The notes under the pieces were generated by a model that did no database searches, had not been told where the DNA came from, and saw only the letters and a program-made list of their open reading frames with translations. Positions 1-26,612 of a stretch of 26,612 nt of DNA are shown here, piece after piece. Made by a program: the position numbers and the translations under genes. The DNA is from a virus. Lineage: Duplodnaviria > Heunggongvirae > Uroviricota > Caudoviricetes. How positions within the stretch are numbered: the first letter of the stretch is position 1; the number at the start of each line of letters is the position of its first letter. The stretch lies in the IMG/VR virus record IMGVR_UViG_2541047923_000008, one strand, 5' to 3'.

Positions 1-423
1 TCAGCTCACCGTCGAACACTTTCCCGCAGAAACAGGCTCTGCAGGCCCGGCGTCATCTGCCTGGTCAGGGGCATCATTCACCACAAACTCATACATACCG
101 GACAGCCGGTACACCACGTTTTCAGCATGAGAAATTGCCTCCGCGGGCCAGGTGGTAAGCACTTCCTGCTCAATCTGTTTAACGGCTTCATTCATGGACG
201 GCTGCTTTGTCTTCTGTGGATGGTTATGCCACAGGGACATCGCCACCACAAAAGCACCGGTTCTGATGGCGTCTTCCACAGTAAACTTCCGGTTGCTGTC
301 TGACTCCGCCTGTTCTGCCTGCCGTTTCATCAGGGCGAGATGCTCAATACGCTGCAGGGCTGACAGTTCAGAAAGCGTGACGGTCACGCCGTTATGTTCA
401 AATGATTCGGTTTTCAGGAACAT
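1..423 (-). CDS. G: Tail assembly chaperone gpG (lambda G), complete; stop codon at positions 1-3
   Basis: 140-aa ORF; translation (MFLKTESFEHNGVTVTLSEL...KCSTVS) matches my memory of lambda gpG almost residue-for-residue; position downstream of V as in lambda. Confidence 0.9.
   Translation of the reverse strand: MFLKTESFEHNGVTVTLSELSALQRIEHLALMKRQAEQAESDSNRKFTVEDAIRTGAFVVAMSLWHNHPQKTKQPSMNEAVKQIEQEVLTTWPAEAISHAENVVYRLSGMYEFVVNDAPDQADDAGPAEPVSAGKCSTVS
18..30 (-). other. Candidate -1 programmed frameshift slippery heptamer (GGGAAAG) for the gpG-T fusion; the T frame continues beyond the window start
   Basis: Reverse complement of about 21-27 reads GGGAAAG a few codons before the G stop, the same heptamer and placement as the lambda G-T frameshift site. 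Confidence 0.6.
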
Positions 424-438
424 CGCTGATTCTCCGGA

Positions 439-1179
439 TTAACTGGCGGTGACGTTGATTTCTGCAACCGCAGCAAACTCACCATTACCGGATACGACCG
501 GAATGTTGACCTTGCCTGCAGCAACACCTTTCACGGTGATGGTCATACCACTGACCGACACGGTGGCTTTTGTTTTATCCGCAGACACCGCACGGAAGCT
601 CTTGTCGGTTGCGCCTTCCGGCTGGAATGCCACGGTCAGCGTCGTGCTCTGCCCTTTAACCACCGAGGTGCTGGCAGGCGTCACGGTCATGCCGGTTGCC
701 GCTGTTACCGTGCTGCGATCTTCTGCCATTGACGGACGGCCCACATTGGTGACCTTCACCGTACGGGTGATCACTTCCTTCGCTGTCACCGCCTTACCGA
801 TGCTGCTGACCCAGCCGCGGAACACATCGACCGTGCCGTTCGGGAAGCGGATTTTATAGGCACGGGTATCACCTTCATTAAACCACGCCAGCAGCGCCTG
901 CTGCCCCTGCTCTCCGGGCATCCACGCCAGCGTGAAGCTGGTATCTCCGGCTGATTTCTGCCCCTGTCCGGTCGCAGTCCAGTCCGCATCTTCATCATCG
1001 AGATAGCTGTCGTCATAGGACTCAGCGGTCAGTTCGCCGGGCGTCAGGTCTTTAACCTTTGCCAGACGCGACCAGTCAACGTCTGAAAGCGGGTTTGCGT
1101 AAGGGTCGCCGCTCCCGTTATAAACCCACAGTGTGGTCCCGGCCCCTTTCACCGGTGCCAGAGGATTTGGTGTTGGCAT
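439..1179 (-). CDS. V: Major tail tube protein gpV
   Basis: ORF 439..1209; from the internal Met ([20 protein letters not shown]...) the protein matches lambda gpV including the C-terminal Ig-like region; start placed at 1179 by alignment to lambda V. Confidence 0.88.
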
Positions 1180-1186
1180 ATCGTCC

Positions 1187-1582
1187 TCACATTTCATAGG
1201 TAATGACATAAGTCAGATCGGCTGAACTCCACAGGCCCGCATCATCGTCGCGCCGGTAGTCATAGCCACTGGCCACCATACTGGTGATCAAATCTGACAG
1301 TGCCGGGATATCGCTCATCACCGGATAAATCCGGGACTCCATCCACGCATCCAGCTCTGAATCCGGCACATGAGCAGGCAGGAAAACTTCGATATGCAGC
1401 TCCGCCTGCCAGGTATCGCTGTCCAGCTCTTCGCCCGTGTATTCAGCGCCGGTGAGATAAACGGCAACTGCCGGAAAATCCGCCTCATCAAAAACAGCGG
1501 GGCGACCATCAAAAAACGTCGCCCCGGTGTCATGCCTCTCCAGTGCATCCAGTACGGCTGCACGGATATCAGTATGTTTCAT
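1187..1582 (-). CDS. U: Tail terminator protein gpU
   Basis: 131-aa [29 protein letters not shown]... matches lambda gpU; gene order Z-U-V conserved. Confidence 0.9.
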
Positions 1583-2157
1583 CGCTTTATTACCATCCTA
1601 AGTTGATGCTGCAGCGCATAGCCCAGCTCTTTCGGAAGACGTTCACGCCGTATCTGCTCAATATTCTGTTTAAACGCCGTGGTCAGCGGCACCGCCATCG
1701 GGATTTTCACCACATCAATGGGGTAACGGTTTTTCCCGGCCACACGCTGCATGACATGCCACCGGCCATTTTTCAGTTGCTGAATAAACGCGCCGGGAAT
1801 ACGACGGTTTCCCACCACAAGCACGCTGCCGCCACCTTTCAGGGATGAACGCTGCCCCTTTTTACGACGCCTGCGTCGGGACAGGACAACCCGCGCGTTA
1901 CCCAGCTTTATTACGGGCAAATCCCCCCGGTTAACCTTGATTCTGGCCTGCGGATTTTTGACCGTGGCCCTTTTCAGCCTGGCCCTTTCCTTTACCAGTT
2001 TCCGGCGTACCTTTGTCTCACGGGCAACCAGTGACGCCGACTGCGATATCGCGGATGAAGCAACGCGGTTAATGGCCATTGCGGCGGCACCGGGCACCGC
2101 CGTTCTGCTGATACGGCTGAGGTTTTCAACGGCCTGCTCAAGACCTTTTATGGCCAT
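1579..2157 (-). CDS. Z: Tail completion protein gpZ
   Basis: 192-aa ORF MAIKGLEQAVENLSRISRTAVPGAAAMAINRV... matches lambda gpZ; 4-nt overlap with U. Confidence 0.9.
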   Translation of the reverse strand: MAIKGLEQAVENLSRISRTAVPGAAAMAINRVASSAISQSASLVARETKVRRKLVKERARLKRATVKNPQARIKVNRGDLPVIKLGNARVVLSRRRRRKKGQRSSLKGGGSVLVVGNRRIPGAFIQQLKNGRWHVMQRVAGKNRYPIDVVKIPMAVPLTTAFKQNIEQIRRERLPKELGYALQHQLRMVIKR

Positions 2158-2168
2158 ACATCCCCCTT

Positions 2169-2522
2169 TCAGCGGCGACGGTTAACGGCAGGCGGTACGC
2201 CCCGACCAAGCCAGAGATGACAGCTTCCGCCATCATCCGGCGAAATCCGGTCTATCCAGAAGTTTTCCTCACCGATGATCAGCGTGTCGCCGCGCCGCAG
2301 CTGCCGCACATCATCAGTCCGGACAAACAGGGACGGGCTGGAGCCTTCAACGCGCACGCCCTGTCCGGCATAGCTGATATTTTCAGGGTCATCAAAAACA
2401 CCACGTATCACAGCACCGGACTGCTCACCGGATGTCATGGTGGCTGACGTTCCCATGTACCCGCGTATCGTTTCATCGGCGCAGGCAATGGCAGCATCGA
2501 ACAGGTTATCGAAATCAGCCAC
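2169..2522 (-). CDS. FII: Head-tail joining protein gpFII
   Basis: 117-aa ORF MADFDNLFDAAIACADETIRGYMGTSATMTSGEQ... matches lambda gpFII. Confidence 0.9.
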   Translation of the reverse strand: MADFDNLFDAAIACADETIRGYMGTSATMTSGEQSGAVIRGVFDDPENISYAGQGVRVEGSSPSLFVRTDDVRQLRRGDTLIIGEENFWIDRISPDDGGSCHLWLGRGVPPAVNRRR

Positions 2523-2533
2523 AGCGCCTCCCG

Positions 2534-2929
2534 TTATTGCATTCTGGCCAGGCCGCGCTCTGTCATTTCAGCTGCCACACCGGCAGAGACACGGAACGCC
2601 GTTCCCGGCAGCACAAATGCCACAGCCTCATCCCGCGTGGCGTGAAGTGCATCAGTATGCAGCGTCACCAGTGCCACAACCGTGACCAGATCAGCCGTAT
2701 CAGTCACGGTATCCGGCTGCGCTGATACAACCTCATTTTCATGTCCGGTCAGCACATTTTCCGGGCTGAGAGGGGTATCCTGACCGGCAGTGTCGCCCGT
2801 GTCATCAAGCTCTTCTTCCAGCTCTGCCACACGGAGCGCCAGTTCTTCTTTCGTCCCCGTCAGGCTGATATCACGGTTCAGTTGTTCACCCAGCGAGCGG
2901 AGACGGGCAATCAGTTCATCTTTCGTCAT
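2534..2929 (-). CDS. FI: DNA packaging/head completion protein gpFI
   Basis: ORF 2534..2968; from the internal Met (MTKDELIARLRSLGEQLNRD...) it matches lambda gpFI; GGAGGAG Shine-Dalgarno just upstream of the ATG at 2927-2929. Confidence 0.85.
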   Translation of the reverse strand: MTKDELIARLRSLGEQLNRDISLTGTKEELALRVAELEEELDDTGDTAGQDTPLSPENVLTGHENEVVSAQPDTVTDTADLVTVVALVTLHTDALHATRDEAVAFVLPGTAFRVSAGVAAEMTERGLARMQ

Positions 2930-2950
2930 GGACTCCTCCACAGAGAGAAA

Positions 2951-2968
2951 ATGGCCCCGAAGGGCCAT
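2951..2968 (-). terminator. GC-rich hairpin (ATGGCCC-CGAA-GGGCCAT) between E stop and FI start; possible attenuator or mRNA-stability element
   Basis: Perfect 7-bp stem with a tetraloop; on the minus strand it is followed by a U-rich run (TTTCTCTCT). Confidence 0.3.
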
Positions 2969-2970
2969 GA

Positions 2971-3996
2971 TTACGCCAGTTGTACGGACACGAACGCATC
3001 AGGGTCAGCCAGCAGCATCAGCGGTGCTGACTGAATCATGGTGAACTCACGCGCCGGATCGCCGGTGGTCACCCAGTTTTTCGGGTAGCGGGCAGAGGCG
3101 TTAATACCTTCGCGCTGTGCGTCCGCATCCTGAATGCAGCCATAGGTGCGCAGACCGCGTGCCTGAGTGTTCCCCAGCACCATCGTGTTGTCCGGCAGGA
3201 AGTTCTTTTTGACGTCGTTTTCCACGTACTGTCCGGAATACACGACGATCGCCGTATCGCCATACATCCCCTTATAGGACACCGCTTCGCCCAGGTCTTT
3301 TACCGCTGTCTCCAGCTCGGAATTAGAGCCGCGACGGGTATCCAGCTTCTCCTTGACGGCTTTGAAGGAACGGAACAGCGCCCAGCCTTTCGGATCAAAC
3401 ACGATGATATTCACCACGCCGCTGGCGTTCAGCGCGTAGGCTTCGATATCGTCGGTCGGGTCATACGTGGACTTGTCACGCTTGCTCCACTCCGTACCAC
3501 CGGACTGTGTGATGTTGTTCGCCGCACTGCGGCCCATATCCACTTCAACCGGATCGAAGGCTTCACCGGTCATGGTGTATTTGCCCTTAAGCACGGCAGA
3601 AACTGCCTGCATCTCTTCGACCTGAGCAATGGCCAGCTCTTCGTCTCGCATGTTCTGCATGATGATGCGACGGCGGCGGTAAGCCGGGTCCGCCAGATTC
3701 TGTGGATCTTCATCCGGCAGGCGACGCAGGGTCATCTGCGGATTCACCTCATGCTTGGGTTTGACATATCCCGGTGTAAATTCAGAGGTGGAGCCGCCAC
3801 GGGATCGGATAACCTCACCGGAAACAATCGGCGAAACGTACAGCGCCATGTTTACCAGTCCCGGAATTTGTGAGAGATAGACTTTCTCCGTGGTGAAGGG
3901 ATAGCTCTCACGGAAAAAGAGACGCAGAAACAGCGGATCAAACTTAAATTTCTTCTCATTTGCCGCCAGCAGCTGGGCGGTTGTGTACATCGACAT
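2971..3996 (-). CDS. E: Major capsid protein gpE
   Basis: 341-aa ORF MSMYTTAQLLAANEKKFKFDPLFLRLFF... matches lambda gpE in length and sequence. Confidence 0.95.
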   Translation of the reverse strand: MSMYTTAQLLAANEKKFKFDPLFLRLFFRESYPFTTEKVYLSQIPGLVNMALYVSPIVSGEVIRSRGGSTSEFTPGYVKPKHEVNPQMTLRRLPDEDPQNLADPAYRRRRIIMQNMRDEELAIAQVEEMQAVSAVLKGKYTMTGEAFDPVEVDMGRSAANNITQSGGTEWSKRDKSTYDPTDDIEAYALNASGVVNIIVFDPKGWALFRSFKAVKEKLDTRRGSNSELETAVKDLGEAVSYKGMYGDTAIVVYSGQYVENDVKKNFLPDNTMVLGNTQARGLRTYGCIQDADAQREGINASARYPKNWVTTGDPAREFTMIQSAPLMLLADPDAFVSVQLA

Positions 3997-4050
3997 AAAA
4001 AAATCCCGTAAAAAAGCCGCACAGGCGGCCTTTAGTGATGAAGGGTAAGG

Positions 4051-4383
4051 TTAAACGATGCTGATTGCCGTTCCGGCAAACGCGGTCCGTTTTTTCGTCT
4101 CGTCGCTGGCAGCCTCCGGCCAGAGCACATCCTCATAACGGAACGTGCCTGACTTGTAGAACGTCAGCGTGGTGCTGGTCTGGTCAGCATCAACCGCCAG
4201 AATGCCAACGGCAGCACCGTCGGTAGTGCCATCCCACGCAACCAGCTTACGGGTGGAGGTGTCCAGCATCAGCGGGGTCATTGCAGGCGCTTTCGCACTC
4301 AATCCGCCGGGCGCGGTTGCCGTATGTGCCGGGTCACTGTTGCCCAGCGGCTGGTAATGGGTAAAGGTTTCTTTGCTCGTCAT
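4051..4383 (-). CDS. D: Head decoration protein gpD
   Basis: ORF 4051..4389; from [27 protein letters not shown]... it matches lambda gpD (110 aa). Confidence 0.9.
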
Positions 4384-4392
4384 AAACATCCC

Positions 4393-4998
4393 TTACACTG
4401 GTGTGTTCAGCAAATCGTTAACGGCATCAGATGCCGGGTTACCTGCAGCCAGCGGAGCCGGTGCCCCCTGCATCAGACGATCCAGCGCAGTGTCACTGCG
4501 CGCCTGTGCACTCTGTGGTGCTGCGGCCAGAATGCGGCGGGCCGTTTCCACGGTCATACCGGGGGTTTCTGCCAGAACGCGCGCCTGTTCTTCGCGTCCG
4601 TGAGCCTCCTCACAGTTGAGGATCCCCATAATGCGGCTGTTTTCTGCCGCAACCGCTGCGGTGATCTGCGCGTTCACGTCCGGTTGCGCCGCGCTGGCGT
4701 TTTCGCCCTCCGTCGCTGGCACCACGTCAGTAACGTCAGCCTGCGAAGCAGTGGCTGAAACAGTTGTTGATTGAGTCTCTTTGGTCATTCGCCCTCCTGA
4801 GAGACGGGATTTACGTGCATCCAGTGCATCACGCATAACGGTGATCGCATCGGTGCTGTTGACAAGTTCATCAGCCAGTCCGGCATCAATGGCCTCCTGA
4901 CCGCTGTACACTGCAGCCTCGGTATCCAGCACAGCCTGCACGGACAGGCCGGTATATGCCGACACCTTCTGCGCAAACATCTGGCGGGTTGCATCCAT
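4393..4998 (-). CDS. Nu3: Scaffolding protein Nu3, in-frame C-terminal portion of the C reading frame
   Basis: In lambda, Nu3 is the last 201 codons of C translated from an internal start; the corresponding internal Met (MDATRQMFAQKVSAY...) is present here. Confidence 0.6.
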   Translation of the reverse strand: MDATRQMFAQKVSAYTGLSVQAVLDTEAAVYSGQEAIDAGLADELVNSTDAITVMRDALDARKSRLSGGRMTKETQSTTVSATASQADVTDVVPATEGENASAAQPDVNAQITAAVAAENSRIMGILNCEEAHGREEQARVLAETPGMTVETARRILAAAPQSAQARSDTALDRLMQGAPAPLAAGNPASDAVNDLLNTPV

Positions 4999-5692
4999 CC
5001 GGGACTGCAGTGTCTCCCGGACGTCATCCGGAAGATGGCTGTAGGGGTTGCCATCCACCTTATGGCTGCCGCTGTAAATCAGCGTGATTTCCACGCCCTG
5101 TTTCTCCAGCGCAGCACCGTAATTACTGTGAGCCATCATGACGCCGATGGAGCCTGTCCGGGCGGTCTGCGTGACCAGACGCCGGGAGGCGGCGCTGGCA
5201 AGCAGCTGCCCTGCACTGCAGTTCATGTCATTGGCCAGCGCCCATACCGGCTTTATGTCACGCACACGGGCGATGATGTCAGCGCAGTCAAATGCCCCTG
5301 CCACCATTCCGCCGGGCGTGTCCATATCGAGCAGAATGCCGTCCACCATCGGGTCGCTGGCAGCCTGTTGCAGACGGGCGATAATGCCGTTGTAACCGGT
5401 CATTCCCGAATACGGCTGCAGCGCCCGCGTCCGGCTGACCAGCGTGCCGGACACCGGCAGCACGGCGATGCCGTTCATGACCTGATAACTGCGGGTCTGT
5501 CGTGGGCCGTCATCATCACCGGATAATGCCAGCGTCGCGAGTGCCTCCTGGGCAGTCAGGCTGTCGCCGGACACCGCATCCGTCAGGCGGCTGATCCCAA
5601 GCTGGCCTGCAAGCGCACAAAAGAAAACCCGCGCATAGGCGGGTTCAAGCATCAGCGGCTCATTAAAGGCCATGCTGGCAATATGCGGGAGA

Positions 5693-5712
<20 letters not shown>
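4393..5712 (-). CDS. C: Head maturation protease/scaffold gpC (S49 ClpP-like family)
   Basis: ORF 4393..5847; matches lambda gpC from VTAELRNLPHIASMAFNEPLMLEP...; a GTG start at 5710-5712 gives the lambda-sized 439-aa product overlapping B. Confidence 0.88.
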
Positions 5713-9393
<3,681 letters not shown>

Positions 9394-9419
<26 letters not shown>

Positions 9420-9939
9420 TCAGCAACCCCGGTATCAGTTCATCCAGCGCGGCTGCTTTGTTCATGGCTTTGATGATATCCCGTTTCAGGAAATCAATAT
9501 GCCGGTTATCCAGCTCAGGAAAACGTCGCTGCACCGACAGAGGAATACCGTCGAGAATACTGGATATTTCCCTTGCTATACGCGACAGCACGAAAGTACA
9601 GAATGCGGTTTCCACCACTTCAGCCGATTCTTTGGCATTTTTCAGTTCCTGCGCCGTCGCCTGAGCACGGGTCAGGCGATGGCGCTCAAATTCAAGTGTT
9701 CCGGGGTGAAGATCTGCCTCGCTGGCCAGCCGCAGTTCTTCAACCTCCCGGCGCAGCTTTTCGTTCTCAATTTCAGCATCCCTTTCGGCATACCATTTTA
9801 TGACGGCGGCAGAATCATAAAGCACCTCATTACCCTTGCCACCGCCTCGCAGAACGGGCATTCCCTGCTCCTGCCAGTTCTGAATGGTACGGATACTCGC
9901 ACCGAAAATATCAGCCAGCTGCTTTTTGTTGACTTCCAT
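9394..9939 (-). CDS. Nu1: Terminase small subunit gpNu1
   Basis: 181-aa ORF MEVNKKQLADIFGASIRTIQNWQEQGMPVLRGGGKGNEVLYD... matches lambda Nu1 with its N-terminal winged-helix cosB-binding region. Confidence 0.95.
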
Positions 9940-10185
9940 TGTTCATTCCACGGACAAAAACAGAGAAAGGAAACGACAGAGGCCAAAAAGCCCGTTTTCA
10001 GCACCTGTCGTTTCCTTTCTTTTCAGGGGGTGTTTTAAATAAAAACATTAGGTTACGGCGAAGAAGAACGGAAACGCCTTAAACCGGAAAATTTTCATAA
10101 ATAGTGAAAAACCGCGAGGTCGCCGCCCCGTAACCTGTCGGATCGCCGGAAAGGACCCGAAAAATGATAATAATTATCATCTACA
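9940..10185. other. cos packaging site (cosB - cosN - cosQ); the 12-nt cohesive-end sequence maps to about 10117-10128
   Basis: Reverse complement of about 10081-10128 reads GGGGCGGCGACCTCGCGGTTTTTCACTATTTATGAAAATTTTCCGGTTT, nearly identical to the lambda left end; flanked on the other side by the lambda right-end sequence (CGGGTCCTTTCCGGCGATCCGACAGGTTACG). Confidence 0.85.
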
Positions 10186-10327
10186 TATCACAACGTGCGT
10201 GTACGCCATCAAACCACGTCAAATAATCAATTATGACGCAGGTATCGTATTAATTGATCCGCATCAACTTAACGTAAAAACAACTTCAGACAATACAAAT
10301 CAGCAACACAGAATACGGGACAACCTC

Positions 10328-10522
10328 ATGTCAACGAAGAACAGAACCCGCAGAACAACAACCCGCAACATCCGCTTTCCTAACCAAATGATTGAACAAA
10401 TTAACATCGCTCTTGATCAAAAAGGGTCCGGGAATTTCTCAGCCTGGGTCATTGAAGCCTGCCGTCGGAGACTAACGTCAGAAAAGAGAGCATATACATC
10501 AATCAAAAGTGATGAAGAATGA
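10328..10522 (+). CDS. Small basic protein of unknown function, possibly a small DNA-binding fold
   Basis: ORF 10199..10522; likely start at the internal ATG at 10328 (MSTKNRTRRTTTRNIRFPNQMIEQINIALDQKGSG...); AT-rich moron region between cos and the lysis genes, opposite strand to the structural genes. Confidence 0.4.
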   Translation: MSTKNRTRRTTTRNIRFPNQMIEQINIALDQKGSGNFSAWVIEACRRRLTSEKRAYTSIKSDEE

Positions 10523-10772
10523 ATATCCCGGTTTCTTTACCTCCCCTCCCACCCCGCACAGGACTGGCGAGCGTGTGGGACAAATATGTGAGTCATAAAC
10601 GCCTTATCCTCAGAAATGCAGTTGGCATCCGAACAGGACGATATTGTAAATTCACCTAATTACGAGGCATTGCAGTAGTTGAATTGTAGTTCTGTATTAG
10701 CCTGACAGTGACAGAATGCGATATTGACTCTGTCACAGGTGAAATAGTTTGAATGGTTAGCAGTTATGGTGA

Positions 10773-10979
10773 TCAGTCAACCACCAAGGAATAATCCTTC
10801 GAATTCTTATCGTGCTTCACCAACGCTGCCTCAATTGCCCTGAATGCTTCCAGAGACACTTGATGTTCTATACATGCAATTACAACATCCGGGTAACCCA
10901 TCGAAATGGTGCTATTAAGCATAGTTTTTACACGAACCTGCTCCTGGGAGGGGGCATCAGTGTATTGATCTTTATGCAT
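10773..10979 (-). CDS. Hypothetical small prophage protein
   Basis: 68-aa ORF with a GGAG Shine-Dalgarno 5-6 nt upstream of the ATG; no family recognised. Confidence 0.45.
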
Positions 10980-11274
10980 TTTGTCGCTCCATGCGTTTGC
11001 TCTTCACTTGCGGCTAAAAATATAACGTCAAATCACTCAGCATGAAAGAGTGAAAGTTTCAGCGCGTTTCCCTTACATAATCTGTCATTTGTATTCTCTT
11101 CAGGTATACCGGAAAGACTAGGTATTGTCACACAACCAATACCATCGACAATCGAGATTTATATCTATTCGGTAATGTTTAAATATAACAAAACCCCGTA
11201 AAAACGAGGTTTATGGGTAATTTGTATTGTTGAATAGCATCTGATGAGAAATTGATGCTAATACTATAAACATA

Positions 11275-11448
11275 CTAGATTAAATCAATCTTGATATCAT
11301 AGCTTTCAAGACCAGTCATTTTTTCCCGTGCAGTAAACTGGATACTGGTAACTTCTTTCCCGGTCTTTTTCTTAAGCTCAATGATTTTTTTTGTTATATA
11401 TTCAGAAATATCTGCTTCTGTTTTTGTTTTTAACTCTTCAATGTTCAT
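11275..11448 (-). CDS. GnsB-like small protein
   Basis: C-terminal 57 aa (MNIEELKTKTEADISEYITKKIIELKKKTGKEVTSIQFTAREKMTGLESYDIKIDLI) resembles E. coli GnsA/GnsB as I recall them; the ORF-track N-terminal extension is probably not translated. Confidence 0.6.
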   Translation of the reverse strand: MNIEELKTKTEADISEYITKKIIELKKKTGKEVTSIQFTAREKMTGLESYDIKIDLI

Positions 11449-11620
11449 CATTTCCTCTTTTAGTCTGTTATGACTGTCCTGGTACACAGTAGTGTCAATT
11501 ATATGGAGCAAACGTATAAAAGATAAGATGAAACATCGCAATAATCAACATACGACGGTCTAAATTTCACACAAACAGATAAAGATGATTATCATTTATT
11601 ATCAATGCATTAGAATCAAA

Positions 11621-11890
11621 TCAATTCAAGAGTCTCATTGCTGCTTCCAGAATTTCTTCTGAAGTTACATGTCGATCCGCTGCTACATAAATGACTTTAT
11701 GATCTCCGGTCAGAGATGGAAACCCTGCAGCCATTACAGTGAGGTGTGTTGTTTCGCCATTTGGATATTCACGCATGATGGTGTTAACTCCGGTCATCAC
11801 TGGCACTACCATTGCTGGTTCAGAGTTAAAAAAAACTATTATTTTTTTCATAATGTTACCGTAATATGTGAGTATCCATCGACTAGACAC
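11621..11890 (-). CDS. Hypothetical small prophage protein (start uncertain, possibly the internal Met at about 11851)
   Basis: 89-aa ORF, AT-rich, no recognisable family. Confidence 0.4.
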   Translation of the reverse strand: MSSRWILTYYGNIMKKIIVFFNSEPAMVVPVMTGVNTIMREYPNGETTHLTVMAAGFPSLTGDHKVIYVAADRHVTSEEILEAAMRLLN

Positions 11891-11892
11891 TA

Positions 11893-11916
11893 AGCAAAAA
11901 AGCTCCCGAAGGAGCC
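11893..11916 (-). terminator. Rho-independent terminator (GCTCC-TTCG-GGAGC followed by a T-tract on the minus strand)
   Basis: Perfect 5-bp GC stem with tetraloop, followed on the minus strand by TTTTTTGC; downstream of the csp gene. Confidence 0.55.
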
Positions 11917-12122
11917 TTCATTTTCACTTTCTTAAATCTAACGACAGATGGCTAACATTTAAGTATTGTGAAATATTATCAAATGTAATCATCATTGATT
12001 TACAAAAGATACATTTTGCCCCGAAAGGATTTCTGTCAGAAACATCAAAAGATGATGTTCTATACTGAGAACCATGGCAACACGGGCATCTAAAGTGAAT
12101 ATGGTTTGTAATATTTTCTACC

Positions 12123-12335
12123 TCAAAGTGCCACTACATGAACAGCTGCAGGGCCTTTAGGTCCGTTCTCAATACCAAATTCGACTTCCTGATTCTCAGT
12201 TAACGTTTTGAAATCGTTGCTCTGAATAGCTGAGAAATGCACAAACACATCTTTGCTACCATCTTTCGGCGTGATGAAACCAAAACCTTTTTCAGGGTTA
12301 AACCATTTCACTAAACCAGTCATTTTGTTAGACAT
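12123..12335 (-). CDS. Cold-shock protein, CspA family (CspI/CspB-like)
   Basis: [38 protein letters not shown]... contains the RNP1 motif KGFGFI and RNP2-like VFVHF of the cold-shock domain; about 360 nt of non-coding sequence upstream, consistent with the long csp 5' UTR. Confidence 0.85.
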
Positions 12336-12698
12336 CATTATTACCTTTTGAAGAAGTTAGCCCTTGGGCAGAATGGTCCGAAAAAAAATATCAGAGAGAA
12401 AAACCAACAAGAAAATCTCAAGAGGTACAAATAATAAAATTATAACAATGACTGCTTCAGATAATTTTGTAACAAACCAGAACACCATTAACGCATGATT
12501 AACCAACCATAGCAAGGATTACTTTTGTAAAGAAAAACACACGAATGAAACAATAGCTTTATTTATTAATAAAACGTGTCATTCTGTCTAATGACCTTTT
12601 ATCTTACCCTTAAGATTTCAAGGATTTTGACTCATGGAAGAGTCCTTTTTATTTAAATTTCACATTCAGCGCTAAAAATAATCCGATTTAATATTAAT

Positions 12699-13726
<1,028 letters not shown>

Positions 13727-13839
13727 GGATATTTATCAGGATTTATCGGCTTCAAATCCCCGGATATGTTAAATCTTACCTCACCAGTGATGGGCACTGG
13801 CGGGAGGAGGATGTCAATCTGATAAACACAGAGGTGACT

Positions 13840-14100
13840 ATGGATTACACAAATCTACCAAAACAAACTTTTGCTGATTTAATCGCACTCAGGCAAGCAG
13901 TCGTAGCTCTAATCAACTTGTTGCCGGAGAAGGAAAAGGAATTAGTTAAAGCGCTTCTTAACAGAACTGCCGCCGATTTTTCATCATATCCACTGACAGA
14001 TGACCTTGCGGACCTTCCTGAATTAATTGCAGCGTCCGCCATTAAGCTTACTGAAGAGATTTACCCTCCTCAAAAATCTTCACAAAATTCCTGCGAGTAA
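13840..14100 (+). CDS. Orphan 86-aa protein of unknown function, inside the lysis cassette on the opposite strand
   Basis: ORF 13834..14100; ATG at 13840 preceded by AGAGG (5-nt spacer); followed directly by a strong intrinsic terminator; no recognisable motifs, acidic and helical-looking. Confidence 0.5.
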   Translation: MDYTNLPKQTFADLIALRQAVVALINLLPEKEKELVKALLNRTAADFSSYPLTDDLADLPELIAASAIKLTEEIYPPQKSSQNSCE

Positions 14101-14118
14101 CTTCAATGCAATAATCGT

Positions 14119-14154
14119 AAAACGCCGCAAACTGCTCATCGCGGCGTTTTTTTT
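14119..14154 (+). terminator. Rho-independent terminator (CGCCGC stem, 12-nt loop, T8 tract)
   Basis: AAAACGCCGC-loop-GCGGCGTTTTTTTT immediately after the stop of the 13840..14100 gene. Confidence 0.6.
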
Positions 14155-14348
14155 CATCTTCAGAAGGGATCAGCACCGACAATTTTTTATTCAGATCAGC
14201 GACGCTGCCCTCCAGTTTTTCAATGGGCGATTCAATATCATCTTTTTCTGACCGCAATGCCGTCGGTGGCGTCTTCAGAGAACCAGTAGATGATATGACC
14301 TTTATATACTCACTATAGCATTGGTGGGATATTCCAGAGGAGGTCATC

Positions 14349-15482
14349 ATGCATTCGGAAAATATTGCGGCTTACGTCGGGCTGGATGTGCATAAAGAAA
14401 CGTTGGCGGTTGCTATTGCTGCACCTGAACGGCTTGGCGAAGTTCGTTATTATGGTACGATTAACAACGAAGCCCAGGCTGTACGTCGATTATTTCAGAA
14501 ATTGCAGGGACTTTACGGAAACATTCTTTCCTGCTATGAGGCTGGCCCCTGTGGTTTTGGGCTATATCATCAACTCACAGCGATGAATATAAAATGCCAG
14601 GTTATTGCCCCTTCCCGCATACCAAAATCACCGACAGACAGAATCAAAAATGATCATCGGGACGCAATTTCTCTCGCCAGGTTACTGCGGGCTGGAGAAC
14701 TTACCCCTGTCTGGATCCCTGACCTGACTCATGAAGCTATGCGGGATCTAATCAGAGCCCGTGCAGCAGCTAAACGAGACAGCAGAGTTGCCCGACAGCG
14801 AATTCTGAGCATGCTATTGCGAACAGACAAACATTATGCAGGAAAGCACTGGACAGGAAAACATCGAACCTGGTTAGCTAATCAATCATTTAGTCAGCCA
14901 TCTCAACAGATTGCTTTTCAACACTATTGTCAAAGTCTGGAGCAGATTGAAGATCGCATACTTCAACTCGACCAGGAAATATCTCGCCTGTTACCTGAGT
15001 GGTCTCTGTGCAATCTGGTCTGCCAGTTGCAGGCTCTTAAAGGTGTTGGTCAGCTAATTGCAATAACTCTGGTTGCTGAACTGGGTGATTTTTCGCGATT
15101 TTCCAATCCCAAACAGCTCATGGCTTTTCTGGGACTGGTGCCAGGTGAATATTCCAGTGGAAACAGTATTCGTCCCAGAGGAATAACAAAAGTTGGAAAC
15201 AGCGAACTGAGACGTCTGCTTTACGAAGCCGCCTGGTCTTATCGTACACCTGCAAAAGTTGGGGCATGGCTTATATATTACCGACCGGACTCTGTAACAC
15301 AATATTCCAAAGATATTGCATGGAAAGCTCAACAACGATTGTGTTCTCGTTACCGAAGTCTGACAGCAAAAGGGAAAAAATCACAAGTAGCCATTACGGC
15401 GGTGGCTCGTGAGTTGACTGGATTTATGTGGGATATTGCACTTGCTGCCCAATCATCATTCAGTCAGCAGAAGCAAAATTAA
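14349..15482 (+). CDS. IS110-family (DEDD) transposase/recombinase
   Basis: 377-aa ORF; N-terminal VGLDVHKETLAVAI motif typical of the IS110-family DEDD domain and C-terminal helix-hairpin-helix-like region (LKGVGQLIAITLVAELGDFSRF); strong GAGGAGG Shine-Dalgarno. Confidence 0.85.
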   Translation: MHSENIAAYVGLDVHKETLAVAIAAPERLGEVRYYGTINNEAQAVRRLFQKLQGLYGNILSCYEAGPCGFGLYHQLTAMNIKCQVIAPSRIPKSPTDRIKNDHRDAISLARLLRAGELTPVWIPDLTHEAMRDLIRARAAAKRDSRVARQRILSMLLRTDKHYAGKHWTGKHRTWLANQSFSQPSQQIAFQHYCQSLEQIEDRILQLDQEISRLLPEWSLCNLVCQLQALKGVGQLIAITLVAELGDFSRFSNPKQLMAFLGLVPGEYSSGNSIRPRGITKVGNSELRRLLYEAAWSYRTPAKVGAWLIYYRPDSVTQYSKDIAWKAQQRLCSRYRSLTAKGKKSQVAITAVARELTGFMWDIALAAQSSFSQQKQN

Positions 15483-15484
15483 AC

Positions 15485-15655
15485 CCTGAAGCAGTCAGAC
15501 ACGGAATGAGTGATCCTCGTAAAAGAATTCAGGGAAGCCAGAATGCGCTAATACCTGCACGTAGAAAGAGGCCAGCTCACTGCGTAAATCGTCATGGGGC
15601 TAAAATCCCCGAATAAGAGTTTGTAAAATCCAAGATACAGTCTGACTGTTTCAGG
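15485..15655 (+). ncRNA. Candidate structured non-coding RNA closed by a 16-bp inverted repeat immediately 3' of the transposase; possible IS1111-type guide (bridge/seek) RNA
   Basis: CCTGAAGCAGTCAGAC at 15485-15500 pairs with GTCTGACTGTTTCAGG at 15640-15655 (15 Watson-Crick pairs plus one G-U) enclosing about 139 nt. Confidence 0.35.
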
Positions 15656-15710
15656 TTCTTTAATCCGCGATATAACGAAGCTCCCGGAGCTGCGTAAGGT
15701 CTTTTTGGGC

Positions 15711-16046
15711 TTAATATTTGACAAAGGTCATAAGAATTCTTCCTGGTAGCTTTCCTTTGTAGGTTATCCACACATTCTGCGCCTCTAAAATTACGGGGCG
15801 CTTTTCCGGCGACTGCTCATCCCCTTCACATAACCCGGCAGCAACATCCAGGAAGACCTGTCTGATGCTCCTTCTGGCTGCTGCCTCATAAAACTCCAGC
15901 GCGGCACCTTCAACACGGTCCAGCGAGATGTCCAGGTCAAAAATTTCGCCGTCAAAGCGTTTTTTGTCCCGTAACGCTAAAGTTACCGTAACTTTATTCT
16001 CAAAATTGCGGATCCCTTTCACAATCAGTTCATAGTTTTGAGTCAT
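15711..16046 (-). CDS. YdfR-like small protein between holin and endolysin; the C-terminus may be altered by the adjacent insertion
   Basis: 111-aa ORF starting 4 nt after the holin stop (MTQNYELIVKGIRNFENKVTVTLALRDKKRFDGEIFDLD...); resembles, from memory, the E. coli Qin-prophage YdfR encoded between essQ and rrrQ. Confidence 0.5.
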   Translation of the reverse strand: MTQNYELIVKGIRNFENKVTVTLALRDKKRFDGEIFDLDISLDRVEGAALEFYEAAARRSIRQVFLDVAAGLCEGDEQSPEKRPVILEAQNVWITYKGKLPGRILMTFVKY

Positions 16047-16050
16047 TGAA

Positions 16051-16266
16051 TTACTCTCCCCGTGCAGCCTTACGCTTGTCTTCTCTGATTTTGAAGTACA
16101 GATTTGTCAGATAAGTCAGGAAGCCCAGAACCAGACTCCCCAGTACACCAATCGCAGCCCACTGTGACGGACTGACCTGATCAAGCCACTGTAAAAACCA
16201 GTAGCCAGCACTGCCTGCGGAGGTGCCGTAGGCAATGCCCGTTGAAATTTTGTCCATGGATTTCAT
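16051..16266 (-). CDS. Class II pinholin, phage 21 S-type, with dual-start motif MKSMDK
   Basis: 71-aa [74 protein letters not shown] matches my memory of S21; two transmembrane segments; GGAGGTG Shine-Dalgarno. Confidence 0.9.
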
Positions 16267-16324
16267 AGCCTCACCTCCGCAAATAACGGATGGCGTAGTT
16301 TTACACTGAGAAATGAAAGGGATT

Positions 16325-16350
16325 TGAAAAGAAAAACCCGCAAAAGCGGG
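16325..16350 (-). terminator. Rho-independent terminator on the minus strand (CCCGC-TTTT-GCGGG plus T-tract) between the tRNA cluster and the holin
   Basis: Plus strand reads GAAAAACCCGCAAAAGCGGG; on the minus strand the hairpin is followed by TTTTTCTTTTC. Confidence 0.55.
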
Positions 16351-16557
16351 CGAAACGATATATACAGTAAGGGAAGCACTCTATCCAACAAACCACCCAC
16401 AGTTAATCGGAATAAAAGCAGAGTGCTTATGAATGATCGCCTGCCCGAAGGTTAGTATTTCTGCACAGCAATTTTGCAAAAAAAGCGATCATTCATAACT
16501 TAAACGTCTTTCAGTCACTCCGGGATTTCCCATCATCGCAGACTGAAAGACTCTAAC

Positions 16558-16632
<75 letters not shown>

Positions 16633-16635
16633 ATA

Positions 16636-16711
<76 letters not shown>

Positions 16712-16713
16712 AC

Positions 16714-16790
16714 TGGACCGCCACCGGGGACTCGAACCTCGCACACTCAACTTAAAGGGTTGACGCTCTTTCCTGATGAGCTAGTGGCGG
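16714..16790 (-). tRNA. tRNA-like gene, possibly tRNA-Lys (UUU) or a degenerate tRNA pseudogene
   Basis: Reverse complement CCGCCACTAGCTCATCAGGAAAGAGCGTCAACCCTTTAAGTTGAGTGTGCGAGGTTCGAGTCCCCGGTGGCGGTCCA; good acceptor, D and anticodon stems, but C at position 33 and one T-stem mismatch. Confidence 0.4.
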
Positions 16791-16791
16791 C

Positions 16792-16867
16792 TGGTGGCCC
16801 TTGCTGGATTTGAACCAGCGACCTGGCGATTATGAGTCGCTCGCTCTCACCACTGAGCTAAAGGGCC
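16792..16867 (-). tRNA. tRNA with anticodon CAU (Ile2/lysidine-type or Met), ileZ-like as in lambdoid Stx phages
   Basis: Reverse complement GGCCCTTTAGCTCAGTGGTGAGAGCGAGCGACTCATAATCGCCAGGTCGCTGGTTCAAATCCAGCAAGGGCCACCA; resembles E. coli ileX-type tRNA as recalled; anticodon loop CUCAUAA. Confidence 0.7.
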
Positions 16868-16972
16868 GGGCGCAGGATAATAACGTTACGAAATCAATGT
16901 TGCAAGCATTCAAAAATCACCCTTATCTCCTCCACTAGCGCATTCACCATGTCTATCCGAGATAAGTGGCAC

Positions 16973-17003
16973 AAAAAACCCGCTTGTGGGCGGGTTTTGT
17001 TTG
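16973..17003 (-). terminator. Bidirectional intrinsic terminator; candidate tR'-like terminator of a short late-promoter transcript
   Basis: AAAAAACCCGCTTGTGGGCGGGTTTTGTTTG: 5-bp GC stem, 6-nt loop, flanked by an A-tract and a T-tract; about 45-65 nt downstream of the predicted late promoter. Confidence 0.55.
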
Positions 17004-17042
17004 CTTTTGCCATCACGTACAAAATCGGCAAAATATCAGATT

Positions 17043-17078
17043 TGCATGAAATATATGCCTTTCAATCTACTTTTGCAA
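17043..17078 (-). promoter_or_regulatory. Candidate late promoter (pR'-like): -35 TTGCAA, 17-bp spacer, -10 TATATT on the minus strand
   Basis: Minus strand reads TTGCAAaagtagattgaaaggcaTATATT; overlaps the 3' end of the Q-like gene, the position of pR' in lambdoid phages. Confidence 0.5.
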
Positions 17079-17757
17079 TACTTTGCTTTGAAAATGCCGC
17101 CTTTTGTTTTGAACGTGTTCTCATTACAAACAATAAAGCCTCACTATCAAGTCGGTGAAAAATGTGTTTCATTGCAACCCAGTGACGAGTAAATGTTTTG
17201 GACCAGTTTTTAGTTGTCACTCCCGCCAGTAATGCCAGCTCCTGGTATTCATAACCTTCCCCACCAAAAAGTTCTGCTTTTACTGCCTGCGCCGCCAGCC
17301 AGATTAATTTTTTCAGGCGTTCCTGCGTTTTCCCTGCAATTTTTCTGGTACCGGATTGAGTATTAAATTCATTCCACGCCCACTGTGTTATCGCGATCTG
17401 ATATTCCCAACAAATACTCCCGCTGTAACACCACAACAACCAGGCTTTATGATGTTCTTCAAGAGACAGAACAGCCCGCCGCCACGATGATGTCGAAAAC
17501 TCAACCGGACTGACCAGAGGAATTGACGTCCCCTTCGCCAGCGATTGCTTTCCCGGGATTGGTGGATTATCCCGCGTTATCATTTTTCCAGTCACTTCAT
17601 CGCGGTACCGGATTTTTTTTCGCCTGTAACGCCCTGTATCGAACATGGCATTCTCTTGCCAGGCTTCAAGCTGACCTTTTGTTGCCCCACTCAAATCAGC
17701 GGTGGCGATAATGAGCTGCTCACGCACAAACTGTAAATACTGGTTATTCATGCGCAC
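17062..17757 (-). CDS. Putative late-gene antiterminator (Q-like)
   Basis: 231-aa ORF immediately upstream of the candidate late promoter/terminator pair, tRNAs and holin, and downstream of rusA; assignment is by synteny, no sequence similarity to lambda Q. Confidence 0.5.
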   Translation of the reverse strand: MRMNNQYLQFVREQLIIATADLSGATKGQLEAWQENAMFDTGRYRRKKIRYRDEVTGKMITRDNPPIPGKQSLAKGTSIPLVSPVEFSTSSWRRAVLSLEEHHKAWLLWCYSGSICWEYQIAITQWAWNEFNTQSGTRKIAGKTQERLKKLIWLAAQAVKAELFGGEGYEYQELALLAGVTTKNWSKTFTRHWVAMKHIFHRLDSEALLFVMRTRSKQKAAFSKQSIAKVD

Positions 17758-18113
17758 TCCAGTTCTGTGATTTTTATCCCCAGCCGCCCACCAGGAACGA
17801 GCTGACCGCGCACAATATTGATTTCATCAAACTGCTCGTCGTCTATAAGTAGTCCGGCATGCGTCAGCGCATCCAGTGGTGCCTTCAGGATATTGTCCAG
17901 GTCGCGGCGGCGCTTATCCGGTGGCTCTGCAATAATCTTTATCGCCAGCCTTCCGGACAGGCTTAATTTCAGCCGCTGCTGGCGAACAATTAGCGCCACA
18001 TCACGGCGATAACGCTTTCCGGCTTCCGAGATGAAATACGTATTGCCATGACGTCGCCAGTAGGTATTCACCGTCGGCGGGTAAGGCAAAACAAATTCTA
18101 TGCGTTCAGTCAT
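17748..18113 (-). CDS. rusA: Holliday-junction resolvase RusA
   Basis: 121-aa ORF with the RusA acidic catalytic motif region (...PPDKRRRDLDNILKAPLDALTHAGLLIDDEQ...); similar to E. coli RusA as recalled. Confidence 0.85.
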   Translation of the reverse strand: MTERIEFVLPYPPTVNTYWRRHGNTYFISEAGKRYRRDVALIVRQQRLKLSLSGRLAIKIIAEPPDKRRRDLDNILKAPLDALTHAGLLIDDEQFDEINIVRGQLVPGGRLGIKITELECA

Positions 18114-19241
18114 TCATGCTTTCCACTTCAGGACACCCGAATTTCTCGCGTGCATTAAAAAACGAATCAGCAACAACAGCTGGCTGCCGTGTTTTTCTTC
18201 AAAATCTTTTACCCCGGCGTGCAGTTCGTTATGACATTTACGGCACAGCGGAATAACAAACAAATCATCAGCCTTTGTTCCCATCCCTCCCAGTCCATGA
18301 CCAATGATGTGATGCGGATCATCTGCCTGATTACCGCACGTCATGCATTTCTGCGTTTTTACCCAACGCGTGTATACAGGCATCTCTTCCCGTTGTGGTT
18401 TCTGGCGCTGGAGATACTGAGCCGGTGACTCCGGATCAACGGCAATGCTGACCACCGTCTTTTCCTGTGGCGGGTTTTGCTGGTGGGCATGAGGCAACGG
18501 CGCAAGATTTTTTGTGCGCTGCTTCAGTATGCTGGTGGCGGTCTGCTCTCCCAGTACGATGTCGCTTTCGCGGTACAAGGAGCGGATTTTTTCCGCACGT
18601 AACCCCAGAGAACGACGTAATACTGCCTCCGGAAGCGCGTCCGCCACCTGATTGCAGACCGCCCACCAGGATAATTCAGCCAGCGACAATTCCCGCTCCT
18701 GCGTGCCATTCATTGCATGGCGTATGACGTCAATCATCCATGCTGACAGGTTTTGATGAGCAAGTTGCCCGAGTGATTCGGATGTCTGGTCACGCAACTG
18801 GTTGTCGCAGTGCCAGCACAACACCATCGCGCCGGTACCGTAACGATGTATGACGATTTCACTGTGATGATAGTCACCATGAGGCCACTGGCAGGATTTG
18901 ACATGACGCAACAGCCAGTCAGACAGTGCCCCAGCGCCGCCAGCAGCACGAATCACCCGCTCATCGCTGAAAAATGGCAGTAATGATTTATCCTCCGCCA
19001 GCGGCTGGCGAACGGCAGGGACGACTCCGGACGGCAGACCGCGCATGCTTTTCGGTTCAGGCTCCACCAGCACTCGAGGGTTATGAAATACTTGCATGGA
19101 TTCACGGCCCGGCCTAAGGACCACCAGCCCGAGTTCCGGTACCAGAACAGGTCGAAGTAATATCCGCACGTTACCTCCAGATCCGTTGCTGGTATGTGCG
19201 GGATGGGCGCGGTGGGCGTTCGGAATAAGGGAGCCTGACAT
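18114..19241 (-). CDS. DUF968-family prophage protein (YdfU-like) with C-terminal HNH-like Cys/His motif; start codon uncertain
   Basis: C-terminal HHIIGHGLGGMGTKADDLFVIPLCRKCHNELH motif; position next to rusA and Q as in Qin-like prophages; alternative starts near 19097 or 19046. Confidence 0.65.
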   Translation of the reverse strand: MSGSLIPNAHRAHPAHTSNGSGGNVRILLRPVLVPELGLVVLRPGRESMQVFHNPRVLVEPEPKSMRGLPSGVVPAVRQPLAEDKSLLPFFSDERVIRAAGGAGALSDWLLRHVKSCQWPHGDYHHSEIVIHRYGTGAMVLCWHCDNQLRDQTSESLGQLAHQNLSAWMIDVIRHAMNGTQERELSLAELSWWAVCNQVADALPEAVLRRSLGLRAEKIRSLYRESDIVLGEQTATSILKQRTKNLAPLPHAHQQNPPQEKTVVSIAVDPESPAQYLQRQKPQREEMPVYTRWVKTQKCMTCGNQADDPHHIIGHGLGGMGTKADDLFVIPLCRKCHNELHAGVKDFEEKHGSQLLLLIRFLMHARNSGVLKWKA

Positions 19242-19449
19242 AGATTATCCAGTGACGATAATCGAGGCTGAGGGCTTTCTTAATCTCGTATCCGCGTCTG
19301 CGATAGTTATGAATTAGCCATTCGGCCTGTTCTTCAGTACATGGGTCATGCTGGAACCAGTCAGATTTGAAAGTGCGGGAACGTCGCCCGTGCCTGCTGG
19401 CAAAGACGGCAGAATCATCAGAATTGTGTAATTTGGTATCGTGCGCCAT
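19171..19449 (-). CDS. Hypothetical small prophage protein (Rem-position ORF)
   Basis: ORF 19171..19530; start placed at the internal ATG at 19449 because a terminator hairpin lies at 19519-19546. Confidence 0.4.
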   Translation of the reverse strand: MAHDTKLHNSDDSAVFASRHGRRSRTFKSDWFQHDPCTEEQAEWLIHNYRRRGYEIKKALSLDYRHWIIYVRLPYSERPPRPSRTYQQRIWR

Positions 19450-19518
19450 CGGTTGTCTCTGCTGGCGCAGCAGGTGCCAGTTGTTCAGGCTGGCGTGCGA
19501 ATTGTAAACCAGAATGCC

Positions 19519-19546
19519 AGGAAAAAACAAAACCCGCCGAAGCGGG
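19519..19546 (-). terminator. Rho-independent terminator on the minus strand (CCCGC-TTCG-GCGGG plus T-tract)
   Basis: Plus strand AAAACCCGCCGAAGCGGG; on the minus strand the hairpin is followed by TTTTGTTTTTTCC. Confidence 0.55.
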
Positions 19547-19745
19547 TATGCTAAAACAAACTGAAAGTAATATACCAGACTTGTAAAGGAACGATAGAAT
19601 AATTATTGGATTAAACCCTGACTCAATCCAGATTTCATAGGCAACAACTACGGACTAATCATCACAGTCATGTTTGATAGGCTTAGTCCACATTGGGTGA
19701 GGGTTTACGGCGTTTTCACTAATAATTTATCGTCCAAGCTATACA

Positions 19746-20138
19746 CTACTGCCCTGTTTTAACGAAGTTTTTAAAGGAAACAACTGCCTGATAGGGGTTT
19801 GGTTGACAGCCAAACATATTATCGCAAAAAGGCTTGATGAAAATTCTTGAGGATCCATCTTCATTTGGCATTTTACTCACTTGATAAGCGAGGAATGGAC
19901 TATTTGGAGAGGGATTATAAGTGGAAATTAGCGTGTCTGTCGCCGTTTGAATTTTCCATGAGGAATTATTAGCCAACCAGAATTGCGCTCGTTTCCAATA
20001 AAAGTCACATTGCTTTTCATCATTACATGTTAGTGGCTTCATTGCTTCTGCTTTCAACGCTGGATCGACCTTTGCTGCACACCCTCCCAACATTACTGTT
20101 GCAATCATTACACCTGCGACTAAAACAAGTTTCTTCAT
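19746..20138 (-). CDS. Cysteine-rich lipoprotein of unknown function (moron)
   Basis: 130-aa ORF with a signal peptide and lipobox (MKKLVLVAGVMIATVMLGGC) and four further Cys; AT-rich, flanked by terminators. Confidence 0.7.
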   Translation of the reverse strand: MKKLVLVAGVMIATVMLGGCAAKVDPALKAEAMKPLTCNDEKQCDFYWKRAQFWLANNSSWKIQTATDTLISTYNPSPNSPFLAYQVSKMPNEDGSSRIFIKPFCDNMFGCQPNPYQAVVSFKNFVKTGQ

Positions 20139-20281
20139 CTCCCTGCCCCATCAATAAAAGTTCGGTTCTCTAATAACTAGAGTTAATCAACGGAAAAAAC
20201 GCCGAAGCGGGTTAAGTGCGGGTGCGTTGAGGATGCCTGACACATCAGAGGTGGCGAGGGATTTCTCCCCCGCCAGGTCTC

Positions 20282-20437
20282 TTACTCCTCAGGTTCGTAA
20301 GCTGTGAAGACAGCGACCTCCGTCTGGCCGGTTCGGATTCGTACCTCGCAGAGGTCTTTCCTCGTTACCAGTGCCGTCACAATGACGGTTAAACAGATGA
20401 CGATCAGGGCGATTAACATCGCCTTTTGCTGCTTCAT
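20282..20437 (-). CDS. hok: Hok-family membrane toxin (type I toxin-antitoxin)
   Basis: 51-aa product MKQQKAMLIALIVICLTVIVTALVTRKDLCEVRIRTGQTEVAVFTAYEPEE matches my memory of HokD/RelF; the ORF track shows a 19-codon in-frame upstream extension. Confidence 0.85.
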   Translation of the reverse strand: MKQQKAMLIALIVICLTVIVTALVTRKDLCEVRIRTGQTEVAVFTAYEPEE

Positions 20438-20652
20438 AGCCTGCTTCTCCTTGCCTTTCGGCACGTAAGAGGCTAACCTAGATTTGCCGTTCATAGATTG
20501 AGCCTCAGATTAATGTTAAGCGTCTTGCAGGACGCGTAATGTTAACTGGGGCTTTTCTCTATCTGCCTTTGGTGTTCATGCCTGAGGCAGATAGCCTCAA
20601 GCACCCGCAGCAATTCTACTTAACTCACGTCACCTCGCCAATATAAAATCAA

Positions 20653-20943
20653 TCAGAAAGGCGATCCATAAGAACAATAGCAAGACAATAAATCGCCATT
20701 ACAGCCGTAATAGCCAGCGCACATTTGAGAACCAGCACCACAACCTCCTGTATTGGACGTACACCAGTCCTGATAAATATGAGGATGTCTCGTCAGTGAT
20801 TCAATACAACTATTGGGTATAGTTTCTGTGATTTTGTTCTGTAGAAATGGAACATAATAACCTGTCACCACCAGCACTTCTTTAAATACGCCAAGTCCGA
20901 CGCAAGCTAACCTTCTAGCCCGCTTTGAGCGAGAAGCAGACAT
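20653..20943 (-). CDS. Hypothetical Cys/Gly-rich small protein; coding status doubtful
   Basis: 96-aa ORF with a basic, hydrophobic N-terminus and a Cys/Gly/Tyr-rich C-terminus (CTSNTGGCGAGSQMCAGYYGCNGDLLSCYCSYGSPF); no Shine-Dalgarno. Confidence 0.25.
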   Translation of the reverse strand: MSASRSKRARRLACVGLGVFKEVLVVTGYYVPFLQNKITETIPNSCIESLTRHPHIYQDWCTSNTGGCGAGSQMCAGYYGCNGDLLSCYCSYGSPF

Positions 20944-21231
20944 TTACTTAACTGGATAGCAAGAGACTTCATATATCATGGTTGATCCCGGAGTTTTCAA
21001 TAATGGAAAGACATTGCCCGTATGATCGGGCCGTAACCACATTAGAAGCAGGTGCCCTTTGTGAATTTTGATTGTGTCAACCTATCTGTTTTGAATTTTT
21101 TATAAAAAATATTCGCAAATTTGTGAATTATGAGAGACAAACGAGCATGGACAACCAATGTTACTTTCATACACAATGAAGCAACATGATAAAAGTACAC
21201 TGACTTTAGCAAGTAAATTTAGGAGATTGCG

Positions 21232-22566
21232 ATGTTTAGCTTAATCATGGCCGGAGAACCGGACGTTTTTGACCGCTGGCCGTGTATGGACCCTGGGCTT
21301 AAAGAAGGCGAGGAAAGATTCTCGATGTCCCGCATGCTGGAAGGCACCCCAAGCGATATTTACAGTAAATTAACACCAATAAGACCCGATACCTTAAGAG
21401 AACTCGCCAAGCTACCAGTATTGTTCATGACCGAAACTTATACAAAAGATGATGAATATGATACAAACAAGTACATCAGGATCAGACTTGGGGAAATAAG
21501 AAACTTACGTAAAGATGGTGGCGATATTTTATTTTCTTTCAAGATTAATCATAATTTTGGAGAAATAACGAATCCCCAAACGACATTATATAAAGAAACC
21601 CTAGGGCTAGGATCTTTCGGGTTAAGTCGTACACATTGGGCAGTAAAAAATAAGGATTTAAATATTGTTCTGGAATCACTTGGTTTAAACAAACAAAATA
21701 GCCAACTGAAAGGTACAATCAAATTAAAAAAACAAACATACCCAGTAGTCGAGAATATTATAGATTATCTTAGTTTCATAAAGAAAAACTTTCGTGATGG
21801 TCTCATTACCTTTTATCGTGGACACTCTAAAAGCTCATATGAGCTTGTCCCCTCTCTTTACAGAAAAAATCAAAACGGGACGTACAGGCATCTTGCTTCA
21901 GAATCTGATTTAGTACGTGAAATACTCAGCGCAAGACCAAATGAATTTAAGGAGGATAAATTTACGATTGATAAACTTGTCCGCATGCAGCATTATGGCT
22001 TGCCTACAAGACTCTTAGACATTACATCTAACCCACTGATAGCATTATATTTTGCTTGCTGTTCGAACCCCGATGAAAACGGACAGGTGATTTCGTTTTC
22101 AACAAATAGAAAGAAAATTAAATATTTCGACTCAGATACAGTGAGCTGTATAGCAAACTTATCACTTTTATCTTACGAAGAGTTGGAAAAATTGTCCTCC
22201 TCTGATTCCAGAAAAGGTAATATGGAGTTATCTGAACTCACGGATAAACTTGCAGACCTTATACAGAATGAAAAATCATATTTCAGAAACAGAATAATTC
22301 CTGATGACTTAAGGAAAGTTGTTTTCCTTAAGGCTAAAATAAATAATGAACGCATACAATCTCAGGCAGGAGCTTTTCTTCTGTTCGGACTTGATCCCAT
22401 TTTACCGGAAACAGATGCTGAGTTTCCTCTTAACAGAGTGGAGATAGCGAACAAAAATAAAATTCTGGAAGAGCTGGCGCAGCTTAATATATCCGAAAGC
22501 ACTGTATATCCCAGCATGGAGAAAACGGCAGCAGAAATTGCAACAAAGTTTTTATCGGTATCATAA
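21232..22566 (+). CDS. FRG-domain protein with an uncharacterised N-terminal domain of about 190 aa; candidate prophage accessory or defence gene
   Basis: 444-aa ORF with AGGAG Shine-Dalgarno 6 nt upstream; contains the FRG-family motifs as I recall them: FYRG (aa 194-197), QHYGLPTRLLD (aa 253-263), NERIQSQAGAF (aa 371-381); AT-rich, opposite strand to the surrounding phage operon. Confidence 0.8.
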   Translation: MFSLIMAGEPDVFDRWPCMDPGLKEGEERFSMSRMLEGTPSDIYSKLTPIRPDTLRELAKLPVLFMTETYTKDDEYDTNKYIRIRLGEIRNLRKDGGDILFSFKINHNFGEITNPQTTLYKETLGLGSFGLSRTHWAVKNKDLNIVLESLGLNKQNSQLKGTIKLKKQTYPVVENIIDYLSFIKKNFRDGLITFYRGHSKSSYELVPSLYRKNQNGTYRHLASESDLVREILSARPNEFKEDKFTIDKLVRMQHYGLPTRLLDITSNPLIALYFACCSNPDENGQVISFSTNRKKIKYFDSDTVSCIANLSLLSYEELEKLSSSDSRKGNMELSELTDKLADLIQNEKSYFRNRIIPDDLRKVVFLKAKINNERIQSQAGAFLLFGLDPILPETDAEFPLNRVEIANKNKILEELAQLNISESTVYPSMEKTAAEIATKFLSVS

Positions 22567-22593
22567 AGGGATAAACTAAAGGCAACGAAAACT

Positions 22594-22609
22594 AAGACTG
22601 CGCAGTCTT
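22594..22609. terminator. Perfect 16-bp palindrome (AAGACTGCGCAGTCTT) just after the FRG gene stop; likely bidirectional hairpin terminator
   Basis: Perfect palindrome 28 nt after the stop at 22564-22566; a U-rich run follows on the minus strand. Confidence 0.4.
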
Positions 22610-22804
22610 CAGATGGAAGTGCTCATTGGGAACGGTTTCAGGGGCAAAAACTGGAAGTTCCAGTGGGCCTTGAGCTGCTCCCTATAAATTAACATATCTC
22701 AATGTTATCAATGTCTGCTTTTGGCACAAAGCGGACAACCACGCTAGCTCTACCCTGTGCCACAAAATGTCAATTTACATCTGAACTAATGCACTTTAAT
22801 CTCG

Positions 22805-23227
22805 TCACTTCAAAAAATACCGAACATCCCCCTGATAAAACGACAATATCCGCTGCATAACTTCGCTTTTACGACACTCAGTACAAATTATATTATGACG
22901 CCTGTCGTAACGACGTATTTCTCCATCAGGTAATGACCAGATAAGGTCCGGATCAACCGCAGATGGTTTCTTCAGCTTTGCCCTTGAGAGCTTTTTACGG
23001 GCATTTTGCCAGTCCTTACGCGCCTGTTCAGACGGGAATAACCCGTAACCAGAGTTGTATACATCGCCACTGGCAACCAGCTCTCTGGCCAGAACGCTCA
23101 TCAGATATCTTGTTGCCCCAGTTTTAGCTTCCAGTTGTCGTAACGTCTCGCGCCCACTCTGGCGTACGAGTTCAAGAACCTGCCCTTTAATTTTTTCCCG
23201 CTCTTCTTGTGTAAAAACTTTTGCCAC
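22805..23227 (-). CDS. Hypothetical protein with a possible winged-helix N-terminus, downstream of the replication gene
   Basis: 140-aa ORF MAKVFTQEEREKIKGQVLELVRQSGRETLRQLEAKTGATRYLMSVLARELV...; C-terminal CTEC; no confident family. Confidence 0.45.
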   Translation of the reverse strand: MAKVFTQEEREKIKGQVLELVRQSGRETLRQLEAKTGATRYLMSVLARELVASGDVYNSGYGLFPSEQARKDWQNARKKLSRAKLKKPSAVDPDLIWSLPDGEIRRYDRRHNIICTECRKSEVMQRILSFYQGDVRYFLK

Positions 23228-23267
23228 AAGCCCTCCTGAAAATTACCTCATGACCAGAAATACACAC

Positions 23268-24344
23268 TTACCCCCTGAAGCCCGGTGGAATTTCGGTATC
23301 CGGTTCAGAAATATGATTCACACAACGCTGGTTGTTCGTACTGCTTACCGGGAGAAACCAGGGGTTTTCAAAATTCCGGTCCGGTCCAAAAAACGTCGTC
23401 GCTCGCTGAACAAATTCCGTTCCCGTTTTCCCGGTAGCCGCCAGGTATCTTGCGTAACGCCTCACACCATCCAGCATGGCCTCTGGTGGCACCCCCTCGC
23501 GTAATCTGGCCTTCCAGGCACTGAAAGCGGATTTCTTCGGGTTTGCCCCAGCACGCAACGGGTATTCCCGCCAGACCTGTTCGAACACATCCGGATAATC
23601 TACTCGTCCCACAGGCTGCCCGGTGTTTTCCGGGACTACCCGATCGGCTTCCCGCTGAATGGCGGAATCGGCTTCAGGCTGCTGCAGTTGGTGTGATTGC
23701 TCCGGCCTTGCGGTCATCACCTGCTGCACAGCGCCCGAATCGGCTTTCAGCGCATACGCTGAATCGGCTTCCGGTGTCGTGCCTGCTGGCTGACCAAGAT
23801 TGACGGTCTGAACATCCCCTGCCTGGTTCGTGGCGTTTTTTACGCCATGGACCATAGTGTTTTGATCTTCTTGATCTGTATCTTTATCTGTATCTTTATC
23901 TGTCGTGACTCGTCGTGACATGTGCGTGACATTTCGTGACGCGCCGTGACAATCGCCATTTTGTTCCCGCTTTCTTTCCCTCTCTCGCTGCGCCCTCTTG
24001 CGCTCTGCAGGAGATTTTGCGGTTTGCGAAATATTGCCGTTGTCCTCTTTAAGCACCTGGCGTTTTTCCCATCCAGTGATTAAATCACCATCAAGTACCC
24101 GCCCCTGCATCGTCTGCAAAATTGAATCAATTACCTCTTCTGTCACGTCGAGCGCACTTGCCAAATCTTCTGTCGTGACATCAATGTGACCTCGCGTGAC
24201 ATTTCGTGACGCGCTCACCAGGAGGTGGATATACACTGCCATCACTGTTGCAATTGGCTGCCCTGACACCCTGGCAATTGTTCGCCACTTAGGGTCATTT
24301 GGCATGTCATGCCATAATCTGAGCCAAGCGTTAGCCATACTCAC
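23268..24344 (-). CDS. Replication initiator / replisome organiser (O-like, YdaU-type) carrying the origin iterons within its coding sequence
   Basis: 358-aa ORF downstream of the cro-like and YdaT-like genes; two clusters of about 10-bp-phased direct repeats inside the gene; low-complexity acidic linker (TDKDTDKDTD). Confidence 0.65.
   Translation of the reverse strand: MSMANAWLRLWHDMPNDPKWRTIARVSGQPIATVMAVYIHLLVSASRNVTRGHIDVTTEDLASALDVTEEVIDSILQTMQGRVLDGDLITGWEKRQVLKEDNGNISQTAKSPAERKRAQRERERKREQNGDCHGASRNVTHMSRRVTTDKDTDKDTDQEDQNTMVHGVKNATNQAGDVQTVNLGQPAGTTPEADSAYALKADSGAVQQVMTARPEQSHQLQQPEADSAIQREADRVVPENTGQPVGRVDYPDVFEQVWREYPLRAGANPKKSAFSAWKARLREGVPPEAMLDGVRRYARYLAATGKTGTEFVQRATTFFGPDRNFENPWFLPVSSTNNQRCVNHISEPDTEIPPGFRG
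23901..23950. repeat. Iteron cluster 1: five phased CGTGAC repeats (candidate ori)
   Basis: tgtCGTGACt cgtCGTGACa tgtgCGTGAC atttCGTGAC gcgcCGTGAC, spacing 10-11 bp. Confidence 0.6.
24143..24210. repeat. Iteron cluster 2: four phased (C)GTGAC repeats plus one inverted copy
   Basis: tgtCGTGACa tcaatGTGAC ctcgCGTGAC atttCGTGAC, with an inverted GTCACG at 24143-24148; GCGTGACATTTCGTGACGCGC is shared exactly with cluster 1. Confidence 0.6.
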
Positions 24345-24409
24345 CTCTTCTGATACCGAATCTTTTTACTCACGAGTTGCCGGAAGCGATTCGATATGGC
24401 TATTGTCAG

Positions 24410-24835
24410 TCAATGTACTGCCACAGCATTTCCTGCCGGGCCACCACGGTTCATCTGATTGAAACCGGCGATTGCCACTGCGACAAAATCATCAGCGTCT
24501 CTCACCAATCGCTCCCGCGTCTCCACCAGCTCCCGAAAATAAGCTGAACTGTGGCTGCGCATTCTGGCCACCAGCAAAGGTGGCATTGCCTTTTCGATCG
24601 CTGGTAACAACGCCTGAATTTTTTCAACTGCATCAGGGGTGTCTTTCTCTACCCAGCGGAAAATTTTCTGGGTATTGCGAGCCAAGGCTTCCGGATGGCT
24701 GTCGTCATACAGTTCAGGAAACGTCATACCCAACTCAAAATAAGCCTGGGTTATTCCAGCTGCTGGAACTTTTTCGCCATCAGGACGCGCCCAGGCATTC
24801 ATCGCCATGCGGATGTGTTCATGCTTGATTTTCAT
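24410..24835 (-). CDS. YdaT-like early regulatory protein (cII-position gene)
   Basis: ORF 24410..24907; start placed at ATG 24835 (MKIKHEHIRMAMNAWARPDGEKVP...) preceded by AAGGGGG; position downstream of the cro-like gene; family assignment from memory. Confidence 0.5.
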   Translation of the reverse strand: MKIKHEHIRMAMNAWARPDGEKVPAAGITQAYFELGMTFPELYDDSHPEALARNTQKIFRWVEKDTPDAVEKIQALLPAIEKAMPPLLVARMRSHSSAYFRELVETRERLVRDADDFVAVAIAGFNQMNRGGPAGNAVAVH

Positions 24836-25061
24836 GAATCCCCCCTTGGTTAGAAGGCGGATTATGATCAGAACCGGGAATGACAACCGTCGGTATGTGT
24901 AACTCATATTTGAGCGCCCCGGCAGTGACTGCCTGAATTAGCAACGCCCATTTCCACGGAACCTCTTCCCCCCACATGCTGACTGTGGTTTTTGACGTTC
25001 CTAGAGCTGCGGCTGTTTTAACAACTCCGCCAAAATAGCCTAATACTTCTGATTTTTTCAT
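24819..25061 (-). CDS. Cro-like (YdaS-type) helix-turn-helix regulator, divergent from cI
   Basis: ORF 24819..25109; ATG at 25061 with GGAG upstream; MKKSEVLGYFGGVVKTAAALGTSKTTVSMWGEEVPWKW has an HTH-like stretch. Confidence 0.6.
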   Translation of the reverse strand: MKKSEVLGYFGGVVKTAAALGTSKTTVSMWGEEVPWKWALLIQAVTAGALKYELHIPTVVIPGSDHNPPSNQGGIHENQA

Positions 25062-25084
25062 GAGTCGCTCCATAAAACTGAACG

Positions 25085-25155
25085 CCAAAAGTTTAATAAT
25101 CAAAACCAAAGAAAGTCAAGAAACAAAACCATCTGTGTTTTAAAATCAAAACATG
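25085..25155. promoter_or_regulatory. oR-type operator/promoter region between cro-like and cI: operator palindrome GTGTTTT-N6-AAAACAT (25135-25154) and candidate pR (-35 TTGACT, -10 TAAACT on the minus strand)
   Basis: 7-6-7 inverted repeat overlapping the cI start codon; additional GTTTTG/CAAAAC half-site-like motifs at about 25088-25130; same palindrome recurs at oL. Confidence 0.5.
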
Positions 25156-25791
25156 AGCAAGCAAACAATATCTGAACGCATAACCCAACGTATGCATGCG
25201 CTAAACCTGAAAGGCAAAGACCTTGTCAATGCCACTGGCGCATCAAAAGGCTCCGTAAGTCAATGGATGAACGGTGGAGGAGCGCCGTCCTCGCGTTACA
25301 TAAGTTCACTGGCAAAGATATTGAAAGTAAACGAAAATTGGCTTCTTAATGGAGGAGAGTTAAATACAGGTGATTCGCTTGATCTATCTTTACCGCCGAT
25401 AAAAACGGTTCCGCTACTATCACTTCAGCAGGCAGCAAGCTGGAGTGATTATATGAAAAATTCCTCAATAACCTCTTGTGTGCAGCTTGTCGGAGAAATC
25501 CCGGCCAATACCTTTGCAGTTGTTCTAGAGAGTGACAGTATGTCAACATCTGGTGGGGGGGTTTCCATCCCAAATGGTTCAACAGTTTTTGTTGATCCCG
25601 ATCGAACCGTACAACCAGGAAATATTGTCCTTGCCTTACCCAAAGGGACCACAACACCTGTCATTCGTAAACTGGAGATAGAAGGGCCGGATATTCTTTT
25701 AGTCCCCACGAATCCTCGCTACCCTTCAATTATGCTGGATGATCTATCTTGCATATTGGGCGTATGCTTTAAAATTCAACAAGATATTTAA
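25153..25791 (+). CDS. cI: CI-type prophage repressor (N-terminal HTH, C-terminal LexA/S24-like autopeptidase domain)
   Basis: 212-aa ORF; HTH region (LKGKDLVNATGASKGSVSQWMNG); C-terminal Ser (LESDSMS) and Lys (VIRKLE) spaced like the S24 catalytic dyad. Confidence 0.85.
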   Translation: MSKQTISERITQRMHALNLKGKDLVNATGASKGSVSQWMNGGGAPSSRYISSLAKILKVNENWLLNGGELNTGDSLDLSLPPIKTVPLLSLQQAASWSDYMKNSSITSCVQLVGEIPANTFAVVLESDSMSTSGGGVSIPNGSTVFVDPDRTVQPGNIVLALPKGTTTPVIRKLEIEGPDILLVPTNPRYPSIMLDDLSCILGVCFKIQQDI

Positions 25792-25856
25792 CCAACCTCA
25801 TCTATTTGATTAACTGTATGCCATCGTGGTGATGGCTTAACAGCTGCCTGCTTAAA

Positions 25857-25904
25857 ATGTTTTGATAAAAAAACATTGACCTGAAAAGTTCATTTTTCTA
25901 AACT
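25857..25904 (+). promoter_or_regulatory. oL/pL-type operator-promoter: perfect palindrome ATGTTTT-gataaa-AAAACAT overlapping -35 TTGACC, 17-bp spacer, -10 TAAACT
   Basis: Operator 25857-25876; -35 at 25876-25881; -10 at 25899-25904; same half-sites as the oR operator. Confidence 0.5.
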
Positions 25905-26078
25905 TCATTCATTCCCTCACCCCACAGAATGCAGGGCAATACTTCGAGTTACCAGGCAGTGGTCAGGGGTTAAGTAGCCAGCCCGAGGCGTAAGAACATG
26001 ACGGCAGGGTTCAACTTTAATAACTATGCAGCAGGTTTTTGTTCCGCTACCCCGGCGTTAAGGGGAAATGAGGTCAAC

Positions 26079-26234
26079 ATGGATACTATCGATCTTGGCA
26101 ACAACGAATCTCTGGTGTACGGCGTGTTTCCCAACCAGGACGGCACATTCACCGCGATGACGCATACCAAAAGCAAAACGTTTAAAACCGAAAATGGTGC
26201 CCGTCGCTGGCTGGAAAGAAACTCAGGTGAGTGA
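26079..26234 (+). CDS. Small early protein (YdaF-like, about 51 aa)
   Basis: ORF 25998..26234; internal ATG at 26079 preceded by GAGG; MDTIDLGNNESLVYGVFPNQDGTF... Confidence 0.45.
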   Translation: MDTIDLGNNESLVYGVFPNQDGTFTAMTHTKSKTFKTENGARRWLERNSGE

Positions 26235-26235
26235 T

Positions 26236-26364
26236 ATGGATTTCGACACAATCATGGAAAAGGCTTACGAAGAATACTTCGAAGGCCTTGCCGAAGGCGA
26301 AGAAGCTCTCAGCTTCAGTGAGTTTAAACAGGCGCTTTCCAGCTCGGCAAAATCTAACGGCTGA
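26236..26364 (+). CDS. Small acidic 42-aa ORF (YdaG-like), translationally coupled to the upstream gene; not in the ORF track
   Basis: ATG at 26236, 1 nt after the upstream TGA; AGGTGA upstream; MDFDTIMEKAYEEYFEGLAEGEEALSFSEFKQALSSSAKSNG. Confidence 0.4.
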   Translation: MDFDTIMEKAYEEYFEGLAEGEEALSFSEFKQALSSSAKSNG

Positions 26365-26393
26365 TAAGCGAAGCAGCACCGCGAGGAATCAGT

Positions 26394-26612
26394 ATGCAGA
26401 AACGAGAACCCGTCATCATCGCGCCAGACTATACCGATGATGAACTTTATGAGTGGATGCGCCAGAAAATTAATGCAGCGCAGGATCTGAAATGGGCCAA
26501 TGAAGCCAGGGCTAAGCAGGCTGAAAATCTGTCCGCTCTGGAGCAGGATATCACCAGGCTGGAAAAAGCAGCGGCATTAAGCATTGCCAGAATGATTACA
26601 TACCAGCGTTAA
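26394..26612 (+). CDS. Hypothetical 72-aa early protein
   Basis: ORF with GAGGAA Shine-Dalgarno; stop at window end; no family recognised. Confidence 0.45.
   Translation: MQKREPVIIAPDYTDDELYEWMRQKINAAQDLKWANEARAKQAENLSALEQDITRLEKAAALSIARMITYQR

Follow-up and report, generated by a model that had tools for sequence, protein, structure and literature searches.

The holin and endolysin genes in the lysis cassette of a tailed phage (Caudoviricetes) are separated by 2,324 nt (13727..16050, the endolysin ATG being at 13726) in the 26,612-nucleotide stretch of DNA analysed here (the window), which raises the question of what fills the gap and whether a gene was disrupted. The preliminary description, which put the distance at about 2.3 kb, had proposed that a YdfR-like gene was split by a plus-strand block of about 2 kb and that its 3' end survives as a minus-strand frame of 43 codons fused to the endolysin start. 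The distance and the frame, read from 13854 to a TGA overlapping the ATG of the endolysin gene, agree exactly with the sequence; the proposed origin of the frame does not. The best explanation, and a very probable one, is that a single copy of ISEc45 lies in a long allele of ydfR (ydfR-long) in a cassette of the Qin/P21 type, that the spacer in front of the endolysin gene is native and that the 43-codon frame is made up of leader and spacer. Sequence comparison establishes what the IS is and where it ends, reconstitutes a 183-aa reading frame and shows the spacer to be native. The event is of an ordinary and already known kind, a mobile element in an accessory gene of an E. coli-type lambdoid prophage.

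A lysis cassette of the Qin/P21 type

All components of a P21-type cassette are present: a P21 S-type holin, a phage lysozyme and an Rz gene with an embedded Rz1 gene (Table 1). The holin scores 121.5 bits against the Pfam family PF04971 (cut-off 26), and the endolysin gene is 89% identical in nucleotide sequence to rrrQ of E. coli K-12. The N-terminal segment of the endolysin is rich in Ala and Leu and appears to be SAR-like. Before the insertion, the minus strand would have carried, in this order, the holin gene, a 183-aa YdfR-family gene, a spacer of 321 nt, the endolysin gene and Rz/Rz1. The start codon of the YdfR-family gene lies 4 nt past the holin stop, a layout also found in K-12, H8, O157 and phages. 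The remainder of the prophage appears complete.

The Qin prophage of K-12 (essQ-ydfR-rrrQ-rzpQ/rzoQ) has the same gene order and orientation, including the Rz/Rz1 arrangement in rzpQ/rzoQ, and its holin gene, ydfR codons 1-69, endolysin gene and Rz are 86-89% identical to those of the window at the DNA level. The two cassettes differ in front of the endolysin gene. K-12 ydfR encodes 103 aa and stops at the ATGA, whereas the window allele is longer and stops 321 nt upstream of the endolysin gene. Approximately 87 nt of K-12 Qin correspond to 653 nt that are native in the window and cover the remainder of the 183-aa gene together with an antisense ORF and the leader; the 1,446 bp of the IS come in addition to this difference.

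Table 1 Features of the lysis cassette and of the inserted element, in window coordinates
Feature	Position	Strand	Evidence
Rz-type i-spanin (DUF2514)	12699..13196	-	Pfam PF10721
Rz1 lipoprotein ORF embedded in Rz	12749..13003	-	LTSC lipobox
RrrQ-type phage lysozyme (endolysin), 177 aa	13193..13726	-	Pfam PF00959; phrog_7 endolysin
43-codon stop-free frame and TGA	13723..13854	-	stop at 13855..13857 precedes the frame
Conserved 51-nt endolysin leader	13727..13777	-	matches in O157, O145 and other cassettes
Antisense 86-aa ORF with GAGG Shine-Dalgarno sequence	13840..14100	+	phrog_2572; PGAP CDS WP_001557934.1 in L001
3' part of ydfR-long, codons 105-183 and stop, helical C-terminal extension module	14048..14287	-	in-frame continuation in IS-free L001
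10-bp hairpin with U-run, terminator-like on the plus strand	14119..14150	+	dG -14.6 kcal/mol, z = -3.8
ISEc45 (IS110 family, IS1111 type), 1,446 bp	14289..15734	+	identity to annotated copies, empty-site comparison
Left subterminal inverted repeat TATGACCTTT	14294..14303	+	reverse complement of 15723..15732
ISEc45 DEDD transposase, 377 aa	14349..15482	+	Pfam PF01548 and PF02371
252-nt non-coding region downstream of tnp, presumed source of seekRNA/bridge RNA	15483..15734	+	
Seven IS-encoded codons (LMTFVKY) and stop, end of the truncated 111-aa product	15711..15734	-	inside the right end of ISEc45
Right subterminal inverted repeat AAAGGTCATA	15723..15732	+	pairs with TATGACCTTT
Native 5' part of the 183-aa YdfR-family gene (codons 1-104), whole DUF1327 core	15735..16046	-	Pfam PF07041
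Class II (P21 S-type) holin, 71 aa, MKSM dual-start motif	16051..16266	-	Pfam PF04971, PHROG holin families

The inserted element and its target site

A plus-strand insertion does split the ydfR-like gene, as had been proposed, with a size of 1,446 bp in place of the assumed 2 kb. Over its entire length it is 100% identical to annotated copies of ISEc45 in at least 380 records (among them Nissle 1917 and an O104:H4 plasmid). Its ends were set by an empty site in an IS-free cassette (L001) and by copies inserted at sites of four further kinds; a single A at the junction (14288 or 15735) is either duplicated or of ambiguous origin and may belong to the IS or to the target. The transposase matches the NCBIfam model NF033542, "IS110 family RNA-guided transposase", with 278.9 bits (cut-off 140). 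Elements of the IS1111 type are recognised by inverted repeats in subterminal position and by the longer non-coding flank of tnp lying downstream, and ISEc11, a relative of this type, has been characterised together with its seekRNA (PMC11187229). ISEc45 has 60 nt of non-coding sequence upstream of tnp and 252 nt downstream, and the latter region folds at -72.5 kcal/mol (z = -2.7) with a long closing stem. No bridge RNA or seekRNA family of Rfam was found in the whole window at the gathering score, and a search of 13700..16100 at E<=10 returned matches at chance level only. Guide sequences were mapped by k-mer matching and a scoring scan over five sites. The best candidate, AAAGAAUU, has complementarity to target positions +1..+8 (right flank) and a score of 33/40, which 19% of the shuffles equalled; therefore no guide-target assignment is claimed. 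Just inside the right inverted repeat lies a TTGACA hexamer (15718..15723), and the search for a hybrid outward promoter, formed by this hexamer and the flank, revealed no -10-like hexamer at the correct spacing.

The insertion point, GAACCAGTA^AATTCTTCC, separates codon 104 of ydfR-long from codon 105, and ISEc45 has its usual orientation there, which is antisense to the late operon. The five sites compared (ydfR, two variants of the IS66 tnpC gene, hsdS and yqhC) share the motif A^A(A/G)TT(C/T)T, with ^ marking the insertion point, in a single orientation. The target shows no multi-base duplication, only the one ambiguous A. Copies elsewhere (Nissle 1917, the O104:H4 pAA plasmid, ATCC 25922, NGF1 and others) are the identical 1,446-bp element; like ISEc11, they have subterminal inverted repeats as well as long non-coding DNA downstream of tnp, as does the copy in the window, and both elements insert in an orientation-specific manner at sites resembling ..ACnTA^AATTyTT.. 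without multi-base duplication. The usual site of ISEc45 lies within the tnpC gene of IS66-family elements, whereas the site in the window is a look-alike in a prophage gene. The insertion is presumably RNA-guided and, if so, exemplifies a guided IS110-family element at an off-consensus target. A search for more sites with the 23-nt right end of ISEc45 in genome contigs yielded no matches.

The empty site supports this placement: 13100..14288 of the window corresponds to 1501..2689 of L001 (99.6%), and 15735..16297 corresponds to 2689..3251. Since no empty site identical to the window was found, the best ones being 90-97% identical on the ydfR side, the exact progenitor can only be inferred. 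Many E. coli genomes carry several copies of ISEc45, no complete E. coli genome has one at this site, and one might suspect that a repeat mis-assembly misplaced the IS into the lysis cassette. Such an artefact is hardly credible, given that the identical truncated 111-aa product and the adjoining IS occur with the same junctions on three public contigs, among them one of GCA_021357805.1 and, in GCA_000460215.1, the 1.2-Mb scaffold KE701594.1, and that both junctions agree with the target motif and the orientation of ISEc45. Other IS elements have entered the same Qin-like lysis module, IS2 between the holin gene and ydfR in NZ_AP027783 and IS3 within the holin gene in NZ_CP091026. These are independent insertions; they involve other IS families at other positions and lack site specificity. 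Beside them, ISEc45 is a further case of an IS entering the lysis module of a prophage.

The split YdfR-family gene

Excision of the IS in silico joins the native 5' part in frame to the 3' part listed in Table 1 and restores an ORF of 183 aa. The reconstituted protein is 97% identical to a database protein (P0001) at 100% coverage, aligns with phrog_2091 over its full length (1-183/183, E 3.2e-111) and has 96-97% amino acid identity to the corresponding CDSs of the phages 2H10 and PhiR63_1. The YdfR variants of 176, 183 and 211 aa differ by in-frame indels. Integration of ISEc45 has thus split ydfR-long into 15735..16046 (5') and 14048..14287 (3'). The ORF at 15711..16046, taken previously as the 5' part of the gene, is native in 15735..16046, whereas its last seven codons and its stop stem from the IS. 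The 111-aa ORF scores 143.3 bits against PF07041 (cut-off 25; profile positions 1-88 of 93). Automatic annotation of IS-free genomes calls the intact 183-aa allele a C-terminally truncated pseudogene, a label that could mislead similar scans.

The product would now consist of 104 native and seven IS-encoded residues, with the N-terminal module kept and the C-terminal extension lost; it therefore has about the length of the natural short YdfR variants (113-116 aa). An AlphaFold2 model of the 183-aa protein (mean pLDDT 56.7) is reasonably confident only in the N-domain (residues 1-72); residue 104, where the IS entered, falls in a linker modelled with low confidence (73-129) that follows the beta3-alpha N-domain. 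Comparison of the model with the PDB by Foldseek yielded no match at E<0.1, with TM-scores below 0.25, and no functional lead. In K-12 YdfR, residues 1-72 are reported to constitute the part that binds RNase E at its catalytic domain (PMC13232886), and the truncated product retains this N-module.

A more far-reaching reading, which taken as a whole is doubtful, regards the slot between holin and endolysin as a modular accessory locus in which ISEc45 gave rise to a functional short YdfR, leaving a lysis-competent prophage with altered handling of late mRNA. Such a locus may combine a conserved RNase E-binding N-domain of YdfR with C-terminal modules that are interchangeable after ...GRITGSLKTPP; one of these modules may also exist as a stand-alone gene, and antisense ORFs may often accompany the slot. 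If this holds, ISEc45, led by its guide to a site resembling that in IS66, would make a short isoform and not a destroyed gene.

The 43-codon frame and the spacer before the endolysin gene

The 43 codons of the frame extend from 13854 to 13726, and its TGA (13725..13723) overlaps the endolysin ATG (13726..13724) as ATGA. They span the leader, a divergent intergenic spacer and, in antisense, the first 15 nt of the 86-aa ORF. The overlap is automatic because codon 2 of the endolysin gene is AAC (Asn). The length of the frame is within chance, as 11-14% of the six-frame stop-to-stop stretches in the window comprise at least 43 codons. The frame had been said to lack a start codon of its own; this is correct for ATG, whereas an in-frame GTG (codon 20) and an in-frame TTG (codon 34) are present. 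None of 5.8 billion proteins has three 5-residue words in common with the 43-mer, which finds nothing in PHROGs and resembles no C-terminus among the YdfR variants of 103, 113-116, 176, 183, 211, 268 and 296 aa. The 296- and 268-aa variants, considered as forms that might extend to the ATGA with the 43-mer as their C-terminus, were rejected since they end in ...PGLTYLKVRI. As judged from these comparisons, the frame is native non-coding leader and spacer and not a gene fragment.

According to the preliminary description, the frame is the 3' end of the gene at 15711..16046, parted from it by the plus-strand insertion. That it finishes in ATGA at the endolysin start, and that ydfR of K-12 Qin truly stops at the homologous TGA, speak in favour of this model. 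Nevertheless it has next to no likelihood: the insertion is a 1,446-bp element with defined ends, its removal links the 5' part in frame to 14048..14287 and yields a full-length family member of 183 aa, and the 43-mer is without similarity to any YdfR tail. Moreover, IS-free cassettes and viable phages carry the 321-nt spacer together with the 43-codon frame. The model had been set against a case in which the 43-mer is unlike YdfR tails and the 111-aa ORF is full length; the former is what was found, whereas the latter does not apply, the intact form having 183 aa. Nor is the ATGA a coupling junction of the kind proposed, in which an upstream ORF with its own start terminates at the TGA over the endolysin ATG. 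The real upstream gene stops 321 nt away, and what the junction shares with the K-12 ydfR-rrrQ junction are its last ~14 nt. What looks like a gene remnant joined to the endolysin gene is thus none, which bears mainly on annotation and triage; the real 3' half lies 320 nt further upstream.

The 321 nt between the true end of ydfR (stop at 14048..14050) and the endolysin gene are native, as they are present in IS-free cassettes and in viable phages; translational coupling of the endolysin gene to the present ydfR allele therefore never existed. The plaque-forming phages 2H10 (NC_049950) and PhiR63_1 (PV340573) match the IS-free form of the window cassette in one piece with 94% identity. Both are annotated with a CDS of 552 nt (183 aa) followed by a 321-nt gap before R, and both lack ISEc45. 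Their spacers contain the same 43-codon frame as the window and an intact 86-aa antisense ORF that is annotated in neither record. Minus the IS, the cassette of the window has a layout identical to that of viable phages.

The 51-nt leader is common to otherwise different cassettes, in which it is intergenic. An ancestral ydfR that reached the ATGA could have left its 3' end in the 14-51 nt preceding the endolysin ATG, its tail having been cut off by stops, indels and module swaps and the residue now being kept as a leader for initiation of endolysin translation. This reading is compatible with the best explanation and is itself rather unlikely. It would account for the final ~14 nt (ATGA included) in front of the endolysin gene being shared with K-12, where the TGA is the ydfR stop, and for the situation in O157, where the stop (TGA) of a 114-aa ydfR lies in the ATGA frame and is followed by 17 sense codons, RLNISRDLKSINPDKYP; a 1-nt deletion in the window removes this O157-type stop. 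Arguing against it, substitutions among four versions of the leader fall mostly in codon positions 1 and 2 and give no coding signature, the peptide occurs in no database protein, and 17 open codons are well within chance. Still less probable, indeed very much so, is a functional upstream ORF that starts at the GTG or the TTG and couples ribosomes to the endolysin gene through the ATGA. The endolysin gene has no obvious Shine-Dalgarno sequence, and in-frame start codons and a stop overlapping the ATG are at hand; however, the TTG is missing from the leaders of O145 and of a further cassette (L010), the GTG region is not conserved beyond this cassette type, neither codon is preceded by a Shine-Dalgarno sequence and such a peptide is called in no genome.

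The 86-aa ORF on the opposite strand is probably a gene. It matches phrog_2572 over its full length (1-86/86, E 1.3e-53), is intact in eight phage records and overlaps with its 3' end the 3' end of ydfR-long by 53 nt. A comparison with phage PhiR12_2 gave no signal of purifying selection, based on 12 differences only (three synonymous and eight non-synonymous codon changes). A hairpin with a U-run follows 19 nt past its stop, within the ydfR-long codons for KRRDEQFAAF; the minus-strand version lacks the U-tail. A moron is a self-contained accessory gene that brings its own promoter, ORF and terminator into a phage operon; as a candidate for one, the ORF shows a full-length family match, a Shine-Dalgarno sequence and the hairpin with U-run, and promoter prediction found no sigma-70-like promoter upstream of it. 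In L010 the corresponding place is occupied by an antisense ORF of 90 aa, which proved unrelated to the 86-aa ORF on comparison.

From the geometry of the locus, late minus-strand transcription must cross the IS antisense, as the preliminary description had also concluded. The untranslated stretch before the endolysin gene in late transcripts would increase from 321 to 1,984 nt. No terminator-like site was predicted on the minus strand within the IS. Q-antiterminated late transcription would presumably read through the IS, and therefore lysis should be at most weakened.

An ISEc45 copy in the lysis cassette

ORF and domain searches identified the minus-strand region 13193..16266, together with the spanin gene, as a lysis cassette. 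The holin stop lies 2,324 nt from the endolysin ATG, in agreement with the gap of about 2.3 kb in the preliminary description. The gene order is that of the K-12 Qin cassette, but K-12 has a short ydfR and true ATGA coupling. The cassettes of the plaque-forming Escherichia phages 2H10 (NC_049950) and PhiR63_1 (PV340573) equal that of the window without the insertion sequence (IS).

Features of the window
Feature	Position	Strand	Remarks
Rz-type spanin	12699..13196	minus	
Phage lysozyme (endolysin)	13193..13726	minus	
Endolysin leader, 51 nt	13727..13777		recurs upstream of endolysin in differing cassettes
43-codon frame	13726..13854	minus	
86-aa antisense ORF	13840..14100	plus	phrog_2572, full length, E 1e-53
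ISEc45 transposase (tnp), 377 aa	14349..15482	plus	IS110 transposase domains
DUF1327/YdfR-like ORF, 111 aa	15711..16046	minus	
P21 S-type holin	16051..16266	minus	
cspA-type thermoregulator 5' UTR	12077..12493	minus	RF01766, 107.5 bits
Cold-shock protein gene, 71 aa	12123..12338		
Terminator-like hairpin	16336..16354	minus	
tRNA genes Gly-UCC, Thr-UGU, Lys-UUU, Met-CAU	16558..16867	minus	tandem
sok antitoxin RNA	20432..20606	minus	Rfam RF01794, 111.7 bits
444-aa ORF	21232..22566	plus	phrog_4962, unknown function

Window 13100..14288 corresponds to 1501..2689 of the IS-free locus of E. coli H8 (L001) with 99.6% identity, and 15735..16297 to L001 2689..3251 with 90% identity. Because the two flanks align to adjoining L001 segments, the extra DNA comprises 14289..15734, 1,446 bp instead of the approximately 2 kb estimated earlier. 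It is 100% identical over its full length to annotated copies of the 'IS110-like element ISEc45', which occur in Nissle 1917, ATCC 25922, a 75-kb plasmid of O104:H4 and hundreds of other records. The 377-aa ORF scored 279 bits against the NCBIfam 'IS110 family RNA-guided transposase' (cut-off 140). Judged by the IS1111-type hallmarks given by Siddiquee et al. (PMC11187229), ISEc45 possesses 10-bp subterminal inverted repeats (14294..14303 and 15723..15732) and only 60 nt upstream of tnp, as opposed to a 252-nt non-coding region downstream. One junction 'A' can be assigned neither to ISEc45 nor to the target.

In a megablast of 13100..16300, the whole arrangement was absent from all 5,426 complete E. 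coli genomes, many of which covered 55% of the query in two adjoining pieces. Three public contigs carry exactly these ISEc45-ydfR junctions, which is evidence against misassembly. Other insertion sequences have entered the same lysis cassette in independent events elsewhere: an IS2 lies between holin and ydfR, and an IS3 within the holin gene. All components are of known kinds, and what happened amounts to a routine IS insertion in an accessory gene of a prophage. Comparison of flanks from separate sites shows that the ydfR insertion fits the site and orientation preference of the element.

Flanks of ISEc45 at independent sites, with the element in one common orientation
Site	Left	Right
ydfR (this window)	GAACCAGTA	AATTCTTCC
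IS66-family tnpC, commonest site	GAACACGTA	AATTTTTCT
Second IS66 variant	GAACATAAA	AGTTTTTAT
hsdS	CCAACATA	AATTCTTTT
yqhC	CATCATA	AATTCTCTT

The 3' non-coding region of ISEc45 has a stable fold (z = -2.7) and matches no Rfam family; a search for guide segments in it pointed to AAAGAAUU, complementary to the right flank, but 19% of shuffled sequences paired equally well with the A/T-rich target. A perfect -35 hexamer, TTGACA, is located at 15718..15723, 11 nt from the right tip. As read from the sequence, after circularization it would stand upstream of TATGAC at the left end, at a distance of 16-17 nt, an arrangement that resembles the junction promoters described for ISEc11 and ISEc21. Behind two copies, one in yqhC and one in IS66 tnpC, part of the right end is present a second time, over 117 bp (L013 2047..2163) and 172 bp (L014 2047..2218). 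There the right tip adjoins internal non-coding sequence of the element itself, a pattern suggestive of the IS inserting into itself or of recombination inside its right end.

The interrupted ydfR gene

Splitting of a YdfR-like gene by the insertion, as the preliminary description proposed, is borne out. Removal of the IS joins 16046..15735 to 14287..14048 and restores a 183-aa ORF that aligns at 97% identity and 100% coverage to a database protein, likewise of 183 aa, representing 681 sequences, matches phrog_2091 over residues 1-183/183 and is 96-97% identical to annotated CDSs of 2H10 and PhiR63_1. Since the rejoined ORF is a complete, recognised gene, its true 3' half is 14048..14287, within a 100-aa ORF (14048..14350), and not the 43-codon frame to which that role had been given. 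In the proposed alignment with YdfR homologues the 5' part likewise continues in 14048..14287, and none of the YdfR tails resembles the frame. Of the codons in the 111-aa ORF, 104 are native and seven (LMTFVKY) come from the IS.

The YdfR family is modular, with a conserved N-terminal module up to ...KGKLPGRITGSLKTPP and differing tails that result in lengths of 103, 113-116, 176, 183, 211, 268 and 296 aa. The in-frame indels between the 176-, 183- and 211-aa forms argue that the extension (LNKKLS..PSED..KRRDEQFAAFYDYC) is translated. In an O145 prophage this module also forms a separate 162-aa ORF 3' of the holin, without DUF1327 (L009 580..1068, plus). A 233-aa antisense ORF without a PHROG match (L009 817..1518, minus) fills the rest of that holin-endolysin gap. 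This slot seems to attract variable accessory genes.

In IS-free E. coli (L001 2449..3000; also L020 and L021), PGAP annotates 336 nt of the ydfR allele as 'incomplete; missing C-terminus'. In L001, the frame continues beyond this pseudogene end and, counted from its start, reaches a stop at 552 nt. As the 183-aa ORF is intact in all three loci and a CDS in both phages, the label looks like a systematic pseudogene mis-call of the long allele.

The 43-codon frame and the native spacer

Translation of 13723..13902 confirmed the frame as previously described: 43 sense codons, then a TGA (13725..13723) overlapping the endolysin ATG (13726..13724). It lacks an ATG and contains an in-frame GTG and TTG. 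Stop-to-stop stretches of at least 43 codons make up 11-14% of all those in the window, such that its length is statistically unremarkable, and the ATGA overlap is automatic because the second endolysin codon is AAC. The peptide has no PHROG match and shares three 5-residue words with none of 5.8 billion proteins.

The frame spans the leader, a divergent spacer and, in antisense, the initial 15 nt of the 86-aa ORF. It belongs to a native 321-nt spacer between the end of the long ydfR and the endolysin, which is 99.6% identical in IS-free E. coli, occurs in about 312 of the 5,426 complete genomes and is also found in 2H10 and PhiR63_1, where the IS-free cassette matched in one piece with 94% identity. 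The leader is common to otherwise different cassettes, including those of O157 (where it is intergenic), O145 and L010, another cassette. It is most simply read as a putative conserved non-coding translation-initiation region. Descent from an ancestral ydfR 3' end would accord with K-12 Qin, where the 103-aa ydfR really ends at the homologous TGA and the final ~14 nt agree with those of the window, and with O157:H7 (L008 1199..1255), where the TGA of the 114-aa ydfR is in frame with the ATGA, 17 sense codons (RLNISRDLKSINPDKYP) before it; however, the differences between leader versions fall mostly on first and second codon positions, and such descent is unlikely. The window has lost the O157-type stop through a 1-nt deletion.

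The 86-aa ORF is a PGAP CDS in L001, is annotated in the PhiR12/PhiR5 phages and has a GAGG ribosome-binding site. No promoter and no selection signal in substitutions were found for it, so that it is graded a probable gene at most. A hairpin with a U-run on the plus strand begins 19 nt after its stop and could act as its terminator. This hairpin (14119..14150) is very stable on both strands (z about -4) and lies within the conserved KRRDEQFAAF codons of the long ydfR.

Predicted consequences and prophage context

Late transcripts from downstream of Q must now run through an additional 1,446 bases antisense to tnp, as rightly anticipated from the opposite strands of cassette and element, and the untranslated distance before the endolysin grows from 321 to 1,984 nt. 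No terminator-like site was predicted on the minus strand within ISEc45. Lambdoid Q proteins modify RNA polymerase such that it ignores terminators. Because viable phages carry the same spacer, the endolysin of this cassette type never depended on ydfR coupling. For these three reasons lysis would be expected to persist, though it may be weakened.

Truncated YdfR retains the whole conserved N-module and has nearly the length of the 113-116-aa variants that occur naturally. In a structural model of modest confidence (residues 1-72 at pLDDT 70-88, residues 73-129 under 50) the break falls in a linker; a fold search yielded no functional lead. Residues 1-72 of K-12 YdfR are reported to bind RNase E's catalytic domain (PMC13232886).

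In all other respects, the window has the appearance of a complete lambdoid prophage, with genes for CI, CII, a replication protein, Ren, hok/sok, RusA, Q, four tRNAs, lysis, terminase, portal, protease and major head and tail proteins. The tRNA genes separate the Q antiterminator gene from the holin gene and are followed by the terminator-like hairpin immediately upstream of the latter. Directly downstream of the spanins, the cold-shock gene with its cspA-type 5' UTR occupies the position of cspI in Qin. The sok RNA points to a putative hok/sok-type toxin-antitoxin locus in the early region. Between hok/sok and ren, the 444-aa ORF runs opposite to the surrounding early genes and may serve an accessory or defence function.

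What the first reader, a model, noticed from the sequence alone, without database searches (positions are those of the whole stretch)
13840..14154. Orphan small gene with its own RBS and strong terminator inside the lysis cassette
An 86-aa ORF on the plus strand, antisense to the late operon, has a good ribosome-binding site and a strong intrinsic terminator. It lies between the endolysin and the IS-family recombinase, so it is either cargo that arrived with the insert or an independent moron. The product is acidic with no recognisable motif.
Basis: seen in the sequence. Interest (0 to 1): 0.45.

Follow-up and report, generated by a model that had tools for sequence, protein, structure and literature searches.

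The report
Swappable small gene in lysis cassette
An 86-codon gene with its own ribosome-binding site and terminator sits backwards inside a prophage's cell-lysis operon; it looks like a real accessory gene of unknown function, one of at least seven unrelated small genes that related prophages carry at this same spot, and it did not arrive with the neighbouring insertion sequence.

Summary
ATG 13840 to TAA 14100 encodes 86 aa, with a GAGG ribosome-binding site 7 nt upstream. A 10-bp hairpin followed by U8 lies at 14119-14154.

The "IS cargo" reading is wrong. IS-free relatives (CFT073, phage 2H10) carry the identical ORF, and other ISEc45 copies share only 14279-15742.

The "independent moron" reading is supported. 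About 430 bp (13725-14157) is conserved as a unit in E. coli and Salmonella lambdoid prophages, at two different late-operon positions. The unit comprises a promoter-like block, leader, RBS, ORF and hairpin.

Three subfamilies (41-57% aa identity) keep the start, length and RBS. Between-family dN/dS is 0.3-0.4. Codon-position conservation runs 2>1>3. The hairpin keeps one compensatory pair.

The hairpin and the last 53 nt of the ORF lie inside the 3' end of the convergent DUF1327/YdfR-family late gene, which ISEc45 has split here.

The same slot next to the endolysin gene holds at least six other unrelated small ORFan families or is empty. All 60 occupied loci keep TTTATC-17nt-TATGTT/TATTGT.

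The product is an acidic, predicted three-helix protein with no informative homologue (PHROG 2572, unknown function). Expression and function remain untested.

The parts
13729..13747 (+). Conserved upstream block ATATTTATCAGGATTTATC (two ATTTATC copies). Its last 6 nt, TTTATC (13742-13747), are the -35-like hexamer. The block abuts the endolysin start codon (13724-13726, minus strand).
   Evidence: Invariant across all three ORF86 subfamilies, including the Salmonella loci that are not next to R. Unique in the window, with 0.01 matches expected by chance. Found in more than 120 IMG/VR lambdoid contigs.
13765..13770 (+). -10-like hexamer TATGTT, 17 nt after TTTATC. Predicted TSS about 13777 (inferred).
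   Evidence: The T-A-T-x-x-T positions are invariant across subfamilies. All 60 cargo-bearing loci have TATGTT (59) or TATTGT (1) behind at least 9 spacer variants, while 24 of 49 cargo-less loci lack it. The consensus promoter scan did not call it, because the -35 matches only 3/6.
13784..13800 (+). Small leader hairpin CCAGTG-atggg-CACTGG in the predicted 5' UTR.
   Evidence: Read from the sequence. The same hairpin (GCCAGTGGTGGGCACTGGC) precedes several unrelated cargo ORFs in the same slot. Its function is unknown.
13829..13832 (+). Shine-Dalgarno-like GAGG, 7 nt before the ATG.
   Evidence: Diverged homologues have AAGGA at the equivalent place.
13840..14100 (+). ORF86: 86 aa, 9.5 kDa, pI 4.57, with three predicted helices (residues 8-26, 30-48, 56-74). 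PHROG 2572; identical to RefSeq WP_001306174.1 in CFT073.
14119..14154 (+). Intrinsic-terminator-like hairpin (10-bp stem, 12-nt loop) plus U8. On the minus strand it encodes KKRRDEQFAAF of the DUF1327-family protein.
   Evidence: Conserved in all subfamilies, with one compensatory G-C to A-U pair achieved through two nonsynonymous changes (RR..AA to RHH..VA). The U tract is weaker in other subfamilies.
14048..14288 (-). 3' portion (C-terminal extension) of the DUF1327/YdfR-family late gene, cut off from its 5' part by the IS. Its last 53 nt overlap the ORF86 3' end (14048-14100).
   Evidence: Only the last ~35 aa, encoded by the conserved cassette DNA, are homologous between subfamilies.
14289..15734 (+). 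ISEc45 (IS110 family), 1446 bp. Not part of the ORF86 unit.
15735..16046 (-). 5' portion of the interrupted DUF1327/YdfR-family gene. The ORF runs on into the IS end, down to 15711.
   Evidence: Pfam DUF1327, E = 2.8e-42. Junction.
13193..13726 (-). Endolysin R (rrrQ-like lysozyme with an N-terminal hydrophobic SAR-like segment), the gene flanking the slot on the left.
   Evidence: Variable sites fall 118:32:28 at codon positions 3:1:2.

Best explanation
ORF86 is a genuine, self-contained accessory transcription unit (a 'moron') of a lambdoid prophage. It is inserted backwards in the lysis cassette between the YdfR-family (DUF1327) gene and the endolysin gene.

Shown by sequence and comparison:
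- About 430 bp (13725-14157) behaves as one conserved unit: a promoter-like block (TTTATC-17 nt-TATGTT), a ~60-nt leader, an RBS, the 86-codon ORF and a hairpin with a U tract.
- The unit is present, absent or replaced by other cargo in otherwise syntenic prophages.
- It evolves as a protein-coding sequence.
- It is independent of the neighbouring ISEc45.

Inferred:
- It is transcribed by host sigma-70 RNA polymerase from about 13777 and terminated at 14154. It can therefore be made in the lysogen while the late operon is silent.
- Q-antiterminated late transcription reads through the hairpin from the other side. The upstream late gene is translated across the hairpin into the ORF's 3' end.

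The product is a 9.5-kDa acidic cytoplasmic three-helix protein with no catalytic motif. It most likely acts by binding another protein.

Three observations are typical of phage-host or phage-phage conflict genes (superinfection exclusion or anti-defence): the same slot carries at least seven unrelated small ORFan families, the gene evolves fast, and it is confined to E. coli, E. albertii and Salmonella prophages. That functional assignment is a guess.
For: Not IS cargo.

Real family with diverged members:
- Members are 86-93 aa and share 41-57% identity, with the same start and RBS.
- Between-family NG86 dN/dS is 0.29-0.43 in the ORF frame against 0.36-0.68 in the wobble-sharing antisense frame. 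Replacements are more conservative in the sense frame.
- Invariant columns by codon position are 35/86 (pos 1), 51/86 (pos 2) and 26/86 (pos 3).
- In-frame indel variants exist.

Structure and annotation: AF2 predicts a three-helix bundle at pLDDT 70. PGAP annotates the ORF, and PHROG 2572 matches it full length at E = 1e-53.

Conserved flanking signals:
- The hairpin is conserved, with a compensatory pair.
- The upstream block is invariant even in Salmonella loci, where the unit lies after Rz and before the small terminase gene.
- DNA similarity between subfamilies stops just after the hairpin.

Slot polymorphism:
- K-12 Qin lacks the unit.
- A close relative of this prophage (E. coli F95) carries a 90-aa ORF there instead.
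- Of 109 block-containing loci with enough downstream sequence, 60 carry one of 7 cargo families and 49 carry none.
- The cargo families show no mutual hhalign similarity.
Against: - There is no expression evidence of any kind. I found no paper or dataset on it.
- The promoter is weak by consensus (-35 3/6, -10 4/6) and the scan did not call it.
- The block also occurs in cargo-less loci, where it is simply the YdfR-R spacer. Its conservation in E. coli could therefore partly serve endolysin translation initiation.
- Within E. coli, dN/dS is high at 0.6-0.9 and exceeds 1 for two allele pairs. Variable sites fall 8:9:11 at codon positions 1:2:3, and truncated alleles exist. Constraint is therefore weak.
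- The U tract is poor in the Salmonella and L099 subfamilies.
- The family is tiny: it occurs in 1 of 185,579 species-representative genomes.
- Structure searches give nothing informative, so the 'conflict gene' function is inference from context only.
Confidence: 0.6

Rival explanations
1. The transcript, not the protein, is the functional product. A plus-strand RNA made from the conserved promoter block runs antisense to the ~320-nt untranslated stretch of late mRNA between the YdfR-family stop and the endolysin start, and to the 3' end of the YdfR-family gene. By duplex formation or transcriptional collision it would modulate expression of downstream late genes and hence lysis timing. The ORF would be incidental or secondary.
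For: The strongest nucleotide-level conservation is in non-ORF elements: the upstream block, the -10-like hexamer and the hairpin. The arrangement is convergent and overlapping in every subfamily. Unrelated ORFs occupy the same slot behind the same promoter and leader, so the shared feature is antisense transcription. Protein-level constraint within E. coli is weak.
Against: The ORF's start, RBS and length, and the codon-position pattern 2>1>3, are conserved over 41-57% aa identity with dS above 1. An RNA-only function does not require that. In Salmonella the unit precedes a terminase gene rather than the endolysin gene, so no specific late target is conserved. No Rfam family matches.
Confidence: 0.13
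2. The ORF is a spurious open frame in a non-coding spacer of the late operon. Annotation pipelines call it, but it is never translated. What is conserved would be RNA or DNA signals such as the hairpin and the endolysin leader.
For: Phage 2H10 leaves it unannotated. Within-E. coli substitutions show no third-position excess. The family is narrow. There are no Pfam or NCBIfam hits. An antisense frame is also open in all subfamilies.
Against: A ~260-nt frame with the same start, RBS and stop region survives at dS 0.9-1.5 in three subfamilies, with dN/dS of 0.3-0.4. Codon position 2 is the most conserved. Indels are in frame. AF2 gives a coherent helical fold.
Confidence: 0.12
3. ORF86 and the C-terminal extension of the convergent YdfR-family protein form a functional pair, for example a late-expressed effector and its lysogen-expressed inhibitor. 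On this reading the 3' overlap is kept for that reason.
For: Every ORF86 homologue overlaps the 3' end of a minus-strand ORF by 53-59 nt. The last ~35 aa of that ORF are alignable (E.KRRDE..AA.Y...F.K...KS.Q) whether it is a standalone 73-aa gene or the tail of a DUF1327 protein. K-12 YdfR has been reported to bind the RNase E catalytic domain and possibly RNA (PMC13232886).
Against: The shared tail is exactly the part encoded by the cassette DNA itself (hairpin plus ORF86 3' end). Similarity stops at the cassette edge. Other cargo types give the YdfR-family gene quite different tails, and empty sites end it at GSLKT*. The tail therefore looks like read-through into whatever is inserted. The R-R..A-A to R-H-H..V-A change preserves the hairpin, not the peptide.
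Confidence: 0.08
4. The real gene is the minus-strand 65-aa ORF (13845-14042), in the late-operon orientation. ORF86 would be its shadow.
For: It is co-oriented with the late operon and starts just after the YdfR-family stop. An equivalent frame is open in L096 and L099. It shares wobble positions with ORF86, so third-position tests cannot separate the two.
Against: It has no SD and no conserved start. Its length varies (65, 115 and 59 aa) and it uses TTG starts elsewhere. It has the higher dN/dS and more radical replacements (mean BLOSUM62 of about -0.6 to -1.4, against about 0 to -0.7 for the ORF86 frame, between subfamilies). In this frame codon position 1 would be more conserved than position 2. 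Its composition is rich in Ser, Ala and Cys.
Confidence: 0.03
5. ORF86 is passenger DNA of the IS110-family element.
For: Only adjacency and shared orientation.
Against: IS-free genomes carry the identical ORF. Other ISEc45 copies lack it. None of 5,426 complete E. coli genomes has this ORF-IS junction.
Confidence: 0.01

Closest known systems
Phage 'morons' as defined for lambdoid phages (Juhala/Hendrix), e.g. lambda bor, which lies next to the lysis genes on the opposite strand and is expressed from the prophage (from my own knowledge, not checked here)
   Same: A small extra ORF with its own promoter-like and terminator-like signals. It is inserted between genes of the late operon, in reverse orientation, and is present in some syntenic phages and absent in others. 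In the Salmonella prophages the unit lies after Rz and before the terminase genes, which from memory is also where bor lies in lambda.
   Different: The product is a soluble acidic helical protein, not a lipoprotein. The terminator and the ORF's 3' end are embedded in the coding sequence of the convergent late gene. The slot holds many alternative cargos behind one shared promoter and leader. Expression is untested.
PHROG 2572 / RefSeq WP_001306174.1 / UniProt A0A234XQB3 (hypothetical proteins)
   Same: Identical or near-identical sequences, with a full-length HMM match at E = 1.2e-53.
   Different: None. This is the same family, and no function is recorded for it.
Anti-CRISPR/anti-defence loci and prophage defence hotspots: variable small ORFs at a fixed position between conserved phage genes (from my own knowledge)
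   Same: A fixed genomic slot with conserved flanks and a shared upstream region. It holds a turnover of unrelated ~90-100-aa ORFan proteins that evolve fast and have a narrow host range. A PDB sequence profile search gives a sub-significant hit to AcrIIC4 at E = 0.54.
   Different: No significant similarity to any Acr or PADLOC model. No associated aca-like regulator was seen in the slot. No functional data. The AcrIIC4 hit is at chance level.
Pfam DUF1823 (the label used for this ORF in the phage PhiR5_1 record)
   Same: A weak local match to residues 12-50.
   Different: 13.2 bits, against a gathering threshold of 25, E = 0.11. It is not a member.

Membership tests
Moron (independent transcription unit inserted in a phage operon) | Present in some and absent from other otherwise syntenic phages | tested here: met
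   K-12 Qin has ydfR abutting rrrQ, with no unit. Empty sites and six other cargo families occupy the same slot. The closest relative of this prophage, F95, carries a different 90-aa ORF there.
Moron (independent transcription unit inserted in a phage operon) | Own transcription terminator downstream of the ORF | tested here: met
   A 10-bp GC-rich stem plus U8 lies 18 nt after the stop, with dG -14.2. The stem is conserved, with one compensatory pair, in three subfamilies. This is met at the sequence level only. Termination activity cannot be tested here, and the U tract is weaker in other subfamilies.
Moron (independent transcription unit inserted in a phage operon) | Own promoter upstream of the ORF | tested here: inconclusive
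   The consensus scan finds none. A conserved TTTATC-17-TATGTT is invariant across subfamilies and is present in 60/60 cargo-bearing loci against 25/49 cargo-less loci. However, it doubles as the YdfR-R spacer in empty sites.
Moron (independent transcription unit inserted in a phage operon) | Expressed from the repressed prophage | not testable with these tools
   No transcript or protein data are available. Literature searches were empty.
PHROG 2572 | Full-length significant match to the family HMM | tested here: met
   E = 1.2e-53, residues 1-86 against profile positions 1-86 of 86.
Pfam DUF1823 | Score at or above the gathering threshold (25 bits) | tested here: not met
   13.2 bits, E = 0.11.
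Passenger gene of ISEc45 (IS110 family) | Lies inside the element's ends and travels with other copies | tested here: not met
   The IS ends are at 14289 and 15734, and the ORF ends at 14100. Other copies match only 14279-15742. The ORF is present without the IS in 294 complete genomes.
Anti-CRISPR AcrIIC4 | Significant sequence or fold similarity | tested here: not met
Known anti-phage defence proteins (PADLOC-DB v2) | Match to a defence-system HMM | tested here: not met
   No hit for ORF86. Only a weak partial PDC-S51 hit for an unrelated cargo of the same slot.

The most novel reading that the evidence does not exclude
The spacer between the YdfR-family gene and the endolysin gene may be an undescribed hypervariable accessory-gene slot in the lysis cassette of E. 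coli lambdoid prophages that carry the rrrQ-type endolysin and class II holin. On this reading, a resident antisense promoter plus a short hairpin leader drives interchangeable, mutually unrelated ~90-100-aa ORFan cassettes. There are at least 7 families, ORF86 among them, and each brings its own terminator, into which the YdfR-family reading frame then extends. If these cassettes are expressed, they would form a new reservoir of phage-host or phage-phage conflict proteins (exclusion or anti-defence). Alternatively they could modulate lysis or the YdfR/RNase E interaction.
Probability: 0.3. Interest if true: 0.6.

Novelty: new member of a known kind. Interest (0 to 1): 0.38.

Why it matters
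Taken alone, this is one more hypothetical prophage gene, already present in RefSeq and PHROGs. The surrounding picture has more value.

- It gives a clean test case for small-gene reality, in which ORF, RBS, promoter-like block and terminator co-vary as a unit across E. coli and Salmonella phages.
- A terminator hairpin is maintained inside another gene's coding sequence by compensatory nonsynonymous changes.
- One fixed slot in a lysis cassette exchanges at least seven unrelated small ORFans. Slots like this are where anti-defence and exclusion genes have repeatedly been found, so it offers a short, testable candidate list.
- It corrects the tempting inference that a gene next to an IS came with the IS.

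Tried and rejected
- **Third-codon-position excess within E. coli alleles.** Uninformative. There are only 28 variable sites (8:9:11 at positions 1:2:3), and the antisense ORF shares the wobble positions. I replaced it with between-subfamily dN/dS, replacement quality and per-position invariance.
- **A 975-aa TPR/CHAT-like hit, P0019.** Dismissed as repeat-driven noise.
- **Search for more diverged relatives.** The genome-contig scan found only the E. coli representative. The metagenome-contig scan found only E. coli-type copies.
- **Rfam scan of 13600-14400.** Only sub-threshold chance hits, including GcvB at 18 bits against a gathering score of 42.
- **A conserved two-gene 'toxin-antitoxin-like' pair with the convergent ORF.** Downgraded once the shared tail proved to be only the part encoded by cassette DNA.
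- **The upstream block as a Fur, PhoP, IHF or DnaA site.** Compared by eye only. None fitted in spacing, and I make no claim.
- **A leader peptide starting at ATG 13725.** Rejected, because the stop is lost in the L099 subfamily (read).
- **Common ancestry of the seven cargo families.** hhalign probabilities are all below 3%.
- **Literature.** Nothing on this ORF or slot. The only relevant paper concerns YdfR and RNase E.

Full report
**1. What is at the coordinates**

The plus strand carries ATG 13840 to TAA 14098-14100, 86 codons, preceded by GAGG at 13829-13832. The GTG at 13834 that the ORF listing reports (88 aa) lies 1 nt after the SD.

Eighteen nt after the stop is a hairpin, AAAACGCCGC-12 nt-GCGGCGUUUU, followed by UUUU. 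That makes 8 U in a row, ending at 14154, with dG -14.2 kcal/mol. In a 76-nt context the fold z-score is -2.4 on the plus strand and -3.3 on the minus strand. The consensus terminator scan missed it only because the loop is longer than 8 nt.

The product is acidic (pI 4.57, net charge -5.5).

**2. Surroundings**

The minus strand holds the late genes of a lambdoid prophage. Searches show tail, head, terminase, Q and replication genes around it. The local order is:

- Class II holin S, 16051-16266.
- A DUF1327/YdfR-family gene. Its 5' part is 15735-16046 (Pfam E = 3e-42).
- An IS.
- The 3' part of the same gene, 14288 down to the stop at 14048.
- Endolysin R, 13193-13726.
- Rz, 12699-13196.

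The IS is ISEc45 (IS110 family; NCBIfam NF033542). It occupies 14289-15734, with 1 bp of ambiguity.

So the hairpin and the last 53 nt of ORF86 are not intergenic. On the minus strand they encode the C-terminal ...EDEKKRRDEQFAAFYDYCIEVTRRNFVKIFEEGKSLQ of the YdfR-family protein. That protein is intact in phage 2H10 (183 aa) and PhiR5_1 (211 aa).

**3. Not IS cargo**

- CFT073, APEC O1, S88 and many other genomes are 100% identical to 13700-14288 and continue directly with the sequence found at 15735 onward.
- In CFT073 the ORF is annotated as WP_001306174.1, 'hypothetical protein'.
- Other ISEc45 copies sit in IS66-family tnpC genes and match only 14279-15742. That is the IS plus about 10 nt of look-alike target on each side.
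- No complete E. coli genome in the collection has the ORF-IS junction.
- The ORF cassette occurs in 294 of 5,426 complete genomes, always on the chromosome.

**4. Is it a gene?**

Close relatives (85-100% identity) are confined to E. coli and E. albertii. An exhaustive HMMER search and a profile search added two diverged subfamilies of the same size:

- 93 aa in Salmonella prophages (P0020, P0025, P0026).
- 89 or 93 aa in gut-metagenome contigs (P0021, P0023).

These share 41-57% identity with the window protein. All begin M-(D/S)-..-L-(P/S)-K-(Q/K)-.-F-A-D behind an SD (GAGG or AAGGA).

Evidence that the frame codes for protein:

- Between subfamilies dS is 0.9-1.5. dN/dS is 0.29-0.43 in the ORF frame. 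In the antisense frame that shares its wobble positions it is 0.36-0.68.
- Replacements score higher on BLOSUM62 in the ORF frame for every between-subfamily pair, and for all but one pair overall.
- Across the three subfamilies, invariant columns number 35, 51 and 26 of 86 at codon positions 1, 2 and 3. That is the coding order for the plus frame and not for the antisense frame.
- Allelic indels are in frame.
- AlphaFold2, using the 10-sequence alignment, gives three helices (8-26, 30-48, 56-74) at mean pLDDT 70.

Against this, constraint within E. coli is weak. dN/dS is 0.6-0.9 for most allele pairs and exceeds 1 for two pairs. Variable sites fall 8:9:11 at positions 1:2:3. Truncated alleles exist. 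I conclude it is a real but fast-evolving protein gene.

**5. The unit that is conserved**

DNA alignment of the three subfamilies shows similarity running from an upstream block to just past the hairpin, and no further.

*Upstream.* The block ATATTTATCAGGnTTTATC (13729-13747) is invariant, and so are the T-A-T-x-x-T positions 17 nt later (13765-13770). This reads as a -35-like TTTATC and a -10-like TATGTT (TATTGT in Salmonella), behind spacers that differ at many positions. The promoter scan does not call it, because the -35 matches only 3/6.

*Downstream.* The stem AACGCCGC/GCGGCGTT is kept. In the L099 subfamily it becomes AACGCCACC/GGTGGCGTT. This is a G-C to A-T compensatory change produced by two nonsynonymous substitutions in the overlapping gene (KRR..AA to RHH..VA). 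Selection is therefore acting on the hairpin itself. The U tract is excellent here (U8) but weaker elsewhere.

*Position.* In Salmonella the whole unit lies after Rz (DUF2514) and before the small-terminase gene, not next to an endolysin gene. Promoter-like block, ORF and hairpin thus travel together, which is the anatomy of a moron.

**6. The convergent 'partner'**

In every subfamily a minus-strand ORF reads through the hairpin and stops 53-59 nt inside the ORF86 homologue. It may be a standalone 73-aa gene coupled to Rz, or the tail of DUF1327 proteins of 116-243 aa, or a 144-aa protein.

Only the last ~35 aa are alignable (BLASTP 43% identity over 35 aa). That is exactly the part encoded by cassette DNA.

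Other cargo types give the YdfR-family gene other tails. At empty sites the gene ends ...GSLKT*. I therefore read the tail mainly as the upstream late gene running into whatever is inserted. I cannot exclude that translation across the hairpin, or the peptide itself, is useful.

**7. A variable slot**

The block occurs in more than 120 IMG/VR lambdoid contigs, always abutting the endolysin start. Of the 109 with enough downstream sequence, 60 carry a plus-strand ORF starting 103-128 nt after the block behind an SD. These fall into seven families:

| Family | Size | PHROG |
|---|---|---|
| A | 90 aa | phrog_2411 |
| B (= ORF86) | 86-93 aa | phrog_2572 |
| C | 104 aa | phrog_1853 |
| D | 210 aa | none |
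| E | 98 aa | phrog_25324 |
| F | 95 aa | phrog_10490 |
| G | 87-91 aa | phrog_18136 |

- All are of unknown function, with no Pfam, NCBIfam or solid PADLOC hit.
- They show no hhalign similarity to one another.
- Families A, B, E, F and G each have a terminator-like hairpin with a T run after the stop. In A, B, F and G that hairpin lies inside the convergent ORF. C and D have less clear structures.
- All 60 occupied loci keep TTTATC-17-TATGTT/TATTGT. Of the 49 cargo-less loci, 24 have lost the -10-like hexamer.
- Several cargos share the first ~25 nt of leader, including a small hairpin (13784-13800 here).
- Empty sites read ...GGATATGTTAAGTCTTCAGAGAACCAGTAATT. AGTCTTCAG-like repeats flank several occupied cassettes, and some empty sites keep a scar of the leader hairpin.
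- The best overall match to this window's prophage (E. coli F95) has family A, not ORF86, in the slot.
- K-12 Qin has neither block nor cargo.

**8. Function**

No search gave an informative relative:

- Pfam hits to ABATE and DUF1823 are sub-threshold, so the 'DUF1823' label in the PhiR5_1 record is not justified.
- NCBIfam and PADLOC found nothing.
- Foldseek against PDB and BFVD gave E > 1.
- The PDB sequence profile gave a chance-level hit to AcrIIC4, E = 0.54.

The protein has no long hydrophobic stretch, judged by eye. The most I can commit to is a small cytoplasmic protein-binding module. Its context (interchangeable ORFans in one slot, rapid evolution, narrow host range, own signals, reverse orientation in a late operon) resembles lysogen-expressed exclusion or anti-defence genes. 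That step is inference.

[quoted passage not shown] This makes a link between slot cargo and YdfR worth testing, but nothing here shows one.

**9. Effect of the IS**

ISEc45 lies 134 nt beyond the hairpin and leaves the ORF86 unit intact. It splits the YdfR-family gene at ...KLPGRI | TGSLKTPP.... It also places 1.4 kb of foreign DNA in the late operon upstream of R and Rz. A hybrid 100-aa ORF (14048-14350, minus strand) now starts inside the IS end.

**10. Verdict**

The variable slot and the hairpin embedded in coding sequence are the parts worth following up.

Noticed in passing
window 13725-13800 and 14270-14288; loci L135-L254: The spacer between the endolysin gene and the YdfR-family gene is a variable slot. 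The same promoter-like block and leader are followed, in different prophages, by one of at least 7 unrelated small ORFs (86-210 aa) or by nothing. AGTCTTCAG-like direct repeats flank several occupied cassettes, and some empty sites keep a scar of the leader hairpin.
   Followed up: partly
window 14289-15734 (flanks 14279-14288 and 15735-15742): ISEc45 (IS110 family, annotated by NCBIfam as an RNA-guided transposase) is inserted in the conserved ...GSLKT... codons of the YdfR-family gene. Other ISEc45 copies, in IS66 tnpC genes, share about 10 nt on the left and 8 nt on the right with this site, which suggests sequence-directed targeting. The transposase has only 60 nt of element upstream of it and 252 nt downstream. 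No complete E. coli genome in the collection has this insertion.
   Followed up: partly
window 11001-14288 versus 15735-16275: Left of the IS the window is 99.97% identical to CFT073. Right of it identity drops to 87.6%. The IS therefore sits at a mosaic junction, and the two halves of the YdfR-family gene may come from different prophage lineages, either through IS-mediated or flank recombination or through an older mosaic joint.
   Followed up: no
window 14119-14150, minus-strand codons KKRRDEQFAAF: An RNA hairpin inside a protein-coding region is kept across subfamilies by paired nonsynonymous changes (CGC-CGC..GCG-GCG to CGC-CAC-CAC..GTG-GCG). Nucleotide-level selection appears to override the peptide sequence.
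   Followed up: partly
window 14048-14350, minus strand: A hybrid 100-aa ORF starts at an ATG inside the left end of the IS, opposite the transposase start. It continues in frame into the orphaned 3' part of the YdfR-family gene.
   Followed up: no
window 13727-13750, minus strand (upstream of the R start at 13726): The endolysin gene has no Shine-Dalgarno sequence. Its start is preceded by A/U-rich GAUAAAUCCUGAUAAAUAUCC, the reverse of the conserved block. The block may therefore also serve endolysin translation initiation.
   Followed up: no
L002 (phage PhiR5_1) 3420-3600: The longer YdfR-family tail in PhiR5_1 contains a segment (..KKSTPTKNEVLAADEMKE..HLSCAS.LKEHLQ.P) that in family-G loci is the end of the gene and carries the G-type terminator hairpin. 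Successive cassette insertions seem to have built up the tail.
   Followed up: no
literature: PMC13232886: K-12 YdfR (DUF1327) was reported in 2026 to bind the N-terminal catalytic half of RNase E, by two-hybrid and co-purification, and to co-purify with RNA. This gives a first functional lead for the late gene interrupted here.
   Followed up: partly
slot cargo family F (e.g. L222), not in the window: A weak partial match to the PADLOC candidate defence protein PDC-S51 (E = 2.5e-5, profile positions 99-161 of 376).
   Followed up: no

Follow-up and report, generated by a model that had tools for sequence, protein, structure and literature searches.

A copy of ISEc45 in the lysis region of a lambdoid prophage: a probable off-target insertion of an element that prefers IS66-family transposase genes

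Introduction

How did a transposase gene come to lie among the lysis genes of a lambdoid prophage, and what directed it to that position? The question is raised by a stretch of 26,612 nucleotides, called here the window, which represents a lambdoid prophage whose late genes lie on the minus strand. The order in its lysis region is holin, DUF1327/YdfR-like ORF, the insertion sequence ISEc45, an 88-aa ORF, endolysin and Rz-like gene (Table 1). A preliminary description of this DNA had proposed that an IS110-family element using an element-encoded guide RNA was inserted between the holin/YdfR-like genes and the endolysin, and that its junctions could reveal the sequence that it recognises. RNAs of this kind have been shown to be expressed, bound by the transposase and required for transposition for ISEc11, ISPa11, ISKpn4, ISPst6 and ISEc21 (PMC11187229), and an expressed, recombinase-bound and required RNA has been shown for IS621 (PMC11208160). 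The locus is examined here for the identity of the element, its exact site, its predicted guide RNA and the target that its other copies occupy. Insertion points are marked by a caret throughout.

Results

Identity and ends of the element

The element of the window can be identified as ISEc45, which is already catalogued and named and whose mechanism is already published. Over its 1447 bp, it shows 100% identity to copies in PMV-1, in a derivative of E. coli Nissle and in other strains, and such identity over this length with many E. coli copies lies far beyond chance. In a megablast search of 5,426 complete E. coli genomes, the identical copies carry the RefSeq label "IS110-like element ISEc45 family transposase" (WP_000555401.1), and a copy at an element coverage of at least 80% is present in 587 genomes. 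In addition, over the roughly 100 N-terminal residues printed in the supplement of PMC11187229, the ISEc45 protein of ISfinder is identical to that of the window. The naming of the element, one of the checks proposed beforehand, leaves nothing new to name; the literature found on ISEc45 consists of resistome surveys that list the name.

Alignment of both window junctions with the empty sites of BEN5202 (L003) and HS (L004) gives a complete copy at 14288-15734. The interval of 14250-15710 given in the preliminary description was therefore close, but not exact. Since one A is common to the element and its target, the boundaries can alternatively be read as 14289-15735. Both ends are identical in every sampled ISEc45 copy in which both are readable.

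The layout of ISEc45 is of the IS1111 type, and the element is placed in this group by its architecture. The boundaries set by the empty site leave a left terminal extension of 7 bp (AGATGAT) and a right one of 3 bp (AAG), which are the lengths given for the two sides by the IS1111 rule (PMC11187229). In related elements, the left extension reads AGATGnn or AGnnnnn. The repeats that follow are subterminal. The proposed absence of terminal inverted repeats holds for the very ends, and ATGACCTTT(AT) and its complement are found just inside them, the left repeat matching the right one at 10 of 11 positions with 9 bases perfect. Relatives have subterminal repeats of 9-16 bp at the same place; in the IS1111 group they usually measure 11-13 bp, with a range of 7-17 bp given in PMC11208160. 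The right repeat overlaps a conserved TTGACA (15718-15723). Non-coding DNA amounts to 61 nt upstream of the transposase gene versus 252 nt downstream of it.

When the two ends are joined as in a circle (...GGTCATAAG^AGATGATATGACC...), a 17-bp spacer separates this TTGACA from TATGAC, itself preceded by TGA. TTGACA/TATGAC may possibly constitute a junction promoter, and a promoter of such kind has been described for ISEc11 (PMC11187229). At the right junction of the integrated copy, where the sequence reads TTGACA, a 17-bp spacer and TCCTGG, no hybrid outward promoter is evident.

The transposase

The 377-aa product is, by its sequence, an intact IS110-family DEDD transposase. It matches the Pfam families DEDD_Tnp_IS110 (PF01548, E 8e-16) and Transposase_20 (PF02371, E 7e-24) and the NCBIfam model NF033542 "IS110 family RNA-guided transposase" with 278.9 bits for a cut-off of 140. 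The DEDD residues are D13, E64, D102 and D105, and a Ser-Gly motif (S270-G271) is located in GLVPGEYSSG. The plus-strand DEDD-type transposase proposed at the outset is therefore confirmed. All these residues are kept across 17 relatives, with the exception of D102, where two relatives have N. In a comparison with the solved IS621 transposase, the C-terminal region can be aligned around the ESG motif of IS621, and the alignment of the N-terminal GxD is weak. In a blastp comparison with a small panel, the best match was IS1533 (32% over 341 aa, E 1e-47), which is counted as IS1111 family (PMC11187229); weak matches were obtained with IS1111A (28% over 242 aa), ISCth7 (23% over 413 aa) and IS621 (29% over 152 aa). 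The public collection lists the exact 377-aa protein in 12,075 blocks.

Table 1. Features of the window and sequences of the target sites
Feature	Position	Strand	Remarks
cI-like repressor	25153-25791	+	
FRG-domain protein, sok RNA, DUF968 protein, RusA			listed between cI-like repressor and Q
Q antiterminator	17062-17757		
Four tRNA genes	16558-16867		
P21-type holin	16051-16266	-	
DUF1327/YdfR-like ORF, as found	15711-16046	-	
N-terminal 104 codons of YdfR-like ORF	15735-16046	-	
Right target flank	15735-15746	+	AATTCTTCCTGG
ISEc45, complete 1447-bp copy	14288-15734	+	boundaries set by the BEN5202 and HS empty sites
Right terminal extension	15732-15734	+	AAG, 3 bp
Right subterminal inverted repeat	15721-15731	+	ACAAAGGTCAT, reverse complement ATGACCTTTGT
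Predicted seekRNA/bridge RNA	15484-15655	+	172 nt, closed by 16-bp stem
Putative donor-binding region	15585-15619	+	hairpin GGGG-CUAAAAU-CCCC; 5' flank UAAAUCGUCAU, 3' flank AUAAGAG
Putative target-binding loop, 3' strand	15558-15564	+	CACGUAG; same sense as left target -5 to -1 plus core AG
Putative target-binding loop, 5' strand	15519-15529	+	GUAAAAGAAUU; complementary to top strand, right target +1 to +11 (AATTCTTTTAC)
Transposase gene	14349-15482	+	377 aa; DEDD/RuvC-like domain and C-terminal Ser-Gly domain
Left subterminal inverted repeat	14295-14305	+	ATGACCTTTAT
Left terminal extension	14288-14294	+	AGATGAT, 7 bp; first two bases AG are the crossover core
Left target flank	14276-14287	+	CAGAGAACCAGT
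C-terminal 79 codons of YdfR-like ORF	14048-14287	-	displaced by the element
88-aa hypothetical ORF	13834-14100	+	opposite strand to lysis genes
Endolysin	13193-13726	-	
Rz-like gene	12699-13196	-	
csp gene with cspA-type leader, then GnsAB-family ORF			after Rz-like gene in listed order
Nu1, large terminase, portal, protease, major capsid, tail genes			last in listed order
Restored (element-free) site			CCAGTAATTC
ydfR target site			CCAGTAATTCTTCCTG
IS66 target site			CACGTAATTTTTCTTT
ISEc45 circle junction			GGTCATAAG^AGATGATATGACC, joined ends

The interrupted ORF and its empty counterparts

A query made of the joined flanks detected the uninterrupted site GAGAACCAGT^AATTCTTCC in 285 of the 5,426 complete E. 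coli genomes, and a megablast search of the same genomes found the occupied site in none. The empty site CCAGT^AATTC and the occupied one, CCAGT[AGATGAT...CATAAG]AATTC, align exactly at both junctions, with a target duplication of zero bases apart from the one ambiguous A. This alignment, also proposed in the preliminary description, defines the exact site, and the homologous prophages that lack the element in these 285 genomes bear out its view of an insertion as opposed to ancestral gene content.

The insertion is within the lysis region as had been described, not in an intergenic position but inside the YdfR-like ORF. Moreover, the assumed adjacency of the YdfR-like gene and the endolysin does not hold, the 88-aa ORF on the opposite strand being located between them as well. 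In BEN5202, the uninterrupted YdfR-like (DUF1327) ORF encodes 183 aa (3399-3950 of locus L003), with the Pfam domain at residues 1-112, and is flagged by RefSeq as a partial YdfR-family pseudogene. ISEc45 splits it exactly between codons 104 and 105, as verified by a check of the frame, 8-9 residues before the end of DUF1327. The N-terminal fragment extends into the element as far as 15711 and gains seven residues encoded by it (LMTFVKY), for a total of 111 aa.

This 111-aa junction ORF exists only when the element is present, and it was found on three contigs in the whole public collection. Two of them are identical to the window over the compared 6336 and 3405 bp (assemblies GCA_000460215.1 and GCA_021357805.1). 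With 285 empty sites versus no occupied one in complete genomes, and a junction ORF limited to three contigs, the insertion is rare and recent and not a part of the ancestral content. The empty-site cassettes are themselves diverged (94.6-98.1% identity) and include the Qin-type remnant of HS.

ISEc45 is antisense to late transcription, and a simple scan of its minus strand predicted no terminator-like site inside it. Antitermination by Q would be expected to carry transcription through the element. Because of this expected read-through and the lack of a predicted terminator, the lysis and head genes of the prophage may well still work.

A structured RNA downstream of the transposase gene

The non-coding region 3' of the gene is predicted to encode a 172-nt RNA whose fold has a z-score of -2.7. 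Related elements were collected by a scan of one genome per species, which yielded 76 loci at 32-97% identity. An RNAalifold consensus of 10 relatives contains 30 pairs, 17 of which show compensatory changes, and a covariance model was built from this alignment. In the window, the model has a single match (15485-15655, E 1e-39). It also matches 60 of the 76 related loci, always on the transposase strand and directly 3' of the gene. Across 51 distinct sequences, 93.6% of the cells are paired, a proportion that falls to 40-54% once the partners are displaced by 1-3 columns. Both sides have changed in 24 of the 30 pairs, and no shuffle reaches the observed values; the alignment of these 51 sequences was fitted to the model, which favours structure, and the margin is still large. 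The same RNA is present in elements of Planctomycetota and Acidobacteria. Rfam 15, searched at gathering thresholds and at permissive E-values, has no family for it, and the matches to SNORD65 and Xist obtained there are attributed to chance (E 2.7-9.9).

Guide loops and their covariation with the targets

The predicted target loop is the internal loop between the stems CCUC/GAGG and CAGG/CCUG. Its 5' strand, GUAAAAGAAUU, is complementary to the top strand on the right of the crossover. Its 3' strand, CACGUAG, reads like the left target followed by AG, and would therefore pair with the bottom strand. The seekRNAs of the IS1111 type display this arrangement, with the top-strand match first and both matches overlapping at the insertion point (PMC11187229).

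In the relatives, both loop strands change together with the flanks. On the left-target side, 3' strands CAGCCAG, CAGGUAG, CCUCAG and CCUUAG are found with flanks cagcc^ag, ggt^a, ctc^ag and ctt^ag, respectively. On the right-target side, 5' strands GCAAAAAUU, GCAAGAAUU, UCUUUU and UGUUUU are found with flanks agtttttgc, agttcttgc, agaaga and a(a/g)aaca, respectively.

The putative donor-binding region behaves in a comparable manner on its 3' side. AUAAGAG (15613-15619) corresponds to the final five bases at the right end followed by the core AG, and six combinations show clean covariation between this strand and the 3-bp right extension: AAG with AUAAGAG, AGG with AUAGGAG, CAG with AUCAGAG, ATT with AUAUUAG, ATC with AUAUCAG and ACC with AUACCAG. 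On the 5' side, UAAAUCGUCAU would pair with the left end in part, and this assignment is tentative. A clean complement of the left end was sought for this strand and rejected, only CAUC/GAUG being consistent, in a register that differs between clades.

The covariation of the structure and that of the guides with the flanks together support the element-encoded guide RNA of the preliminary description. The predicted RNA would be transcribed and bound by the transposase.

An additional guide was considered at GGUUCUU (15654-15660), located after the closing stem and complementary to the top-strand AAGAACC, which could have accounted for AGAAC at -9 to -5. It was rejected, not being conserved in the relatives; the off-target site of one relative (L026) is without bases equivalent to AGAAC. 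One limit of the guide assignment is that AGAA at -9 to -6, common to the window and the IS66 sites described below, falls outside both guides.

The preferred target is a motif of IS66-family transposase genes

Eighteen other copies of ISEc45 were sampled, in CFT073, one plasmid, ten loci with the exact protein and six further genomes or plasmids across the ranking; they represent a sample and not a full count. All 18 are within an IS66-family transposase gene or its remnant. Their junction usually reads gaagaacacgt^aatttttctttcc; catgt^aattcttttt and cataa^agttttt occur as variants. On this evidence, the preferred target of ISEc45 is shown to read CACGT^AATTyTTyT, encoding K-N^(W/Y)-(L/V)-F of IS66-family transposase genes.

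This preference extends to the relatives. Joining their flanks restores an ORF in Klebsiella, Nitrosomonas, Sphingomonas, Sphingomonadales, Methyloceanibacter, Rhodobacteraceae and another alphaproteobacterium, and the insertion point separates precisely the N and W codons (N and Y in one case, GWKN^YLF) of the motif G(R/K/W)KN^(W/Y)LFxGS. Two of the restored ORFs were tested, and both carry the Pfam domains DDE_Tnp_IS66 and DDE_Tnp_IS66_C. A limited literature search gave nothing specific on the insertion of IS110-family elements into IS66 and no description of this specificity.

Pairing with the guides was then compared at three sites, the left guide being read from -5 to +2 and the right guide from +1 to +10. 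At the IS66 site of CFT073 (L001), the left guide pairs at every position, with a wobble at +2, and the right guide pairs at all positions except +8 and +10, with a wobble at +5. At the IS66 site of L007, the left guide is mismatched at -3 only, with the same wobble at +2, and the right guide at +10 only. At the prophage ydfR site, the left guide is mismatched at -4 and -3, again with the wobble at +2, and the right guide pairs from +1 to +7 and is mismatched from +8 to +10. The continuous match at this last site is restricted to GT^AATTCTT (-2 to +7), in codons 103-107, and simple arithmetic gives a 9-base match a chance probability of about 4e-6. Since the guides of the window copy are the standard ones, this copy has not been reprogrammed. 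It used a look-alike site, and the ydfR site, with three contigs found, is read as a rare off-target insertion. The expectation that the junctions would reveal the recognised target is thus borne out in a restricted sense: they display a degenerate look-alike, the preferred target being the IS66-family motif.

Occupancy is not fully predicted by the guide match alone, since some canonical copies of ISEc45 occupy the IS66 site cataa^ag, where pairing of the left guide is poor. A variant of 97% identity found at cataa^ag carries CAUAUAG, which is a better fit. This situation suggests either tolerance of mismatches or the replacement of an older variant.

Discussion

With high probability, this locus results from a recent, RNA-guided but off-target event in which the catalogued ISEc45 inserted into a lambdoid prophage. 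The identity and ends of the element, its empty site, the fold of the RNA, the covariation of guides with targets and the preference for IS66 are shown by the data above. According to this explanation, the DEDD transposase gene would be followed by a structured RNA of about 172 nt with two short guides in one internal loop, GUAAAAGAAUU pairing with the top strand on the right of the crossover and CACGUAG with the bottom strand on the left, and a second region of the RNA would match the joined ends of ISEc45 itself. The presence of GT^AATTCTT in the YdfR-like ORF would have been sufficient for one insertion, probably via a circular intermediate; no bases were duplicated, and the late genes of the prophage would presumably still be expressed.

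The interrupted lysis module might instead have been imported from a related phage, through recombination or infection, the insertion having happened elsewhere. Lambdoid lysis modules are indeed mosaic, and at least two assemblies share the junction (GCA_000460215.1 and GCA_021357805.1). With only three contigs known, however, two of which were compared and show no difference from the window over 6.3 and 3.4 kb, one recent clone is a better fit than a circulating module. The import of an interrupted module is improbable and would leave the identity of the feature unchanged. A still less probable history makes the occupied arrangement ancestral and the empty sites products of precise excision. 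Elements of this family do excise precisely as circles, leaving no scar (PMC11187229, where excision was found to require flanks that resemble the target), so that an emptied site and a never-occupied one look the same in sequence. Such a history is nevertheless hard to reconcile with 285 empty and no occupied complete genomes, with empty sites that span cassettes as diverged as the Qin-type remnant of HS (94.6-98.1% identity), and with the 100% identity of ISEc45 to copies elsewhere, which indicates a recent arrival.

The choice of the site could also have been random, or determined by protein-DNA contacts only, the resemblance to the IS66 target being a coincidence. The positions left unpaired at the ydfR site (-4, -3 and +8 to +10) and the AGAA shared outside the guides are compatible with this idea. 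It is opposed by the nine contiguous bases around the crossover that match the sequence specified by the guides, by the concerted change of guides and targets across the relatives, and by the dependence on RNA shown experimentally for four IS1111-type elements and one IS110-type element (PMC11187229) and for IS621 (PMC11208160). A coincidence of this kind is very unlikely, and the off-target insertion of ISEc45 guided by its own RNA is retained as the explanation.

The copy of the window has the same DNA (100% over 1447 bp), protein and ends as ISEc45 elsewhere, and differs by its location, a prophage ydfR-like ORF, whereas the other sampled copies are in IS66-family transposase genes. With the IS1111-type seekRNA elements ISEc11, ISPa11 and ISKpn4 (Siddiquee et al. 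2024, PMC11187229), ISEc45 has in common the subterminal repeats, the 7- and 3-bp extensions, the absence of target duplication, the long downstream non-coding region, the conserved TTGACA of the right end, and the order of a top-strand match 5' of a bottom-strand match with an overlap at the insertion point. Its transposase is longer (377 aa versus the 330-350 aa typical of the IS1111 group) and is 28-35% identical to those of IS1111A, IS4321 and ISEc11 over partial alignments. IS621 (Durrant et al. 2024, PMC11208160; structures 8WT6-8WT9) resembles ISEc45 by its DEDD and Ser recombinase and, as far as the predicted ISEc45 RNA is concerned, by a single RNA combining a target loop and a donor region, both strands being read around a short core. 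The RNA of IS621, however, is encoded upstream of the gene, within the left end, with a CT core, whereas that of ISEc45 is downstream with an A(G/A) core, and the donor-binding bases form a simple internal loop in IS621 whereas those of ISEc45 would be arranged around a hairpin in a multi-branch loop. For the target, a published parallel is ISEc21, also an IS110-family element, which inserts at the DDE-motif codons in transposase genes of the IS3 family (PMC11187229, Supplementary Fig. 11). In both cases, the natural target is a conserved coding motif in the transposase gene of another IS family. They differ in that ISEc21 is of the IS110 type, with its RNA upstream and the IS3 DDE codons as target, whereas ISEc45 is directed to the GRKN^WLF codons of IS66.

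The insertion is in itself an ordinary event, and both the element and its mechanism were already known. At the level of the genome its weight is small, an accessory YdfR-like ORF of the prophage being interrupted by a catalogued insertion sequence. The present analysis adds the exact ends, the interrupted codon and the position of the RNA with its guides; it also identifies the IS66 motif as what the clade truly targets and provides one natural example of an off-target site.

With moderate confidence, ISEc45 can be viewed as a member of an old and widespread clade of RNA-guided elements that live as parasites of other insertion sequences, with guide loops tuned to the near-invariant IS66 GRKN^WLF codons in Gamma-, Beta- and Alphaproteobacteria, and the prophage copy as a natural off-target event. 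The landing of the clade in the IS66 transposase motif would explain why ISEc45 is almost always annotated beside broken IS66 genes in E. coli. If this view is correct, about 9-10 contiguous bp around the crossover would suffice in vivo, and mismatches would be tolerated at -4/-3 and beyond +7. A natural off-target site of an RNA-guided recombinase bears on the specificity rules of bridge- and seek-RNA systems, which are now in development for genome editing.

Genes surrounding the insertion in the prophage

The features identified around ISEc45, the IS110-family insertion sequence that splits the YdfR-like ORF of this prophage, are collected below. In the late region, the Q antiterminator gene and the holin gene are separated by the row of tRNA genes, and the cold-shock gene with its cspA-type leader is located downstream of the Rz-like gene. 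A conserved hypothetical ORF of 88 aa is convergent with the YdfR-like ORF and overlaps its 3' end. This small ORF, for which no family match was found, is present in other strains as RefSeq WP_001306174.1. In the early region, the sok antitoxin RNA, which scores strongly against its Rfam family, points to a hok/sok-type toxin-antitoxin locus. The FRG-domain ORF, a possible moron or defence gene, is carried by the strand opposite to the surrounding early genes.

Features of the prophage near the lysis genes and in the early region
Feature	Window position	Strand	Details
GnsAB-family ORF	11275-11541		
Cold-shock protein gene	12123-12338 (ORF), in 12077-12493	-	CspI/CspB-like, 71 aa
cspA thermoregulator leader	12077-12493	-	RF01766, full-length, 107.5 bits; on cold-shock gene
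Conserved hypothetical ORF	13834-14100	+	88 aa
Hairpin and T-run	14118-14153		GCCGC-N12-GCGGC-TTTTTTTT; after 88-aa ORF
Four consecutive tRNA genes	16558-16867	-	Gly-TCC, Thr-TGT, Lys-TTT, Met-CAT
sok antitoxin RNA	20432-20606	-	RF01794, 111.7 bits
FRG-domain ORF	21232-22566	+	444 aa; PF08867

Target bases beyond the guides

The prophage site and the IS66 sites have in common the bases AGAAC at target positions -9 to -5 (14278-14283 in the window), and the ISEc45 guides do not reach positions -9 to -6. The sequence GGUUCUU (15654-15660), directly 3' of the closing stem of the RNA, is complementary to this AGAAC; it is not conserved among ISEc45 relatives. At one IS66 locus (L007, GCA_054054525.1), where the left junction reads gaagaacatgtAGAACATGT^AGATGAT (^, insertion point), the left target is tandemly duplicated over 9 bp and directly abuts ISEc45.

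Relatives, remnants and guide variants

Outside IS66, a relative with about 55-59% identity was found in a Planctomycetota MAG (JAQCBR010000008.1). Its site, with the flank cagcc^agttcttcgg, lies in an unrelated ORF that encodes ...APKN^WLTPF... by chance, and is a second natural look-alike insertion. Acidobacteriaceae and Terriglobia MAGs contain a distant sub-clade (L042-L050) with about 45-47% identity and the inverted repeat ATGGAGCGACC. Its elements are present in several copies within a genome, and their varied sites follow the pattern yyTC^A(G/A)AA(G/C)A. The loop strands of these elements differ accordingly, and IS66 is not their target.

Truncated remnants, retaining only transposase residues 1-305 or 257-377, were detected in Escherichia ruysiae (L015) and in Shigella flexneri and E. 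coli (L065 and L066). Decayed ISEc45 copies therefore persist in related species.

A 97%-identical variant of ISEc45 occupies an IS66 remnant adjoining yaiO (L097, NZ_CP046416.1), and its left guide CAUAUAG fits its own flank, cataa^ag, at six of seven positions. The same yaiO-side site is also taken by standard ISEc45, whose guide CACGUAG shows three mismatches (L006, L011, L014 and L093 compared). Variant and standard copies at this site may reflect a natural reprogramming, followed by replacement.

Follow-up and report, generated by a model that had tools for sequence, protein, structure and literature searches.

RNA-guided recombinases of the IS110 and IS1111 elements were described in 2024 (PMC11187229; PMC11208160). 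For four IS1111 elements, Siddiquee et al. (2024, PMC11187229) showed that an RNA from the 3' non-coding region is recovered together with the purified transposase and that transposition depends on it; in this seekRNA the match to the top strand lies 5' of the match to the bottom strand. They give IS1111-family transposases a length of 330–350 aa and the motif GL-P----S(t)G. Durrant et al. (2024, PMC11208160) characterise the IS1111 group by subterminal inverted repeats of 7–17 bp, the repeats near the ends acting as DNA signals, and place the donor-binding nucleotides of many IS1111 bridge RNAs in a multi-loop. Supplementary Table 5 of that paper lists ISEc45 with 'Detected Bridge RNA End: RE' and the group IS1111, so the RNA of this element has already been predicted in print. 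Other full text naming ISEc45 consists of resistance-genomics surveys, its bridge RNA being mentioned in supplementary tables, and no explicit structure, guide map or target motif for the RNA was found in the literature searched. Here we examine a stretch directly behind the recombinase gene of an ISEc45 copy, and conclude that it is very probably the gene for the bridge RNA (long seekRNA) of ISEc45, a member of the IS1111 group of the IS110 family, and that a conspicuous inverted repeat in it forms the closing helix P1. The first-pass annotation had proposed a guide RNA 3' of an IS1111-type recombinase at this place, and the proposal is supported by a covarying structure, by guides that co-vary with their DNA partners and by the published table entry.

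The window, by which we mean the whole 26,612-nucleotide viral record IMGVR_UViG_2541047923_000008, contains a complete ISEc45 copy of 1447 bp at 14289..15735 (+). Its ends were placed by comparison with the Nissle copy and with the empty ydfR site of an uninterrupted prophage (locus L002), which reads ...GAGAACCAGTA^ATTCTTCC... (here and below a caret marks the insertion point); a shared A leaves the boundary ambiguous by 1 nt. By the same comparison, the target in the disrupted ydfR-family gene consists of a left half, GAACCAGTA (14280..14288, +), and a right half, ATTCTTCC (15736..15743, +). In megablast searches the block is identified as ISEc45 at 99.8–100% identity, under the RefSeq annotation 'IS110-like element ISEc45 family transposase', and the window copy is identical at 1447 of 1447 positions to those of E. 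coli Nissle 1917 (L001) and NGF1 (L079). Depending on the query, roughly 580–640 of 5,426 complete E. coli genomes contain ISEc45, Nissle 1917 and CFT073 among them. The RNA is unannotated in all sampled RefSeq E. coli records, where the features under the match are 'none'. The insertion site of the window may be absent from the 5,426 genomes, since no matched E. coli record listed covers both the flanks and the element.

The interrupted gene belongs to the ydfR family (DUF1327) of a lambdoid prophage and lies between the holin gene (16051-16266, -) and the endolysin gene (13193-13726, -), with the Rz gene at 12699-13196 (-). The recombinase gene of ISEc45 is oriented against the prophage late operon, and the 1.4-kb insertion could be polar on the lysis genes, crippling the prophage. 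Several other features of the surroundings were recorded. An array of four tRNA genes (Gly-UCC, Thr-UGU, Lys-UUU, Met-CAU) occupies 16558-16867 on the minus strand, between an antiterminator Q-like gene and the holin gene. Gathering-level Rfam matches comprise a sok antitoxin RNA (20432-20606, -, 111.7 bits) and a cspA thermoregulator leader (12077-12493, -, 107.5 bits). A G+C-rich hairpin, CGCCGC…GCGGCG (14126-14155), with a run of A on one side and of T on the other, resembles a bidirectional intrinsic terminator; it lies between the open reading frame 13834-14100 and the 3' end of the disrupted ydfR, and is the source of weak Rfam matches to GcvB and ncr1175.

The recombinase (transposase) gene of ISEc45 (14349..15482, +) encodes 377 aa with Pfam domains PF01548 and PF02371, and scores 278.9 bits against the NCBIfam model NF033542, 'IS110 family RNA-guided transposase', for which the cut-off is 140. 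Its C-terminal domain aligns with the IS621 transposase structure 8wt6 (E = 3.7e-9). Residues 260-271 carry GLVPGEYSSG, which corresponds to the IS1111 motif GL-P----S(t)G. The length of 377 aa had been taken to fit the IS1111 subgroup; this was wrong, as Siddiquee et al. quote 330–350 aa for the family, a range that ISEc45 exceeds while having the motif. We place ISEc45 in the IS1111 group because of its 10-bp subterminal repeats, its long right and short left non-coding ends, the GL-P----SG motif and the order of its guides. The repeats, whose length falls within the range of 7–17 bp for the group, are TATGACCTTT at 14294..14303 (+), 5 nt from the left end, and AAAGGTCATA at 15723..15732 (+), 3 nt from the right end, and they match perfectly over 10 nt. 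The left end is conserved among homologues as GATG..ATGACC. AAGGTC, the core of the right repeat (15724-15729), recurs 28 nt upstream at 15696-15701, between the RNA gene and the right end; this second occurrence was not seen in the Sodalis or Klebsiella homologues. The right non-coding end measures 253 nt against 60 nt for the left, and both arms of the inverted repeat considered below lie within it. The predicted RNA is encoded, as are bridge RNAs, inside the boundaries of an element that carries a DEDD/Ser recombinase gene of the IS110 family.

The arms of this inverted repeat, CCTGAAGCAGTCAGAC at 15485-15500 and GTCTGACTGTTTCAGG at 15640-15655, are 16 nt long, 94% complementary and separated by 139 nt according to the repeat finder; within 13800-16300 they are the only pair that it returned at a length of 16 nt or above and a complementarity exceeding 90%. 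The 5' arm begins 3 nt past the recombinase stop codon (15480-15482). Fifteen of the 16 pairs are Watson-Crick; the sole mismatch, G15491 opposite T15649, is a G-U pair on the plus strand and a C-A mismatch on the minus strand. The duplex formed by the flanking segments has an energy of -29.9 kcal/mol, against -10.6 +/- 2.7 in 300 shuffles of the 3' segment, none of which was as low. The first-pass description of a 16-nt repeat with a single G-U-compatible mismatch, enclosing about 139 nt and placed immediately after the transposase stop, is borne out by the repeat finder, by the duplex shuffles and by the 3-nt distance from the end of the open reading frame 14349-15482. Folding of the 175-nt stretch 15483-15657 gives -56.6 kcal/mol (z = -4.6), which none of 200 shuffles equalled, and the two strands of the window sequence fold about equally well when taken alone.

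Relatives of the recombinase were collected by scanning one genome per species, which gave 76 loci at 32–97% identity. The 3' non-coding regions of the closer homologues align, and their stems change in compensating fashion. A structure was written by hand on five close sequences and converted into a covariance model (R1), which was used for a model-based alignment. R1 has a single match in the window, at 15483..15657 (+, 182.9 bits), predicted to encode a bridge/seek RNA of ~172 nt. Across 77 sources it returned 37 matches, all on the plus strand and a few tens to ~150 nt past the recombinase stop, except in L072, where the match is displaced by an insertion in the P4 loop. The RNA is found at the matching position in more than 30 loci, in homologues down to about 45% protein identity. 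The L072 insertion (L072:1665-2085, from a gammaproteobacterial genome) places ~150 nt in the apical hairpin P4 of the homologous RNA; part of the insert (GAAG.TCTGAA.AA.TTGTCATTTCGAGCG) occurs again a short way past the RNA and may be a small repeat element. A permissive scan of the RNA region against Rfam 15 and a scan of the whole window at the gathering threshold returned no relevant family for this RNA.

In the R1-fitted alignment of 33 distinct sequences, whose pair counts are biased toward the structure by the fitting, 95.1% of the 972 cells form pairs, a level that none of 500 shuffles attains (70.8%), sliding the 3' partner by 1–3 columns leaves only 43–52% of cells paired, compensatory changes are found at 25 of 32 pairs against a shuffle mean of 20.0, and all 16 pairs of P1 have changed on both sides. 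An alignment-free test agrees: cognate 5' and 3' segments form far stronger duplexes than do non-cognate or shuffled partners, as in L060 (-59.9 vs -28.4) and L073 (-69.0 vs -28.4). The check suggested for the original proposal, conserved structure with covariation across homologues, therefore came out in its favour (95.1% vs 70.8% of cells; 25 of 32 pairs). Because the arms of different homologues do not line up by sequence, RNAalifold gave wrong pairs for the outer helix when applied to an ordinary MAFFT alignment; the R1 alignment and the alignment-free duplex test took its place. A 62-aa open reading frame overlapping the RNA stretch (15428-15616) was rejected as a gene because it is broken by 1-nt deletions in ISEc45 variants and by indels in homologues that are not multiples of three.

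Inside P1 (15485..15500 with 15640..15655, +), which is supported by the repeat finder, the duplex test and covariation, lies a first branch made up of P2, P3 and P4. P2 (15507-15511 / 15575-15579, +) shows compensatory changes at five of five pairs and P3 (15515-15518 / 15568-15571, +) at three of four; variants of the P2/P3 stem among homologues include CCUC/GAGG, CCCC/GGGG and UCUC/GAGA. P4, the apical hairpin of the target-binding arm (15530..15557, +, with stem 15530-15533 / 15554-15557), is present as a hairpin in every homologue, and its stem differs among them (CUGUG/CACAG, CGGUG/CACCG, UGGAG/CUCCG). The 2-bp helix P1b (15502-15503 / 15583-15584, +) is a predicted pairing that is invariant in the alignment and thus neither supported nor contradicted by covariation. 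Between the donor guides stands hairpin P5, UGGGG-loop-CCCCG (15595..15611, +), which is 99.4% paired and contains one covarying pair (GC, CG or UA).

A near-perfect 16-bp inverted repeat around about 140 bp would also be expected of a small MITE-like element with 16-bp terminal inverted repeats inserted just past the recombinase gene, and solo copies of an RNA module are reported for ISPpu9/ssr9, another element of the IS110 family. Such an origin, put forward as the alternative in the first-pass annotation, is nevertheless rejected as vanishingly unlikely. Of the 5,426 E. coli genomes, 642 contain the 173-nt stretch, at 918 places altogether, and 644 contain the adjacent 3' part of the recombinase gene, at 992 places; the stretch has accordingly not been multiplied independently, and the independent copies elsewhere that were to count against a guide RNA were not found in these genomes. 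The element would further have to account for its constant position in homologues down to about 45% protein identity, for arms that are wholly different in sequence yet complementary, for the absence of a target-site duplication flanking the repeats, and for an excess of G-U over A-C of 81 to 15.

Several of these observations also bear on whether the palindrome functions as DNA, bound by the recombinase or a host protein, and not as RNA. IS1111 elements do use inverted repeats near their ends as DNA signals (PMC11208160), and the roughly equal folding of both strands of the single sequence is what a DNA palindrome would give. The true subterminal repeats of ISEc45, however, lie elsewhere, at 14294-14303 and 15723-15732, and arms conserved only in their complementarity are ill-suited to a sequence-specific protein site. 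G-U cells outnumber A-C cells 81 to 15 in an alignment whose fitting itself favours G-U; this excess is strand-specific and therefore indicates the plus strand as the RNA. We consider a purely DNA-level role extremely improbable.

The bridge RNA reading is also supported by the unpaired segments. The internal loop of the first branch contains two candidate target guides. The 5' guide, AAAAGAAUU (15521..15529, +; RTG-like), is complementary to the top strand A^ATTCTT of the right target half, and the 3' guide, CACGUAGA (15558..15565, +; LTG-like), is identical to the top strand of the left target half and pairs with its bottom strand. CACGUAG (15558-15564) has the sequence that precedes the insertion point at the usual ISEc45 site, GAACACGTA^A, and at the IS66 sites of L001 and L080 the left guide is matched exactly by the flank CACGTA^GA; the left flank in the window, CCAGTA, mismatches it at two of seven positions. 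The two guides, directed at opposite strands, pair with the two target halves and overlap at the insertion point, as they do in a bridge RNA.

These segments change together with the flanking DNA. The left guide and left flank read CAACCA and CAACCA in Klebsiella (L006), AGCCA and AGCCA in about eight loci, and GGUA and GGTA in L016; the Sodalis locus L004 combines guide GGUA with flank GATA, with a wobble. With exact matches counted within the expected interval of 100–120 nt, the cognate left-guide 6-mer is present at the left junction in 15 of 28 loci, as against six of 336 non-cognate comparisons. For the right guide and right flank the pairs are AAGAA with TTCTT across homologues, AAAAA with TTTTT in L015, and AAAUGC with GCATTT in the distant L041; there is little variation in this guide, the right flank being almost invariant (TT[C/T]TT).

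Donor guides flank the P5 hairpin. The 5' donor guide AUCGUC (15588..15593, +; RDG-like) pairs with the left end GATGAT with one wobble, and the 3' donor guide AUAAGAG (15613..15619, +; LDG-like) reads as the right end followed by the left end's first base, the sequence of the circle junction ATAAGA^G. The predicted circle junction of ISEc45 is ...GGTCATAAGA^GATGATATGACC... The 3' donor guide has six variants among the homologues (ATAAGA, ATAGGA, ATGAGA, ATAACA, ATATCA and ATCAGA), each of them found again at the right end of the element that carries it, and by the same 6-mer control the cognate donor 6-mer is found there in 19 of 28 loci, against seven of 196 non-cognate comparisons. In the 5' donor guide the CAUC:GATG pairing is conserved and the next position co-varies (U/A, C/G) only in the enterobacterial set; the 6-nt guide is mismatched at positions 5–6 in L014, L015 and L016. 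Pairing with the donor ends is therefore seen with a strongly co-varying AUAAGAG and a weaker, only partly co-varying AUCGUC, and the 5' donor guide is the weakest of the four. The proposed check for loop complementarity to the target and donor junctions thus has a positive answer, the complementarity being present and co-varying with flanks and ends across homologues.

The target guides overlap at a core of 1–2 nt, either A alone or A followed by A or G. Where the target has A at the first position of the right flank, the outcome is always A^G at the left junction and A^A at the right; this holds for the window, L001, L016, L017, L018, L073, L080 and L081. The fixed outcome is not explained by a 2-nt core with AG in the donor and AA in the target, and both guides tolerate it through G-T and U-G wobbles. 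Two degenerate ISEc45 copies, L053 (Shigella flexneri) and L054 (E. coli ECMA0423), jump from within the right-target guide (…CCTCGAAAAAG) to the IS66 right flank (TTTTCTTCCCGAGACAG…), so that the right end and the bulk of the RNA gene are lost.

The flanks of the IS66-borne copies, reverse-complemented and translated, all read LG(R/K)KN^(W/Y/F)(L/M/V)F, a conserved motif of the IS66-family TnpC, with the insertion point between the N codon and the aromatic codon (L001, L004, L006, L007, L013, L015, L016, L073, L080, L081, L083, L084). As a result, the four bases at which the left guide varies track the codons for the aromatic residue and the one next to it. Judged from these flanks, insertion at an IS66 codon motif is common to the whole ISEc45 clade, which ranges from Enterobacteriaceae to Alphaproteobacteria and Planctomycetota, so that one insertion sequence targets another family. 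In E. coli, ISEc45 variants whose RNA regions are ~96% identical (L082, L083, L084) have CAUAUA or C-UAUA as the left guide and sit in IS66 copies, one annotated as ISEc23, whose flank is CATAAA and not CACGTA. On the evidence of the paired changes, the shift of the guide from CACGUA to CAUAUA or C-UAUA is a natural retargeting within one species. A second insertion outside IS66, by an element identical to that of the window, is found in NGF1 (L079, NZ_CP016007.1) in the type I restriction specificity gene hsdS, where the AAAAGAAUU guide has a perfect 9-nt match. We read the ydfR and hsdS insertions as secondary, look-alike sites, because they lie outside IS66 and match the right half fully (7 and 9 nt) and the left half only in part.

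No sigma-70-like promoter was found inside the element, nor an intrinsic terminator, terminators being sought in 14200-15850. The lack of a separate promoter, together with a long stable helix directly after the stop codon, would suit a structured 3' untranslated region of the recombinase mRNA that serves as a terminator or stabiliser and has no guide role. A terminator is at odds with the sequence after P1, UUCUUUAAUCC, which has no U-tract, and with the lack of any terminator call in 14200-15850; a stabiliser, for its part, needs no unpaired segments that match the element ends and flanks and change with them across homologues. We therefore hold an untranslated region of this kind to be very unlikely. 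With no internal promoter found, expression of the bridge RNA would rest on read-through from the recombinase gene or on a promoter formed at the circle junction. A TTGACA -35-like box, read from the sequence at 15717..15722 (+) and conserved in homologues, would combine across the junction, by analogy with ISEc11, with a 17-nt spacer and a weak -10 element TATGAC (14294-14299).

Compared with the seekRNAs of ISEc11, ISPa11, ISKpn4 and ISPst6, as given in the available part of Siddiquee et al., the ISEc45 RNA is alike in its position 3' of the transposase gene, in the subterminal repeats of the element and in having the top-strand match first, and its relatives with different targets likewise display natural reprogramming. 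The P2-P4 arm (about 15504-15585, roughly 80 nt) is comparable to their 'peak' seekRNA of 82–96 nt, and the P1-closed form to the 'long' seekRNA of 154 nt (PMC11187229). ISEc45 differs from the IS1111 family of that account in its 377-aa transposase (330–350 aa there); in addition, the available text describes target matches only, whereas the ISEc45 RNA also has donor-matching segments that co-vary with the ends. Siddiquee et al. also describe ISEc21, an RNA-guided insertion sequence that, like ISEc45, has as its natural target a conserved coding motif within a transposase gene from a different family; ISEc21 is of the IS110 group, its RNA lies upstream, and it inserts at the DDE codons of IS3-family transposase genes, and the ISEc45 clade targets the TnpC of the IS66 family (the LG(R/K)KN^(W/Y/F)LF codons).

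The ISEc45 recombinase, with a DEDD domain and a Ser-containing Tnp domain, is homologous to that of IS621, and its RNA resembles the IS621 bridge RNA (PMC11208160; PMC11208158) in combining a target loop with a donor part, in having bottom-strand left and top-strand right guides, and in the overlap of these guides at a short core. The A that follows CACGUAG matches the left end, and the UU that follows AUAAGAG matches the right flank, by which these nucleotides may resemble the handshake guides of IS621. Unlike IS621, where the RNA lies in the left end, ISEc45 has it in the right end; the order of guides in each loop is reversed, the top-strand guide coming first; the donor guides stand in a P1-closed multi-loop, as in many IS1111 orthologues, and not in a simple internal loop; and the core is A(A/G) in place of CT.

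On the bridge RNA reading, the RNA closed by P1 would be multi-branched and would fall functionally into two parts. Its first branch, made of P2-P3-P4, would present an internal loop with the two target guides, overlapping at the 1–2-nt core A(A/G), and the segments flanking the P5 hairpin would act as donor guides. In complex with the DEDD/Ser recombinase, the RNA would position a target beside the circle junction and in this way direct insertion. The usual target of the clade is the LG(R/K)KN^(W/Y/F)LF codons of IS66-family transposase genes, and the copy in the window landed in a look-alike site in the prophage gene ydfR. Transcription, by read-through of the recombinase mRNA or from the circle-junction promoter, as well as RNA processing, recombinase binding and the chemistry of strand exchange, are presumed to follow ISEc11, ISPa11, ISKpn4 and IS621.

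A further proposal can be made tentatively and is rather doubtful. In many homologues the P1-closed multi-branch RNA may match the integrated junctions through the nucleotides that directly follow its bottom-strand guides (CCA^GAU on the left, AUAAGA^GUU on the right), so that one RNA could serve both insertion, with the circle and the target, and excision, with the two junctions; the geometry would be the mirror image of that of IS621, and the clade might be a specialised parasite of IS66 transposase genes with a drifting left guide. If this is true, the strand and guide geometry mirrors IS621, and the left-target guide drifts with the (W/Y/F)(L/M/V) codons of IS66 subfamilies, even among ISEc45 variants that are ~96% identical.

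The analysis changes no concept, and its value is that of a worked annotation of a known kind of RNA. The guide map, the IS66-TnpC motif and the natural guide variants provide ready cognate guide-target pairs for an IS1111-type bridge recombinase native to E. coli. The insertions in ydfR and hsdS show what natural off-target sites look like in this system, with a full match to the right half of the target and a partial match to the left.

Follow-up and report, generated by a model that had tools for sequence, protein, structure and literature searches.

The segment between positions 17078 and 16973 (minus strand) of the analyzed window, a 26,612-nucleotide stretch of a lambdoid prophage with the late region on the minus strand, is very probably the module that controls the late genes in a lambdoid prophage of the phage 82 type. 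The module consists of a promoter (pR') that overlaps the 3' end of the gene for the antiterminator Q, a short leader with a sigma70-dependent pause element, and an intrinsic terminator (tR'). An earlier note, made from the sequence alone, had interpreted a promoter, a short leader and a terminator behind Q as such a module, and this interpretation is supported by the assignment of Q to the Q82 family, by the presence of the phage 82 landmarks and by conservation in eight bacterial genera. The elements of the module, their homology to those of phage 82, their conservation, and the conserved position of the terminator can all be read from comparisons at the sequence level. This is a known, well-studied element, the textbook late-gene switch of a phage 82-like Escherichia coli prophage; the residual novelty lies in the recognition of the Salmonella RNA IsrJ as an 82-type late leader, in a possible small RNA (sRNA) role in E. 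coli, and in the structured leader that precedes a second terminator.

The 229-aa Q protein is a full-length match to the Pfam family PF06323 (E = 8e-92, profile positions 1-217 of 220) and shows 77% identity, without gaps, to Q of phage 82, and 74% identity to Q of phage 434. The Q82 family (PF06323) is one of three unrelated families of Q proteins and the only one for which no structure has been solved (PMC9388147); consistent with this, a structure search with Q produced a single weak, irrelevant match and no related solved structure. On the minus strand of the window, the genes are arranged in the order DUF968/HNH gene, rusA, the 229-aa Q, four tRNAs, holin, and a DUF1327 gene (ydfR-like), followed by an IS110-family transposase on the opposite strand and then by lysozyme and Rz. 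The IS110-family element interrupts the late operon between the ydfR-like gene and R; the segment 15734-13754 of the window, which carries the transposase, is absent from the 99.8% identical phage vB_EcoS-689R5. Because of this insertion in the lysis cassette, the prophage may be defective, although Q and pR' look intact. The features of the region, all on the minus strand, are:

17062..17751, minus strand: gene for the Q antiterminator, Q82 family, 229 aa (Pfam PF06323)
17073..17078, minus strand: -35 hexamer of pR', TTGCAA, within the final Q codons (promoter scan)
17056..17072, minus strand: 17-bp spacer with the Q stop codon and the conserved pattern AA-N4-A-N-T-N-AA (alignment)
17050..17055, minus strand: -10 hexamer of pR', TATATT (promoter scan)
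17043, minus strand: presumptive transcription start, +1 = A (7 nt past the -10 hexamer)
17030..17038, minus strand: putative sigma70-dependent pause element, extended -10-like TGaTATTTT, +6 to +14 (conservation and the published phage 82 description)
17018..17029, minus strand: GCC at +15-17, AT-rich +18-25 and predicted pause site at +25/+26 (17019/17018) (sequence compared with PMC5001585)
17005..17033, minus strand: predicted leader hairpin 1, +11 to +39 (RNA fold, -7.2 kcal/mol)
16973..16998, minus strand: predicted intrinsic terminator tR', 9-bp stem, 6-nt loop, U6 (fold, -12.5 kcal/mol)
16973..17043, minus strand: predicted short pR'-tR' RNA, ~71 nt, corresponding to the short late RNA of phage 82 and to Salmonella IsrJ (sub-threshold Rfam matches)
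16877..16905, minus strand: second promoter-like element, TTGCAA-17-TATTAT, the -10 being followed by a GC-rich stretch (promoter scan)
16558..16867, minus strand: four tRNA genes with anticodons CAT (ileZ-like), TTT (argN-like body), TGT and TCC (ARAGORN, Rfam, ileZ/argN alignment)
16352..16557, minus strand: highly structured spacer with three long predicted hairpins (fold)
16326..16351, minus strand: second predicted intrinsic terminator, before the holin gene (-11.5 kcal/mol, z = -4.3)
16051..16266, minus strand: gene for a holin of the phage 21 S type, first of the late protein genes (Pfam PF04971, E = 1.4e-35)

The promoter TTGCAA-17-TATATT was identified at 17078..17050 on the minus strand both by a promoter scan and by direct reading. 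It was described previously as near-consensus; the promoter is indeed present as described, but the match is only moderate, with 9 of the 12 positions agreeing with the sigma-70 consensus. The proposed overlap with the end of Q is evident, the -35 hexamer being located in the last Q codons and the Q stop codon (17064-17062) inside the spacer. Promoter-like matches are common by chance (10 were found between positions 14000 and 20000 compared to 7.1 +/- 2.9 in shuffled sequences), so that the hexamers alone prove nothing. With +1 at A17043, the transcript begins with AAATCTGATATTTTGCCGATTTTGTA and the bases +1 to +17 are AAATCTGATATTTTGCC; in this numbering GCC falls at +15-17, G at +24 and U at +25, in agreement with the published 82 pR'. 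The Rfam alignments of isrJ and isrK with the window begin at 17046 and 17045, respectively, near this start. We predict that the late transcript of this prophage family starts at this promoter.

The phage 82 pR' has been studied in the Roberts and Hochschild laboratories. We compared the window with the positional descriptions in the text of PMC5001585 and with a prophage that encodes a Q identical to that of phage 82; such a prophage was sought because the deposited phage 82 record stops at the Q stop codon. The 82 pR' contains an extended -10 element with a -10-like hexamer starting at +9, such that an insertion at +9 shifts all pause determinants; past the hexamer come GCC at +15-17, termed the 'discriminator', then an AT-rich segment that covers +18-25, and a natural U at +25, at the end of the pause (PMC5001585). 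In addition, a 1-nt insertion at +18 of the 82 pR' moves a G to the pause end (PMC5001585), which implies a G at +24 in the unmodified sequence. In the window, TG is found at +6/+7, TATTTT at +9-14, GCC at +15-17 and GATTTTGT at +18-25, with G at +24 and T at +25; every published landmark of the 82 pR' is thus matched, in the same numbering.

The prophage with the same Q (229/229 identical residues) was found in E. coli strain DAM, where the sequence behind Q reads TTGCAA-aactggattaaaaagca-TATATT-tcatat-AAATCTGATATTTTGCCAATGTTGTAC. Both hexamers and all bases from +1 to +17 are identical between this prophage and the window, and the differences comprise 5 of the 17 spacer bases along with positions +18 and +21. 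Taken together, the window contains a Q82-family gene directly upstream, a promoter with the phage 82 hexamers in the TTGCAA-17-TATATT arrangement at the 3' end of Q, the pause element at +6 to +14 with the ensuing GCC, AT-rich +18-25 segment, G+24 and U+25, and, shortly past the pause site, an intrinsic terminator; as in phage 82, the leader hairpin and the terminator are accommodated within about 75 nt. The module in the window differs from that of phage 82 in the 5 spacer bases, at +18 and +21, and in the sequences of hairpin 1 and of the terminator; furthermore, tR' and the holin gene are separated in the window by tRNA genes and by a second structured leader.

To examine conservation, Q82-family loci were collected from one genome per species, from annotated phages, and from IMG/VR (521 close relatives). 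The resulting alignment includes 20 distinct loci, whose Q proteins range from 34 to 95% in identity; the genera represented are Escherichia, Citrobacter, Klebsiella, Raoultella, Buttiauxella, Enterobacter, Cronobacter and Hafnia. Invariant in all 20 loci are TTG and the three A of TTGCAAAA, A-11 of the -10 element, and the transcript bases T+4, G+7, T+9, A+10, T+14, G+15 and T+23; T-7, T+6, A+8 and T+11 are conserved in at least 90%. The conserved positions of the promoter and the pause element correspond to the bases recognized by sigma70 in -10 and extended -10 elements. Within the spacer, columns A12, A13 and A18 of the alignment are invariant, and T20, A22 and A23 are conserved in at least 90% of the loci. 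This conserved spacer pattern, AA-N4-A-N-T-N-AA, is a candidate Q-binding element (QBE); the QBE of phage 82 has been located within -31 to +30 of the 82 pR' (PMC4914094). A similar spacer is present in Hafnia phage yong2, where it is non-coding: the entire module of this phage lies 3' of the Q stop codon, and coding constraint therefore does not account for the conservation. In BLAST comparisons with phage 434 and with phages of Klebsiella and Enterobacter, the similarity to the window extends beyond the Q stop codon as far as about +11 to +15, a boundary that should be expected of a module evolving together with Q.

The module is present in 1,258 of the 5,426 complete E. coli genomes, that is, in about a quarter of these, and E. 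coli strain SMS-3-5 is 100% identical to the window over 16960-17130. The phage and RefSeq E. coli records with matches that we examined annotate the Q gene only, and not the late-control element.

The terminator tR' reads, on the minus strand (16998-16973), AAAACCCGC-CCACAA-GCGGGUUUU-UU (-12.5 kcal/mol, z = -3.0), and its hairpin (16998-16975) spans positions +46 to +69 from the start at 17043. The terminator scanner returned only the plus-strand version of this element and missed the minus-strand one because four A-U pairs are taken into the stem, leaving too few T residues. The plus-strand hairpin is somewhat more stable (-14.2 kcal/mol), with an interrupted U-tract (GUUUGCUUUU). Of the strong bidirectional terminator that had been proposed, the minus-strand component stands, at -12.5 kcal/mol; termination in both directions is plausible, but the U-tract on the plus strand is interrupted. 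A strict terminator is found on the same strand at +15 to +140 in 17 of 21 loci, compared to a background of 0.064 per 125 nt, and the remaining 4 loci contain imperfect versions. When 13 leaders were aligned, RNAalifold recovered the terminator stem, with compensatory changes in 5 of the 9 pairs. In the phage 434 record, a terminator is annotated about 50 nt past the 'Q82-like' gene.

The leader upstream of the terminator includes hairpin 1. Single-sequence folds predict a hairpin at this position in 15 of the 15 long-leader relatives, with three stem sequences, and about half of these hairpins are individually significant. RNAalifold, applied to +1 to +48 of the 15 relatives, did not recover a common hairpin 1, because stems of the GCC/GGC class and those of the GUCG/CGAC class are shifted relative to each other in the alignment; hairpin 1 is accordingly supported by its place in the Rfam isrJ consensus rather than by a covariation test of its own. 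The start at 17043 and the terminator hairpin at +46 to +69 together predict a short RNA of ~71 nt, in line with the length estimated in the earlier note.

This short RNA has a likely counterpart among the named RNAs of Salmonella. In a permissive (sub-threshold) Rfam scan, isrJ (RF01393) aligned over its full length with positions 16974-17046 of the window at 24.5 bits (E = 0.007), below the gathering score of 37, and isrK (RF01394) aligned, also full-length, with 16973-17045 at 22.7 bits, below the gathering score of 50. Six relatives in the 20-locus alignment exceed the isrJ gathering score, at 38-73 bits. In Gifsy-1, the gene order is antQ (STM2617, Q82 family), isrK with a P4 C4-like module, anrP, and then isrJ (100 bits); thus, the isrK-orf45-anrP module separates antQ from isrJ, and the true isrK is part of the P4 C4-like module inserted behind antQ. 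Immediately upstream of the Gifsy-1 isrJ, the sequence reads ATTGCAAAACTGGATTAA-aacggc-TATATT-ttatgt-AAATCTGATATC: here, ATTGCAAAACTGGATTAA is a remnant of the 3' end of an 82-type Q, and the 82-type promoter and pause element come next. The combination of this Q remnant and the 82-type promoter implies that IsrJ is the short late-promoter RNA of an 82-type module that was displaced by the insertion. We found no statement of this link between IsrJ and the 82-type late leader in the literature searched.

The RNA in the window occupies the same genomic position as the Gifsy-1 IsrJ and shares with it the promoter TTGCAA-17-TATATT, a transcript start with AAATCTGATAT, and the architecture of hairpin 1, A-rich linker and terminator; the Rfam isrJ consensus has the same layout, with a single-stranded 5' end in front of hairpin 1, and the A-rich linker and the terminator after it. 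The two RNAs differ in the stem of hairpin 1 (GCC/GGC in the window and GUCG/CGAC in IsrJ) and in the terminator sequences. IsrJ is ~74 nt long and is highly transcribed under all conditions in Salmonella lysogens (PMC7067206; PMC4825925). This expression pattern is indirect experimental support for the promoter being constitutive, and the terminator efficient, in this family. Short late-promoter RNAs are also produced by phages 21, phi80, 82 and P22 (PMC7547250).

These relationships raise the question of whether the main role of the element in the lysogen could be to produce a trans-acting, Hfq-binding sRNA, an E. coli counterpart of IsrJ and StxS, with antitermination being secondary; this reading is compatible with late-gene control, and we regard it as possible, if rather unlikely. 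In its favor, the module is homologous to that of IsrJ, which is listed in Rfam as an Hfq-binding RNA and is reported to be necessary for efficient invasion (PMC7067206); StxS, which is the pR'-tR' RNA in Stx phages, has been shown to function as an sRNA (PMC7547250); the lambda 6S RNA binds Hfq (bioRxiv 10.1101/2024.10.31.621285); and the RNA in the window ends with a terminator hairpin and a U-tract, and has an A-rich linker. However, the conserved 5' bases are fully accounted for by the pause element at the DNA level, and the middle part of the RNA diverges among the relatives. StxS itself resembles the RNA analyzed here in that it is a short RNA generated by constitutive termination behind Q in the lysogen, with tRNA genes located farther downstream within that late leader, but it comes with another Q family and another sequence, is processed from a 258-nt precursor, and has a demonstrated sRNA function. 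The more specific possibility, that the ~71-nt RNA is the E. coli IsrJ counterpart, that is, a constitutive, Hfq-binding, trans-acting sRNA in about a quarter of the E. coli genomes, with doubly used 5' bases AAAUCUGAUAU, appears to us slightly less probable still. If this were the case, AAAUCUGAUAU would function as a sigma70 pause element in the DNA and as a seed in the RNA, and the conserved hairpin 1 would contribute either to the sRNA scaffold or to the loading of Q82; the second option is of interest in that Q82 may work without the closed-nozzle mechanism employed by Q21 and Q-lambda.

Downstream of tR', the second promoter-like element ends 10 nt ahead of the first tRNA gene and matches the consensus in 9 of 12 positions, equal to pR'. 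The same element precedes ileZ in an Stx2 phage with a Q21-family Q (PF06530), and TTGCAG-17-TATTAT, with different spacers, precedes the same tRNA in the locus L006 and in PhiR47_1, whose Q belongs to PF03589; in those tRNA-bearing phages, a family-specific promoter and terminator are located directly behind Q. Given that the element travels with the tRNA module across Q families, the tRNA cluster looks self-contained, with its own promoter, and closed by the terminator at 16351-16336. Judging from this arrangement, the tRNAs are probably not strictly Q-dependent and may be expressed without Q. A literature search for a promoter of ileZ-argN-argO found none.

The second terminator, which had been proposed to lie between the tRNAs and the holin gene, is real: its hairpin (16351-16336), with a T-run extending to ~16326, is located between tRNA-Gly (16558) and the holin start (16266). 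The structured spacer together with this terminator folds at -80.9 kcal/mol (z = -5.5), and is shared with the late leader of HK639, with compensatory and G-U changes. A search for diverse copies of the spacer in E. coli genomes and IMG/VR yielded near-identical ones only, which leaves HK639 as the sole informative comparison.

The arrangement of these elements could be read differently, with the second element (16905-16877) as the true late promoter, the tRNAs as its leader and the hairpin at 16351-16336 as tR', in which case the hairpin at 16998-16975 would be a terminator of the early or the Q transcript, or a bidirectional insulator. The second element has the same score as pR' and is conserved, a terminator is present after the tRNAs, and the hairpin at 16998-16975 would also halt transcription from Q. 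Nevertheless, we consider this alternative highly improbable: the second element is not followed by a -10-like pause repeat, and the tRNA begins about 3-10 nt past its likely start; it is found behind three unrelated Q families (PF06323 here, PF06530 in the locus L107 and PF03589 in the locus L109), each with its own promoter and terminator behind Q; and the element at 17078-17030 is conserved with Q82-family genes in loci without any tRNAs. The second element was therefore rejected as the late promoter, on the grounds that it travels with the tRNA module and lacks the pause repeat. Finally, the notion that the hexamers of pR' are a chance match in the AT-rich 3' end of Q, so that only the terminator is functional, for which it can be said that promoter-like matches are no more common than in shuffled sequences, is practically untenable, because the composite motif (-35, N17, -10, N11, TGnTATnnT) has a single occurrence in the window and none in 100 shuffled sequences, the functional positions are conserved in eight genera, including a non-coding context, and the promoter is identical to the phage 82-type one.

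For the late-gene control module, pausing, Q loading and Q-dependent read-through at this locus would follow the course known for phage 82. Host sigma70 RNA polymerase would start at pR', with +1 at 17043; the polymerase-bound sigma70 would then recognize TGaTATTTT at +6 to +14, causing a pause at about +25/+26. Without Q, the polymerase would resume transcription and stop at tR', releasing the ~71-nt RNA, which is predicted to consist of a single-stranded 5' end, hairpin 1, the A-rich linker and the terminator hairpin. On prophage induction, Q would accumulate and bind both the promoter-region DNA and the paused polymerase, and the Q-modified polymerase, now resistant to terminators, would continue past tR', the tRNAs and the second terminator to transcribe the holin, lysis and head genes.

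The logic of this switch is the same as that of the lambda pR'-6S RNA-tR' arrangement, to which the element was originally likened: a promoter behind Q that is constitutively active, a pause close to the promoter that depends on sigma70, a short RNA ending at a terminator, and read-through into the genes for lysis and head proteins that requires Q. The details are different: the lambda Q belongs to PF03589, whereas the Q in the window belongs to the unrelated PF06323; the lambda pause element is located at +1 to +6, with the pause at +16/17, compared to +9 to +14 and +25 here; and the lambda RNA is 194 nt long compared to ~71 nt here. Hence the likeness to lambda holds at the level of function, but the geometry (pause at +25, ~71-nt RNA) is 82-like, and the element is a homologue of the phage 82 module rather than a member of the lambda type.

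The importance of these observations is mainly for annotation. The two terminators would explain the expected silence of the tRNA, lysis and head genes until Q is made. For research on transcription, the alignment of the Q82-family loci serves as a map of naturally occurring mutations in the 82-type pause element and in a candidate Q82-binding site. Furthermore, the comparison with Gifsy-1 explains a named sRNA, the Salmonella IsrJ, as the short RNA made from the late promoter of an 82-type module.

Between tRNA-Gly and the holin gene lie 233 nt that fold, with an energy of -80.9 kcal/mol (z = -5.5), into three long hairpins followed by the second terminator of the late region.

RNA genes and signals of the late region
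16352-16557, minus strand: structured spacer of three long hairpins, followed by the terminator at 16326-16351 (RNA fold)
16714-16790, minus strand: gene called tRNA-Lys, anticodon TTT, a homologue of argN/argO-type tRNA-Arg
16792-16867, minus strand: gene called tRNA-Met, anticodon CAT, matching ileZ
16877-16905, minus strand: promoter-like element TTGCAA-17-TATTAT with a GC-rich stretch 3' of the -10, directly 5' of the first tRNA
17005-17033, minus strand: leader hairpin 1, +11 to +39 of the late transcript (RNA fold)
17073-17086, plus strand: TTGC-AATACT-TTGC, overlapping the -35 hexamer of the late promoter pR' (CII-site consensus)

An Rfam scan of the spacer (16352-16557, minus strand) produced no family match. 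Phage HK639 has a counterpart, 76.6% identical to the spacer of the window, in its late leader, where it is placed between the Q-like gene and the holin, immediately 5' of an annotated terminator. In hairpins A and B the differences between the two copies include compensatory and G-U changes, a pattern that fits an RNA made from the late strand. The spacer is present in 536 of the 5,426 E. coli genomes.

The identities of the first two tRNAs deserve comment. The aligned body of the “tRNA-Met” is identical to the ileZ of one Stx2 phage (alignment A3), within a wider tRNA region of about 91% identity, and therefore this gene more likely encodes a tRNA-Ile, an assignment based on the Stx-phage annotation and general knowledge; such a tRNA-Ile (CAT) would presumably read AUA once the anticodon C is modified. 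The homologues of the “tRNA-Lys” are argN/argO-type tRNA-Arg genes (TCT or TCG) found in Stx phages and in comparison locus L006. Its anticodon loop is CCTTTAA, in contrast to CTTCTAA in the argN/argO type (that is, U33C and C35U), and its Rfam score, 44 bits, is the lowest among the four tRNAs of the window; this may be an identity-switched or decaying tRNA. Behind three different Q families, the promoter-like element in front of the tRNAs is conserved alongside the tRNA module, which suggests that the tRNAs of the window could be expressed independently of Q.

Closer to the late promoter, GCC at +15-17 is overlapped by the 5' arm of leader hairpin 1. A hairpin occupies this site in all 15 of the 15 long-leader relatives, with three different stem sequences, whereas phage 434, L009, phiES15 and yong2 lack it and instead have the terminator at about +27 to +50. 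The plus-strand motif at the -35 matches the CII-site consensus, and the phage 434 record annotates such a site there as the antisense promoter paQ; the motif is present in only some relatives.

Three more elements lie elsewhere in the window.

Elements outside the late leader
12077-12493, minus strand: cspA-type 5' UTR thermoregulator (Rfam, 107.5 bits)
13754-15734: IS110-family element, with the transposase at 14349-15482, plus strand (Pfam PF01548, PF02371)
20432-20606, minus strand: sok antitoxin RNA (Rfam, 111.7 bits)

The IS110-family element is inserted between a ydfR-like gene and the lysozyme gene R; phage vB_EcoS-689R5, otherwise 99.8% identical, lacks the segment. The cspA-type 5' UTR, located between Rz and the terminase genes, precedes a 71-aa ORF (12123-12338), presumably a cold-shock-like gene, and the sok match implies a hok/sok-type module.

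In Salmonella Gifsy-1 (L108, locus positions 2907-3016), the region 5' of the RNA gene isrJ contains a remnant 82-type Q 3' end and an 82-type promoter. This arrangement points to insertion of another module: isrK, a C4-like element and anrP appear to have entered the Q gene at its 3' end, apparently shifting the late promoter downstream by about 900 bp. Among the Q82-family phages of Klebsiella and Enterobacter, four loci (L099, L100, L102, L103) carry tRNA clusters directly 3' of the pR'-tR' module of late promoter and terminator (Asn-Phe-Thr-Arg; Ile-Arg; Arg), and some Klebsiella phage loci (L098, L101, L104) have an STnc100 RNA at the corresponding site. Small RNA genes have repeatedly landed in the late leader.

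Follow-up and report, generated by a model that had tools for sequence, protein, structure and literature searches.

A predicted outer-membrane lipoprotein of lambdoid prophages, carried as a promoterless cassette in the hokD terminator

Background

What is the short gene that lies directly behind the hokD toxin gene in a lambdoid prophage of Escherichia coli, how did it come to be there, and what could transcribe it? The window in which we address these questions is a stretch of 26,612 nucleotides of viral DNA (Caudoviricetes; IMG/VR record IMGVR_UViG_2541047923_000008), whose top genome matches are 96% identical over ~74% of its length and in which the prophage genes follow the order replication, nin region, Q, lysis and head, nearly all of them on the minus strand. 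A first-pass annotation of the sequence had read the gene as a cysteine-rich lipoprotein moron flanked by terminators, situated in an AT-rich island between the ORF in the rem position and hok, and resembling neither Bor nor Cor. Here we examine the gene, its protein family, the boundaries of the element that carries it and the placement of its relatives, and weigh the functions that these suggest.

The gene and its setting

The genes that define the locus are:

20282-20437, minus strand: hokD toxin coding sequence, 51 aa, directly upstream of the lipoprotein gene and on the same strand
19746-20138, minus strand: lipoprotein coding sequence, 130 aa, ATG start, TAG stop, PHROG 16082
19171-19449, minus strand: ORF in the rem position, 92 aa, downstream of the lipoprotein gene and followed by DUF968/ydfU, rusA and Q

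The full translation of the lipoprotein gene is MKKLVLVAGVMIATVMLGGCAAKVDPALKAEAMKPLTCNDEKQCDFYWKRAQFWLANNSSWKIQTATDTLISTYNPSPNSPFLAYQVSKMPNEDGSSRIFIKPFCDNMFGCQPNPYQAVVSFKNFVKTGQ. Its presence, its place between hokD and the rem-position ORF and its AT-richness had all been noted at first pass and hold: GC content is 0.37-0.42 across 19550-20150 as against 0.51-0.57 in 18350-19550 and ~0.51 over hok, and the RefSeq genome of E. coli 042 has the same order as the window, namely hokD, WP_000737636.1, a hypothetical protein, DUF968, RusA and Q. The identical protein is present in RefSeq as the "hypothetical protein" WP_000737636.1 and in UniRef as the "Prophage protein" A0A0B1FDW6, and is encoded on at least 1,000 contigs; a literature search for the accession WP_000737636 returned no paper mentioning it.

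The surroundings of the locus offer several further observations. The DUF968/ydfU ORF (18114-19241, minus strand) has 375 aa from its first ATG and overlaps the 3' end of the rem-position ORF (listed as 19171-19530, minus strand); its RefSeq homologues have ~349 aa, and the true start is therefore probably further downstream. Four tRNA genes (Gly-TCC, Thr-TGT, Lys-TTT and Met-CAT) occupy 16558-16867 on the minus strand, between the Q antiterminator and the lysis genes. Two genes from hokD, and antisense to the phage early operon, a stretch with a GC content of 0.31-0.40 holds a gene for an FRG-domain protein of 444 aa (21232-22566, plus strand) with a match (E 1e-98) to PDC-S15, a candidate defence family of PADLOC. 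This gene, hokD and the lipoprotein gene together constitute a small island of accessory or defence genes in the nin region.

Lipoprotein signal, cysteines and predicted fold

The N-terminal part of the protein, as read from the sequence, is encoded as follows:

20079-20138, minus strand: signal peptide (residues 1-19) and codon of the lipobox Cys20 (20079-20081)

The signal peptide, MKKLVLVAGVMIATVMLGGC, combines a KK-bearing n-region, a hydrophobic core and the lipobox L17-G18-G19-C20, with Ala at +2, and the N-terminus MKK-LVLVAGVMIATVM-LGGC agrees with the lipoprotein signal pattern [LVI][ASTVIG][GAS]C. This lipobox, already pointed out in the first-pass annotation, is conserved family-wide, being present in at least 133 of 163 family representatives, while the remainder are mostly fragments or have near-lipoboxes. 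Among these 133 sequences the +2 residue is Ala in 107 and Asp in none; Lol-dependent sorting to the outer membrane in Enterobacteriaceae calls for a residue other than Asp at this position, as found here. The protein is thus most likely, as predicted from its signal, a lipid-anchored secreted protein that is sorted to the outer membrane. Besides C20 it has exactly the four cysteines that had been counted earlier (C38, C44, C105 and C111), which form two C-x5-C motifs.

Structure prediction, named as a check in the first-pass annotation, delivered a confident fold and, at Foldseek E values of 0.01 at best, no homologue. The AlphaFold2 model computed with the family alignment (mean pLDDT 84, above 90 over the mature domain) runs from a short helix and a beta strand through a long helix (41-58) and four strands to a C-terminal helix (115-128), so that the mature domain of 111 aa is predicted to be a helix-grip-type alpha/beta module. 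In this model both cysteine pairs are found where a strand gives way to a helix or a loop, and this suggests two stabilising disulfides made in the periplasm and a compact domain that is probably stapled by its C-x5-C pairs.

Foldseek searches of the PDB and BFVD recovered nothing better than E 0.01, the best solved neighbours being Flpp3 of Francisella (DUF3568) and the N-terminal domain of BamC, both of them outer-membrane lipoproteins. The similarity to these two amounts to 11-15% identity, Foldseek E values of 0.01-0.04 and TM-scores of ~0.4-0.5, and both differ from the prophage protein in having no C-x5-C pairs. As eukaryotic KA1 domains score equally with Flpp3 and BamC-N, the resemblance is one of shared topology, from which homology cannot be demonstrated; a profile-level sequence match to DUF3568/Flpp3 was looked for and is absent. 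RcsF, which is of similar size and also has four cysteines, was considered and is not among the fold matches.

A large family, and purifying selection on the gene

Residues 1-130 of the protein align with positions 1-130 of the 130-position profile of PHROG 16082 (E 2.6e-84), and the protein is distantly related to PHROG 4186 (E 2.2e-8); neither PHROG carries an annotated function. A profile search of 1.84 billion cluster representatives (50%-identity clusters) recovered 1,141 related clusters at E values up to 1e-3 and 532 at up to 1e-10, with proteins mostly of 125-137 aa. In an alignment of 44 diverse members C20, C38, C44 and C105 are invariant, and P35, W48, W54, S59, T73, I99 and C111 nearly so. 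Curated resources do not describe this family: Pfam gave no significant family up to E 1 (its sole match being C4, E 0.072), the NCBIfam search returned nothing significant, PADLOC-DB v2 yielded no defence family at E up to 0.1, and the sequence profile search of the PDB produced chance matches only (an apolipoprotein E signal peptide and collagen). When ten distant members were run against Pfam, only appended PDZ or DUF4124 domains were detected and the core domain was never matched. A scan of genome contigs yielded a single locus, in Variovorax.

The gene is under purifying selection. Among E. coli alleles dN/dS is 0.10-0.25, and in comparisons with orthologues at 76-85% amino-acid identity the synonymous sites are saturated while non-synonymous divergence is 0.12-0.21. 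One copy (L057), otherwise 99% identical, has a nonsense codon at Gln52, which implies that the gene is occasionally lost by mutation.

A cassette in the hokD terminator

In K-12 Qin and many other prophages hokD is followed by an intact terminator, ACCCGCTTCGGCGGGT, and then a T-run; the homology of the window to these genomes breaks off inside the hokD hairpin. Alignment with strain GN05064 (L104) delimits the inserted segment, whose parts are:

19548-20212, strand not applicable: cassette of 665 bp, an exact insertion relative to empty hokD sites
20194-20212, minus strand: upstream direct-repeat copy, AAAAAACGCCGAAGCGGGT on the plus strand, corresponding to the hokD terminator minus the 3' half of the stem
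20139-20159, minus strand: ribosome-binding region, GGGGCAGGGAG before the ATG
19548-19745, minus strand: 3' untranslated region of 198 nt, with an imperfect 16-nt inverted repeat (19612-19627 and 19692-19707)
19522-19547, minus strand: downstream repeat copy, which is the original hokD terminator, intact, ACCCGC-UUCG-GCGGGU followed by UUUGUUUUUU

A 13-nt duplication, CGCCGAAGCGGGT, marks the two edges of the cassette (19535-19547 and 20200-20212). A synthetic cassette-deleted junction, used as a BLAST query for empty sites, is contiguous in many genomes, where one uninterrupted piece of up to 98.5% identity matches it; at least 80% of its length is covered in 2,646 genomes, and since these include ~250 occupied sites, which match in two joined pieces, ~2,400 genomes have an empty site. 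Of 5,426 complete E. coli genomes 255 have the cassette itself, exclusively on chromosomes and essentially always at the hokD site, and it is also present in two sequenced phages.

A moron is recognised by its presence in some genomes and absence from others with a precise empty site, and by a base composition unlike that of its flanks, both of which are found here. The earlier designation "lipoprotein moron" therefore stands as regards the presence/absence cassette, the clean empty site, the deviant GC content and the conserved lipobox; the gene is not a textbook moron with promoter and terminator to itself: no promoter is detectable, the intact terminator downstream is the displaced one of hokD, and the upstream "terminator" is a broken copy of it. 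By the same token "flanked by terminators" is only half true. The downstream copy is strong, with a 6-bp GC stem, a UUCG loop and a U-tract (RNA fold -13.1 kcal/mol, z -3.4), whereas the upstream copy is crippled, folding no better than its shuffles (-5.5 kcal/mol, z -0.12), and was not called at 20194-20212 in the terminator scan.

DNA-level homology sheds light on what was mobile. By blastn the match to the 81%-identical Enterobacter orthologue (L105-107) covers 20159 to 19757 only, that is the ribosome-binding site and coding sequence, and the ribosome-binding region is the sole non-coding sequence that the two have in common, which indicates that the mobile unit is a promoterless ORF. The alignments taken together show that what entered the hokD terminator of this prophage by recombination was a cassette of ORF plus RBS lacking a promoter.

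Within the 3' untranslated region, roughly a dozen further cassettes in E. coli (e.g. L025, L045, L053-55 and L058-62) lack a 69-bp segment (19631-19699) that sits between the arms of the inverted repeat. An Rfam scan of 19300-20700 detected the hok/sok element only and nothing in the cassette or its 198-nt 3' untranslated region; an rsmX match at E 0.95 was dismissed.

Probable transcription by read-through

Upstream of the cassette, the hok locus has an apparently complete 5' regulatory leader with a promoter-like site, a situation that differs from K-12 Qin, where relBE abuts hokD:

20432-20606, minus strand: hok leader/sok-family RNA element (Rfam RF01794 "sok", 111.7 bits against a gathering score of 59)
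20613-20641, minus strand: sigma-70 promoter-like site TTGGCG-17-TAGAAT, just upstream of the hok leader, a consensus match only

The 143-nt spacer between hokD and the lipoprotein gene contains no sigma-70 promoter at 8/12 consensus matches, the best site reaching 7/12 even with a relaxed search included. Given this and the crippled upstream terminator, the likely source of transcription is read-through from hokD or pR, the hok part being suggested by the hairpin energetics only. The site at 20641-20613 is a candidate promoter for a hokD-lipoprotein transcript. In a lysogen the constitutive hok promoter would supply the read-through; in lytic development the gene would be transcribed from pR under N antitermination, as proposed from its location in the nin region upstream of Q. 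Because the usual hok terminator is taken away by the cassette, carriers must produce hok mRNA with another 3' end, and in hok/sok systems this 3' end matters for fold-back regulation. The insertion offers a clean natural case of how expression can be gained by a promoterless cassette, and may at the same time have remodelled the transcript of a type I toxin. We regard the anatomy as a whole, namely a real gene for a lipoprotein, brought in by a cassette and arranged for read-through, as very probably correct.

Genomic context of relatives

The phage-located relatives share one arrangement, in that they have the orientation of the gene preceding them and follow it at 0-136 nt. Five independent lineages (L004; L005-7, found in Hafnia and Citrobacter; L071-74; L078; L079) have a gene for a CI-type repressor in front, with a gap of 0-95 nt, or in L071-74 a 4-nt overlap with the repressor gene, and the pair is divergent from cro-like genes. 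The repressors concerned have an HTH_3 domain, mostly together with Peptidase_S24, or match phrog_4. A position behind the CI repressor is like that of rexAB and is expressed in lysogens. In Yersinia enterocolitica prophages (L111 and L112, 5314-6402) the copy is 57% identical, shares the strand of parD-parE and follows this pair after 136 nt, with sieB and a repressor nearby; this is a second independent placement directly behind a toxin-antitoxin locus.

Orthologues at 70-85% identity are instead found inside tail-tip operons. In Enterobacter and gut contigs the gene lies between the tape measure and gpM genes, in Phytobacter it adjoins a gpM remnant, in two loci (L066, L067) it falls between those for tail-assembly protein I and J, and in two others (L064, L065) it immediately precedes I and J and is accompanied by a second lipoprotein gene. 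The J protein adjacent to the Pantoea-type orthologue was considered as a guide to a receptor, but its C-terminal 250 aa are only ~50% identical to those of HK225 and N15 J, which is too low for such a deduction. Small lipoprotein genes unrelated to the family (phrog_890 "lipoprotein", phrog_914 and others) often adjoin the relatives, as in L064 (6374-6784), L065 (6332-6679), L004 (1456-1944 and 1991-2344) and L076 (4117-5987), which suggests multi-lipoprotein accessory clusters.

Other members are not associated with phages. Burkholderia-like contigs of up to 2.8 Mb code for a longer form with a Pro/Ala-rich tail in a conserved neighbourhood of gshA, an MFS transporter, MarR and AlkA. Several distant members carry C-terminal PDZ domains (P0034, P0103, P0129, P0133, P0148, P0160 and P0267) and one has tandem copies of the core domain (P0117). 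PDZ domains bind the C-termini of proteins, and these fusions hint at periplasmic protein-protein interaction.

Functional considerations

Placement behind cI, parDE and hok or beside receptor-binding tail genes, combined with an outer-membrane-type lipoprotein signal, would fit a role in exclusion; by analogy, the placement pattern is that of lysogenic-conversion and superinfection-exclusion lipoproteins. The first-pass annotation had named superinfection exclusion by masking of receptors and serum resistance as frequent roles of prophage lipoproteins, and the placement of the relatives lends this circumstantial support. The reading that we prefer, put forward tentatively and held at somewhat below even confidence, is that lysogens express from this gene an outer-membrane lipoprotein by which a receptor is masked or superinfecting phages are excluded, as judged from gene position only. 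The mature lipoprotein would bind a component of the outer membrane that serves phages as receptor or entry route, and this binding could exclude superinfecting phages, keep progeny from being wasted on cell debris, or both.

The existence of core-chromosomal members makes a general envelope role a serious rival. On this account, which we nevertheless consider rather unlikely, the protein would, for example, bind small ligands or lipids or associate with proteins of the periplasm or outer membrane, and would have been captured from bacterial chromosomes and contribute to lysogen fitness in ways unrelated to phage. The housekeeping neighbourhood of the members on Mb-scale contigs speaks for it, as do the PDZ-fused and tandem forms, the size and taxonomic breadth of the family and a predicted fold similar to the helix-grip seen in Flpp3, BamC-N and SRPBCC ligand binders. 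Close relatives (57-85% identity), however, are overwhelmingly in prophages and at classic accessory-gene sites, their repeated capture behind repressor, toxin-antitoxin and tail genes suggests a phage-specific advantage, and no ligand or partner can be named.

An improbable alternative is a lysogenic-conversion factor of the Bor/Iss/TraT kind that confers serum or complement resistance or aids host colonisation. A prophage lipoprotein of outer-membrane type in a position compatible with lysogen expression would suit such a role, and carriers include human bloodstream, avian and porcine isolates as well as the enteroaggregative E. coli 042; yet the protein is without similarity to Bor (no significant Pfam family, PHROG matches to the signal peptide only), many of the carriers are environmental and commensal isolates, and relatives occur in soil- and plant-associated bacteria such as Pantoea and Variovorax, for which serum resistance is irrelevant.

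We think it very improbable that the protein acts in the lytic cycle only, in lysis, as a spanin-like protein or in tail assembly. The gene does lie in the pR delayed-early operon and close orthologues are inside late tail operons, but many relatives occupy repressor operons, which are on in lysogens, a secreted protein with a lipid anchor is unlikely to assist in the assembly of tails, which are cytoplasmic, and lysis is provided for by a separate cassette of the prophage (12699-13726). The one hint of an o-spanin, a PHROG match to an Rz-like spanin at E 0.21, is insignificant and confined to the signal-peptide region, and this candidate was rejected. As for a decaying, functionless passenger ORF, to which the nonsense codon in one IMG/VR copy and two truncated database entries (P0006, P0013) might point, its probability is close to nil, for it is already contradicted by the selection analysis, with the dN/dS values given above and 76-85% amino-acid identity kept despite saturated synonymous sites, by four cysteines and the tryptophans that are invariant or nearly so in 44 diverse members, and by the 1,141 homologous clusters.

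Significance

Part of what we describe was already known: the sequence is in databases as a hypothetical protein and in PHROG without a function, and a lipoprotein accessory gene in a prophage is of a familiar kind. What is new is the size and breadth of the family, the predicted fold, the exact boundaries of the cassette in the hokD terminator with loss of the upstream terminator, and the recurrent placement of a promoterless ORF behind cI, a toxin-antitoxin locus or tail genes. The family has no name and no Pfam or NCBIfam model, yet ~5% of the complete genomes of E. coli carry it and over 1,000 clusters across Proteobacteria belong to it.

Joining the preferred exclusion function to these findings yields a more far-reaching picture, which we offer as a speculation and think doubtful in its entirety. 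It would hold that these proteins are a new family of outer-membrane lipoproteins borne by phages, very widespread (more than 1,100 clusters) and lacking a curated model, which block entry via the receptor or envelope machinery with a helix-grip domain that is stapled by disulfides and has no relation to Cor, Llp or Bor; that they spread as promoterless cassettes borrowing the transcription of constitutively active units, namely the cI operon, toxin-antitoxin loci (hokD, parDE) and tail operons; and that in this prophage the loss of a terminator turned hokD into the first cistron of a hokD-lipoprotein transcript. Prophage surface lipoproteins decide which phages infect a lysogen and thus bear on phage therapy, host-range prediction and competition between prophages. 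Should the protein be an exclusion factor, a new structural class would join the short list of Cor, Llp and the mEp Lpp proteins, and a single gene of 390 bp would make a simple target for assay; should it be a generic envelope lipoprotein, the finding would be ordinary.

Comparison with known phage lipoproteins

Lambda Bor and its relative Iss are like the present protein in being prophage-encoded outer-membrane lipoproteins, and Bor is a typical moron expressed in lysogens. Pfam Lambda_Bor was not among the matches, there being no significant Pfam match up to E 1, and no PHROG match to Bor extends beyond the signal peptide. The two also differ in their transcription, as Bor carries its own promoter and none is detected for the lipoprotein gene.

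The classic superinfection-exclusion lipoproteins are Cor, of phi80, N15, HK022 and T1, and Llp of T5, which protects the progeny of that phage from adsorption to debris. They share with our protein their small size, phage origin and SPII-type signal peptide, and are likewise encoded by accessory genes that often lie beside tail or receptor-binding genes. There is no homology between them: the mature domain described here is larger (111 aa), has four cysteines and adopts a different predicted fold. The Cor profile (phrog_1119) matches residues 1-44 only (E 0.0071), that is the signal peptide and linker, with the mature Cor domain unmatched; sequence and fold similarity to T5 Llp was looked for and is absent, Llp not being returned by the fold searches; and tblastn against 50,697 phage records found two E. 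coli phages only, neither of them T5-like or phi80-like. The first-pass annotation had judged by eye that the protein resembles neither Bor nor Cor, and these searches agree with it.

A further parallel in action may be found in temperate coliphages, among lipoproteins that are encoded inside the structural gene cluster and exclude phages according to the receptor used (PMC11893012). Of these the mEpimmI proteins Lpp021 and Lpp010 have a lipobox and were shown to exclude phages using the same receptor, OmpA or LamB (PMC11893012). We set them beside the present protein by description, as at most analogues, no such phage being among the BLAST matches. With the exclusion reading held tentatively as above, we propose that Cor of phi80, N15 and HK022, Llp of T5 and the mEpimmI Lpp proteins are functional analogues, and not homologues, of the lipoprotein carried in the hokD terminator.

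Follow-up and report, generated by a model that had tools for sequence, protein, structure and literature searches.

The toxin gene and its prophage setting

The window, by which we mean the whole stretch of 26,612 nucleotides analysed here, carried a hok toxin gene on its minus strand (20282-20437), encoding the 51-aa protein MKQQKAMLIALIVICLTVIVTALVTRKDLCEVRIRTGQTEVAVFTAYEPEE. The ORF matched Pfam HOK_GEF (PF01848) with E=3e-23 and 81.6 bits (cut-off 22), and the peptide was 100% identical to HokD of Escherichia coli K-12 (UniProt HOKD_ECOLI), which confirmed the 51-aa Hok-family toxin gene claimed in the first-pass annotation. A GGAG sequence was located at 20450-20447, 9 nt 5' of the hok ATG. 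The mok-like in-frame extension, also reported there, was found as a mok ORF of 70 codons (20282-20494, minus strand), which is in frame with hok and ends at the same stop codon, so that hok forms its last 51 codons. The mok ATG was preceded by GAGG 8 nt upstream. The mok ORF matched the PHROG family 'MokW-like host killing' (E=7.7e-33), its exact 70-aa sequence was present on at least 1000 public contigs, and the in-frame layout was the same as that of the annotated mokW/hokW.

Ribosomes starting at the mok ATG must yield a 70-aa protein, as the frame and the stop codon are shared. The active product could thus be this in-frame Mok-Hok fusion of 70 aa instead of the 51-aa Hok, with mok being more than a leader, and the same arrangement in mokW/hokW agrees with this possibility. 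We regard it as improbable. A separate GGAG precedes the hok ATG by 9 nt, and the 51 aa of Hok are toxic by themselves, as the HokD peptide, in the form found in K-12, was toxic in published assays (bioRxiv 10.1101/2025.08.07.668861). Furthermore, the Mok-specific N-terminus was the most variable stretch, reading MNGKS here and MLNTC in MokW, a variability consistent with selection acting on the RNA target loop and not on the protein.

The window is part of a lambdoid prophage. The locus was surrounded by genes for a CI-like repressor, a YdaT-like protein, DUF977 and DUF968 proteins, RusA and Q, and by a tRNA cluster. The strand of hok also carried the YdaT-like, DUF977, DUF968, RusA and Q genes and four tRNA genes, followed by lysis and terminase-sized ORFs, and the gene for the CI-like S24 repressor (25153-25791) was divergent. 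The region was syntenic with a prophage of E. coli strain 165 carrying integrase, terminase, portal and capsid genes. The gene order and the synteny indicated that hok has the orientation of the early-right operon and is flanked by the replication genes on one side and Q on the other. The prophage location given in the first-pass annotation therefore agreed with both the phage gene set around the locus and the synteny with the E. coli prophage.

The genes adjoining the hok locus were a lipoprotein-like gene downstream (19746-20138) and a divergent FRG-domain gene upstream (21232-22566, plus strand, 444 aa). Neither relB nor relE was found among the neighbouring ORFs, and the reported absence of adjacent relBE genes was thus correct. 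The FRG-domain protein matched the PADLOC candidate defence family PDC-S15 (E=1e-98). The corresponding slot of other E. coli prophages, on the upstream side of the hok block, was occupied by a DUF7380 gene, by an AAA ATPase gene with a hypothetical gene, or by a methyltransferase gene with a hypothetical gene. Judged from these gene contents, the slot beyond the hok block looks like a variable cargo or defence slot. The junction on the FRG side was common to 28 genomes only.

Several other features were identified in the window. The four tRNA genes downstream of Q (16558-16867, minus strand) were called by ARAGORN as Met(cat), Lys(ttt), Thr(tgt) and Gly(tcc), and the one called Met(cat) corresponds to an annotated tRNA-Ile in the syntenic E. 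coli prophage. An ORF for an IS110-family transposase (Pfam DEDD_Tnp_IS110 and Transposase_20; 14349-15482, plus strand) was located between the Q/tRNA/DUF1327 region and the lysis genes, and the late operon of the prophage may be disrupted by this IS110-family element. A full-length match to the cspA thermoregulator (12077-12493, minus strand, 107.5 bits) indicates that the prophage carries a cold-shock-protein gene.

The hok mRNA, its alternative structures and the antisense RNA

A sigma-70-like promoter for hok/mok was identified at 20613-20641 on the minus strand, consisting of TTGGCG (20641-20636), a 17-nt spacer and TAGAAT (20618-20613), with 9 of 12 consensus matches in a generic promoter scan. 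The transcription start was inferred to be at about 20606-20609, where both the match to the Rfam model and the complementarity between the 5' and 3' ends of the transcript begin. The covariance-model search suggested in the first-pass annotation was clearly positive; RF01794 matched at 20432-20606 with 111.7 bits (gathering score 59; E=6e-25), covering model positions 1-157 of 157, spanning 175 nt on the hok-sense strand and ending at the hok AUG. Although RF01794 is named 'sok antitoxin', the model as built describes the leader of the hok mRNA and not the antisense RNA of ~70 nt. A match of this orientation and extent can neither place Sok nor give its strand. The sole plus-strand match of the same model at 20548-20670 (19.7 bits, E=0.07) was regarded as noise.

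The full-length mRNA of approximately 410 nt (20195-20606, minus strand) gave a minimum free energy of -167 kcal/mol (z=-7.8), and none of 100 shuffled sequences was as stable. For the analysis of conservation, a scan of representative genomes gave 53 loci, from which 35 distinct mRNAs from Escherichia, Kluyvera, Photorhabdus, Pantoea, Erwinia and others were aligned. These 35 loci were picked by the terminal motifs GGGYGCTT and GCRCCC, a choice that by itself accounts for part of the invariance of the outermost pairs, and the closed and open structures examined were derived from the window sequence.

The translational activator element tac, GGGUGCUUGAGG, was located at the 5' end of the mRNA (20595-20606, minus strand), and the fold-back inhibition element fbi, CCUCAACGCACCC, at 20220-20232 (minus strand). 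The two elements were paired over 12 bp in the minimum free energy structure, and a perfect 9-nt complement was present between 20217-20225 and 20601-20609. Across the 35 loci, 91.4% of cells of the tac/fbi helix were paired, and four pairs had changed on both sides. The partner of tac was fbi in the full-length fold and ucb, the upstream complementary box or anti-SD (AAGCCCC, 20548-20554, minus strand), in the 3'-trimmed fold. In the closed fold, AGCC of ucb (20553-20550) was paired with GGCU of the mok SD region (20504-20501). In the trimmed fold, ucb was paired with tac as AAGC.CCC, and this tac/ucb helix was 99.6% paired in the 35 loci. Position 4 of tac, bulged in tac/ucb and paired in tac/fbi, covaried with fbi, being UA in 25 loci, CG in 9 and UG in 1.

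The trimmed mRNA contained the Sok-target hairpin (20469-20506, minus strand), composed of the mok SD GAGG (20506-20503) and dcb (AGCCUC, 20474-20469). In the trimmed fold, GAGGCU of the SD region (20506-20501) was paired with dcb and the loop at 20481-20493 carried the mok start codon. The GAGG/CCUC pairs were kept in 34-35 of the 35 loci. The start region of hok (20428-20442) was predicted to be base-paired with 20299-20314 in the full-length and trimmed folds alike, and four pairs of this helix had changed on both sides in the 35 loci. This pairing fits a requirement for mok translation to open the hok start.

Folding of the first 45 nt, corresponding to the nascent transcript, gave a metastable 5' hairpin at 20578-20604 (minus strand) formed by GUGCUUGAGGC and GCCUCAGGCAU. 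The upper tac-stem hairpin (20559-20594, minus strand) had a 10-bp stem between 20585-20594 and 20559-20568, with 92.6% of cells paired in the 35 loci and three pairs changed on both sides. The core of this stem corresponded to the 9-bp inverted repeat noted earlier in the leader. On the plus strand, the repeat is formed by CTATCTGCC at 20559-20567 and GGCAGATAG at 20586-20594, within a longer imperfect inverted repeat of 21 nt; the repeat itself was real, and the positions first given for it (about 20561 and about 20587) were off by 1-2 nt. A stable 3' hairpin with a 10-bp stem (20252-20275, minus strand) was seen in all folds and should form the 3' end of the mRNA once it has been trimmed and become translatable. 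It showed 87.8% of cells paired in the 35 loci, together with compensatory changes.

Taken as a whole, the closed structure was paired in 88.7% of cells across the 35 loci, compared with 40-48% when the partners were slid by 1-3 columns, and 18 of its pairs had changed on both sides. For the open structure, the corresponding values were 84.4%, 40-51% and 12 pairs. The folds of the full-length, 3'-trimmed and nascent RNAs thus represented the closed, open and metastable conformations, which have been described for the hok mRNA of plasmid R1 (PMC9841398). With tac/fbi, ucb/SD, tac/ucb, SD/dcb and the metastable hairpin all detected, the leader possessed the conserved fold elements of a hok mRNA. 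The coding region included a further conserved site, UACG at the Tyr47 codon of hok (20296-20299, minus strand), which is the motif for A-to-I editing by TadA and is expected to allow recoding of Tyr to Cys. All 35 aligned hok loci, which come from at least five genera, had this UACG, and the hokD mRNA of K-12 is edited at this site at a low level of ~6% (PMC12214031).

At the 3' end, the homology to hokW and K-12 hokD stopped just past the fbi element. A terminator-like hairpin followed at 20194-20209 (minus strand), in which CGC-UUCG-GCG (20200-20209) forms a stem of 3 bp before U6. The sequence was CCGCTTCGGCG-TTTTTT here and CCCGCTTCGGCGGG-T4-6 in the relatives, with two G residues fewer here, and the stem of 3 bp compares with 5 bp (CCCGC/GCGGG) in the relatives. 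The 2-nt loss was common to all the E. coli copies of 99.5% identity. This loss weakens the terminator, and the 3' end, and hence the kinetics of trimming, may differ from those in the relatives. Read-through from hok into the lipoprotein-like gene is possible. Downstream of hok, for which a weak 3' hairpin had first been described, this 3-bp hairpin was thus found beside the strong one at 20252-20275. The extent of 20282-20650 assigned to the locus proved inaccurate, since the 3' side reaches approximately 20195, leaving fbi and the terminator outside that range, and the promoter extends to 20641.

A promoter for the antisense RNA was assigned to 20451-20479 on the plus strand, with TTGCCT (20451-20456), a 17-nt spacer and TAACCT (20474-20479). 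TAACCT is the -10 hexamer replaced by Takada et al. to silence sokW (primer YO-421, PMC8621323). The promoter position was kept in the 35 loci, with TTGCCT or TTGACC as the -35 hexamer and a spacer of 17-18 nt. With 7 of 12 matches, it fell under the threshold of the generic promoter scan and was not called, and neither the hok nor the sok terminator was called by a generic terminator scan. The sok promoter and both terminators were placed by homology to sokW, folding and conservation.

The predicted Sok RNA of ~72 nt (20486-~20558, plus strand), whose coordinates were transferred from the sokW annotation of phage 933W, was complementary to the SD and start codon of mok. Its fold had a free energy of -33 kcal/mol (z=-5.8), with none of 200 shuffled sequences as stable, and was predicted to begin with seven unpaired nucleotides (the 5' tail), which lead into a long hairpin and then a U-rich 3' end. 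An antisense Sok-like RNA had been expected on the plus strand over about 20440-20520. The strand agreed with our prediction, while the range was shifted by ~40 nt, covering only the sok promoter and the 5' half of Sok.

The 5' tail of Sok, which corresponds to mok codons 1-5 (20480-20493), was variable; 6 of the first 20 nt differed from sokW, and other hokD-type loci had tail versions of their own. The remainder differed from sokW at 1 of 51 nt. Because of the differences in the first 20 nt, cross-recognition between the Sok encoded here and the sokW system appears doubtful. Such variability of the tail would fit selection for non-cross-reacting pairs in genomes with up to 10 hok places.

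Distribution, relatives and the upstream block

The hok/sok system is a textbook type I toxin-antitoxin system, and the element found here is already thoroughly known. The 551 bases around the locus showed 99.5% identity to many E. coli chromosomes in which the CDS is annotated as hokD, and a match was present in 4729 of 5426 complete E. coli genomes, with a median of two such places in each. Only three differences separated the locus from the best matches, all located upstream of the promoter, and the mRNA region was identical in more than 100 genomes. Temperate phages that have been isolated, Tritos and mEp460 among them, also carried the locus. Loci of the hokD type with 88-89% identity were detected on plasmids of ~90-100 kb from E. 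coli, E. fergusonii, Shigella and Salmonella (H47-H56). The phage search also returned one Punavirus (P1-like) record, and the plasmid carriers may be phage-plasmids. The enrichment of hok in prophages has already been documented by a survey (bioRxiv 10.1101/2025.08.07.668861).

The hokW/mokW/sokW locus of phage 933W (Sakai prophage Sp5), in which all three genes are annotated, showed 93.5% DNA identity over the whole mRNA. The two loci share the in-frame mok, the same tac, ucb, dcb and fbi, and a lambdoid phage as carrier, and both the -10 hexamer of sok and the Sok hairpin are identical. HokW and the Hok encoded here were identical at 47 of 51 residues, the four differing residues being C-terminal. 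[quoted passage not shown] In that study, Hok was toxic and was neutralised by Sok with RNase III and Hfq partly needed; after mitomycin C treatment Sok was gone, Hok was produced in a RecA-dependent manner, and phage release was increased twofold (PMC8621323).

In comparison with hokD (relF) in the Qin prophage of K-12, the Hok protein and the 3' UTR including fbi were identical, and the type of prophage neighbourhood was alike, with DUF968/ydfU and Q downstream. The homology to K-12 hokD starts ~17 nt before the hok ATG, as the leader is replaced there by the 3' end of relE. Missing from the K-12 gene are therefore both promoters (hok and sok), the tac and ucb elements, the start of mok and the target of Sok, all of which the complete, ancestral-type locus of the window retains. 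The relBE-hokD operon arrangement of Qin was not found in the window, where the full leader is present and no relB or relE adjoins hok. The K-12-type replacement of the hokD leader by the 3' end of relE was also seen in one Kluyvera genome (L007, L028 and L044 being from E. coli and Kluyvera sp.), indicating that the relBE-hokD fusion is not confined to E. coli K-12.

As most hok loci of K-12 have decayed through rearrangement, IS insertion or point mutation, the present locus might be a relic as well. K-12 hokD itself is such a relic, and an IS110-family transposase is encoded in the window, albeit elsewhere (14349-15482). This explanation is highly improbable; IS insertions and frameshifts were sought between 20195 and 20641 and none was found, and the promoter, tac, ucb, SD, dcb, fbi, the sok promoter and both ORFs were intact.

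The hok/sok (parB) locus of plasmid R1 agrees with the present one in its elements, in the predicted folding pathway and in having a Sok that overlies the mok translation start. The Hok proteins are more distant, R1 Hok being ~44% identical to HokW (PMC8621323; a value given for HokW and taken here for comparison). In contrast to the in-frame mok of the present locus, mok of R1 is evidently in another frame, because stop codons can arise past the hok start without truncating Hok, and the translational coupling of mok and hok may thus differ in detail from that of R1. R1 carries a plasmid locus, and it is for R1 only that post-segregational killing has been demonstrated, whereas the present locus is in a chromosomal prophage. 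Loci of the chromosomal hokC/mokC/sokC (gef) type (L015-L022), with 80-82% Hok identity, shared the architecture, and all elements could be aligned. They differed in the absence of an 18-20-nt extension of the Sok-terminator hairpin, seen as an alignment gap at columns 74-91, and in their fixed chromosomal site as opposed to a prophage.

Immediately upstream, a block of ~300 bp (20640-20944, minus strand) abuts the hok promoter. It was present with 88-96% identity in 1719 of 5426 E. coli genomes, always beside hokD and never annotated by PGAP, and the gene past the block varied. The block contained a hydrophobic ORF of 30 codons (20649-20741, minus strand; MVLVLKCALAITAVMAIYCLAIVLMDRLSD). Its start codon is GTG, preceded by AGGAGG at a distance of 5 nt. 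This ORF was intact in nine relatives, including phages Tritos and HannyBb, and a few GenBank records list it as 'membrane protein' or 'hypothetical protein'. It gave no match in Pfam, PHROG or NCBIfam, and the variable sites among the nine relatives were distributed as 4/5/6 over the three codon positions, giving no clear coding signature. A hairpin at 20695-20714, overlapping the ORF, stayed paired by way of wobble changes and could be a terminator. The block as a structured RNA was rejected (fold z=-0.4, no Rfam match), and a plus-strand promoter-like site at 20620-20649, directed antisense into the ORF, was attributed to chance because its -10 hexamer was not conserved in relatives. The block could encode a second small membrane peptide, the 30-codon ORF, or act as an insulating terminator, forming one mobile unit with hok/sok at the edge of the cargo slot that holds the PDC-S15 candidate defence gene; we consider this rather unlikely and offer it only tentatively. 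In a related reading, antiterminated early-right transcription through the block and the hok/sok unit upon induction would silence sok.

Proposed working and role in the prophage

We conclude that the locus is very probably a complete hokD-type hok/mok/sok type I toxin-antitoxin module working in a manner similar to that of R1. The steps described below were inferred from the R1 paradigm and hokW-sokW, and the structures involved were supported by prediction and covariation. Transcription from the hok promoter (20641-20613) would produce the ~410-nt mRNA, and during its synthesis the 5' hairpin would sequester tac. In the finished mRNA, pairing of tac (20606-20595) with fbi (20232-20220) and of ucb with the mok SD would give a stable molecule that is not translatable and does not bind Sok. 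Slow 3' trimming to the hairpin at 20275-20252 would remove fbi, and the 5' end would then refold as tac/ucb, with the SD/dcb hairpin presenting the mok SD and start codon. The short-lived Sok (20486-~20558, plus strand) would bind this hairpin by its free 5' tail and block the translation of mok, and consequently that of hok, because the hok start region is base-paired. The duplex of Sok and mRNA would be cleaved, as expected by RNase III. Once Sok synthesis stops, the stored trimmed mRNA would be translated, and Hok would enter the inner membrane and kill or lyse the cell.

The likely triggers in a prophage would be induction, a halt in transcription caused by an infecting phage, or loss of the element, among which induction has been shown to act on hokW-sokW (PMC8621323). 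The first-pass annotation suggested prophage stabilisation or phage exclusion as possible roles; the only direct experiment on a close relative, that with hokW-sokW, pointed instead to assistance in lysis and in the release of phage upon induction (PMC8621323).

An intact sequence does not guarantee R1-like behaviour. The intact chromosomal loci hokA, hokB and hokC showed neither post-segregational killing nor activation by rifampicin in published tests, and the present locus might likewise be structurally intact, transcribed but repressed and physiologically silent, releasing too little Hok to have an effect and persisting by hitch-hiking with the prophage. The weak terminator and the low editing of hokD at Tyr47 (~6%), an editing that supplies the cysteine conserved in other Hok proteins, are in line with such silence. 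We judge it unlikely, though not negligibly so, as all the regulatory elements have been kept with compensatory changes and more than 100 genomes share an identical mRNA region. In addition, hokW-sokW, with 93.5% identity, makes Hok on induction and alters lysis and phage yield, and the HokD peptide is toxic when expressed.

The main significance of the locus lies in its correct annotation. The window holds a complete locus with the Hok peptide of K-12 hokD, a gene whose K-12 copy has lost its leader. It could thus serve as a natural template for studying the role of a HokD-type module in a prophage, for which help with lysis on induction, abortive infection and stabilisation of the element are the candidates.

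Follow-up and report, generated by a model that had tools for sequence, protein, structure and literature searches.

Several described systems resemble parts of the gene that was analysed here. The Metis systems (MisA/MisB; PUA-Cal-HAD) possess an N-terminal PUA-like pocket that binds m6-dAMP, whereupon a C-terminal effector depletes NAD+ or dNTPs (bioRxiv 2025.11.05.686725; bioRxiv 2026.01.15.699771). The type IV PUA-like readers, including EVE-HNH VcaM4I, YTH-McrB, SRA-HNH and PD-T4-3, likewise serve in a defence context and have an N-terminal PUA-like domain fused to a catalytic module at the C-terminus. The FRG domain has been assigned by the Aravind group to the ADP-ribosyltransferase (ART) superfamily and predicted to be an NADase-type antiviral effector (cited second-hand from PMC9503650 and bioRxiv 2024.07.30.605764). 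FRG genes are moreover listed as the single-gene defence candidate PDC-S15, which is itself a computational candidate; in a panel of P. aeruginosa, it ranked with the best predictors of phage infectivity, a result that is purely correlative, and PDC candidates are termed 'still uncharacterized' in the literature. An FRG gene is also present in the cargo list of the P2 hotspot (Rousset 2022, Table S5), and FRG is absent from the systems evaluated in that study.

The FRG gene under study is located in a window of 26,612 nucleotides, which is the whole stretch of DNA that was analysed and which represents a lambdoid E. coli prophage with a Qin/Rac-like early region. A first-pass annotation had described an AT-rich gene of 444 codons that has its own ribosome-binding site and is inserted as a single gene antisense to the phage operon, between hok and the replication genes. 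These observations were confirmed: the hokD and DUF977 genes on both sides are encoded on the minus strand, the inserted gene occupies an accessory slot of the prophage, and its GC content of 37.3% is lower than that of the flanking phage genes (46.6-54%) and of the window as a whole (49.5%). Since stop codons are expected at about 6.8% of the codons in a sequence of 37% GC, as calculated from composition, an open frame of 444 codons would occur by chance with a probability of about 1e-14. The coordinates of the relevant features are compiled in Table 1. The promoter listed there is tentative, as the number of sigma-70-like sites upstream of the gene does not exceed the shuffled expectation. 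The palindrome that had been regarded as terminator-like is present 28 nt past the stop codon and folds into a 6-bp hairpin (region z-score -1.9), but its interpretation as a terminator is weakly backed, because it is followed by no T-run on the plus strand and a terminator scan gave no call at this position. On the minus strand, the palindrome is followed by AGTTTTCGTT.

Table 1. Features of the FRG gene and of its prophage slot (positions refer to the window)
Feature	Position	Strand	Evidence
Left flank of slot: hokD type I toxin gene (20282-20437), mok/hok flank	20282..20494	-	ORF; RefSeq annotation, identical region
Candidate sigma-70-like promoter TGGACA-18-CACAAT, weak, in AT-rich intergenic region upstream of FRG gene	21148..21177	+	consensus scan, 9/12
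Shine-Dalgarno sequence TAGGAG, 6 nt 5' of FRG-gene ATG	21220..21225	+	direct sequence reading
FRG gene, complete CDS, 444 aa: PUA-like N-domain, linker, FRG module	21232..22566	+	ORF, start ATG; Pfam, PADLOC, PHROG
N-terminal domain (residues 1-150): predicted PUA-like beta-barrel, candidate ligand sensor	21232..21681	+	
Linker (residues ~151-175): variable, basic	21682..21756	+	gapped, poorly conserved alignment columns; net charge +3
FRG module (residues ~176-440): ADP-ribosyltransferase-like candidate effector	21757..22551	+	
Pfam FRG core (residues 193-282)	21808..22077	+	
Perfect 16-nt palindrome AAGACTGCGCAGTCTT between convergent FRG and DUF977 genes	22594..22609	.	sequence
Right flank of slot: DUF977 gene, last of replication module	22805..23227	-	ORF; annotation

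The C-terminal part of the deduced protein belongs to the FRG family, as had been proposed from three motifs. FYRG (residues 194-197), QHYGLPTRLLD (253-263) and NERIQSQAGAF (372-382) are all conserved in the family, and the Pfam model FRG (PF08867) matched residues 193-282 only, with an E value of 2.6e-22 and 80 bits against a gathering threshold of 25. The third motif is not covered by the Pfam model but falls within the longer PDC-S15 models of PADLOC, 14 of which matched the protein, the best one being PDLC04936 (E value 9.6e-99, residues 166-440). As the best PDC-S15 models comprise 286-300 aa and do not cover the N-terminal domain, the 444-aa protein represents an N-domain-bearing sub-architecture of PDC-S15. 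A full-length match was provided by PHROG 4962 (E value 1e-82), and the RefSeq entry WP_021549781, annotated as 'FRG domain-containing protein', is 100% identical to the gene product. An NCBIfam search with the whole protein yielded zero matches, and PDB sequence searches with the whole protein and with the profiles of both domains yielded nothing useful. The suggestion that the function is undescribed is thus contradicted by the PDC-S15 match, the RefSeq name, the P2-hotspot cargo list and the ART-superfamily assignment. The view that the family is functionally uncharacterised holds with respect to experiments, as our literature search found no experimental characterisation or anti-phage test of any FRG or PDC-S15 protein, but computational predictions already exist.

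The predicted structure of the C-terminal part is similar to the ART fold. Two candidate elements of an ART motif triad, R196 and T/S265-x-N267, are conserved on the expected strands, whereas the position of the glutamate is occupied by the invariant Q378, which is part of a low-confidence loop of the predicted model (residues 371-378). Since Q378 replaces the catalytic glutamate of R-S-E ARTs and lies in this loop, the chemistry of the FRG module may be non-canonical; NAD+ is its presumed target. The module differs from the ART toxins (LT/CT, pertussis-like ArtA, diphtheria-type, TccC3 and RES) not only in this residue but also in its large helical insertions (residues 224-254 and 302-361), in being cytoplasmic and unsecreted, and in lacking a sequence-level match to any solved ART. 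The invariant polar residues of the FRG module include R196, H198, S208, R211, E224, E230, R251, Q253, H254, R260, D263, T/S265, N267, S301, D302, E347, K348, R374, S377 and Q378. The module also occurs alone, with tandem YegP-like repeats or with other N-termini, which is a new observation. Conservation extends over the full-length architecture, with identities of 41-88% in Enterobacterales, Aeromonas, Rhizobium and Sphingomonas, and an alignment of homologues revealed about 70 invariant residues distributed over the N-terminal domain and the FRG module.

The N-terminal domain, which the first-pass annotation had called unrecognised and about 190 aa long, indeed gave no match by sequence in Pfam, NCBIfam and PDB, the latter searched with a profile as well. 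The length had to be revised, as the folded part comprises about 150 aa and is followed by a variable linker of about 25 aa without regular secondary structure in the predicted model. According to this model, the domain adopts a PUA-like beta-barrel fold. The residues R34, R133, H135 and W136 are invariant in all architectures, and E37, T39, E68 and G87 are nearly so. As W136 is the sole invariant aromatic residue of the domain, an aromatic cage in the putative pocket is at most hypothetical. The domain is a mobile module that was detected in 860 representative proteins upstream of interchangeable immune effectors. A scan of the 64 longer representatives (at least 260 aa) identified CAP12/Pycsar-type TIR domains as the commonest partner (17 of 64), followed by FRG (13 of 64), Ser/Thr kinases and Abi_C (6 of 64 each), and additionally PNP, KAP NTPase, AbiJ, Schlafen and SEFIR. 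The exchange of FRG for TIR is no proof of NAD+ chemistry, since kinases and NTPases are also among the partners. The idea that the validated kinase system PD-T4-6 shares the domain was rejected, as the PD-T4-6 HMMs match the kinase part alone of the N-domain-kinase proteins. The identification of the N-terminal domain as a mobile, effector-swapping module of predicted PUA-like fold is new here, the domain having been previously unannotated.

The genomic contexts of the FRG gene and its homologues were compared subsequently. Both flanks of the slot, hokD and DUF977, are conserved in other E. coli prophages in which the cargo differs and comprises a RelA/SpoT protein (PDC-S33), QueH, methyltransferases, an alpha/beta hydrolase, DUF4406, KilA-N or IS elements. 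The temperate phage Tritos carries the FRG gene in the same arrangement. Homologues with 60% and 45% identity are located at a different site, the P2 portal-gpA (Q-A) hotspot, where one of them adjoins a reverse-transcriptase gene, and a homologue from Morganellaceae is found together with Fic and DUF87 in an island that bears an integrase. Relatives thus occur in non-phage islands, and also on a plasmid. Moreover, 89 viral contigs carry relatives, whose neighbours include HamB, DzbA, SngC, reverse transcriptases, AbiH and HicB in a census of 150 neighbours that had no background control. The flanking genes differed each time, and no partner gene, in particular no antitoxin-like one, was conserved across the contexts examined, in agreement with the stand-alone nature of PDC-S15 genes and at variance with toxin-antitoxin systems, which are defined by a conserved adjacent antitoxin gene or RNA. 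The positions of homologues in P2 hotspots beside retron-type reverse-transcriptase or CBASS genes and the exchange of cargo in the hokD-DUF977 slot are new observations. The P2 cargo of the old/tin/fun type likewise consists of single genes or small cassettes that bring their own transcription signals and are inserted between conserved phage genes, in slots of high turnover (Rousset 2022). The first-pass annotation had interpreted the gene as a candidate defence gene, and this interpretation is backed by the P2 Q-A hotspot, the retron-type and CBASS neighbours, the integrase-bearing island and the swapped cargo of the slot, from which we infer an anti-phage role. Comparable small prophage cassettes are the lambdoid morons rexAB and sieB.

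We therefore favour, at about even chances, the explanation that the prophage carries the FRG gene as an independently transcribed 'moron', the product of which would be a one-polypeptide sensor-effector that acts against phages by abortive infection. The analysis itself established the gene anatomy, the FRG/PDC-S15 membership, the PUA-like fold of the N-terminal domain in the predicted model, the similarity of the C-terminal model to the ART fold, the two-way modularity of both domains with known immune effectors and the location in prophage slots and hotspots. The PUA-like domain, as the probable sensor, would have a small pocket around R34, R133, H135 and W136 that binds a ligand specific to infection. 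This ligand would most likely be nucleotide-sized, for instance a modified or otherwise abnormal mononucleotide. Its binding would release or assemble the FRG module as an ART-superfamily enzyme, which might then consume NAD+ or ADP-ribosylate an essential target, and the resulting arrest of the infected cell would protect the lysogen population and the resident prophage.

By analogy, the FRG protein would work like Metis/PUA-Cal-HAD without being a member of that system. Metis combines an N-terminal PUA-like sensor of a small ligand with a C-terminal metabolite-depleting effector, as the FRG protein is predicted to do, and both are found on mobile elements of E. coli. Each of the two PUA-like domains is also joined to other effectors, TIR included, and abortive infection, the outcome of Metis, is proposed for the FRG gene. 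Metis differs in its calcineurin-like phosphoesterase effector and the HAD/MisB gene, in place of which FRG and the neighbours hokD and DUF977 are found here. Membership of the N-terminal domain in the PUA-like family of Metis was rejected, as an HHalign comparison of its profile with three MisA N-termini gave a probability of 0.2% and an E value of 0.37, and the description of the Metis PUA family does not mention FRG or kinase partners. A more far-reaching proposal is possible but rather unlikely. It holds that the N-terminal domain is a second PUA-like family of small-nucleotide 'danger-signal' sensors, unrelated in sequence to Metis and wired to TIR, FRG, kinase, PNP, KAP NTPase and Abi_C, and that FRG is a first-in-class ART-type immune effector with a non-canonical R-S/T-Q active site. 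The protein would then, as a single component, read a nucleotide that the phage generates, for example a phage-specific one or a modified dNMP released when the host genome is broken down, and would respond with NAD+ collapse or target ADP-ribosylation.

The nearest structural neighbours of the N-terminal domain, the type IV PUA-like readers, lead to the alternative that it recognises modified bases (hmC, glucosyl-hmC or m6A) in polymeric phage DNA or RNA, as do EVE, YTH, SRA and McrB-N. The protein would then be an analogue of type IV restriction, in which FRG either ADP-ribosylates nucleic acid in a DarT-like manner or triggers NAD+ loss. The likeness is confined to the fold level, however, as 21 members of the N-domain family gave no match to the Pfam families EVE, YTH and ASCH at E values up to 10. 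The domain is acidic (median net charge -5, pI 5.2); such a charge is uncommon on surfaces that bind polymers and speaks for a small ligand rather than for a long surface that contacts nucleic acid. Type IV restriction is characterised by a reader combined with a nuclease or a McrBC-type motor, whereas neither a nuclease nor an AAA+ domain is present in the FRG protein, and no nuclease occurs among the fusion partners of the 64 scanned N-domain proteins. This alternative is accordingly regarded as improbable.

A somewhat remoter alternative is that of an orphan effector gated by a second messenger, in which the N-terminal domain senses a signal, a cyclic or linear oligonucleotide, from a cyclase encoded elsewhere, as in CBASS or Pycsar, and FRG is the killing domain. 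It is suggested by the relative P0181, which combines a full CBASS-type oligonucleotide cyclase (E value 1e-112), the N-terminal domain and FRG in one ORF, by a Yersinia homologue in the P2 Q-A hotspot that follows, at a distance of 467 bp, a CBASS operon of CD-NTase and Cap15 with the same orientation, and by the CAP12/Pycsar-type TIR domains as top partner. The cyclase fusion is known from one metagenomic contig, however, the N-domain-TIR and N-domain-PNP relatives that were examined have no adjacent cyclase, and the top families of the neighbour census include none. CBASS effectors are encoded in an operon with a CD-NTase, but the annotated early regions of the prophage and of phage Tritos contain no such gene. 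That the relatives generally depend on a cyclase nearby is thus unsupported, the only instances found being the one fused protein and the one adjacent CBASS operon.

Some other benefit to the phage is considered highly improbable. Such a benefit could be provided by a host-modifying ART that acts in lysogeny or lytic growth like T4 Alt, ModA and ModB, by counter-defence against NAD-derived signals, or by lysogenic conversion. Phage ARTs with roles in host takeover are well known (reviewed in PMC9503650), and the viral contigs show that relatives are phage-borne, but others reside on the plasmid and in non-phage islands. The FRG gene runs opposite to the lytic operon with its own ribosome-binding site, the family occupies hotspots of old, tin, retrons and CBASS, and TIR, Abi_C and AbiJ, to which the N-terminal domain is joined in other proteins, are typical effectors of cell suicide. 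That the gene is a selfish addiction toxin or an inert passenger, hitch-hiking without sensing in a recombination-prone slot beside hok/sok, is scarcely credible despite the adjoining hokD type I toxin gene and the IS elements entering the same slot, as the full-length architecture and the invariant residues of both domains are conserved and an antitoxin-like partner is conserved in none of the contexts examined.

The status of PDC-S15 as a defence candidate and the assignment of FRG to the ART superfamily were already known. FRG proteins are widespread, with more than 4000 homologues of the present architecture and with representatives on the 89 viral contigs and in hotspots of P2 and lambdoid prophages. 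As the gene is small, single and derived from E. coli, and as an obvious list of mutants is available, its role is directly testable. An anti-phage function would validate the candidate family PDC-S15 and, via the shared N-terminal domain, also PDC-S35, which combines this domain with TIR. It would furthermore extend the range of immune effectors by an enzyme of the ART superfamily and would indicate that the sensing of a nucleotide by-product of infection by a PUA-like pocket, the logic of Metis, is more general and has arisen in more than one PUA-like lineage.

The FRG gene was confirmed at the position given in the first-pass annotation, as an ATG-initiated open reading frame on the plus strand, and the chance probability of its 444-codon open frame, computed from the composition of the gene, is roughly 1e-14. 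Its own ribosome-binding site was recovered as TAGGAG, separated from the start codon by 6 nt, and its AT-richness was evident from a G+C content of 37.3%, compared with 49.5% in the window, 46.6% in the flanking DUF977 gene and 53-54% in the replisome-organiser and DUF968 genes. All three motifs ascribed to the FRG domain (FYRG, QHYGLPTRLLD and NERIQSQAGAF) were found and are conserved in the family, and the Pfam search identified the domain at 80 bits (cut-off 25). The deduced protein is 100% identical to RefSeq entries named 'FRG domain-containing protein', and the homology search yielded thousands of homologues. The N-terminal domain, initially put at 190 aa, comprises instead a folded part of about 150 aa (the N-domain) followed by a variable linker. 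The terminator-like palindrome described downstream of the gene is real, but it lacks a T-tract on the plus strand and was not called by the terminator scan; it may weakly terminate transcription of the rightward early operon, or cause it to pause, ahead of antisense read-through of the FRG gene. The 96-aa ORF next to hokD, which lacks a RefSeq annotation in the identical region, probably overlaps the hok/sok regulatory region.

Coordinates of features in the window and at further loci
Feature	Locus	Position (strand)	Description
FRG gene	window	21232-22566 (+)	444 aa
Palindrome	window	22594-22609	beyond the FRG gene
Palindrome with following sequence	window	22594-22635 (-)	palindrome, then AGTTTTCGTT
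Small ORF	window	20653-20943 (-)	96 aa, Cys/Gly-rich, between hokD and FRG gene
tRNA cluster	window	16558-16867 (-)	upstream of Q; Gly(tcc), Thr(tgt), Lys(ttt), CAT-anticodon tRNA
ISEc45 transposase	window	14349-15482 (+)	377 aa, IS110-like, opposite-strand ORF in lysis region
AT-rich region	window	~10040-12700	GC 0.34-0.44
Hypothetical cargo gene	L024 (E. coli 23AR1183)	2313-3122 (+)	269 aa, opposite strand
Gene immediately 5' of FRG homologue	L010-L013 (Klebsiella P2-like prophages)	6432-7829 (+)	439-465 aa
P0181	L021 (metagenome contig ERZ25070530)	6001-8283	760 aa, single ORF: cyclase, N-domain and FRG

An identical region is carried by E. coli SJC33 in a lambdoid prophage adjoining tRNA-Ser and mtfA. 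There, the FRG gene is bordered on one side by Q, RusA, DUF968, two hypothetical genes and hokD, and on the other by DUF977, the replisome organiser, YdaT, a Cro-like and a CI-like gene; it is antisense to both the hokD and the DUF977 side, in agreement with the opposite-strand placement noted at first. The sequenced temperate phage Tritos shows a matching gene arrangement at 95.7% identity, and, of 5426 complete E. coli genomes, only 28-41 have the FRG gene in the hokD-DUF977 interval. In other prophages these two flanking genes enclose differing cargo, namely a 340-aa RelA/SpoT-domain protein (matching the PADLOC phage-defence candidate PDC-S33, E 7e-119), QueH with or without a methyltransferase, an alpha/beta hydrolase, DUF4406, DUF7167, KilA-N or IS elements. 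In E. coli 23AR1183 the slot holds the 269-aa hypothetical protein, oriented like the FRG gene on the opposite strand and without a PADLOC match, as another candidate cargo gene. Cargo therefore turns over rapidly at this site, where the FRG gene is one moron among several alternatives.

Elsewhere in the prophage, the ISEc45 transposase is an insertion between the genes for lysozyme and YdfR; Nissle 1917 and other strains have copies 99.9% identical to it, and the corresponding region of CFT073 is free of it. The AT-rich region between the terminase and lysis genes contains no ORF of at least 110 aa; its equivalent in the near-identical CFT073 prophage harbours ylcI, gnsB (annotated as GnsA/GnsB 'addiction module toxin'), ynfN and the cold-shock genes cspI and ynfQ, and it is another moron cluster. 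The CAT-anticodon tRNA, assigned to Met by ARAGORN and to Ile by RefSeq in the equivalent SJC33 gene, is probably a lysidine-modified tRNA-Ile2.

The E. coli homologues P0047 (60% identical) and P0091 (45%) reside in P2-like prophages between the portal gene Q and the replication gene A, the old/tin hotspot, and P0091 adjoins a reverse-transcriptase gene. A Yersinia homologue is located in the same P2 hotspot, 3' of a CBASS operon encoding a CD-NTase and Cap15, a Klebsiella homologue in an accessory locus in the tail region of a P2-like prophage, and a Morganellaceae homologue in an island with integrase, Fic and DUF87. A housekeeping context was seen for no homologue. The protein preceding the Klebsiella homologue, encoded on the same strand at a distance of 172 bp and without a Pfam match, may be a partner or a separate cargo gene. 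Most of the 150 ORFs lying closest to FRG genes at 41 non-redundant viral loci are phage core genes; HamB, DzbA, SngC, retron-type RTs, AbiH, PDC-S06, PDC-S31, PDC-M23B, a NERD+UvrD protein and HicB were also matched, as raw occurrences only. The defence interpretation is well supported by context, by prophage hotspots and the cargo slot; less probable rivals are a non-defence phage function and a selfish toxin or passenger gene.

Searches of Pfam, NCBIfam and the PDB revealed no sequence relationship of the N-domain, consistent with its initial description as unrecognised, and Foldseek returned nothing significant. The modelled N-domain is PUA-like and resembles EVE, YTH, ASCH, McrB-N and Lon-N readers, and the similarity to ADP-ribosyltransferases (ARTs) belongs to the FRG part, all at the level of the predicted fold. 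When its profile was searched exhaustively by itself, the N-domain was detected in 860 representative proteins at E <= 1e-3, of which 184 reach E <= 1e-10. The lengths of the representatives range from 80 to 1061 aa, and the N-domain is internal in some. When 64 of the longer representatives (>=260 aa) were compared with Pfam and PADLOC, the partners were a CAP12/Pycsar-type TIR (PDC-S35; 17 proteins), FRG (13), Ser/Thr kinase (6), Abi_C (6) and other TIRs (4-5 per Pfam model; TIR_2 5, TIR 4), along with AbiJ_NTD3, KAP NTPase, PNP, Schlafen AlbA_2, SEFIR, EAD2, FGE-sulfatase and a DncV-like cyclase in one protein each. The individually mapped architectures (AbiJ - N-domain - TIR, EAD2 - N-domain - kinase - FGE-sulfatase, N-domain - KAP NTPase, N-domain - PNP and CBASS-type cyclase - N-domain - FRG) all place the N-domain before the effector. 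Only R34, R133, H135 and W136 are invariant over all architectures, E37, T39, E68 and G87 are nearly so, and the domain is acidic (median net charge -5, pI 5.2). Immune proteins share the N-domain as a mobile module.

FRG is itself modular: among 80 viral loci kept out of 89 relatives, it follows the N-domain in 40 (431-499 aa), stands alone in about 27 (278-317 aa), is preceded by tandem YegP/DUF1508-like repeats in seven, a likeness judged by eye, and has a different N-terminus of ~250 aa in two. Such N-terminal repeats, for instance KKSNDGGYLFTLRAKNGEILLASSTF, occur in the FRG proteins of L068, L074, L075, L085, L086 and L097 (388-434 aa). Such two-way modularity, in which the N-domain joins many effectors and FRG joins several N-termini, is the signature of sensor-effector immune proteins. 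About 25 polar residues are invariant in the FRG module (residues ~176-440). According to the model secondary structure, R196 lies on strand 191-198, T/S265-x-N267 closes strand 261-265 ahead of a helix, and S377-Q378 stands between a low-confidence loop and strand 381-385; we infer that these elements map to the R, S-T-S and [QE]-x-E elements of R-S-E ARTs, whereas the FRG module has Gln where the catalytic Glu is expected.

In the proposed mechanism, a nucleotide-sized infection signal would bind the acidic N-domain, at the cluster of R34, R133, H135 and W136, and de-repress the FRG enzyme, which would then consume NAD+ or ADP-ribosylate a target. A less likely rival is that the N-domain reads modified polymeric nucleic acid. 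A further rival, an orphan receptor for a cyclase-made messenger, is supported only by the cyclase-fused P0181 and the CBASS operon adjacent to the Yersinia homologue, and contradicted by the stand-alone contexts. In P0181, which has transposases on either side, the CBASS-type oligonucleotide cyclase is complete (E 1e-112 to a PADLOC cyclase model); this fusion, known from one contig only, would if real be a one-protein cyclase-sensor-effector.

The closest experimentally characterised logic is that of Metis, also known as PUA-Cal-HAD, in which an N-terminal PUA-like pocket binds m6-dAMP (bioRxiv 2025.11.05.686725; bioRxiv 2026.01.15.699771) released by phage degradation of Dam-methylated host DNA, activating a calcineurin-like enzyme at the C-terminus, so that NAD+ or dNTPs are depleted and the infection is aborted; fusions to HEPN, DrHyd, TIR, HNH and McrB also occur in the Metis PUA-like family. 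HHalign of the N-domain profile with three MisA N-termini revealed no similarity (probability 0.2%), the effector is FRG rather than calcineurin-like, and a HAD partner is missing. The FRG gene is therefore not a Metis member, although by analogy it may work like Metis.

The function was not entirely undescribed, as first thought, since the family is catalogued and predictions of its fold and function are published, but no experimental work on an FRG protein emerged from a literature search. Fourteen PDC-S15 models of PADLOC match the protein (best E 9.6e-99, residues 166-440), as does PHROG 4962 (function unknown) across its full length, and FRG has been placed in the ADP-ribosyltransferase superfamily, as a predicted NADase-type antiviral effector (PMC9503650), with the same assignment made again in a Legionella ART survey (bioRxiv 2024.07.30.605764). 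'Hypothetical + FRG + RVT_1' is listed among P2-hotspot cargos (Rousset et al. 2022, Table S5); FRG is absent from the table of evaluated systems in that paper and from the Vassallo 2022 supplements. A 2025 paper described PDC candidates as still uncharacterised, and a 2026 preprint on P. aeruginosa counted PDC-S15 among its best predictors of phage infectivity, on a correlational basis only. What is new is the variable hokD-DUF977 slot, the finding that the N-terminal domain is a PUA-like module common to TIR, FRG, kinase and other effectors, and a link of the FRG gene to the newly described Metis, by analogy of mechanism rather than by family.

Follow-up and report, generated by a model that had tools for sequence, protein, structure and literature searches.

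Phage origins of replication can lie within the gene of their own initiator. In lambda, 21, P22 (gene 18) and the Stx phages, ori-lambda is found in gene O, between the regions coding for a DNA-binding N-terminal domain and a partner-binding C-terminal domain, downstream of cro and cII in the transcript from pR. Its iterons are 19-bp inverted-repeat sites, four in lambda or six in the Stx phages, that form one contiguous block, with an AT-rich region next to it on the gene-3' side (PMC7466680). The 'replisome organizer' G38P of SPP1 provides a second case, with direct repeats by an AT-rich unwinding element in its own gene 38 (oriL) and a second binding region of the same initiator, oriR, about 13 kb away (PMC6316719). 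The repeats of gene 38 make a single mid-gene block, and the partners of G38P are the phage's own loader G39P and helicase G40P. Two separate arrays serving one initiator are also known from the iteron plasmids P1 (incC/incA) and F (ori2/incC), and from P4 (ori/crr), where unwinding takes place at one array while the second has an auxiliary or regulatory role. These arrays flank the rep gene or lie outside it, and their iterons measure 19-22 bp (8 bp in P4).

Here, we analysed a stretch of 26,612 nucleotides of a virus of the Caudoviricetes (IMG/VR record IMGVR_UViG_2541047923_000008), hereafter the window. It is likely that this DNA carries a lambdoid prophage replication origin written in the coding sequence of its own initiator, as two arrays of one 6-bp iteron (Table 1). 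From this layout we infer binding of the initiator to the sites, unwinding at an AT-rich run and firing of the origin. The features of the lambda-type functional class are there: repeat arrays in the gene of the initiator that would bind them, and an AT-rich region at their flank. As in ori-lambda, the putative origin falls between the two terminal domains, the iterons are followed by the AT-rich run on the gene-3' side, the region would be transcribed from pR after cro- and cII-like genes, and the N-terminal domain and origin appear to make a single exchangeable specificity module, followed in some relatives by a lambda-P-like loader gene. Unlike those of ori-lambda, the iterons of the window are 6-bp cores in direct repeat every 10-11 bp, and they form two blocks with 223 bp between them. 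The second block is inside the sequence coding for the DNA-binding domain, and a P or DnaC-type loader gene is missing from the phage. The likeness to SPP1 extends to the 'replisome organizer' name, to direct repeats by an AT-rich element in the initiator's own gene and to two regions for one initiator, but in the window both are in the same gene. G38P has no match to PF09681 at E<=0.01 and its similarity to the window protein is marginal. With P1, F and P4 the window shares two separated arrays of the same iteron, putatively bound by a single initiator, but here both are in coding sequence and belong to a lambdoid phage that integrates, not to a plasmid. Judging from sequence, we regard the locus as an origin-in-gene like that of lambda, but in a new, bipartite form. 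If this is true, we now have the origin of a lambdoid prophage class that is very common and has active members, among them Tritos of the Crohn's-associated strain LF82.

The initiator gene likely starts at the ATG at 24338 (MANAW..., the start also of TRITO_36 and the NCBI proteins) and not at the GTG at 24344, an extension of the ORF list. Its product matches phrog_3729, 'replication initiation protein', over its whole length (E=1.5e-256), is called 'phage replisome organizer' in NCBI records and is 98.9% identical to TRITO_36 of phage Tritos, which forms plaques on MG1655. About 46% of complete E. coli genomes have the gene, and the family of its N-terminal domain counts 2239 clusters at 50% identity (E<=1e-3). 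We found no description of the origin of this initiator family in the searchable literature. The whole protein matched no Pfam family at E<=0.01. At E<=10, the N-terminal domain alone matched only a fragment of HTH_Crp_2 and PF09681 (Phage_rep_org_N), the latter weakly: profile positions 1-119 of 121, with 16.2 bits for a cutoff of 23.3 (E=0.01). The initial annotation had called the gene 'O-like'. This stands for function, as an analogue of lambda O, but homology was rejected because there is no match to PF04492. We also rejected the gene as a plasmid replicon: just 11 plasmid records carry it, none a small plasmid, and these are large plasmids with phage DNA, mislabelled chromosomes or Pseudomonas elements of ~51 kb. 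In the window, the rightward early operon has Cro-like and YdaT/CII-like genes ahead of the initiator gene, which is followed by a DUF977/Ren-like gene and then by an FRG-domain gene in opposite orientation. No P-type or DnaC/DnaB-type helicase-loading gene lies next to the initiator gene, and no helicase or loader gene is found between it and the Q-antiterminator gene of the window, nor between the cI and DUF968 genes of Tritos. A PF06992 lambda-P-like loader gene follows the initiator in the loci of five distant relatives, which carry alternative C-terminal domains.

Table 1. Elements of the initiator gene and its putative origin, with positions in the window.
Feature	Position	Strand	Remarks
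Replication initiator gene ('phage replisome organizer')	23268..24338	-	356 aa from ATG at 24338
N-terminal DNA-binding domain, winged helix-turn-helix-like, about aa 1-95 (predicted)	24054..24338	-	AF2 model, weak PF09681 match
N-terminal iteron array	24174..24210	-	GTCACG at 24205-24210, 24195-24200 and 24174-24179; degenerate GTCACA at 24185-24190
Single inverted hexamer, GTCACG on plus strand	24142..24147	+	in Asp-Val-Thr codons, 32 bp downstream of N-terminal array
Purine-only (coding-strand) tract coding basic helix RAQRERERKREQ	23955..24000	-	directly upstream of linker array
Linker iteron array, five exact GTCACG (gene sense), 10/10/11/10 bp	23904..23950	-	codes C-H-G-A-S-R-N-V-T-H-M-S-R-R-V-T, disordered linker (predicted)
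AT-rich purine-strand hexamer run ACAGATAAAGATACAGATAAAGATACAGATCAAGAAGATCAAAAC (= TDKDTDKDTDQEDQN)	23856..23903	-	proposed DNA-unwinding element; two GATC sites
Imperfect inverted repeat, 13-bp stem	23824..23854		directly beyond AT-rich run; 13 pairs, 7 G-C, 5-nt loop
C-terminal helical domain	23339..23609	-	model residues 246-335, pLDDT mostly above 90
C-terminal 20 residues QRCVNHISEPDTEIPPGFRG, near-copy of host DnaT tail	23271..23330	-	phmmer vs PDB

The AF2 model of the initiator has low confidence overall (pLDDT 61, pTM 0.30). Its N-terminal domain (pLDDT 76-86 except for one loop) has helices at 6-13, 18-27, 31-51, 58-65 and 69-79, then a beta hairpin at 83-90. This order, with the loop between the third and fourth helices, is compatible with a winged-helix fold in what is a low-confidence model. 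A helix is also predicted at 112-129, where the purine tract (AT skew -1.0 and GC skew -0.55 at 23960-23999) codes for basic residues, and the linker (130-245) has pLDDT below 50. The whole model, mostly disordered linker, gave no Foldseek match in PDB at E<1; the top matches, every one at E>1, were winged-helix and sigma-region-4 proteins.

The initial annotation had described five and four phased CGTGAC-core repeats about 220 bp apart, a 21-bp repeat present in both clusters and the SRNVT-like peptides that they encode, and all this was borne out. The repeats read CGTGAC on the plus strand, antisense to the gene, whose sense motif is GTCACG. In the linker array they are at 23904, 23914, 23925, 23935 and 23945 (spacings of 10, 11, 10 and 10 bp). 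In the N-terminal array they are at 24174, 24195 and 24205, the fourth copy being TGTGAC, with one mismatch, at 24185 (spacings of 11, 10 and 10 bp), and 223 bp separate the two arrays (23951-24173). Spacings of 10-11 bp place the hexamers all on one face of the helix. The 21-bp GCGTGACATTTCGTGACGCGC is present in exactly two copies (23924-23944 and 24194-24214), when 0.01 are expected, and the repeats encode the peptides ASRNVT (twice) and SRRVT. Both strands of the window hold 19 hexamers, against 10.15 +/- 3.15 in shuffled sequences, none of which reached 19 in 100 trials. Nine of the 19 fall in 307 bp, where about 0.12 are expected (Poisson P about 1e-14); the 10 copies outside the gene, e.g. 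a palindromic pair at 376-388, are a chance number. There are no DnaA boxes in or near the initiator gene, their total in the window being that expected by chance, and the search for internal promoters gave a single weak consensus match, overlapping the iterons.

An unbiased de novo search for phased hexamers recovered both arrays, at matching gene positions, in 33 of 38 genes (the window and 37 relatives), and at least two copies of one hexamer are present in each array in 74 of 82 unique genes. The positions of the N-terminal array, nt 128/138/148/159 of the gene, are filled in relatives from Gamma- and Betaproteobacteria. Hence, on the sequences compared, the two-array layout is the rule in this family and not a recent duplication; the initial annotation had thought a bipartite array unusual, which is right relative to lambda but not within the family. 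It had also named repeats absent or unphased in homologous genes as what would count against its reading, and the comparison was favourable to it, both for the arrays and for the synonymous sites of the N-terminal array, which are frozen. These two observations support its view of the repeats as the signature of an origin inside its initiator gene, with binding and firing by implication. If true, hexamers phased at gene nt ~130 and ~390, then (GATAAA)n, would provide a signature for calling prophage origins.

One might argue that the repeats are the by-product of a needed SRNVT-like peptide motif and have no function in the DNA itself. The SRNVTRGH loop peptide is indeed strongly conserved across the family, and the same peptide reappears in the linker: the loop 4-mer is found there in 39 of 103 family representatives, when 3.0 are expected. 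Yet, all three reading frames are used across the hexamer copies (tGT CAC Gg / gcG TCA CGa / GTC ACG), which gives the unrelated peptides CH/GH, SR and VT, and spacings of 10-11 bp are not multiples of three. Furthermore, the arrays code for places of low confidence in the AF2 model: the disordered linker and, for the N-terminal array (A-S-R-N-V-T-R-G-H-I-D-V-T), the end of a helix and a loop with pLDDT below 50 (model residues 50-53). We analysed synonymous sites in 19 divergent genes of Gamma- and Betaproteobacteria. Synonymous relative entropy is 0.14 in the N-terminal array and 0.81 at equally conserved residues elsewhere (p=1.8e-6). Codons are thus frozen at four- and six-fold degenerate residues inside the array, with GTC, ACG, GGT, CAC, GTC and ACG each in 19 of 19 genes, but are near-random at equally conserved residues outside. 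The use of three frames and the frozen synonymous sites led us to reject the peptide explanation, which we find barely credible. On this comparative evidence, GTCACG repeats at 10-11 bp are selected at the DNA level. The SRNVT, CHG and VT peptides would then be by-products of the DNA code, since the arrays occupy places that the protein tolerates (a loop of the N-terminal domain and the disordered linker). Protein and DNA codes would then overlap cleanly, in a case that synonymous recoding can dissect. The inverted hexamer lies at gene nt 191 in many relatives with GTCACG iterons and is missing from those with other motifs; its Val codon is GTG in 17 of 17 genes.

Relatives fall into three motif classes, GTCACG, GTAACG and GAACGC (42, 24 and 8 genes, respectively), and motifs are never mixed between the two arrays of one gene. 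Co-inheritance of the N-terminal array with the N-terminal domain is trivial, because the array sits in the DNA coding for that domain; only the concordance of motif between the N-terminal and linker arrays is informative. These classes also bear on the possibility that the arrays are bound by a protein other than the initiator, such as a host factor, Cro/CI, the CII-like protein or a partition protein at a centromere-like site. Short repeats phased at 10-11 bp are indeed typical of ParR-type centromeres. Yet, one motif class spans hosts from Enterobacteriaceae to Betaproteobacteria, while classes differ within Enterobacterales, which makes a host factor unlikely. No family of flanking genes exceeds 13 of 35 loci, so that the N-terminal domain is the only constant partner of the iterons. 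As for the phage proteins, this integrating lambdoid phage lacks a partition system, none being found in the window, and the immunity operators are expected between cI and cro (25110-25152), away from the arrays. Binding by another protein is thus very unlikely, and we favour the initiator itself. If it is the ligand, the three classes offer natural specificities in which to study the co-evolution of initiator and origin.

The comparison of the GTCACG and GAACGC classes puts forward a conjecture on how specificity is encoded. The only positions of the N-terminal domain that switch with class are those of the loop encoded by the N-terminal array (SRNVTRGH vs SNATERGRTQ) and a handful in the basic helix that directly precedes the linker array. 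None are in the helices or wing of the winged helix. Arg, Asn, Thr, His and Gln abound in the class loops. A single stretch might then serve both as iteron DNA and as the code of the peptide reading it, an idea that we hold improbable. Were the loop the determinant of specificity, each class would be self-referential and a changed iteron would automatically rewrite its recognition peptide. This would provide a built-in path to new origin specificities and would explain why an array lies inside the DNA-binding domain.

Next to the linker array, the initial annotation had seen a Thr-Asp-Lys repeat linker. The TDKDTDKDTD peptide does adjoin the array, as a 12-bp tandem in three copies (23869-23904), but this DNA is best read as a predicted AT-rich unwinding element. 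Its GC content is 0.25 at 23860-23899. In most relatives analysed, a (GATAAA/GATACA)n run begins 2-4 nt past the last iteron, or past one or two degenerate GTCAC copies. The number of repeats varies from 3 to more than 13 among relatives, and the same (GATAAA/GATACA)n DNA is read in a different frame in L010, L025 and L032. The run persists in GC-rich hosts, where local AT is 0.58-0.62 for 0.32-0.35 in the gene. These sequence comparisons suggest that the run is probably the DNA-unwinding element. The inverted repeat that follows it in the window (local fold z=-3.0) is a possible, weak candidate for a third origin element. At this position, family hairpins have a mean perfect stem of 5.3 vs 4.5, a mean z of -0.9 and z<-2 in 12 of 72 cases. 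Such enrichment is modest, and we discarded a hairpin conserved throughout the family.

These elements suggest a mechanism. Starting at pR and passing through cro and the cII-like gene, transcription would yield the initiator, whose N-terminal winged-helix domain would bind the iterons cooperatively. An initiator oligomer might form on the five-site linker array and another on the four-site N-terminal array, with its one inverted site, 223 bp upstream. The protein-coated arrays would interact, with the DNA between them looped or wrapped, and the resulting strain would melt the adjacent AT-rich run. The C-terminal domain, with its DnaT-like tail, might then recruit the host DnaB-loading machinery, the phage having no helicase or loader gene of its own. 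The distance between arrays varies among relatives from 189 to 350 bp without strict helical phasing, contrary to what a rigid loop predicts.

Alternatively, the linker array and the AT-rich run might be the entire origin, the N-terminal array serving in negative control or autoregulation, by titration or 'handcuffing' of the initiator as at the incA/incC arrays of P1 and F, or as a roadblock to transcription from pR through the gene and origin. With pR more than 1 kb away, the array is not an operator. The second arrays of iteron plasmids such as P1 and F act as control elements, but control of copy number is of little obvious use to a phage replicating lytically. Only the linker array adjoins the AT-rich run, and the lack of helical phasing between arrays also fits separate functions. 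The N-terminal array is fixed in number and position, mostly with four sites, whereas the linker array has 2-6 copies at 10-11 bp in relatives, suggesting different roles. An IMG/VR scan with the N-terminal domain of the window returned 80 identical sequences, uninformative on variation in copy number; a second scan, with a query of the GAACGC class, was informative. In lambda, two iterons and the AT-rich region are enough for unwinding (PMC7466680). The sequence fits this alternative and cooperative looping alike. We hold the alternative to be possible but rather unlikely, and keep an origin made of both arrays as our reading.

The module that would contact the host lies at the other end of the protein. 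The C-terminal helical domain is shared with SfV orf39 and with the 'O' proteins of some Stx phages (~51% identity), and other C-terminal domains are found in relatives having the same N-terminal domain. This suggests a partner-recruitment module that is freely swapped among relatives. It belongs to a fold family (SfV orf39 / Stx 'O' type) different from DnaT. The window protein has no Pfam match to PF17948, the DnaT-like ssDNA-binding domain, whereas many relatives sharing only the N-terminal domain carry it in full. For this reason, we discounted for the window protein a match to the DnaT C-terminal domain obtained in PDB with the profile of alignment A2, since A2 includes relatives with true PF17948 domains. 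What stands for the window protein by itself is the match of its 20-residue tail. This tail is identical to residues 160-179 of E. coli DnaT at 14 of 20 positions, as counted from the printed phmmer alignment with PDB, and is matched by the NCBIfam DnaT equivalog at positions 157-179 (E=0.002). If the resemblance is functional, this would be a lambdoid replication module that lacks a helicase loader and may draw on the host restart primosome by mimicking the tail of DnaT. The initiator has the shared tail pattern ...VSEPDxxIPPGFRG, and both tails end in IPPGFRG.

Both iteron arrays lie within one minus-strand ORF, whose probable start codon is the ATG at 24338, as in the annotation of phage Tritos, giving a protein of 356 aa that begins MANAW. 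The initial annotation had described five and four CGTGAC-core repeats at helical phasing in this gene, an exact 21-bp repeat common to the two clusters, and a Thr-Asp-Lys repeat beside the first. All of these were recovered: the copies are spaced by 10-11 bp, the 21-mer GCGTGACATTTCGTGACGCGC occurs exactly twice in the window, and a 12-bp unit repeated three times in tandem (TDKDTDKDTD codons) adjoins the five-copy array, with GC down to 0.25 at 23860-23899. CGTGAC is found 19 times in the window, a number that none of 100 shuffles reaches (10.15 ± 3.15), and 9 of these copies are packed inside 307 bp. The 10 copies outside the gene amount to chance level, and a CGTGAC-N-GTCACG near-palindrome distant from it is therefore probably a coincidence.

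Features of the initiator gene and other elements, in window coordinates
Feature	Position	Strand	Remark
ORF with both arrays	23268-24344	-	ORF call
CGTGAC, first group (linker array)	23904, 23914, 23925, 23935, 23945	+	
CGTGAC, second group (N-terminal array)	24174, 24195, 24205	+	TGTGAC at 24185
Inverted hexamer	24142-24147		single copy
Imperfect inverted repeat	23824-23854		13-bp stem; T-run on + strand; directly past AT-rich run
Initiator C-terminal 20 residues	23271-23330	-	
DUF977 gene	22805-23227	-	just 3' of initiator gene
FRG-domain gene	21232-22566	+	444 aa
IS110-family transposase gene	14349-15482	+	
CGTGAC-N-GTCACG near-palindrome	376-388		

We compared 38 loci encoding relatives, with one genome per species. 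When the most phased hexamer was sought without bias, two arrays emerged in 33 of 38 genes (that of the window and 37 relatives), so that the repeats are neither absent nor unphased in most homologous genes. When the set was enlarged with IMG/VR contigs to 82 unique genes, 74 had at least two copies of one hexamer in both arrays (42 of class GTCACG, which is CGTGAC in gene sense, 24 of GAACGC and 8 of GTAACG), and in none of the 82 genes scanned did the two arrays belong to different classes. At the protein level, 39 of 103 family representatives repeat a 4-mer of the loop within the linker, where 3.0 would be expected, and the N-domain family comprises 2239 clusters at 50% identity (E<=1e-3). 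Among close relatives, there are 3-6 sites in the N-terminal array and 2-6 in the linker array. By these patterns, two arrays per gene are the family rule, and the arrays co-vary. Hence, the duplicated or bipartite array initially regarded as unusual is so relative to the single block of lambda, but standard within the initiator's own family. Given this family-wide concordance, a recent duplication was rejected as the source of the shared 21-mer, which would rather be one case of long-standing concerted evolution. The simplest cause of the concordance would be a single protein reading both arrays. Since no flanking gene family is constant across loci (the maximum is 13 of 35) and one motif class is shared by highly dissimilar hosts, the likelier reader is the N-domain itself, ahead of any host factor or product of an adjacent gene. 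Two relatives from Serratia and Pantoea (L036 and L038) carry a linker insertion of ~130 aa at the expected site of the linker iterons (~nt 330-720 in L036), which resembles a GIY-YIG/T5orf172-type domain (PF13455 MUG113, E=6e-4, sub-threshold); no phased hexamers were detected in either.

Selection on the repeats acts at the level of DNA rather than of peptide. Because a spacing of 10-11 bp rotates the reading frame, GTCACG yields three different translations, GTC ACG (Val-Thr), nnG TCA CGn (x-Ser-Arg) and nGT CAC Gnn (Cys/Gly-His-x), which accounts for the ASRNVTRGHIDVT and CHGASRNVTHMSRRVT peptides. Loci of the GTCACG class are found in Gamma- and Betaproteobacteria, in genera including Escherichia, Serratia, Rahnella, Pseudomonas, Bordetella, Aquitalea, Acidovorax, Chromobacterium and Castellaniella, and their hexamers keep constant positions (gene nt 128, 138, 148 and 159, and again 2-6 copies near nt 380-450). 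Synonymous variation was assessed on 19 non-redundant genes whose codons were aligned without gaps. The codons GTC, ACG, GGT, CAC, GTC and ACG of the N-terminal array are each invariant in 19/19 genes, whereas equally conserved residues outside it (e.g. W-H-D-M-P-N-D-P-K-W-R) use almost random synonymous codons. Relative synonymous entropy is accordingly 0.14 in the array and 0.81 elsewhere (p=1.8e-6, Mann-Whitney test).

In the AF2 model of the initiator (34-sequence alignment, mean pLDDT 61), residues 1-92 form a helical N-domain with a beta hairpin at its end, residues 130-245 a disordered linker (pLDDT below 50) and residues 246-335 a helical C-domain modelled with confidence (pLDDT mostly above 90). 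In this model, the N-terminal array codes for the end of helix 31-51 and for a low-confidence loop (50-57) preceding a helix-turn-helix, and both the linker array and the AT-rich run map to the disordered linker. The arrays would thus be placed where the protein can take any peptide dictated by the DNA. Columns discriminating the GTCACG from the GAACGC class fall only in the iteron-encoded loop (aa 49, 50, 53), a basic helix preceding the linker array (aa 109-119) and the linker, with none in the winged-helix helices or wing; this comparison is confounded by phylogeny, and a part for the loop in reading the iterons is a speculative and unlikely possibility. Past the AT-rich run, C-domains are freely swapped among relatives. 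At the linker/C-domain junction, 30-60 nt past the run, loci with one particular type of C-domain (L007, L008, L012, L014, L015, L021, L024, L025) have in common a CCCCC(C)...CCCCC(C)-N-GGGGG motif encoding PPL-PP-RG, which may represent a protein motif, a hairpin or a recombination joint for C-domain swaps.

A run of the type (A)GATAAAGATAAAGA or GATACAGATACA begins, in most of the relatives analysed, 2-4 nt past the last linker iteron, or else after one or two degenerate GTCAC copies. Its coding strand is purine-rich, and in GC-rich hosts local AT is 0.58-0.62 against 0.32-0.35 for the gene. The run is also a feature at the DNA level, since three relatives (L010, L025, L032) translate the motif in a different frame (RLDKRR). 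Its length ranges from 3 to >13 (GATACA)n/(GATAAA)n hexamers among close relatives (IMG/VR loci L131, L133, L137, L132, L135), i.e. it behaves like a slippage-prone microsatellite within an essential gene. The unwinding element is probably this run, present in the window as the Thr-Asp-Lys repeat. For the inverted repeat directly past it, the candidate roles are a third origin element and an antisense terminator. Hairpins at this place, GC-rich and of unrelated sequence, occur in many relatives; as their family-wide enrichment is weak, we list the repeat as no more than a possible third element. Lambda has a palindrome at the corresponding position past its AT-rich region.

No Pfam family matches the initiator at E<=0.01; in PHROGs it matches phrog_3729 'replication initiation protein' over its full length (E=1.5e-256). 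Upstream lie a P22-Cro-like gene, a YdaT/CII-like gene and then a divergent S24 repressor gene, and in the lambdoid early-right operon this slot belongs to gene O. Over its full length, PF09681 'N-terminal phage replisome organiser' matches the first 126 aa only below threshold (E=0.01); the protein is thus an analogue of lambda O, without homology to it. Of the earlier label 'O-like', the functional parallel stands, strengthened by the lambda-P-like gene 3' of the initiator in five distant loci, and the homology does not. Of 5426 complete E. coli genomes, 2497 contain the initiator DNA, and the protein is 98.9% identical to TRITO_36 of Tritos, an LF82 prophage that forms virions and plaques on MG1655 (PMC9928086). 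The replication module is therefore functional in a live phage. The window lacks a gene for a helicase or helicase loader in the interval from the initiator to the Q-antiterminator gene, and Tritos likewise has none in the interval from cI to the DUF968 gene. The C-terminal 20 residues of the initiator, QRCVNHISEPDTEIPPGFRG, are identical to the E. coli DnaT tail at 14/20 positions. An entire DnaT-like domain is present in many relatives, and the I-P-x-G-F-R-G ending also in several with unrelated C-domains. The tail appears to be a short motif for recruitment, taken over from the restart primosome, and putative DnaT mimicry by a loader-less initiator is an attractive idea.

Conserved and phased iterons selected as DNA, two co-varying arrays, an adjoining conserved AT-rich run and an initiator-type gene present in a working phage back the initial proposal of an origin of replication inside its initiator gene, which we consider quite probable. 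The N-domain would bind the iterons on one face of the helix (mean spacing ~10.3 bp), its oligomers on both arrays would make contact across ~220 bp and melt the AT-rich run, and the C-domain would recruit host helicase loading. What the N-terminal array specifically does is far less certain. It could be the cooperative partner in a bipartite origin, or it could serve control, by handcuffing, titration or as a transcription roadblock. Control would fit an inter-array distance that is variable (189-350 bp) and unphased, and a size that is fixed in the N-terminal array and varies in the linker array.

Among known systems, P1, F and P4 ori/crr have dual iteron arrays, all outside coding sequence, whereas those of the window lie inside it. 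The order of iterons then AT-rich region is that of ori-lambda (PMC7466680) and of SPP1 oriL (PMC6316719). With ori-lambda, the window also shares an origin within the initiator gene and an N-domain/origin specificity module. It differs from the lambda O family in lacking protein homology to O, in having 6-bp direct repeats in two arrays rather than 19-bp dyads in a single block, and in lacking the adjacent loader gene. SPP1 G38P has the name and the origin-in-gene principle in common with it, but the gene-38 repeats form a single mid-gene block and a second binding region is ~13 kb off (PMC6316719). We found no description of this initiator family's origin in the searchable literature. It would represent a new, bipartite and loader-less form of the known origin-inside-initiator-gene design, widespread and apparently undescribed.

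The gene just 3' of the initiator encodes a DUF977 protein (phrog_142 'Ren-like exclusion protein') and fills the usual helicase-loader slot of lambdoid phages. Between the replication and nin-like regions, on the opposite strand, an FRG-domain protein (PF08867, E=2.6e-22) is encoded; TRITO_38 of Tritos, annotated as hypothetical, is an ORF of equal length and relative position. This gene resembles a moron and may serve in defence. The late/lysis-proximal part of the prophage contains an inserted IS110-family transposase gene (PF01548 and PF02371).
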